Both the position numbers and the translations under genes were made by a program. A DNA stretch of 28,657 bases from a virus: UHGV virus genome UHGV-0074437; one strand, 5' to 3'. Of the stretch, positions 1-28,657 are shown piece after piece. The notes under the pieces are model-generated. The model had not been told where the DNA came from. It ran no database searches and saw only the letters and a list, made by a program, of their open reading frames with translations. Every line of letters starts with the position of its first letter. The stretch's first letter is position 1.

Positions 1-363
1 ATGAACGAATATCAGTTTGTGCTTCCGTACCCGCCATCGGTGAATACCTACTGGCGAAGACGAGGAAGCCAATATTACATTAGCGATAAAGGCCAGAAAT
101 ACAGAAAAGACGTTCAGCAAATCATCCGCCAACTTAAGTTAGACATTTTCACCAAATCACGACTCCGCATAAAAGTCATCGCAGACGTTCCAGACTCCCG
201 CCGCCGCGACCTCGATAACATCCTGAAAGGTTTACTCGACTCCCTTATCCACGCCGGATTTGCGGAAGACGACGAGCAATTCGATGACATTCGCGTAATT
301 CGTGGTGTGAAAGTAGCAGGCGGACGGCTTGGAATAAAAATCACCGAACTGGAGAACGCATGA
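1..363 (+). CDS. rusA: RusA-family Holliday junction resolvase (lambdoid nin-region gene)
   Basis: 120-aa ORF starting at window position 1; N-terminus MNEYQFVLPYPPSVNTYWRRRGS and acidic D-x-D-N / DD residues match the RusA endonuclease family as recalled; sits directly upstream of ninH and Q as in lambdoid phages. The true start could lie upstream of the window. Confidence 0.8.
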   Translation: MNEYQFVLPYPPSVNTYWRRRGSQYYISDKGQKYRKDVQQIIRQLKLDIFTKSRLRIKVIADVPDSRRRDLDNILKGLLDSLIHAGFAEDDEQFDDIRVIRGVKVAGGRLGIKITELENA

Positions 364-548
364 ACGCCACAATTCAAACGATACCAGAGCTGCTTATACA
401 GGCACGAGGCAATCAGACCGAAGTGGCGAGGATGCTTTCCTGCGCAAGAGGAACAGTGCTCAAGTACAACCGAGACAGCAAAGGTGAGCGTCACGTAATA
501 GTTAACGGCGTCCTGATGGTCAAACAGGGAAAGAGGGGAAGACGATGA
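360..548 (+). CDS. ninH: NinH-like small DNA-binding protein
   Basis: 62-aa ORF overlapping the rusA stop by 4 nt (ATGA); motif GNQTEVARMLSCARGTVLKY...HVIVNGVLMV resembles lambda NinH as recalled; position immediately before Q. Confidence 0.65.
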   Translation: MNATIQTIPELLIQARGNQTEVARMLSCARGTVLKYNRDSKGERHVIVNGVLMVKQGKRGRR

Positions 549-1168
549 GACTCGAAAGCGTAGCTAAATTTCATTCGCCAAAAAGCCCAATGATGAGCGA
601 CTCACCACGGGCTACGGCTTCTGACTCTCTTTCCGGTACTGATGTGATGGCTGCTATGGGGATGGCGCAATCACAAGCCGGATTCGGTATGGCTGCATTC
701 TGCGGTAAGCATGAACTCAGCCAGAACGACAAACAAAAGGCTATCAACTATCTGATGCAATTTGCACACAAGGTATCGGGGAAATACCGTGGTGTGGCAA
801 AGCTCGAAGGAAATACTAAGGCAAAGGTACTGCAAGTGCTCGCAACATTCGCTTATGCGGATTATTGCCGTAGTGCCGCGACGCCGGGTGCAAGATGCAG
901 AGATTGCCACGGTACAGGCCGTGCGGTTGATATAGCCAAAACAGAGCAGTGGGGGAGAGTTGTTGAGAAAGAGTGCGGAAGATGCAAAGGTGTCGGCTAT
1001 TCAAGAATGCCAGCAAGCGCCGCATATCGCGCTGTAACGATGCTAATCCCAAACCTTACTCAACCCACCTGGTCACGCACTGTTAAGCCGCTGTATGACG
1101 CTCTGGTGGTGCAATGCCACAAGGAAGAGTCAATCGCAGACAACATTTTGAATGCGGTCACACGTTAG
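545..1168 (+). CDS. Q: Late-gene antiterminator Q (lambda Q type)
   Basis: 207-aa ORF, 4-nt overlap with upstream gene; zinc-binding CxxC...CxxC pair (CRDCHG...CGRCKG); sequence appears essentially identical to lambda Q from memory; followed by a PR'-like promoter and terminator. Confidence 0.9.
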   Translation: MRLESVAKFHSPKSPMMSDSPRATASDSLSGTDVMAAMGMAQSQAGFGMAAFCGKHELSQNDKQKAINYLMQFAHKVSGKYRGVAKLEGNTKAKVLQVLATFAYADYCRSAATPGARCRDCHGTGRAVDIAKTEQWGRVVEKECGRCKGVGYSRMPASAAYRAVTMLIPNLTQPTWSRTVKPLYDALVVQCHKEESIADNILNAVTR

Positions 1169-1210
1169 CAGCATGATTGCCACGGATGGCAACATATTAA
1201 CGGCATGATA

Positions 1211-1250
1211 TTGACTTTTTGAATAAAGTTGGGTAAATTTGACTCAACGA
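1211..1250 (+). promoter_or_regulatory. Late promoter PR' with presumed qut region (-35 TTGACT 1211-1216, 17-nt spacer, -10 TAAATT 1234-1239)
   Basis: Near-consensus sigma70 hexamers with 17-nt spacing located 43 nt after the Q stop, where lambda PR'/qut lies; the surrounding sequence (TTGGGTAAATTTGACTCAACGATGG) resembles the lambda PR' region as recalled. Confidence 0.6.
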
Positions 1251-1272
1251 TGGATAAATGCACTCGTTAAAT

Positions 1273-1310
1273 AAAGCCCTGAGTTAATAGCTCGGGGCTT
1301 TTTGCGTTTT
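1273..1310 (+). terminator. Intrinsic terminator of the short PR' leader transcript (tR'-like)
   Basis: Hairpin AAAGCCCTGAG / CTCGGGGCTTT (8-bp GC-rich stem with one G-U pair, 7-nt loop) followed by TTTTTGCGTTTT, about 30-35 nt downstream of the predicted PR' start. Confidence 0.6.
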
Positions 1311-1530
1311 AATCACGACCTTTCTGAAAGCACATCAAACCAAATACCAGACAGACAAAAATAATCACCTTATCCGCTGTGGCTACGGTGCGGTGTGCTT
1401 TGCATAAAAGAAAACCAGCGCAATGGCTGGCTTCGTGAAAGCGGGTGGCAAGAGGTTGCGCTAACAACCTCCTGCCGTTTTGCCCTTATTCCTAATTAAA
1501 TAGAGCAAATCCCCTTATTGGGGGTAAGAC

Positions 1531-1854
1531 ATGAAGATGCCAGAAAAACATGACCTGTTAGCCGCCATTCTCGCGGCAAAGGAACAAGGCATCGGGGCAA
1601 TCCTTGCGTTTGCAATGGCGTACCTTCGCGGCAGATATAATGGCGGTGCGTTTACAAAAACACTAATCGACGCAACGATGTGCGCCATTATCGCCTGGTT
1701 CATTCGTGACCTTCTCGACTTCGCCGGACTAAGTAGCAATCTCGCTTATATAACGAGCGTGTTCATCGGCTACATCGGTACTGACTCGATTGGTTCGCTT
1801 ATCAAACGCTTCGCTGCTAAAAAAGCCGGAGTAGAAGATGGTGGAAATCAATAA
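1531..1854 (+). CDS. S: Class I holin (lambda S type) with MKM dual-start motif
   Basis: 107-aa ORF beginning [22 protein letters not shown], matching lambda S from memory; hydrophobic transmembrane segments; CCCC...GGGG stem just upstream of the start, as in the lambda sdi structure; 17-nt overlap with the endolysin gene. Confidence 0.93.
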
Positions 1855-2314
1855 TCAACGTAAGGCGTTCCTCGATATGCTGGCGTGGTCAGAGGGAACT
1901 GATAACGGACGGCAGAAAACCAGAAATCATGGTTATGACGTCATTGTAGGCGGAGAGCTATTCACTGATTACTCCGATCACCCTCGCAAACTTGTCACGC
2001 TAAACCCAAAACTCAAATCAACAGCAGCCGGGCGCTATCAGCTTCTTTCCCGTTGGTGGGATGCCTACCGCAAGCAACTTGGCCTGAAAGACTTCTCTCC
2101 GAAAAGCCAGGACGCTGTTGCATTGCAGCAGATTAAGGAGCGTGGCGCTTTGCCGATGATTGATCGCGGTGATATTCGTCAGGCTATCGACCGTTGCAGC
2201 AATATCTGGGCTTCACTGCCGGGCGCTGGTTATGGCCAGTTCGAGCATAAGGCTGACAGCCTGATTGCAAAATTCAAAGAAGCTGGCGGAACGGTCAGAG
2301 AGATTGAGGTATGA
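1838..2314 (+). CDS. R: Endolysin, lytic transglycosylase (lambda R type)
   Basis: 158-aa ORF, sequence recalled as near-identical to lambda R ([39 protein letters not shown]...); canonical S-R-Rz order. Confidence 0.93.
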
Positions 2315-2748
2315 GCAGAGTCACCGCGATTATCTACGCTCTGATTATCTGTATCATCGTCTGCCTGTCATGGGCTGTTAATCATTACCGTGATAACGCC
2401 ATCGCCTACAAAGAGCAGCGCGATAAGACCGCATCCATCATCGCTGACATGCAGAAGCGTCAACGTGATGTAGCAGAACTCGACGCCAGATACACAAAGG
2501 AGCTTGCTGATGCTAACGCGACTATCGAAAGTCTCCGTGCTGATGTTTCTGCTGGGCGTAAGCGCCTGCAAGTCGCCGCCACCTGTGCAAAGTCAACGAC
2601 CGGAGCCAGCAGCATGGGCGATGGAGAAAGCCCAAGACTTACAGCAGATGCTGAACTCAATTATTACCGTCTCCGAAGTGGAATCGACAGGATAACCGCG
2701 CAGGTTAACTACCTGCAGGAATACATCAGGACGCAATGCCTGAAATAA
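2311..2748 (+). CDS. Rz: Inner-membrane spanin Rz
   Basis: 145-aa ORF overlapping the R stop (ATGA); N-terminal transmembrane helix ([18 protein letters not shown]) followed by a charged, coiled-coil-like periplasmic domain; position after the endolysin. Confidence 0.88.
2504..2695 (+). CDS. Rz1: Outer-membrane lipoprotein spanin Rz1, embedded in the +1 frame of Rz
   Basis: 63-aa ORF wholly inside Rz in another frame; signal peptide ending in lipobox-like VSAC, then a proline-rich mature region ([13 protein letters not shown]), the hallmark of Rz1. The exact start (2504 or a later ATG) is uncertain. Confidence 0.75.
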
Positions 2749-2780
2749 TTTTTTTGCAAATCACAAAGTCCATTTAATGA

Positions 2781-2806
2781 GCCTCGCGATGCGGGGCTTT
2801 TTTATG
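2781..2806 (+). terminator. Candidate intrinsic terminator downstream of the lysis cassette
   Basis: GCCTCGC-GAT-GCGGGGC hairpin (7-bp stem with one G-U pair) followed by TTTTTTAT, 33 nt after the Rz stop. Confidence 0.5.
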
Positions 2807-2931
2807 CGCCTCGCACGCGCAATTCAAACCAAGAACCTTTCAGGATGAACCTTGAGGAACCGGCTGGCTGTCGGAGCCTTCTTGGGGCCGTATTCCTGTG
2901 CGACAAGGTTCATCACTAAAAGGTAACTCCG

Positions 2932-3483
2932 ATGAATGATATTTCTATCGAATATCTGAAAGAAGCACTGGAATACACACCAGATTCAGGTGTTATCCGT
3001 TGGAAGCAGCGCCCCAAAAATCATTTTAAGACCGATAATTCTTGGCGGGCGACCAATGCCAATTTTGCCGGAAAGGTGGCAGGCGCACGTGATAATGATG
3101 GATATTTCCGCATCGGAATAGATGGTCGGTTATATAGATCTCATCGTGTCGCCTGGGCGTTACATTATGGCTATTGGCCTGAGAATGAGATTGATCACAT
3201 TTCAGGCGATAGAGGTGATAACCGCATAGACAACCTCCGAACAGTGACTTCGGCAGCCAACAACAAGAATTTGCGCCTTTACTCCACTAATAAAACAGGT
3301 GTCCCTGGCGTAGGTTGGTATAAAGCACGTGGGAAGTGGAGAGCAAAGATAAACGTCTCTGGAAAGGTGAAGCATATTGGTTACTTCGATGATTTCTGTG
3401 AAGCGGTGAAAGCAAGAAAGGCTGCTGAGATGAAATTGCAATATCACGAAAATCACGGAGCCGGCGACAGGCTCACTTTCTAA
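2932..3483 (+). CDS. HNH homing-type endonuclease with a C-terminal AP2-like DNA-binding domain
   Basis: 183-aa ORF; HNH_3-like motif HRVAWALHYGYWPENEIDHISGDRGDNRIDNLR followed by an AP2-like segment GVPGVGWYKARGKWRAKINVSGKVKHIGYFDDFCEAVKARKAAE; RBS-like AAAGG upstream. Confidence 0.75.
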   Translation: MNDISIEYLKEALEYTPDSGVIRWKQRPKNHFKTDNSWRATNANFAGKVAGARDNDGYFRIGIDGRLYRSHRVAWALHYGYWPENEIDHISGDRGDNRIDNLRTVTSAANNKNLRLYSTNKTGVPGVGWYKARGKWRAKINVSGKVKHIGYFDDFCEAVKARKAAEMKLQYHENHGAGDRLTF

Positions 3484-3497
3484 AAGGTAAAGACGCA

Positions 3498-4016
3498 ATG
3501 AATCATCAATTGGCTAATCTCGATTTCCGGGACATGGTGGTTGTTTCTGGTGATCGCGTGATCACAACCTCCCGCAAGGTAGCAGCTTACTTCGACAAGC
3601 AGCATCACCACATCATTCAGAAAATCGAAAAGCTAGACTGTTCGGATGAATTTCTAACCAGCAACTTTTCGCGGGTTACCTATGAACACAAGGGTAATCA
3701 GTATGTTGAATATGAAATTTCCAAAGACGGCGCGATGTACATCATCATGTCGTTTACCGGCAAAAAAGCTGCCGCCATCAAAGAGGCGTTTATCAAAGCA
3801 TTTAATTGGATGCGTGACAGGCTGATGGAGATGGCTCACTCATACCAAAGAGAGCACAACGAGTTAATGCTGGAGTTCATGAAGGAAAAGGATGTTGCCA
3901 GTATGTCAGGACGCTTGCTGAACCGCTGGGGCAGGATCAAAAAACCGCAACTCATAGCAAGAATCGAAAGGCTTGAGCAGCAGGCGCAAATATCGATCCC
4001 CGGACTGCCAAAGTGA
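3498..4016 (+). CDS. Rha-family phage regulatory protein
   Basis: 172-aa ORF; N-terminal region (VVVSGDRVITTSRKVAAYFDKQHHHIIQKIEKL...YEISKDGAMYIIMSFTGKKAAAIKEAFIKAFNWM) fits the Phage_pRha family pattern as recalled; RBS AAAGG 6 nt upstream. Confidence 0.7.
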   Translation: MNHQLANLDFRDMVVVSGDRVITTSRKVAAYFDKQHHHIIQKIEKLDCSDEFLTSNFSRVTYEHKGNQYVEYEISKDGAMYIIMSFTGKKAAAIKEAFIKAFNWMRDRLMEMAHSYQREHNELMLEFMKEKDVASMSGRLLNRWGRIKKPQLIARIERLEQQAQISIPGLPK

Positions 4017-4249
4017 CCATTCCAAAGCCCAACGGTGATGTTCTCAGAAAAATCGAGCAGGTTAAGGATGATTGCTCGCGTGAGTTTAGCCAACGCAATT
4101 TTGCGTCGGCTTATTATATCGATGAGCAGACCAAAGAGTTCTTAGCCGAGCTGGAGAAAAACCACGAATCTGTGGTTTTTACTGAGCGCGGCGCCCAAGC
4201 CAGTTTTTTTTGCATTACGGCAGTACTTCGAAACAACCCAAGCCAGTAA
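4013..4249 (+). CDS. Hypothetical small protein (GTG start overlapping the Rha stop)
   Basis: 78-aa ORF with no in-frame ATG, so it would need the GTG at 4013 (GTGA overlap with the Rha stop); no recognisable motif. Confidence 0.3.
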   Translation: MTIPKPNGDVLRKIEQVKDDCSREFSQRNFASAYYIDEQTKEFLAELEKNHESVVFTERGAQASFFCITAVLRNNPSQ

Positions 4250-4446
4250 GTGGGGAAATAACACTGGCAGCCACTGAAAGATGAACCTCCAGCCTTATGG
4301 CAAAAAAGATTCTTTGTGGTGGCGGACTGATGGAAAGACATCGGTTATTGCAGAGGCCATTCAATGAGTGGTCTCGACAATGACTTATACCCTACACGGG
4401 ATAACTTAACTGATATCCCTTTTAACGGATAAACGGAGCATAAATA

Positions 4447-4944
4447 ATGGCAAAGCTCACCGACAAACAAGAGCTGTTTGCCCATCCGGATGATGTGTAT
4501 GTCGGAGAGTGTGTGATTTATACCGGCTACATAAATAAGCGAGGGTATGGGCAGAAGCACATTTCACGAAAGCCGCACTACGCACATCGAATCGCATACT
4601 GCGAAGCTAACGGAATTTCGCTAGATAGCATCAAGGACCTGGTTGTTAGGCATAAATGCGATAATCCATCATGCGTGAATCCTGACCATCTGATTATAGG
4701 TACTGTCGCTGACAATAATCGTGACAGGTCAAGGCGAGGCAGAAACTCATACCCTGACCGTTCAGGTGAAAAGAACGGAATGGCGAAATTAAAAGAGTGC
4801 GATGTCATCTGCATTCGACGTGAATATGTCCGCGGGAGCATTGGTAGGGGGCTTAGATCCTTATCAGAGAAATATGGCGTATCGACGACCATGATTGCTG
4901 ACATCGTTAATTATAGAAATTGGAGCAACGTTTCGGGGGTGTGA
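4447..4944 (+). CDS. HNH endonuclease (terminase-associated type)
   Basis: 165-aa ORF; motif HRIAYCEANG...RHKCDNPSCVNPDHLIIGTVADNNRD, typical of zinc-binding HNH endonucleases; located immediately upstream of the terminase small subunit, the usual position for HNH proteins that assist terminase cleavage. Confidence 0.8.
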   Translation: MAKLTDKQELFAHPDDVYVGECVIYTGYINKRGYGQKHISRKPHYAHRIAYCEANGISLDSIKDLVVRHKCDNPSCVNPDHLIIGTVADNNRDRSRRGRNSYPDRSGEKNGMAKLKECDVICIRREYVRGSIGRGLRSLSEKYGVSTTMIADIVNYRNWSNVSGV

Positions 4945-4945
4945 T

Positions 4946-5500
4946 TTGAAACAGCTCACACCTAAGCAGGAACTGTTCTGCCGGGAATATTTAAAAGATT
5001 TAAACGCCACTCAGGCAGCTATCAGGGCGGGTTACAGCGAGAAAACTGCTCGCGCCACTGGTAGCGAGAACCTGTCAAAACCTGACATAGCAGATCGCAT
5101 TGCTGAGCTAAAGGCTGAACGCAATGAAGAGGTAGGTATAGACGCTGCCTATGTATTGCGACGGCTGACTGAAATCGATCAGATGGACGTGCTTGACATT
5201 CTGCTTGCCAATGGCGAACTGAAGCCCATTAAAGACTGGCCTAAGGTATGGCGCACAACGCTATCAGGAATGGATGTCGTCGAGATGGCATCAGCAGATA
5301 GCGCCGCACTTCTGAAGAAAATCAAATGGCCTGACAAGGTTAAAAACCTCGAACTTCTTGGTAAGCATGTTTCTGTTCAGGCGTTTAAAGAGCAAACATC
5401 TACAGAAATAACTGGCGCTGATGGAGGACCAGTCAGAACAGAAATTACCAACTTAACGCCGGAGCAGGCTGCAGAAGCGTATAAAAAAATGATGGGCTAA
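4946..5500 (+). CDS. Terminase small subunit
   Basis: Open frame 4895-5500; likely TTG start at 4946 (GGGGG 7 nt upstream) giving an N-terminus [31 protein letters not shown], typical of the Terminase_2 / P27-family small subunit; directly followed by the large subunit. Start codon is inferred. Confidence 0.75.
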
Positions 5501-5502
5501 GT

Positions 5503-7125
5503 ATGCCGTTACCATTTCCCTTCGATTTTAAACATCCTGATTACCAGATGGTTTTTGAATGGCGGATGGAACGCCTACAGCGCATTCGCCAGAATCCTGA
5601 AATATTGCCTGCACTAAAACAGTTTTACCGAACCAACCCGGCTCAGTTCATCATCGACTGGGGCATGACAACGGACCCGCGTAATATTGATTATGGCCTG
5701 CCGGTGACCATTCCGTTTTTACTCTTCCCTAAGCAGGAGGAGTGGATCCACTGGATTATGGAGCGCTGGGGCAATCGGGAGAATGGTATTACCGAAAAAT
5801 CCCGTGAAATGGGACTCAGTTGGACCGCGATCGGACTGGCCTGCTCGCTTTGTCTCTTCAACAAAGAAATGGTTATCGGTTTCGGCTCCCGTAAAGAGGA
5901 ATACGTCGACAGCACCGGGGACCCGAAAGCATTGTTCTGGAAGGCGCGCAAGTTCGTGGAAACACTACCTGTAGAGTTTCGCGGTTCGTGGAGCGAGAAG
6001 AAGCACGCGCCATATATGCGTGTTGAGTTTCCCGATACTGGTGCCGTTATCAAAGGCGAGGCTGGCGACAATATCGGTCGTGGTGACCGTACCACGCTCT
6101 ACCTGGTGGATGAGGCTGCATTCCTCCAGCGTCCTCTGCTGATTGACGCGGCGCTGTCGCAAACCACCCGCTGCCGTATCGACCTGAGTTCGGTTAACGG
6201 CATGGCGAACCCGTTCGCGCAGAAGCGTCACGGCGGGAAGATACCGGTATTCACATTCCACTGGCGGGATGATCCTCGCAAGGATGAAGAGTGGTATCGC
6301 AGGGAATGCGAGAAAATCGATAATCCGGTGGTGGTGGCACAGGAACTTGATCTGAACTACAGCGCATCAGCGGAAGGCGTCCTGATTCCATCCGAATGGG
6401 TACAGGCTGCCGTTGATGCGCATATCAAACTTGGTATCCAGCCAACAGGCAAACGACTTGGCGCGATGGATGTCGCTGATGAAGGCAGGGACAAAAATGC
6501 ATTTTCCACCCGTCATGGCTTCCTCCTGGAAAATGTGCGGGAATGGTCCGGTGTGGGCAGCGACATTTATCAGTCCGTCGAGAAGGTCTTCGGTTTTTGC
6601 GAACAGGACAACCTCGAAGAGTTTCGCTTTGACGAGGACGGGCTGGGCGCTGGCGTTCGCGGCGATGCACGCGCTATCAACGAACTGCGTAACGCTGCGC
6701 GCCGACCGTCAATACTCGCCACACCGTTTCGAGGTAGTGGCGCGGTATTTGATCCGGATGATGAAGCTGTTCGCGGGGACAACGGGCAAGCCGCCCGCCT
6801 GAACAAGGACTTCTTCGCTAACGCCAAGGCCCAGAGCTGGTGGCGGTTACGTAAACTTTTTCAGAATACCTGGCGCGCCGTGGTTGAAGGTATGGCTTAC
6901 AACCCGGACGAAATCATCTCAATCAGCAGTGGCATGGCACTCAAAGATAAACTCATCATCGAGCTTTCGCAGCCGACCTATTCCATTAATGGTGTGGGAA
7001 AAATCGTTATTGATAAACAGCCTGACGGCACCAAGTCGCCGAACCTCGCCGACTCGGTGATGATCAGCTACGCGCCAATGAATTCAGCCCTGAACATCTG
7101 GGAGCTGCTAGGGAGACAGGCCTGA
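5503..7125 (+). CDS. Terminase large subunit
   Basis: 540-aa ORF starting 2 nt after the TerS stop; size, position, a candidate ATPase Walker-B-like segment ([11 protein letters not shown]) and C-terminal nuclease-like acidic residues consistent with TerL. Confidence 0.88.
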
Positions 7126-8591
7126 TGGCACGAAACAAGCAAGCCTCTCAGCGAACGGCGCAGGCCACCGCTGATGGCTACGAGAACTTTGTCGCCCGCG
7201 TGGGGATGCAGACGCCTAACCAGCATTCAGCATCGACCTACCGGGCGAACTTCACCAGCCGCAACCGCATGCTGGTGGAATGGTCCTATCGTTCGTCCTG
7301 GATCATCGGCGAAGCGGTCGACGCTATCCCGGATGATATGACCCGCAAAGGCATTCGCATTACTTCGGAAATTGATGCAAAAGATCGCGGCATTCTCGAA
7401 TCACAACTTGATGAGTTGCAGATCTGGGATGCGCTGAACGACGTGCTGAAATGGTCTCGCCTCTACGGCGGCGCGGTCGGCTTCATCATGATCGAGGGGC
7501 AGGCACCAATGACCCCGCTGCGGCTCGAAACCATTGGAGAAGGCAAGTTTAAGGGCATTCTCCCGCTCGACCGCTGGATGATTAACCCGGTGCTGACACG
7601 CCGCATTAAAGAGATGGGGCCGGACCTCGGCAAGCCTGAGTTTTACGACGTGGTGACCACCGCAACGGGCATTCCGGCCTGGCGCATCCATCACAGCCGC
7701 CTGATCCGCTTCGACGGGGTGACGCTGCCATTCCAGCAGAAGATGACCGAAAACGAATGGGGAATGTCGGTTGTAGAGCGAATCTGGGATCGGCTTACTG
7801 CGTTCGACAGCGCCACTGTCGGCGCGGCGCAGCTGGTCTACAAAGCGCATTTGCGTACCTACAGCGTGGAGAAGCTACGCGAGCTTATCGCACTTGGTGG
7901 TCCTGCGTATGAAGCGCTGCTGAAGAACATCGACCTGATCCGCCAGTTCCAGAGCAATGAAGGCATGACGCTCATGGACTCGCGGGATAAGTTCGAAACC
8001 CACCAGTACAGCTTCAGCGGTCTGGATGACATTCTTTCGCAGTTCGCTGAGCAGATCAGCGGTGCCGTTGGTATCCCGCTGGTGCGACTGTTCGGTCAAT
8101 CCCCGAAAGGCTTCTCTACTGGTGACGCAGACCTCGCCAACTATTACGACCGGGTGAGCTCATTGCAGGAACGCCGCTTACGGATGCCGATGCGCCGGAT
8201 ACTGGACATTATGCACCGCTCGGAACTCGGTAAGCCGCTGCCGGACGATTTCACGTTTGAGTTTAACCCGCTCTGGCAAATGTCTGATGTCGATCGCTCA
8301 ACGGTGGCGTTAAACACTACCAACGCAATCAGTACGGCGCTGGGTGATGGTCTGATGACACTGAAAGCCGCTATGACCGATTTGCGCGAAAATTCTGACG
8401 TAACCGGCATCGGGGCGTCCATTACCGACGAGGACATAGAGAATGCCGAAGACGAAGCGCCGCCAGGCATCGGCGAACTTGGCGACAAACCGCCAGAGTC
8501 GCCAGGCGGAGATCCGATATCGAACGAGCCTACGGCAGATAGCGCGGGCGGTCGGGGATATCGTAAATGGTCGCTACGATGGTTCAAATGA
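7125..8591 (+). CDS. Portal protein
   Basis: 488-aa ORF overlapping the TerL stop by 1 nt (TGATG); size and position after TerL; acidic C-terminal tail; sequence resembles the DUF1073-type portal family as recalled. Confidence 0.82.
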   Translation: MARNKQASQRTAQATADGYENFVARVGMQTPNQHSASTYRANFTSRNRMLVEWSYRSSWIIGEAVDAIPDDMTRKGIRITSEIDAKDRGILESQLDELQIWDALNDVLKWSRLYGGAVGFIMIEGQAPMTPLRLETIGEGKFKGILPLDRWMINPVLTRRIKEMGPDLGKPEFYDVVTTATGIPAWRIHHSRLIRFDGVTLPFQQKMTENEWGMSVVERIWDRLTAFDSATVGAAQLVYKAHLRTYSVEKLRELIALGGPAYEALLKNIDLIRQFQSNEGMTLMDSRDKFETHQYSFSGLDDILSQFAEQISGAVGIPLVRLFGQSPKGFSTGDADLANYYDRVSSLQERRLRMPMRRILDIMHRSELGKPLPDDFTFEFNPLWQMSDVDRSTVALNTTNAISTALGDGLMTLKAAMTDLRENSDVTGIGASITDEDIENAEDEAPPGIGELGDKPPESPGGDPISNEPTADSAGGRGYRKWSLRWFK

Positions 8592-9210
8592 CAGTGTCAC
8601 CGAAATAATGGATGCGCTGGAGCGCTACAGCGAAATCATCACCCCCTGGGCGACGAAGGTTGCTGAGAACTTTACCGCCGACATTGCGCGCCAGAATGAA
8701 AAGCAGTGGCGTCAGCACAGCAGGAACATCAGCGCAGAGCTGCGCAACATGGTCGACCGCGCCCCGGTAGGCCAGGTGATGAAATCCATCGTCGCCGAGC
8801 AAATTAAGTACATCAAGTCACTGCCTCTTGAGGCCGCCGATCGGGTGTATGACATTCAGAACAAGGCCATCGAGGCCGTTGTGTCTGGTGGCCGCGCTGA
8901 GCCATTCGCGAAAGAGATAGCTGCGTCCGGTGACGTGTCACGCTCACGAGCGAACCTTATCGCCCGTACCGAGCTTGGACGCGCAACCGGCGCGCTCGAT
9001 CAGGCGCGTGCGCTGTCAATCGGCTCGAATGGTTATATCTGGCGTACAGCCGAAGATGGCGACGTCCGGCATTCTCATCGGGAGATGGAAGGTAAGTTTG
9101 TCGAATGGGGCAAACCTCCAACGCTTGATGGCATGACCGGTCACGCTGGCGAGCTCCCGAACTGCCGCTGTTACAAAGAAATCGTTTTTAATGAAGGTGT
9201 ATTCAAATGA
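8443..9210 (+). CDS. Head morphogenesis protein (Mu F / SPP1 gp7-like)
   Basis: 255-aa ORF; C-terminal region [47 protein letters not shown] fits the Phage_Mu_F family pattern; GAGGA RBS 7 nt before the ATG at 8443. That start implies a 149-nt overlap with the portal gene; an alternative in-frame ATG at 8608 lies just past the portal stop, so the start is uncertain. Confidence 0.7.
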
Positions 9211-11273
9211 TTCGCATCAGGGTTTTTAACGCTGACTCAGACCGCTGGATCACCGTCAGGCCAAACGGGCCATACCATGAGGGACGCCCGGTAAAAATTG
9301 ATGAGAATGGAGAAATCAGGGCTGGCATGGGGGGGAAGTTCAACGGTAAGAAGATTGGGGAGATCGGGAAGGATTTTTCCGGCCCACAAAGTCCACCACA
9401 GCAGGTAATTCAGGAACGACTGAAAGAAAAAACGGTGAGGCAGGATCCTGCTGTTGCTGAAAGGCGAAAAGGTGACGAGGAACGTGCAGCAGCGGAAAAA
9501 AGGCTTCGCACCGCACTAAAAAAAGCCATCGAAGGGCAGCGTGGAAAAGAAGTACAGAATCCGCCGGAAGCACACCAGCGCTCCACGCAGCCTGAGCCCG
9601 GAAAACTTGACAGTAACGCTATGAAATCCTGGGCTTTATTGTGGAAGCGCGGAAATCCGGTGAAAACGAAAAATACTTCACTGAAACGTGCGAATGAAAC
9701 ACTTACTGCCAATGGATTTCATCCTTTACCTGATAATGTCGCCAGAATAGCAACAAACCGAATTGGTCATTCATTTGCCGCAGGCAATGGTATTGGCCTT
9801 AACGAACTGCTGTCCACCAAGGAACGGCTTTATGACATCGGTGGACGAAATTACTTAAGAGGCTTATTCACCGCTAATGAAGTGGAACAATTAACAAACG
9901 CCGGATTACTGACCCCTGTTTCCGGTGGCGGACTGTTTGATCACATCCCGACAGACAAAGGCGTTACTTTCTTTTCGTCAGTCATACATTCTCAACAGGA
10001 ACAAATGTTGAGTACCGCAAAAGGAACCCGCGACGCGGCGTATACAAAAGGCATCAGGTATTTTTTCAATACCCGGCTGGGGGAAACCCGCTATCAGCTG
10101 GCTGACGGCTCGCTGCTGTGCAAAGACGTGCCGATAGGACGAACAGGTAAGCAGCTCTATGGTGCTGATGACCTGCCAAACCTCAAACCCGACAAGCTCG
10201 GTGAGATAGTCGTCACGCGTTCTCCTGAGCAGGTATTCCATCCCGCCACGCTTGCCTCATTCGAAGGAATGAGTATCACGGTGTTGCATCCCGAGGATGA
10301 AAACGGGGATGTGCGGCTGGTGAATCCAGAGAACTGGAAAGAGCTTGCTGTCGGGCATCTTCAGAATGTCCGGCGCGGGACGGGTGTGCAGTCTGATTTG
10401 ATGCTGGCTGACCTTATCGTCAAAGACGAAAGCGCCATTCAGCTTATCGAAGATGGCCTGCGCGAAGTGTCGTGTGGCTATGACGCGGAGTACGAGCAGA
10501 CCGAGCCAGGTAAAGCCGAGCAGGTCGATATTACCGGAAACCATGTGGCTCTTGTCCCTAAAGGCAGAGCCGGAAATCGTTGTGCAATTGGAGACAGAGA
10601 CACAATGGCAAATCAAAAGAAAAGCTGGTGGACCCGCATGCGCACGGCCATCAAAACGGGTGACGCTGACACCATGAACGAACTGCTGGACTCTGCGCCA
10701 GCGGCGGTAACGGGTGATGAAGGGGATCTGCCCAGCGGCGTTAACCTCAACATTAACCTTTCACCGCAGCAACCATTGCCGGACAAAAAGCCGGAAATGG
10801 GCGGAGAGCCAACCGGCGACGGCGAGGACGATATCAAAACCTTGCTTAAAGCCCTGCTGGCTAAGCTGGAAGGAAATGCGACGGGCGATAACGACAATAA
10901 GCCTGACGATAATCCGACCGGTGACGGCGAGGACGATGAAGAGGAAACCACGATTACTGGTGACTCAGCCTGGCGTGCCGAAGTTATCGTTCCGGGTATC
11001 GATCTGAGCCGTAAGATGAAACCGACCGCGTTCAAACGCGAGGTTCTGGCTTCCGCTGACAAAACGCTGGTTCGCCAGATAGTCGGCGATGCGGATATCC
11101 GCAAATTGCCGAAACAATCGGTCAACATGGCGTTTAATGCCGTGTCAGAGATTGCCAAAGGGCGAAACACCCGCAGCACCACGGGCGATGCACAACGTCC
11201 AAATATGGGCATGACCAGCATCGCTTCCCTGAACAAACAAAACGCCGACTTCTGGTCTAACCGCAAAGGATAA
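9207..11273 (+). CDS. Large multi-domain head protein: unassigned N-terminal domain, central prohead-maturation-like domain (DUF2213-like as recalled), acidic Gly/Asp-rich scaffold-like C-terminus
   Basis: 688-aa ORF overlapping the Mu-F-like gene stop (ATGA); occupies the scaffold/protease slot between head morphogenesis and capsid genes; C-terminal repeats TGDGEDD...[10 protein letters not shown] are typical of scaffolding regions; the N-terminal ~270 aa have no motif I recognise. Confidence 0.65.
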
Positions 11274-11277
11274 TCCA

Positions 11278-11781
11278 ATGACTGCATATCTGTACCGGAT
11301 GCCTGTTGGCATTGCCGGGGCTATCTCTCGCCCGCAGGACTTAACCGTCGAACCGGTGGTCCTTAAATCCGATAACGCCTTTGCTGCCTACGGGCTGGCT
11401 GGTAAATACGATGATGACGGTTTTTTCGTGCCGCTGGAGGACGGTGACACCGCCGACAAGGTGAAGGGGATCTACGTTCGTCCGTATCCGACCACATCGC
11501 AGCCAGACATGGTTCGCCAGGTGGGGACGGATAAGAATTTCCCGGGCGACGCCATGAAACGTGGCTACATGACCGTTAACCTTGGATCTGGCTTCGATGC
11601 CAGCACCATCAAAAAAGGTGATCCTGTCTACGTGGTCGTTTCGCTCGATTCAACCATTGACGTGCCGCTGGGCGGCTTCATGTCCACGTCCGTCAGTGGC
11701 AAAAACGTGGCGCTGACCAACGCCGAATTCACAGGGGCCGGTGACGCTAACGGCAATGCAGAAATCTCCTGGAAGATTTAA
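11278..11781 (+). CDS. Putative head structural or decoration protein
   Basis: 167-aa ORF with AAAGGA RBS, located between the scaffold-like gene and the major capsid gene; function assigned from position only. Confidence 0.45.
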   Translation: MTAYLYRMPVGIAGAISRPQDLTVEPVVLKSDNAFAAYGLAGKYDDDGFFVPLEDGDTADKVKGIYVRPYPTTSQPDMVRQVGTDKNFPGDAMKRGYMTVNLGSGFDASTIKKGDPVYVVVSLDSTIDVPLGGFMSTSVSGKNVALTNAEFTGAGDANGNAEISWKI

Positions 11782-11792
11782 GGAACAGACGA

Positions 11793-12734
11793 ATGATTAC
11801 TTTTGATCAGGCAACCGTTGATAGCTCTGGTGCCTTTCTCATCGGGGAGCTGGAGCGACTCGACCAGACGCTGAACCTGCCGCTGGTGGGTTACACCTGG
11901 ACCCGCGATATTCAGCTGCGTGAAGACGTTTCTATCGCAGATGACATTTCCAGCTGGACTAACACCAGCTTTGGCGCTGCGGGTACTGGCGCAAATCCGA
12001 ACGGTAAAAACTGGGTAGGCAAAGACTCAACCGCTATTGCTGGCGTGAACGTGGATATCGGCAAATCCGGTAACCCGCTGAACCTGTGGGGGATGGAACT
12101 TGGCTGGACCGTTGTAGAGCTGGCAGCAGCTCAGCAGGTAGGTCGCCCGATTGACACCCAGAAGTACGACGGGATGCAGCTCAAATGGCAGATGGACAAC
12201 GACGAGCAGGTGTATGTTGGCGATTCCGCATTAAACCTGAAAGGCCTTGTTACCCTGAACGGTGTTCCTGTCAACAACGCTGCCAAAACGTGGGCAACCT
12301 CAACACCGGACGAAATCCGCGCAAGCATTAACCAGGTGCTGTCTGATGCGTGGGCCGCTTCTGGTTACTCTGTGGTTCCGCGTGATTTGCTGATCCCGCC
12401 AGAGCAGTTTGCTCTGTTGTCCAGCATCATCGTTTCATCTGCGGGTAACCAGTCCCTGTTGACGTACCTTCAGACCAACACCATCAGCTATCACCAGAAC
12501 GGTGTTCCGCTGAATATCCGCGCGGTTAAATGGCTGAAAGGCCGTGGTGTGGGGAATAAGGATCGCATGGTTGCGTACACCAACGATAAAAAATACGTCC
12601 GCTATCCGCTGGTGCCGTTGCAGAGCGTTCCTATCCAGTATCGCGGTCTGTATCAGATTGCGACCTACTACGGCAAGCTGGGTGCGGTTGAGCCAGTGTA
12701 CAAAGAAACCATTTCGTACGTTGATGGCATTTAA
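11793..12734 (+). CDS. Putative major capsid protein
   Basis: 313-aa ORF with strong AAGGA RBS, in the canonical position after scaffold and decoration genes; size and composition fit a major capsid protein; family identity not verified. Confidence 0.7.
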   Translation: MITFDQATVDSSGAFLIGELERLDQTLNLPLVGYTWTRDIQLREDVSIADDISSWTNTSFGAAGTGANPNGKNWVGKDSTAIAGVNVDIGKSGNPLNLWGMELGWTVVELAAAQQVGRPIDTQKYDGMQLKWQMDNDEQVYVGDSALNLKGLVTLNGVPVNNAAKTWATSTPDEIRASINQVLSDAWAASGYSVVPRDLLIPPEQFALLSSIIVSSAGNQSLLTYLQTNTISYHQNGVPLNIRAVKWLKGRGVGNKDRMVAYTNDKKYVRYPLVPLQSVPIQYRGLYQIATYYGKLGAVEPVYKETISYVDGI

Positions 12735-12775
12735 CAGCCACATGGCCCCCTGGCGGGGCCATTAAGGATGACCCG

Positions 12776-12997
12776 ATGGCAAAAAATAATGCAGTAATAC
12801 ACGTACATACCCCGTTTGTGCTCACGCTTCCCGACGGTTCGCGGCGCGAGTTTGTTAAAGGCCGTCATGCAGTGGAGGAAGACGTTGCCACGCACTGGTT
12901 CACTCGTGCGCACGCGGAAGTATCCGTTGGCAAAGCCACAGACGCGCGTAACGAGGTAAAAAATGCCAAAGAATCAAAGTCTGCCAGCGGTAAGTGA
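12776..12997 (+). CDS. Hypothetical small virion-associated protein
   Basis: 73-aa ORF with AAGGA RBS 7 nt upstream, immediately after the capsid gene; overlaps the next ORF by 35 nt in a different frame. Confidence 0.4.
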
Positions 12998-13370
12998 TTT
13001 TCGCCGCGACTTCCCGCAGTTTGCTGACCCTGCCAAATATCCCGAAGCGCAAATCCAGTTTCGTCTGAATCTGGCCGATGAACTGCTGAGCGAAAACGTC
13101 ACCGGCAAAGATTTGTTTCCGTACTTTGCCGGGTTGTTCGTGGCTCACTACATGACGCTATGGGCGGCAGATAGTCGGGCAATGCTGGTTGGCGGCCCGG
13201 GCGGTTCAACCAATGGTGTTCAATCCTCCAAGTCCGTTGACAAGGTAAGCGTCAGCTATGACACCAGCGCGACGCTAAACCCTGACGCAGGCTTCTGGAA
13301 TAACACCCGATATGGCGCTGAATTTTATCAGCTGATCACGATGTTCGGTGCGGGCGGTCGCCAGCTATGA
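12963..13370 (+). CDS. Putative head completion / head-tail adaptor protein
   Basis: 135-aa ORF in the head-to-tail joining block of the operon; stop overlaps the next gene start (ATGA); function assigned from position only. Confidence 0.45.
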
Positions 13371-13954
13371 GTTTCAAAAGCGGTGTAACAACGAGGGTGG
13401 ATAACGCTCAGGCCATTCTGGATGCGCTCAGGTCGCTAACCAAAAAGGATGTGCTGGTCGGCATCCCTTCGGAAGACAGCGAGCGTGAAGATGTTCCGTT
13501 TGGTAATGCCGGGATCGGCTATGTCAACGAATACGGCTCACCAGCGCAAAACATCCCCCCACGCCCGCACCTGATCCCAGGCGTTAAATCGGTAGAAGAA
13601 CAGACAGTGCCGCAGCTCAAAGCAGCGGCGCAGGCTGCGCTTGATGGTAATGCGGCGGGAGCAGAACGCGCACTCAACCGTGCCGGAACGCTGGCCGCTA
13701 ATGGCGTCAGGCGTTACATGACTATTACCGGCTTTACACCGCTTGCTGATAGCACCGTTGAAGCCCGCGCACGTCGAGGGCGCAAAGGGGCGAAAGCTGA
13801 GTTAGCACGCAGATCGGCAGACGGAAAGCTTAATGCTATCAACCCAGATTCTGGTCAATTGATAAGCAATGAGAATGTAAGGCCGTTGATTGATACCGGA
13901 CAGTACCGCAGAGCCATTACCCATGTTGTGAGGGATAAAGATGCCGACTCTTGA
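13367..13954 (+). CDS. Putative head-tail joining structural protein
   Basis: 195-aa ORF translationally coupled to its neighbours; no specific motif recognised. Confidence 0.45.
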
Positions 13955-14327
13955 TGTAACAGACGTGCTTTTCGACCCCGATTTTTGCGACTTCAACCTG
14001 TGGGTAACGCGTCGCGTGCAAACGGTGGACGAGGACGGGATCGGCAGTGACAGCGAAGTTAAAACGCAGTTTGCCGGAGTTGTTACCGTTGACCGCTCCC
14101 TGGAGAACCGCCGTATGCAGTCCGGGCAAGTTATCAGTGGCGCGATTCTTATCGTGACAACTGAGCGGCTGACACAGGGGCAGACTGGCCGTGATGCCGA
14201 TATCGTGACGTATCAGGGCCGTGATTATCGTGTGACATTCGTCGACCCGTATACCGCTTACGGTGCTGGCTTCGTCCAGGCGCATTGCGAACTGTTGCCG
14301 TTTGATGGGGGTACTCCCGTTGAGTAA
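13941..14327 (+). CDS. Putative neck or tail completion protein
   Basis: 128-aa ORF overlapping the upstream gene by 14 nt, in the collinear structural operon. Confidence 0.45.
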   Translation: MPTLDVTDVLFDPDFCDFNLWVTRRVQTVDEDGIGSDSEVKTQFAGVVTVDRSLENRRMQSGQVISGAILIVTTERLTQGQTGRDADIVTYQGRDYRVTFVDPYTAYGAGFVQAHCELLPFDGGTPVE

Positions 14328-14868
14328 TAACACCAGCACAGAGCGCGGCTGGCTGACACCCACCAGCGGCGATCCGGCTTATGACGAAGCGCTCGACAGG
14401 CTGTTAAGCCAGTGGATGCGTAACGTTTCCGGTCTGTCTGCCGGGATGGTTCGTCCGCGCTGGCAGAAAAATCAGCCGCCACTGCCACCCGTTGAAACGA
14501 ACTGGTGCGCGTTTGGCGTTACCGGGTTGCTCATTGATAACAACCCTGCATTCACCGGGCAGACTGAAGAGGGCGCTCAGCTCTGGAGGCATGAAACGTT
14601 CGAGTGCATGGCGTCGTTCTATGGTCCGGCTGGTATGTCTTATGCGTCCCGTTTTCGCGATGGTATATCTGTCCCGCAAAACAATGCTGAGCTGAACGCG
14701 CTTGGTTTATCCCTTGGCGACTATACCGCTCTGACCCCTTTCCCCGAACTTATCAACCAGCAATGGGTTCGCCGTTACGACATGACGGTGCGACTGCGCC
14801 GGAAGGTTGTCCGCGAGTATGGCATCAAATCGCTGGTGGATGCACCAGTATCATTTTTTGGAGATTAA
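14305..14868 (+). CDS. Putative tail completion / structural protein
   Basis: Open frame 14263-14868; first in-frame ATG at 14305 (alternative TTG at 14320); lies just upstream of the sheath-like gene. Start is uncertain. Confidence 0.45.
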   Translation: MGVLPLSNNTSTERGWLTPTSGDPAYDEALDRLLSQWMRNVSGLSAGMVRPRWQKNQPPLPPVETNWCAFGVTGLLIDNNPAFTGQTEEGAQLWRHETFECMASFYGPAGMSYASRFRDGISVPQNNAELNALGLSLGDYTALTPFPELINQQWVRRYDMTVRLRRKVVREYGIKSLVDAPVSFFGD

Positions 14869-14871
14869 CCT

Positions 14872-16032
14872 ATGGCACAGGGCTTACCTGTATCCAACGT
14901 TGTAAACGTTGATGTGATCATCTCGCCGAAAGCGGCTACTGGTCGTAACTTCGGCGCGCTGCTGATCCTCGGCTCTTCCACTGTCATTCCGGTGCAGGAA
15001 CGCATTCGCCTTTATGCGTCCGTTGAGGACATTGGCGAGGACTTCGGAGTCGACAGCCCGGAATATGAAGCGGCGCAGGTTTTCTTCAGCCAGTCACCGA
15101 AGCCGACACAGGTTTATGTTGGTCGCTGGGCGAAGACGCTGAGTTCTTCCGAGAGTGGAGATACTGAAACTATCGTGCAAGCCGTTAATGCCTGCCTGCA
15201 ATATACCAACTGGTATGGGCTGGTTGTCGCTGATGATGTTGTCGCTGGTGGCGATGTGCTTGATGCTGATGACGTGATTGAGGTCGCCAAACTTATTGAA
15301 GCGTCCAGCCTTAGCCGTATCTTTGGTGTGACCTCTGCCGACGCCGAGATTATCAGCACGACTTCGACGACCGATGTTGCGTCGAAATTAAAGGCTGGCA
15401 AGTATTCCCGTACCTTTGTTCAGTATTCCACCAGCAGCCCTTATGCGGCTGTTTCAGCTTTCGGTCGCGCGTTTACTGTCAATTTCAACGGCAGCAATAC
15501 CACCATTACCCTGAAATTCAAACAGGAACCGAGCGTAACCTACGAAACGCTGACGGTAGGACAGGCGGCGGCTGTGGATGCGAAGAATGCGAACGTGTTC
15601 GTGTACTACGCCAACGACACGGCGATCCTGCAACAGGGCGTCATGGCGAACGGTGACTTCTTCGACGAGCGCCACGGGCTCGACTGGTTGCAGAACTACG
15701 TTCAGACCAACCTCTATAACCTGCTTTACACCAGCACCACCAAAATTCCGCAGACTGATGCCGGTGTGACCCGTCTGCTTTCCAACGTTGAACAGTCCAT
15801 GGATCAGTCCGTCACGAACGGTCTGGTAGCGGCTGGCGTGTGGAATGGTGGACCTATCGGACAGCTGAATTCCGGCGATACGCTGACCAAAGGTTATTAC
15901 GTGTATGCGCAACCTCTTTCAGAACAGGCGCAGGCCGACCGAGAAGCTCGCAAAGCACCGTTAATTCAGGTGGCCTGTAAGCTGGCTGGCGCAGTTCATT
16001 ATGCCGATGTGCAGATCAACGTAGTTCGCTAA
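14872..16032 (+). CDS. Putative tail sheath protein (DUF3383-like as recalled)
   Basis: 386-aa ORF with GGAG RBS, first gene of the tail block, followed by a tube-sized gene, chaperone and tape measure: the sheath position in contractile-tail phages. Confidence 0.5.
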
Positions 16033-16042
16033 GGAGCGATAA

Positions 16043-16483
16043 ATGGCAACTTATTCTTTTCTCGATGTAACCGCGTCGCTCACCGGGCCGACCGGCGTTA
16101 TCGATCTTGGTCAGGGTTCTGCCAACTCTGAGGAAGGTATCACCCAGACCATGGGCGGCAACAAGAACACTATGACCATCGGTGCCGATGGCGAAGTGAT
16201 GCACAGCCTGCACGCCGATAAGTCAGGCACCATTACGGTGACGCTGCTGAAAACCTCCCCGGTGAACAAGAAGCTGTCTCTGGCGTATAACGCGCAAAGC
16301 CAGTCCTCTGCCACCTGGGGCAATAACGTGATCGTCATTCGCAACACGGCATCGGGTGATATTTCTACTGCGCGTTCGTGCGCATTCCAGAAACAGCCTG
16401 ATTTCAATAACGCCAAAGAGGGCGGGACTGTTTCCTGGGTGTTCGACTGCGGCAAGATTGACCAGCTGCTCGGGGAGTTTTAA
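16043..16483 (+). CDS. Putative tail tube protein
   Basis: 146-aa ORF with AAGGAG RBS directly after the sheath-like gene and before the chaperone. Confidence 0.5.
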   Translation: MATYSFLDVTASLTGPTGVIDLGQGSANSEEGITQTMGGNKNTMTIGADGEVMHSLHADKSGTITVTLLKTSPVNKKLSLAYNAQSQSSATWGNNVIVIRNTASGDISTARSCAFQKQPDFNNAKEGGTVSWVFDCGKIDQLLGEF

Positions 16484-16486
16484 CGC

Positions 16487-16912
16487 ATGGAATTCGAAAT
16501 TAAAGGCGTGAAATATCGCACCGCAAAGCTCAGCGTTTTCGAACAGCTGAAGGTGTCCCGCAAGCTGTTGCCGGTGCTGGCCGGGATGGTTTCTGACTTT
16601 CGGAGCGTTCAGGAGAAGATCAGCAGCAAAGACACCGAAGGTGCGATGGCTACCATCCTGCCAAAGATTGCCAATGCTGTGTCCGATCTGAGCGATGGCG
16701 ACGTGGACGCTATCCTGTTCCCCTGCCTTTCCGTTGTTTCACGCGAGCACATGAAAGGCTGGGTGCCGGTCTGCCAGCATGGCGAAATGGCGTTTGACGA
16801 TATCGACCTGTTGACCATGCTGCAACTGGTGGCGCGGGTGGTCGCCGACTCGCTGGGAAATTTTTTGCAAGGACTCCCTACCAGCGAGACGCCCACCCCG
16901 CCAGCGGAATAA
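16487..16912 (+). CDS. Tail assembly chaperone (short, unshifted form)
   Basis: 141-aa acidic ORF immediately upstream of the tape measure gene; contains the slippery heptamer T_TTT_TTG at 16861-16867 near its 3' end. Confidence 0.7.
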   Translation: MEFEIKGVKYRTAKLSVFEQLKVSRKLLPVLAGMVSDFRSVQEKISSKDTEGAMATILPKIANAVSDLSDGDVDAILFPCLSVVSREHMKGWVPVCQHGEMAFDDIDLLTMLQLVARVVADSLGNFLQGLPTSETPTPPAE

Positions 16913-17100
16913 CCTTCAACAGCCTGCCGGGCGGTGAAGATTTTATTCTTCGTCCGGCGCTTGCCTTCCAGATTGACCAGAAAGACCTTAACAGCGGTGC
17001 GGTAGACCTCTGCCGCATCGCGCTTCTCAATGACTACCTCGACATGCGCGAGGATAACGACGCCCGGGTAGATAAATGGAGAGCGGCCAATGAGCGGTAA
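16861..17100 (+). other. Predicted -1 programmed ribosomal frameshift extension of the tail assembly chaperone (G/GT-type long form)
   Basis: Slippery heptamer TTTTTTG in X_XXY_YYZ register at 16861-16867; the -1 frame is then open for 79 codons with no stop, from 16861 to a TAA at 17098-17100 that overlaps the tape measure start codon; the extension has no ATG of its own and therefore does not appear in the ORF track. Confidence 0.6.
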
Positions 17101-19105
17101 CGCAGATACGATTAAAGATTTCCTTGTTTCGCTGGGATTCGATATCGATCAGGCTGGCGCTAATAAGTTTGAAGCCGTGCTGAAAGGCGTTACCGCGAAC
17201 GTTCTGAAGGTCGGCGCTGTGGTGAAAGGCTCAGCGCTTAGCATTGTCGGATTTACCACCCAGATCGCGAATGGTCTGGATAAAATTTACTGGGCATCCC
17301 AGCGGACGGGGGCCAGCGTCCAGGGCATCAAAGCGCTGGGCTATGCCGCATCGCAAACCGGTGCCAGCGCCGAGTCGGCCATGTCCTCTCTTGAAGGGTT
17401 GGCTGGTTTCATGCGTAGCAATCCGGGGGCGGAAGGGTTCCTGAACCGTCTGGGCGTACAGACCCGCGATGCCAGCGGAAAGATGCGTGATACTGCGGCC
17501 ATCTTTACTGGTGTTGGGCAAAAGCTCAACAACATGCCGTATTACCGCGCGAAGCAATACGCGCAGATGCTCGGCATCGATGAAAACACGCTGATGGCGA
17601 TGCGCAGAGGGATGGGGCAGCTCAGTTCTGAGTACGCGTTGACGGCAAAGCGTATTGGTTTTAATGCTGAGTCAGCGGCTAAACAGTCCAATATTTTCAT
17701 GACCTCCATGCGTAATCTGACGATGACGCTTGGACAGGCGAAAGACAAGATTGGCTCTAACTTGGCTGGTGGACTTGCTGGCAGTATTGATAACTTCCGC
17801 AGGCAGATACTCGACAACTGGCCGAAGATTGAAGCAGTCATCACGAAGATCATCAAAGGAATTCTCTGGGCAGGTGACGCGATTACCCGCGTGTTATGGC
17901 GAACTGGGCAAGCTGTTGAGGGTGTGATCGCCTGGTTCAAAAAGCTGAACCCAGCCACGCAGCAGCTTATCGCATTGTTCAGTGGGCTGTTGGTTGCATG
18001 GCGGCTGCTAAATACCGCTTTCATGTCATCACCCTTGGGCATGATAACCACGCTTATTATTGCGCTTGGTCTGCTCTGGGATGATTACCAGACGTGGAAA
18101 GAAGGCGGCAAAAGCCTGATTGACTGGGGGAAATGGAAAACTGAAATTGATCAGGCCGTCAAAATGATTGGCGACCTGAAAAAGACTGTTACGGATCTGA
18201 CAAAAGCGCTGGCTAAGTTGCTCGGTATCGACCCCAAGTCATGGTCCCTAAAGTGGGATTTTAGCAACTTCATTTCGCAAATGGGTGAGTTCGGCAAGAT
18301 GCTGAACATGATCGCTGATTTGCTGAATGCCATAAAAGATGGCAACTGGGCGCAGGCCGCTAGTATAGGCAAACAGCTGCTAAATCAGGGCAGCGAAAAT
18401 CCGTCAGCGATGCCGATGGTAACAGACAGCGCCAACGGTACCGCCGACTGGATTAAAGAGCACTGGGGATTCGATCCTCGCAGCGTGGGCCGAACGGTGC
18501 GCGGCTGGTTCGGTGATGATGAGCCTGAACAGCTCGGCCAGTCAGTTAAGCGGCCACAGCCAACCAAAGCAGGCTCTGAACTGCTGGGATGGATGCAGCC
18601 GATGTTTACCAACCTGGAACAGCTCTACCGGCTTCCGGAGGGGTTATTGCGCAGCGTGGCCATAACGGAATCGGGCGGTAATCAGTTCGCCGTTTCAGGC
18701 GCTGGCGCGAAAGGTCTGTTTCAGTTTATGGATGGCACGGCGCGCGACATGGGCCTGCGTGGCAATGATGTATTCGACCCGGAAAAGTCAGCTCAGGCAG
18801 CCGCTAAGTACCTCAGCCAGCTGTTGCGGCAGAACGGCGGAGACCTTAGCAAAGCACTGGCATCATATAACTGGGGGATCGGGAATGTTAAGCGTTATGG
18901 AATGGGGCTAATGCCGCAGGAAACGCGCAACTACATTCCGAAAGTAATGAGCAATATGCCCACCAGCGCCCCGGTGATTCAGCAGGAAACGAATATTAAC
19001 ATCCACGGTGTTTCCGATCCGCGTGAAGCTGCCCGTTTGACTGTTGACCGTCAAAAGGGCGTGAATTCACAGTTAACCCAGCAACTCCCCGCAGGACCGA
19101 GATAA
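17090..19105 (+). CDS. Tail tape measure protein with a C-terminal lytic transglycosylase (SLT) domain
   Basis: 671-aa ORF after the chaperone/frameshift; hydrophobic central segments; C-terminal motif LLRSVAITESGGNQFAVSGAGAKGLFQFMDGTARDMG...ALASYNWGIGNV with the catalytic-type ES pattern of family-1 lytic transglycosylases. Confidence 0.85.
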   Translation: MSGNADTIKDFLVSLGFDIDQAGANKFEAVLKGVTANVLKVGAVVKGSALSIVGFTTQIANGLDKIYWASQRTGASVQGIKALGYAASQTGASAESAMSSLEGLAGFMRSNPGAEGFLNRLGVQTRDASGKMRDTAAIFTGVGQKLNNMPYYRAKQYAQMLGIDENTLMAMRRGMGQLSSEYALTAKRIGFNAESAAKQSNIFMTSMRNLTMTLGQAKDKIGSNLAGGLAGSIDNFRRQILDNWPKIEAVITKIIKGILWAGDAITRVLWRTGQAVEGVIAWFKKLNPATQQLIALFSGLLVAWRLLNTAFMSSPLGMITTLIIALGLLWDDYQTWKEGGKSLIDWGKWKTEIDQAVKMIGDLKKTVTDLTKALAKLLGIDPKSWSLKWDFSNFISQMGEFGKMLNMIADLLNAIKDGNWAQAASIGKQLLNQGSENPSAMPMVTDSANGTADWIKEHWGFDPRSVGRTVRGWFGDDEPEQLGQSVKRPQPTKAGSELLGWMQPMFTNLEQLYRLPEGLLRSVAITESGGNQFAVSGAGAKGLFQFMDGTARDMGLRGNDVFDPEKSAQAAAKYLSQLLRQNGGDLSKALASYNWGIGNVKRYGMGLMPQETRNYIPKVMSNMPTSAPVIQQETNINIHGVSDPREAARLTVDRQKGVNSQLTQQLPAGPR

Positions 19106-19731
19106 TGGATATTTTATCAGCGATTTTTCGCCAGCAATCCCGGCGAATTGGCCTGCTGATCCCCAGCGTGGTCGTCTCCGAAAAGCATTCTGATGCGCTC
19201 GAAATTACTGAGCATCCGGTGGAGAAGCCAACAACGAATAGCGCGTCGGGTTTCATCGCCGATCATGCGTATAAGCGTCCCAGCGAAGTCACAATGGAAT
19301 GCGGCTTCGCTGGTGGCGGTTCGTTGCTGGACTTCATTGATACATCTTCAATCGGTCTTAGCGCTGGGCTTAGCCCAAAGGAGACATACCAAAAGCTGCT
19401 GGATATGCAGCTTGAGCGCGTACCGTTCGATGTGGTTACCGGGAAGAGGGTGTACAGCAATATGCTGGTGCGAGCCATTGAGGTGACGACCGATAAAACC
19501 AGCGAAAACGTGCTGAACTGCACGCTTACCCTGCGTGAAGTCATCATAACGCAGACAAAAAATGTCACCGTTGCTGATAAATCCGATATGCAGGACGGGG
19601 TTAGTACATCTGCGGTGCAGAATTCCGGGACTAAATCCACCACCCCGGTAAATGAATCGGTAATTAAGTCAACAGGGTGGTTTGATGGACTAAAAGGAAC
19701 CAGTCTTGGTAACTCTATAGGTATCCAATGA
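19105..19731 (+). CDS. Putative tail or baseplate protein
   Basis: 208-aa ORF whose ATG overlaps the tape measure stop, between the tape measure and baseplate genes; no specific motif recognised. Confidence 0.45.
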   Translation: MDILSAIFRQQSRRIGLLIPSVVVSEKHSDALEITEHPVEKPTTNSASGFIADHAYKRPSEVTMECGFAGGGSLLDFIDTSSIGLSAGLSPKETYQKLLDMQLERVPFDVVTGKRVYSNMLVRAIEVTTDKTSENVLNCTLTLREVIITQTKNVTVADKSDMQDGVSTSAVQNSGTKSTTPVNESVIKSTGWFDGLKGTSLGNSIGIQ

Positions 19732-20033
19732 ATGTAACTGAAATCCCTTTATCGCCGGATAACCAGCTATTTCGCATTCAGTTAGCAGAGACAACATACA
19801 CGCTGAGAGTCATTTGGCGTGATTCTGCTGGCTGGATTCTGGATGTACAAGATAGCAGTGGCGCACCGCTTCTTTCTGGTGTGCCGCTGGTAACCGGTGT
19901 AAATCTTCTTGAGCAATATCCTCAACTAGGTATTAACGGGGCGCTGCTCGTTGGCTGCGATGTAGGCGCACCGGACGAGCCCACCAAAACCAACCTCGGC
20001 ACATACAGCCACCTCATTTTCGTACAGGAGTAG
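19728..20033 (+). CDS. Putative small baseplate-associated protein
   Basis: 101-aa ORF translationally coupled (ATGA overlap) within the baseplate gene string. Confidence 0.4.
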   Translation: MNVTEIPLSPDNQLFRIQLAETTYTLRVIWRDSAGWILDVQDSSGAPLLSGVPLVTGVNLLEQYPQLGINGALLVGCDVGAPDEPTKTNLGTYSHLIFVQE

Positions 20034-20035
20034 AA

Positions 20036-21106
20036 ATGTCTCTTAACTGGATGCGCCATTTTGAGTTGCAGCTGTTGGACCAGAACGGGCAGGGCGTTTC
20101 CCTGTCTGACTTTAAGGTCACATTCCAGATCGAGTGGGCAGACACACGCTGGCCGCGCGTGGCTAACGTAAAGGTCTATAACCTTTCTACCACCACCACT
20201 AATAAGATCCTTGGGCAGGAGTTTGCCAAAATTCGCATCATTGCCGGGTATGACGGTATAGCGCCGGATGTTGATGCGAGCCAGGTTGGTGTGTCCCGGG
20301 AGATTTCACCAGACCAGATAGGGCAGGTGAACGGTCAGAACTACGGCCTGATTTTTGACGGTGATATTCGCTTCACCGTCACCGGGAAGGACAACATTAC
20401 GGATTCCTGGGTGTTGATTCAGGCCATTGGTGATCACGAAGCGTTCCTCTATGCGACCACCATCACCACGCTTGCCGCTGGCTATACCGTTGCGGACCTG
20501 CACCGGGCGACGATGCAGGATTTCAACGCGTTCGGCGTGACACAGGGCATTACCGGCGATTTTCCTGATACCGTGTTTCCTCGTGGCCGCGCGATTTACT
20601 CATCCAGCCGCAACGTGATGGATAATATTGCTGCGCAGTGCAAAGCGACATGGCAACTGGTGGATGGTCAGGTCCAGATGGTGCCGGAGGATAAATATAT
20701 TCACGAAGCCATTGTGTTGAATGCCGATACTGGCCTGATCGGTATGCCGCAACAAACGATGGGCGGCGGCGTAAACGTGCGGTGTCTGATAAACCCGAAC
20801 ATCCGCATTAATGGTCTTATCCAGCTCGATCAGGCTTCGGTGTACCGCGCGACAGTTGGCAACTCCGATATTGCGCAGTCGCTTGGGCGGATCGGGACGT
20901 CTGTATATAATGGGAACATCGAAAGTGACACGTTACCCAGCAAACAACAGGCTGCCAGCATTGCGACAGATGGCGTTTATATCGTCAAAGCTATCGACTA
21001 TACTGGTGACACCAGAGGTCAGGCGTGGTACATGGATTTGATGTGTTTTGCGCGTGGGGCTCGTGATCTTTATAGCCCGAAAGCAATGCAAGGGACGACG
21101 AATTAG
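20036..21106 (+). CDS. Putative baseplate hub protein (Mu gp44 / P2 gpD-like by position)
   Basis: 356-aa ORF with AGGAG RBS, upstream of the spike V, W-like and J genes, matching the Mu-type baseplate gene order as recalled. Confidence 0.5.
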   Translation: MSLNWMRHFELQLLDQNGQGVSLSDFKVTFQIEWADTRWPRVANVKVYNLSTTTTNKILGQEFAKIRIIAGYDGIAPDVDASQVGVSREISPDQIGQVNGQNYGLIFDGDIRFTVTGKDNITDSWVLIQAIGDHEAFLYATTITTLAAGYTVADLHRATMQDFNAFGVTQGITGDFPDTVFPRGRAIYSSSRNVMDNIAAQCKATWQLVDGQVQMVPEDKYIHEAIVLNADTGLIGMPQQTMGGGVNVRCLINPNIRINGLIQLDQASVYRATVGNSDIAQSLGRIGTSVYNGNIESDTLPSKQQAASIATDGVYIVKAIDYTGDTRGQAWYMDLMCFARGARDLYSPKAMQGTTN

Positions 21107-21118
21107 TGAGGTGGGGCC

Positions 21119-21463
21119 GTGAGACATTTACTTTGCACTGTTACCGTGTTCGCGGTGCTTATATCAGCACCAGCTTTTGCGGATCAGCAATGTGGTGATT
21201 TTAAAATCCATTGGGCAGATGATGGCTTAGCCAGAATCAATGGCGCAAAGCCAGAAATGCAAAAAATCACCTTCCTGAAAAACAAAGGCGATTATAACAA
21301 TATCAAGATGGATTGGCGTATGGCTACCGATCAGCCTGGAAGATGGGTTGGTCTTGAGTACATCAATCGAAACGGCAAGATAATTCTCAATGCCCAGTGG
21401 CTGCAAGCCAGCATGAATGCGCCGCGTCAGTATGCAACATACGACTGCCGAAAAGTAAAATAG
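21119..21463 (+). CDS. Small secreted (periplasmic) protein of unknown function; moron candidate
   Basis: 114-aa ORF with GTG start at 21119 and GAGGTGGGG RBS; clear Sec signal peptide (hydrophobic core, AFA-DQQ cleavage site); two cysteines in the mature part; region is markedly AT-rich relative to the flanking structural genes. Confidence 0.55.
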   Translation: MRHLLCTVTVFAVLISAPAFADQQCGDFKIHWADDGLARINGAKPEMQKITFLKNKGDYNNIKMDWRMATDQPGRWVGLEYINRNGKIILNAQWLQASMNAPRQYATYDCRKVK

Positions 21464-21481
21464 CCCGCCAGATAGGCGGGC
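21463..21481 (-). terminator. Intrinsic terminator for the minus-strand moron gene
   Basis: Perfect 7-bp GC stem GCCCGCC-agata-GGCGGGC; a U-rich tract follows on the minus strand (plus-strand AAAAGTAAAATA at 21450-21462), whereas no T-tract follows on the plus strand. Confidence 0.55.
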
Positions 21482-21486
21482 ATGCG

Positions 21487-21777
21487 TCAAAAATATTGAG
21501 CTTTAATTATAATAAACACAATAATTACGAACAGGATGTTTCTAATTATTTTTTGCTTATGAGTAAGTTGTTTTTTTTCTGTCGATTTCCCGGGAGAGTA
21601 AAGGTTAGTGGTATGCGACAGCCCCGTGCCGGGAAGGCCATTTGTCATCTTTACGCCTTTTTTCCCGATGTTAATGGTGGAACCTTTACCACCAATTGAA
21701 GTGCTTACTCCGCTTTTGCTAATGTTGATCGCGAGTCCGGGCGCAATCCGGATTCTTTTGCGAAATCTAAAGCCCAT
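21487..21777 (-). CDS. Small membrane-anchored protein, DUF4236-like N-terminus (as recalled) with C-terminal transmembrane helix; moron candidate
   Basis: 96-aa ORF on the strand opposite to the whole structural operon; strong RBS AGGAG 6 nt before the ATG; Gly/Lys/Ser-rich N-terminal segment GFRFRKRIRIAPGLAINISKSGVSTSIGGKGSTINIGKKGV; C-terminal hydrophobic helix NILFVIIVFIIII; AT-rich codon usage. Confidence 0.55.
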   Translation of the reverse strand: MGFRFRKRIRIAPGLAINISKSGVSTSIGGKGSTINIGKKGVKMTNGLPGTGLSHTTNLYSPGKSTEKKQLTHKQKIIRNILFVIIVFIIIKAQYF

Positions 21778-21964
21778 TTGTTACTCCTGTAGTCAAGAAT
21801 GCGATGGTGCAGGTCCACTCTATGGCGGCTTCATGGCTGAAATTGATTTTTAATGCTTACTTGTTGCAAATATATCCTAATACACCTTGTGAATATGTGC
21901 CATTGCAGCGGAAAAGCCTTACTTCACACTGATGTAGCTTAGTTACTAAGAGATAATTGATACC

Positions 21965-21990
21965 AAACCAGCTTCGGCTGGTTTTTTTAT
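21965..21990 (+). terminator. Intrinsic terminator (UUCG-loop hairpin plus T7 tract) immediately upstream of the baseplate spike gene
   Basis: AAACCAGC-ttcg-GCTGGTTT followed by TTTTTTT, then GGGG and the ATG at 22000; no annotated plus-strand gene ends here. Confidence 0.55.
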
Positions 21991-21999
21991 GGGGTTTTT

Positions 22000-22740
22000 A
22001 TGCCAATTCCTACTCAATCACAGATCGGCGGCGAGCAGCAGACCGCGCAGGCCATTGCCGATTCGGTGTCTACTCAGATGCGCGTAGCGATGCCTGGCAT
22101 CATTCAGTCGTTCGATCCTGACGCTGTAACCTGCACAGTAGAGGTGGCGCTTCGCGGTATTGTTGGCGACGACTCCACCGAATTAAAACCGCTGGTGGAT
22201 GTGCCTGCCATCTTCCCGCGCGGAGGCGGTTGCACGCTGACCTTTCCGGTAAAAGAAGGAGATGAGTGCCTGCTGATCTTTGCCGACCGTTGCATCGATT
22301 TCTGGTGGCAGAGCGGCGGCGTTCAGGAGACCGTCGACCCGCGCCAGCATGACTTATCTGATGCGTTCGCCATCGTTGGCCCGCAGTCGCAAGCGCAAAA
22401 AATCAGCGGTATCAGTACCAGCGCCGCGCAGCTGCGAACCGATGATGGTGCGGCGTTCGTAGAGGTTTCCGCAGGACATAACATCACCGTTCAAACACCG
22501 GGCCAGCTCACGGCTACGGCTGAAGGTGGAACGACAATCACATCCCCGACTATCACGCTGAACGGCAACGTAACGATTAATGGCAATCTGTCTCAGGGAA
22601 TGGGAGAAAGTGGTGGTACTGCGACGATGCTTGGGCCGGTTACGGTAACGAATGATGTGACAGCTTCAGGTATAAGTGTCGCCACGCATAAACATGGCGG
22701 AGTTCAGACAGGCGGGGGAACTACTGGAGGGCCGCAATAA
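22000..22740 (+). CDS. Baseplate spike / assembly protein V-like (Mu gp45 type)
   Basis: 246-aa ORF; N-terminal OB-fold-like region then a Gly/Thr-rich repetitive C-terminus (TITSPTITLNGNVTINGNLSQG...), typical of gpV/gp5-type spikes; followed by W-like and J genes. Confidence 0.7.
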   Translation: MPIPTQSQIGGEQQTAQAIADSVSTQMRVAMPGIIQSFDPDAVTCTVEVALRGIVGDDSTELKPLVDVPAIFPRGGGCTLTFPVKEGDECLLIFADRCIDFWWQSGGVQETVDPRQHDLSDAFAIVGPQSQAQKISGISTSAAQLRTDDGAAFVEVSAGHNITVQTPGQLTATAEGGTTITSPTITLNGNVTINGNLSQGMGESGGTATMLGPVTVTNDVTASGISVATHKHGGVQTGGGTTGGPQ

Positions 22741-23093
22741 TGCGATACCGACGAGAAGATGCTGACGGCGATTACACTTTCGGGCAAGGTGACGACACCT
22801 TCCTTATCGACAGTCCGGAATGTGTCGCCCAGGCCGTAAAAACCCGTTTCGAGCTCTGGCGCGGTCAGTGGTTTCTCGATCTGACGGAAGGCACGCCGTA
22901 TGTTCAGTCAGTGCTTGGGAAACAGCGATCAGACGTCTACATCCTGGCTATACGCGAACGCATACAGGACACGCCGGGCGTTCTGTCGATTCTTTCCTTC
23001 GATACCAATTATGACGGCACCAGCCGCCGCGTCACTTTCACTTCCTCCATTGACACAATCTACGGCCAGACGACTGTAACAAGCGAGGCATAA
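22740..23093 (+). CDS. Baseplate wedge protein (GPW / gp25-like)
   Basis: 117-aa ORF overlapping the V-like stop (ATAATG), of the size and position of P2 gpW / Mu gp46. Confidence 0.6.
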   Translation: MRYRREDADGDYTFGQGDDTFLIDSPECVAQAVKTRFELWRGQWFLDLTEGTPYVQSVLGKQRSDVYILAIRERIQDTPGVLSILSFDTNYDGTSRRVTFTSSIDTIYGQTTVTSEA

Positions 23094-24293
23094 ATGGCTT
23101 TGAACCTCGACACGCTGGGGCTATCGGCAACGGTAACCGCCCAGGGGATTAGTGCGCCTGATTACCAGACAATCCTCGATACACTGACCAGCTATTTCAG
23201 GCAGATTTACGGTAGTGATGCCTACCTAGAACCAGACAGCAAAGATGGGCAAATGGTCGCGCTGGTGGCTCTGGCTGTGCATGATGCTAACAATACCGCT
23301 ATCGAGATCTACAACTCGTTTTCACCGACGACAGCGCAGTCCGCAGCGCTTAGCAGCAATGTGAAAATTAACGGGATCACGCGAAAAGTAGCGACAAACT
23401 CTACTGCTGACCTTCTGTTAACCGGTACGGCGGGCACGACTATCACGAATGGCTCCGCACGGGATAAAAACGGCATTATCTGGAATTTTCCCGCGAGTGT
23501 AGCAATCGGGGTTGATGGTACTGTGCTGGTGACGGCCACATGTGCGAATAGCGGTTCGGTTGCGGCGCTGGCCGGGTCGATTACCACTATCAACACGCCG
23601 ACCCGTGGCTGGGCATCGGTAACCAACCCGGCGGCGGCCACCGTAGGCGCACCGGCTGAAACCGACGCAGAGCTGCGCATCAGGCAGGGACAAAGCGTAG
23701 CGCTACCATCCCTCACACCGTTTGAAGGTGTCGATGGTGCGATCGCCAACGTTGCAGGCGTGACACGTCACAAGCTCTACGAGAATGATACTGGTGTCAC
23801 CGACAGCAACGGGCTACCGCCTCATTCCATTTCCGCCATCGTTGATGGAGGTGATGTTGCCGAGATAGCCCAGACAATAAGGGGAAACAAAGGGCAGGGA
23901 ACAGCCACCTACGGGACAACATCTGTCACGGTGCCGGACACCTACGGTAACCCACACGTGATCAGTTTTTCGCGGTCTACTGATGTCCCGATTTACGGGC
24001 ATATCACCCTGAAAGCATTCACCGGCTACACGTCGCAAATTGGTGTACAGATTCAGCAGGCCGTCGCGGATTACATCAACGGGCTGACGATCGGCGACGA
24101 TGTGCTGCTGAGCAGGATCTACTCTCCGGCTAACCTCGGCGTAGTGAGTGGTGGCAACGCGCGCTACTACGACATACAGGAGCTGTTGATTGGCAAATCA
24201 GCTGGTAGCGTCGCGGCGGCAAACATCATCATCGCCTATAACGAATCCGCGTCGTGTAAGCCCGAAAATATTGTTCTAACGGTGACGTCATGA
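23094..24293 (+). CDS. Baseplate J-like protein
   Basis: 399-aa ORF of the size and position of Baseplate_J family proteins (P2 gpJ / Mu gp47), between the W-like and I-like genes. Confidence 0.7.
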   Translation: MALNLDTLGLSATVTAQGISAPDYQTILDTLTSYFRQIYGSDAYLEPDSKDGQMVALVALAVHDANNTAIEIYNSFSPTTAQSAALSSNVKINGITRKVATNSTADLLLTGTAGTTITNGSARDKNGIIWNFPASVAIGVDGTVLVTATCANSGSVAALAGSITTINTPTRGWASVTNPAAATVGAPAETDAELRIRQGQSVALPSLTPFEGVDGAIANVAGVTRHKLYENDTGVTDSNGLPPHSISAIVDGGDVAEIAQTIRGNKGQGTATYGTTSVTVPDTYGNPHVISFSRSTDVPIYGHITLKAFTGYTSQIGVQIQQAVADYINGLTIGDDVLLSRIYSPANLGVVSGGNARYYDIQELLIGKSAGSVAAANIIIAYNESASCKPENIVLTVTS

Positions 24294-24970
24294 GCAAGTA
24301 CACGGACTTAATCACCAACTATCACGCCACGAAGCCGAAATTTTTTGATCACGTCGACCTGAGCACCCGGCCACTGATTGATATCACTGCCGCCACCAGA
24401 GGGCTGCTAAGCGCTTTCGATATTGATACCGCCGTCGGCGTCCAGCTCGATACGCTCGGCCTCTGGATTGGCCGTAGTCGAATAGTCAGCCAGCCGATAA
24501 GTGGCGTTTATTTCAGTCTGGACACTGACGGGCTTGGGTTTGATCAGGGAGTATGGCAAGGCCCATATGACCCCGATTCGGGTTACACCACGCTGAGCGA
24601 CGAAACTTATCGCATCGTTCTTAAGGCGAAAATCGCTATCAACAACTGGGACGGCCGGAATGATTCGCTGCCTCCCATCCTTGACGCTGCAACTGCAGGC
24701 TCTGGCCTGAAGATGCAAATCGTCGACAACCAGGACATGACGATCTCGGTCTGGCTTTTTCCCGAGACTGACATTTCAGATGTGTCTCTCGAACTGATCG
24801 CCGCTATTAAACAGGGCTATCTCACTGTTAAAGCTGCTGGGGTGTGGGCCGGAGACGTTGAAACGCCATCGGTAGAAACACCATCCGAGGGCACGAAATT
24901 TTTTGGTTTTGATATGGATAACGAATACATCGCCGGATTTGACGATGGCGCATGGGGGAAATTACTGTAA
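24290..24970 (+). CDS. Baseplate/tail protein I-like (Mu gp48 position)
   Basis: 226-aa ORF overlapping the J stop (ATGA), directly upstream of the tail fibre gene. Confidence 0.55.
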   Translation: MSKYTDLITNYHATKPKFFDHVDLSTRPLIDITAATRGLLSAFDIDTAVGVQLDTLGLWIGRSRIVSQPISGVYFSLDTDGLGFDQGVWQGPYDPDSGYTTLSDETYRIVLKAKIAINNWDGRNDSLPPILDAATAGSGLKMQIVDNQDMTISVWLFPETDISDVSLELIAAIKQGYLTVKAAGVWAGDVETPSVETPSEGTKFFGFDMDNEYIAGFDDGAWGKLL

Positions 24971-25866
24971 TGGCTAAGAACGATTTTAAACCGTTTGCTA
25001 CCGGCTCTGGCGCAAACGTAATGTCCCAGACTGACTGGGAAGCACTGCCTGCGCTTTTGGCTGGATTTCAGTCTGGCAAGGCATCCAGTGCACAAATTAA
25101 CAAGGCATTTCGACAGTCCAGCTTTATCGCGGCCGCACTCGCTCAGTTTATTGCTGATACCAACGGTACTGATGTCCTGGATAATGGGAATTTTTCTGAC
25201 ATTGTTCTTAAATTGAAGTCTGCAATATCTACTGCTTCTACAGGACGTTTGTTGAATGTCAGAACGTTCACATCATCAGGAACGTATACGCCAACAGCAG
25301 GTACTAAGTTTGTTGTTGTGGAAGTTCAGGGCGGCGGTGGCGGCAGTGGCGGTGTGCCAGCTACTGGGTCCAGTAGCGTTGCTGCATCTGGCGCTGGCGG
25401 TGCAGGTGCTTATGCTAAAGCTTATATCACATCCGGATTTTCTGGCGTGTCTGTTACTGTAGGTGCTGGTGGTGCTGCTGGATCATCAGGCGGCGGTGAT
25501 GGTGGCGCGGGAGGCACCTCAAGCTTTGGGTCATTAGTCTCTTGCCCAGGTGGAACTGGTGGCGGCTCTACGGGAAGTGTCGCTGTGTCGTTCCCAACTT
25601 CTCGCGGAGGCAGTACAGAAACGGCAGCCCCTACAGGCGGTAACATTATTTCATCAAAAGGAAAGGCGGGTGCTGGTTCTACCGTAGTAAATGGAACTGT
25701 CGGTAACTTTGGCACAGGTGCGGCATCGCCATTCTCAGCAGGTGGAACTGGTGGCGATGGGGAGAACGGTTCTGGTGGCGGTGGATGGATTAACTTTGTC
25801 AGCCAATCCGCTCGCGCTGGCTACGCAGGTGGCAAAGGTCTGGTTGTTGTATGGGAATATGCTTGA
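24970..25866 (+). CDS. Tail fibre protein with a glycine-rich C-terminal domain
   Basis: Open frame 24952-25866; preferred start ATG 24970 (overlaps the upstream stop as TAATG, GGGGGA RBS), giving N-terminus MAKNDFKPFATGSGANVMSQTDWEALP; C-terminal half is a Gly-rich low-complexity region (GGGGGSGG, GAGGAAGSSGGGDGGAGG, GGTGGDGENGSGGGG). Confidence 0.75.
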   Translation: MAKNDFKPFATGSGANVMSQTDWEALPALLAGFQSGKASSAQINKAFRQSSFIAAALAQFIADTNGTDVLDNGNFSDIVLKLKSAISTASTGRLLNVRTFTSSGTYTPTAGTKFVVVEVQGGGGGSGGVPATGSSSVAASGAGGAGAYAKAYITSGFSGVSVTVGAGGAAGSSGGGDGGAGGTSSFGSLVSCPGGTGGGSTGSVAVSFPTSRGGSTETAAPTGGNIISSKGKAGAGSTVVNGTVGNFGTGAASPFSAGGTGGDGENGSGGGGWINFVSQSARAGYAGGKGLVVVWEYA

Positions 25867-25914
25867 TGAGCACAGTTGATTGTTGGTTTTGATATGAACC
25901 AGTAATTAACCATT

Positions 25915-25950
25915 AAAGCAGGGACTTTGTAACATAGCTCCCTGCTTTAT
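25915..25950. terminator. Candidate bidirectional terminator between the convergent tail fibre and acyltransferase genes
   Basis: 10-bp inverted repeat AAAGCAGGGA / TCCCTGCTTT (25915-25924 and 25939-25948) around a 14-nt loop, flanked by A-rich and T-rich sequence, between the two stop codons (25866 and 25978). Confidence 0.4.
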
Positions 25951-25977
25951 ACTCTAAATATTATGCAACCCTCACTT

Positions 25978-27141
25978 CTATCTGGCTTGAGATATTGAAA
26001 TAGATTTTGTTTTCCGCCCATACATCAAACGGCTAAGCGATATAGATGGGTTATCTATAAGCTTTGTAAATAAATGTGCTATTATTATGCTTGTGGGAAT
26101 CGTAAACACCCATACATAAATTGGGCTGTATTTATATAGTAAAAGTAACCCTATAGAAAGAATTGTATAATGTATAAGGTATAGCGAGAAAGATATTCTC
26201 CCAAGATAAAGACCAACAGACAGGAACTTACCCTCTTTTAATTTAAGTGAGCACACGATTAATCCAACGGCACCGATAGATGTCACAATATCACCAAGAC
26301 CTCTGTGTGATAAAGTCCATCCATTATTAAATGGGTAGCAATACAGCATTAAAGAAATTATCACCAGCAGGAATATGATTTTCTTGTCTATATTATTCAT
26401 TATTTCATTAGTTCTTTTCACATTTAAAGCAAGGTATGCACCAATTGTAAAAAATAACGAGTAATGAACTGTTAACAGGCTTGAGCTTAGGGGGTCTATA
26501 CCGTATAGATGCGGTTTAGAGTTCATGATAAATATACTAAGCATCGATGCCAACAAGGATAGCAGCACAAAGCGAAAGCCAAGTTTTTTCGTAAAGTACA
26601 GAATTAAAGGAAACGCTATCGAAATTCTAGCCTCGTAAACTAAGGACCATGCTGGAGGGTTTATTTCGAAGTAATTGTAAAACCCCAGCATGCCAATGTG
26701 ATTAACTATTGTTGCTAGATTGAAGTCTGGTTTTGCTACGCCCATCCATCCTTTTTCCCAGGAAAAACCACTTGATTTCATGACTGCAAAGACAATAGCC
26801 ACAAATAATAATGATGCAATGAATGGAATGTATAGGCGAGCTACCCTGGCTAACAGATATCTAAACATATTAAATGGATTTGCTGAGTTGATCATCATTG
26901 TTAAAGCAAACCCACTCAACACAAAGAAAACAATAACAGCTTGATGTCCAGCCCACAGAAAGCGAAATGGTGACCATTCAAGATACGGCCAGATAGTGGG
27001 GTTGTTATATAATCCAGCAACGGTTGTGTGAGCAAGCAAAACCGTTAGAGCAGCATAACCCCTAACTGCATCAAGAGATGGGATTCGTTTTGTATCTTTC
27101 ATTACTATTCTCATTTTAGTTTGTTGAGTCAATACTAACAT
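25978..27141 (-). CDS. Acyltransferase family 3 integral membrane protein (putative O-antigen / LPS O-acetyltransferase, lysogenic-conversion type)
   Basis: Minus-strand ORF with about 10 predicted transmembrane segments; N-terminal region KRIPSLDAVRGYAALTVLLAHT...FFVLSGFALT matches the acyltransferase_3 (OafA/Oac-type) signature; strongly AT-rich. Three candidate in-frame ATG starts (27141, 27114, 27102); the third gives MKDTKRIP, the usual N-terminus for this family. Confidence 0.8.
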   Translation of the reverse strand: MLVLTQQTKMRIVMKDTKRIPSLDAVRGYAALTVLLAHTTVAGLYNNPTIWPYLEWSPFRFLWAGHQAVIVFFVLSGFALTMMINSANPFNMFRYLLARVARLYIPFIASLLFVAIVFAVMKSSGFSWEKGWMGVAKPDFNLATIVNHIGMLGFYNYFEINPPAWSLVYEARISIAFPLILYFTKKLGFRFVLLSLLASMLSIFIMNSKPHLYGIDPLSSSLLTVHYSLFFTIGAYLALNVKRTNEIMNNIDKKIIFLLVIISLMLYCYPFNNGWTLSHRGLGDIVTSIGAVGLIVCSLKLKEGKFLSVGLYLGRISFSLYLIHYTILSIGLLLLYKYSPIYVWVFTIPTSIIIAHLFTKLIDNPSISLSRLMYGRKTKSISISQAR

Positions 27142-27457
27142 CCATCTGGAGGTTTAAGAAACATCCTCAGCATCCATAACACTTAAGGCTGGCGCCAGCA
27201 CAGAGAAAGCGAAATGGTGACCATTCAAGATACGGCCAGATAGTGGGGTTGTTATATAATCCAGCAACGGTTGTGTGAGCAAGCAAAACCGTTAGAGCAG
27301 CATAACCCCTAACTGCATCAAGAGATGGGATTCGTTTTGTATCTTTCATTACTATTCTCATTTTAGTTTGTTGAGTCAATACTAACATCCATCTGGAGGT
27401 TTAAGAAACATCCTCAGCATCCATAACACTTAAGGCTGGCGCCAGCACAGAGAAAGC
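26957..27457. repeat. Tandem direct duplication (2 x 247 bp plus 7 bp) covering the 5' end and upstream region of the acyltransferase gene
   Basis: 26957-27203 is repeated identically at 27204-27450 (checked at several anchor points); identity continues 7 nt (AGAAAGC, 27451-27457) into a third unit; the junctions coincide with the short direct repeat AGAAAGC. Confidence 0.85.
27167..27388 (-). pseudogene. Truncated duplicate of the acyltransferase 5' end (62 identical N-terminal codons plus an 11-codon out-of-context tail)
   Basis: Minus-strand ORF whose first 62 residues are identical to the acyltransferase N-terminus, then diverge at the duplication junction into CAGASLKCYGC-stop. Confidence 0.7.
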
Positions 27458-27550
27458 ACTTGCCGCACTTCATTAAAATTTCGCAAATTTTTCTAATTGG
27501 CAAGAATGAATATCATCCGGACCAAGTAGTTATGACTAACCATGAACAGC

Positions 27551-27575
27551 AAACCCCGCTTCGGCGGGTTTTTTA
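27551..27575 (+). terminator. Intrinsic terminator (UUCG-loop hairpin plus T-tract) immediately upstream of the RBS of the next plus-strand gene
   Basis: AAACCCCGC-ttcg-GCGGG followed by TTTTTTATT, then AAGGAG RBS and the ATG at 27595; same architecture as the 21965-21990 element. Confidence 0.5.
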
Positions 27576-27594
27576 TTGCACTAAGGAGTGCTCA

Positions 27595-27978
27595 ATGCAA
27601 TACGCATTAGTCAAAGACGGTGTCGTTGAAAACATAGTTGAATGGGATGGGACCGGAAATCCCTTTCCTGATTATGAAGTGATTGCAGTAAGCGCAGGCG
27701 GCGTGGGTGTGGGATGGTTATGGCAGGATGGGGTATTCGTTAACCCTAACGCACCATCGGAACCGACTGATGCCGAGTTGTATGACGCTGATCTTGCGGC
27801 GATCAACGCAGAGTACGAAAAGGACAAAAAGGACCTGGTATACGAATACGCAACTATCGGCCTTTTCGACGGTGCAAATGAGGACGCAAAGAAAGCGGCT
27901 GTGTACAGCAAGCTGCAGGCGCGGATTCAAAAGTACGCTTCTGATGTAGAAGCTCTGGATGAGAAATATGGGGGTTAA
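27595..27978 (+). CDS. Hypothetical protein, possibly tail-fibre-associated (assembly/chaperone candidate by position)
   Basis: 127-aa product from the ATG at 27595 with a strong AAGGAG RBS; the open frame extends upstream to 27460 but that part overlaps the terminator-like hairpin; acidic C-terminal half; no motif recognised with certainty. Confidence 0.5.
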   Translation: MQYALVKDGVVENIVEWDGTGNPFPDYEVIAVSAGGVGVGWLWQDGVFVNPNAPSEPTDAELYDADLAAINAEYEKDKKDLVYEYATIGLFDGANEDAKKAAVYSKLQARIQKYASDVEALDEKYGG

Positions 27979-27979
27979 C

Positions 27980-28147
27980 ATGGCAGAACAAGCAGAAAGC
28001 AGCGCAGCAACTACCGTACCCGATACATGTCCGAACTGTCTGGAAGTTGGGACGGTGAGCATCATTACAAAGACGATCGGAGGGGTAGTTAAATACTACT
28101 ACCAGTGTTCGTCTTGCGGCTATCGCTGGCCGGTACCAGCTGCATAA
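27980..28147 (+). CDS. Small zinc-ribbon protein (CxxC-x22-CxxC)
   Basis: 55-aa product from the ATG at 27980 (GGGGG 5 nt upstream, 1-nt gap after the preceding stop); cysteine pairs CPNC and CSSC separated by 22 residues. Confidence 0.5.
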   Translation: MAEQAESSAATTVPDTCPNCLEVGTVSIITKTIGGVVKYYYQCSSCGYRWPVPAA

Positions 28148-28208
28148 ATTTATTCCCCATCAAAACAAACCGATACCGCGCTTCGGTAGTAAAGAGGCGC
28201 ATCTTCAG

Positions 28209-28252
28209 TTGATCTGCTGGAACCTGAAATTATACTGTATGCGTATACAGTA
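28209..28252 (+). promoter_or_regulatory. SOS-regulated promoter: -35 TTGATC (28209-28214), -10 TATACT (28231-28236), overlapping a LexA box TACTGTATGCGTATACAGTA (28233-28252)
   Basis: The 20-bp palindrome matches the E. coli LexA-box consensus CTGT-N8-ACAG with TA-rich flanks; the sigma70-like hexamers are spaced 16 nt apart and overlap the box; located 15 nt upstream of the umuD-like start codon. Confidence 0.75.
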
Positions 28253-28267
28253 TTTTGGAGGTGCATC

Positions 28268-28657
28268 ATGGGATTTCCATCGCCAGCAGCAGACTACGTT
28301 GAAGAACGCATATCACTCGATAAGCGTCTTATCGCTCATCCTTCAGCCACCTACATGATGGTAGCGGGCTCTACATACCTGCGCGCTGGGATCATGAAGG
28401 GCGCAATGCTTATCGTCGACTCGTCGCTGACGCCGAAGGATGGTTCTCTGCTTGTCTGTGCTGTTGATGGTGAGTTCAGGATCATGCGTTACAGGACGCT
28501 GCCGCATCCTTGCCTGGAGAACCCTGAGAATGGAAGGAGGGAGCCACTACCATCAAAGGATGAGGTATCTGATACATCGCGGCCAGTATTCGGGGTGATT
28601 ACGTACAGCATCAACGATGCTCGCTCTGGCGAGTTCGACGACTGCCCGGTGATGTGA
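28268..28657 (+). CDS. UmuD'-like S24-peptidase-fold protein (natively N-truncated UmuD homolog, humD-like)
   Basis: 129-aa ORF with GGAGG RBS; N-terminus MGFPSPAADYVEERI aligns with E. coli UmuD beginning at the Cys24-Gly25 autocleavage site (as recalled); S24 core motifs present (HPSATYMM, GAMLIVDSS, VCAVDGEF). There is no in-frame upstream ATG. The stop is at the last base of the window. Confidence 0.8.
   Translation: MGFPSPAADYVEERISLDKRLIAHPSATYMMVAGSTYLRAGIMKGAMLIVDSSLTPKDGSLLVCAVDGEFRIMRYRTLPHPCLENPENGRREPLPSKDEVSDTSRPVFGVITYSINDARSGEFDDCPVM

Follow-up and report, generated by a model that had tools for sequence, protein, structure and literature searches.

A HumD-family gene with its own predicted LexA operator at the end of an enterobacterial prophage

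The last 390 bases of UHGV virus genome UHGV-0074437 (28,657 nucleotides, read on one strand and referred to here as the window) hold a gene for a 129-amino-acid (aa) protein of the HumD family. We consider it probable (roughly 85%) that this gene is a phage-borne counterpart of UmuD' that is truncated from the outset, is transcribed as its own LexA-controlled unit at the end of a prophage, and works with the UmuC of the host. This reading draws on sequence comparison and on analogy with HumD of phage P1. A phage-borne, LexA-controlled, pre-truncated UmuD' is in itself already known: the family is curated, close relatives are so named, and P1 HumD has reportedly been recognized as such a protein since 1999. 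Because the gene is a routine member of the curated HumD family, we claim no novelty for it. The features discussed below are as follows.

28209–28214, plus strand: −35 hexamer TTGATC (promoter scan; lies within the 12-mer shared with K-12 umuDC)
28231–28236, plus strand: −10 hexamer TATACT, 16-nt spacer (promoter scan)
28233–28238, plus strand: alternative −10 TACTGT, 18-nt spacer, also overlapping the LexA box
28233–28252, no strand assigned: predicted LexA operator (SOS box) TACTGTATGCGTATACAGTA, 20 bp (uniqueness in the window, family conservation)
28257–28263, plus strand: GGAGGTG as the Shine-Dalgarno sequence, separated from the ATG by 4 nt (read from the sequence)
28268–28657, plus strand: humD-family gene, 129-aa UmuD'-type protein plus stop (open reading frame, alignments, NCBIfam, PHROGs, dN/dS)
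28373–28375, plus strand: ACA codon of Thr36, the equivalent of catalytic Ser60 in UmuD (alignments)
28484–28486, plus strand: ATG codon of Met73, the equivalent of catalytic Lys97 in UmuD (alignments)
28625–28654, plus strand: HumD-specific C-terminal tail SGEFDDCPVM (past the end of UmuD in alignments)

A UmuD'-type protein of the HumD family

The open reading frame (ORF) begins with MGFPSPAADYVEE, giving the N-terminus MGFPSPAADY, and its 129 codons are closed by a TGA that forms the final three bases of the window, as the preliminary description had stated. That description also placed the start of the protein at the UmuD' processing site. The alignments agree, with Gly2 falling on Gly25, the first residue of UmuD', against both K-12 UmuD and the UmuD' structure 1umu. 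The same alignments had been proposed as a check for cleavage-site residues or an N-terminal arm, and neither is present: the Ala/Cys-Gly self-cleavage site with its preceding arm, a mark of autoproteolytic UmuD, MucA, and ImpA (MEROPS S24), is absent, and the protein simply starts Met-Gly. In-frame stops (TAG-TAA, 28187–28192) lie upstream of the ATG at 28268, no ATG, GTG, or TTG occurs among the 25 in-frame codons between them, and these codons are promoter and operator DNA with no likeness to the UmuD arm. Since there is no in-frame start codon 5' of the ATG, no N-terminal arm can be encoded, and a longer ORF carrying one was rejected on this ground. In UmuD, the arm carries the ClpXP and beta-clamp motifs; with residues 1–24 missing, the window protein also lacks the arm for ClpXP recognition.

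Over its entire length (positions 1–129 of 129), the protein matches the NCBIfam equivalog NF051876, “HumD family translesion DNA polymerase,” at 211.1 bits (cut-off 120), and the model for autoproteolytic UmuD (NF007621) gives 90.6 bits, which is under its cut-off of 110. Pfam PF00717 (Peptidase_S24) passes, and PHROGs phrog_811 (“UmuD-like protein”) agrees. The best solved relatives are E. coli UmuD' (1umu, E 1.4e-22) and UmuD (8gmt), with LexA at E 2e-5, and BLASTP aligns the protein with K-12 UmuD from Gly25 to the final UmuD residue at 43% identity (E 1e-29). In the phage collection, identity is 93% (85% at the DNA level) to the UmuD-like protein of HK639 (YP_004934058.1), 72% to HK140, 65% to the HumD proteins of P1 and P7, 64% to N15 gp26, 63% to phiKO2 gp23, and 61% to a D6 protein. 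The product had been described beforehand as an already-activated UmuD' equivalent like P1 humD; the NF051876 score and the identity to P1 HumD bear this out and, on sequence grounds, indicate an ordinary member of the HumD family rather than merely an analogue of the P1 protein. Public assemblies contain the identical protein in 136 index blocks. RefSeq and UniRef name close relatives “HumD family translesion DNA polymerase,” and older labels on relatives are “S24 family peptidase” and “LexA family transcriptional regulator.”

The truncation point is common to the relatives. Five of six aligned proteins (window, HK639, HK140, P1, N15, and phiKO2) start Met-Gly-Phe-Pro-Ser-Pro, and phiKO2 gp23 has a GTG start at the aligned position. 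Counted from the aligned Met/Val-Gly-Phe-Pro start, the homologues of P1, N15, phiKO2, and HK639 are 127–129 aa long; both this start position and this length are found in these four phages, in HK140, and in the best 80 of 453 IMG/VR loci. Because MGFPSPA and GEFDD[CY]P served as seed peptides for the IMG/VR sample, this sample cannot prove universality of either the N-terminus or the tail; their generality was judged from unbiased tblastn matches instead. The UmuD' beta-fold is assigned from homology only, because the AlphaFold2 model is of low confidence (mean pLDDT 59.6, 31–37 in the tail). Its input was a family alignment of 77 sequences (67–98% identity) that is shallow because it was drawn from the best 120 matches listed.

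The likeness to P1 HumD, the prototype of the family (McLenigan et al. 1999, J Bacteriol 181:7005), is close. Both proteins are 129 aa long, begin Met-Gly-Phe-Pro-Ser-Pro at the UmuD' N-terminus, and end ...SGEFDDCPV(M/I), and both genes stand alone without umuC, with a LexA box just upstream (the gap between box and ATG is 15 nt here and 19 nt in P1). They differ at the catalytic positions, where P1 keeps Ser/Lys (ADSH...RIKRY) and the window protein has Thr/Met (GSTY...RIMRY), and in their setting: P1 is a plasmid prophage with humD between lxr and phd/doc, whereas the window gene ends an integrated prophage, after tail-fibre and acyltransferase genes. The GenBank record of P1 places a LexA site 19 nt upstream of humD and describes the protein as one that “functionally complements E. 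coli UmuD'”; PMC7092418, citing McLenigan 1999, presents HumD as a shorter UmuD that P1 encodes in already activated form.

The HK639 gene has the same Thr/Met pair and LexA box position, and it too lies between tail-fibre genes and the attachment site. However, its annotated start is a GTG lying three codons upstream (VQNMGFP...), the phage is a lambdoid one of siphovirus type with the integrase downstream, and the remainder of the window is unrelated to HK639. N15 gp26, phiKO2 gp23, and HK140 gp28 (63%–72% identity) share the truncated start, the tail, and upstream LexA boxes but have Thr/Lys at the catalytic positions; phiKO2 and HK140 share the operator with a divergent dinI, and in HK140 a small gene separates it from gp28. 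Compared with E. coli UmuD and UmuD' (PDB 1umu, 1i4v, and 8gmt), the 43% identity extends over the whole UmuD' part and GFPSPAADYVE is identical, but the window protein lacks the Cys24-Gly25 site, has Ser60 and Lys97 replaced, carries 10 extra C-terminal residues, and is encoded outside any operon with umuC.

Promoter and LexA operator

A near-consensus SOS box overlapping the −10 of the promoter had been noted from the letters alone, and this observation held up on comparison. The box, TACTGTATGCGTATACAGTA, agrees at 17 of 20 positions with the LexA consensus that we used (TACTGTATATATATACAGTA), and its three mismatches are all confined to the central spacer. It is the sole CTGT-N8-ACAG in the 28.7-kb window (0.31 expected) and the sole 20-mer of the window with no more than three mismatches to the consensus; no such 20-mer arose in 100 shuffles. 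With TATACT at 28231–28236 and the box at 28233–28252, the two overlap.

The family sample comprised the best 80 of 453 tblastn-confirmed IMG/VR matches, with 72 distinct upstream regions. A LexA-like box (no more than four mismatches, within 350 nt upstream) is present in all 72, and none of the 499 control windows taken from these loci had fewer than six mismatches to the consensus. Distances from box to ATG fall into classes of 34–37 nt (the type seen in the window), 62–63 nt, 275–282 nt, and 304–305 nt; in the last two, as in HK140, operator and humD are separated by a small gene. When the window was aligned with HK639, P1, N15, Hafnia phage yong1, and K-12 umuDC, the LexA box was the only invariant upstream block, and LexA sites are annotated at the equivalent position in the GenBank records of P1 and phiKO2. 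The comparative evidence argues strongly for a functional box, and LexA would be expected to bind at 28233–28252.

The promoter needs more care. Between 27900 and 28657 there is one promoter-like site, TTGATC-16-TATACT, where 1.0 is expected, and the scan alone is therefore not significant. The assignment is instead a prediction from homology to the umuDC promoter and from the conservation of TTGATC. The 12-mer TTGATCTGCTGG (28209–28220) is identical in the promoter of K-12 umuDC, where the LexA box likewise covers the −10, and its distance to the box is 24 nt in the window and 23 nt in K-12. TTGATC also occurs at the matching distance in 38 of the 72 distinct family upstream regions. Because TTGATCTGCTGG is shared and the spacing of TTGATC is kept, the promoter-operator unit looks as if it was inherited from a umuDC-type operon, which in turn supports the −35 assignment. 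No convincing plus-strand terminator was found between the upstream zinc-ribbon ORF and the humD-family gene; the sole hairpin there (28174–28188) has its T-run on the minus strand.

Prophage setting and the polymerase partner

The window spans the late half of a temperate phage. It opens with RusA, a Q antiterminator, holin, lysozyme, and Rz, continues with two HNH genes flanking Rha and with the terminase, portal, Mu-F-like, DUF2213, and major capsid protein genes, and then runs through sheath, tape measure, baseplate, and tail fibre to a reverse-strand Acyl_transf_3 gene, two small ORFs, and finally humD. The head and tail genes resemble those of Citrobacter phage Omnitron and Salmonella phage SEN34. 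One bacterial assembly (GCA_013424585.1, locus L003) differs from the window by no more than five mismatches over the 10 kb upstream of the gene, and in it the host genes dacD, sbmC, and yeeA begin 344 bp after the humD-family gene. Host dacD or yedD comes after the gene in eight loci encoding the identical protein; other prophages with this protein adjoin yedD, amyA, or fliT and diverge from L003 right after the stop codon. Given this divergence and the adjoining host genes, the gene is the last of the phage, beside the attachment site.

The preliminary description could not see past the stop codon and proposed looking there for a umuC/dinB-family partner. None follows; host dacD is next. At the eight loci with the identical protein, no umuC was found downstream, and no Y-family polymerase (IMS) domain was detected in the 24 ORFs of the window scanned with Pfam, which include all those of at least 300 aa in this late half of the prophage. 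The relatives are similarly placed, the next gene being an integrase in HK639, parB/sopB in N15 and phiKO2, and phd/doc in P1, none of them umuC. In phages Oslo (Salmonella) and IME1369_01 (Morganella), umuC lies directly downstream of a full-length umuD that has the Cys/Ala-Gly site and GDSM/GSSM plus Lys. As 5423 of 5426 complete E. coli genomes carry umuC and no copy is linked to the phage gene, the polymerase partner is presumably supplied by the host.

In the sequence of events that we propose, the gene would be an independently transcribed unit at the far end of a temperate prophage (lambdoid, with a myovirus-type tail) of Enterobacteriaceae. In the lysogen, host LexA bound to the operator over the sigma-70 −10 would keep it off, independently of the phage repressor; on DNA damage, RecA* would bring about self-cleavage of LexA and the gene would be transcribed. 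Because its start lies one residue before the equivalent of UmuD Gly25, the product should need no RecA*-mediated self-cleavage. By analogy with P1 HumD, it would dimerize and join host UmuC, itself under LexA control, to form a Pol V-like translesion polymerase, such that an “activated” accessory subunit would be available early in the SOS response. A plausible gain is that, at induction, translesion synthesis of the Weigle-reactivation type would start earlier on the damaged DNA of both prophage and host.

The preliminary description went further and had the phage protein bypass the RecA*-dependent step of mutagenesis. This stands for the self-cleavage of UmuD and fails for the rest, as RecA* is still required both for the cleavage of LexA, which derepresses the humD gene and host umuC, and for the activation of Pol V (Pol V Mut). 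The function of the protein is transferred from P1 HumD at 65% identity, and dimerization, binding of UmuC and RecA, and an effect on mutagenesis or survival are likely on this analogy. Complementation of UmuD', dimerization, and binding to UmuC and the RecA filament are reportedly known for P1 HumD only. Its physiological role is uncertain, because P1 HumD is said to be poorly expressed and to complement well only from a high-copy plasmid.

Catalytic residues, C-terminal tail, and alternative readings

The Ser-Lys catalytic dyad is absent from the window protein, in which Thr36 and Met73 stand at the positions of Ser60 and Lys97. Of 73 distinct family proteins, 32 have Ser at the residue equivalent to Ser60, 40 have Thr, and one has Ala; at the residue equivalent to Lys97, Met is found in 14 distinct proteins, which form a clade of at least 91% identity that includes HK639, and Lys in the other 59. 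The resulting pairs are Ser/Lys (32 proteins, P1 among them), Thr/Lys (26), Thr/Met (14), and Ala/Lys (1). Within the Thr/Met clade, dN/dS is 0.018–0.079, and it is 0.096 against a 78%-identical relative, values that point to strong purifying selection. Because the dyad was lost while purifying selection was strong, the selected function would not be proteolysis. In a protein with Thr36/Met73, protease function thus appears to be dispensable and to have decayed, as is expected for a protein that is born “cleaved,” and the loss of both residues should be harmless for a UmuD'-type role. Neither peptidase activity nor regulation through DNA binding is possible for a protein of the Thr/Met clade.

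A second departure from UmuD is the tail. Across 77 family proteins, F123, D124, and P127 never vary, and conservation is at least 90% at E122, D125, C126, V128, and M129. The tail is kept in distant phage homologues (EFDDNPCM in Hafnia, EWDDLPVI in Aeromonas); matches of the plasmid umuD/impA type stop at query residues 115–121, without it, and it is also missing from the more distant truncated UmuD'-like proteins of Pantoea phage G19 and IncX3 plasmids. EFDDCPVM resembles the C-terminal tip of SSB, DFDDDIPF (PMC3936761), and we treat this as a resemblance only. The literature yielded nothing specific on an SSB-tip mimic or on a HumD tail linked to Pol V or SSB. One may speculate, with little confidence, that the tail ([E/D]-[F/W]-D-D-x-P-x-[M/I]-COOH) is an SSB-tip-like motif that docks HumD, and with it a HumD2-UmuC polymerase, on the SSB-binding pockets of replication or repair proteins or on the OB fold of SSB itself. 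Were such docking true, it would offer the phage version a mechanism of recruitment or competition that host UmuD' lacks, and, together with the decayed protease site, it would make HumD a functionally distinct accessory factor, beyond a simple pre-cut UmuD'. The HumD-specific tail is a minor feature that may be of interest to work on Pol V regulation.

The lost dyad under strong purifying selection and the strictly conserved acidic tail, missing in UmuD, could also be expected of a modulator or inhibitor of the SOS response that is not a subunit of Pol V. Such a protein, an S24 domain that binds the RecA* filament but has no protease activity, would compete for the RecA* groove with LexA, with host UmuD, or with repressors made by co-resident prophages, or would form inactive heterodimers with host UmuD/UmuD', and would thereby tune induction or mutagenesis. 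LexA and UmuD do share that groove (PDB 8gms and 8gmt, both among the structure matches), and in relatives the gene is often back to back with dinI, which encodes a RecA-filament modulator (HK140, phiKO2). However, dyad loss is equally expected of a UmuD' that is born cleaved, GFPSPAADYVE and the core of the protein match UmuD' (E 1e-22) much better than they match LexA (E 2e-5), and the P1 orthologue is recorded as a functional complement of UmuD' (P1 record; PMC7092418). We consider a modulator of this kind unlikely.

The position of the gene at the extreme end of the prophage, beside the attachment site, the promoter 12-mer common to chromosomal umuDC, and the absence of both catalytic residues would equally suit a functionless, 5'-truncated umuD remnant, left when recombination at the prophage end broke a umuDC operon. 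Selection and conservation effectively refute such a pseudogene, which we regard as barely credible: dN/dS is 0.02–0.10, the start position and the length of 127–129 aa are constant in five named phages and in the best 80 of 453 IMG/VR loci, the Shine-Dalgarno sequence is good and the operator is conserved, a C-terminal tail has been gained and conserved, and the family occurs in unrelated contexts (plasmid, linear plasmid, and integrated prophages). The C-terminal domain of a LexA/CI-type repressor regulating the prophage, to which some NCBI cluster names (“LexA family transcriptional regulator”) and weak matches to LexA structures and to TIGR00498 might point, is rejected as extremely improbable, because the 129 aa comprise the S24 domain only, without a DNA-binding (helix-turn-helix) domain, TIGR00498 reaches 36 bits against a cut-off of 111, and the newer RefSeq/UniRef names of those clusters are “HumD family translesion DNA polymerase.”

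We therefore retain the reading of the gene as a born-truncated UmuD' counterpart that probably works with host UmuC, with the proviso that the family may act beyond, or otherwise than by, substitution for UmuD', because its conserved tail has no UmuD' counterpart. For genome annotation, the labels “S24 family peptidase” and “LexA family transcriptional regulator” are misleading for such genes. The erosion of the dyad once cleavage was no longer needed would be a small, clean case of relaxed constraint. The curiosities that remain are this decay, the conserved tail, and the umuDC-derived promoter. The value of the present analysis is one of clarification: at each of the best 80 of 453 loci, a LexA operator accompanies the family member, and the promoter of the window gene looks inherited from umuDC. 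The gene would thus be a terminal, self-contained, predicted SOS-controlled unit that, having no polymerase partner of its own, must use the UmuC of the host.

Gene content of the prophage upstream of humD

The final part of the window, between the tail-fibre gene and humD, includes, on the strand opposite to humD, an Acyl_transf_3 family gene whose 5' end and upstream region are spanned by a tandem duplication of 247 nt (copies 99% alike), as well as two small ORFs that lie directly 5' of humD and are both kept in related prophages.

25978-27141, minus strand: Acyl_transf_3 family gene (Pfam E-value 1e-31)
26948-27194 and 27195-27441: the two copies of the 247-nt tandem duplication
27595-27978, plus strand: small ORF, 127 aa, no Pfam match
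27980-28147, plus strand: small ORF, 55 aa, CxxC...CxxC zinc-ribbon protein

The Acyl_transf_3 gene probably encodes an O-antigen or surface acyltransferase and serves in lysogenic conversion. Variants of it in relatives are 352-374 aa long and occur in either orientation. The duplication, which has produced a duplicate N-terminal ORF of 73 codons (27167-27388), is polymorphic: both copies are present in L003 (the closely matching locus from GCA_013424585.1), and related loci L004, L006 and L009 lack it, with spacing that is 247 nt shorter.

Elsewhere in the window, two HNH endonuclease genes lie on either side of a Rha-family regulator gene, and the trio is immediately 5' of the small terminase gene.

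2932-3483, plus strand: HNH endonuclease gene 1
3498-4016: Rha-family regulator gene
4447-4944, plus strand: HNH endonuclease gene 2

The prophage end

Right after the humD stop codon there is a short direct repeat, GTACCAAATTGCGTACCAAAT (L003 10391-10430, directly 3' of the window end). Because prophages from different integration sites begin to diverge at this repeat, it is probably part of attR. In about 20 of 80 IMG/VR contigs (the best 80 of 453 matches) the humD stop codon is the exact contig end, as it is in the window, which suggests that prophage boundaries were set at the last gene call.

HumD and more distant truncated relatives

The tail SGEFDDCPVM (28625-28654) is specific to the HumD family and very strongly conserved, whereas UmuD lacks it; it resembles the C-terminal tip of SSB (DFDDDIPF). 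IncX3 resistance plasmids and a Pantoea phage also carry genes for more distant, born-truncated UmuD'-like proteins (starting MGFPSPATDY...).

L099 1801-2157: born-truncated UmuD'-like gene, IncX3 plasmid pHNGD64-NDM
L097 1801-2175: born-truncated UmuD'-like gene, Pantoea phage G19

These two proteins have no HumD tail, and the Lys of the catalytic dyad is replaced by Met or Ala. On pHNGD64-NDM, ISKox3 lies 5' of the gene and no LexA box is left upstream.

Neighbours and promoter of humD

In many relatives, humD is preceded by a translationally coupled small gene of about 79 aa, which is also found 5' of the truncated gene on IncX3 plasmids (L099 1559-1798). In many, too, humD and a divergent dinI homologue have a LexA box in common. 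Loci with one or both of these features include HK140 (L012 1910-2501), phiKO2 (L013 2181-2500) and IMG/VR loci such as L029-L036 and L061-L071. The 12-mer TTGATCTGCTGG, which includes the -35 element, matches exactly between the window (28209-28220) and the K-12 umuDC promoter (L100 1206-1217). Its presence at a nearly equal distance from the LexA box in both suggests that the phage gene's promoter and operator were retained from an ancestral umuDC operon.
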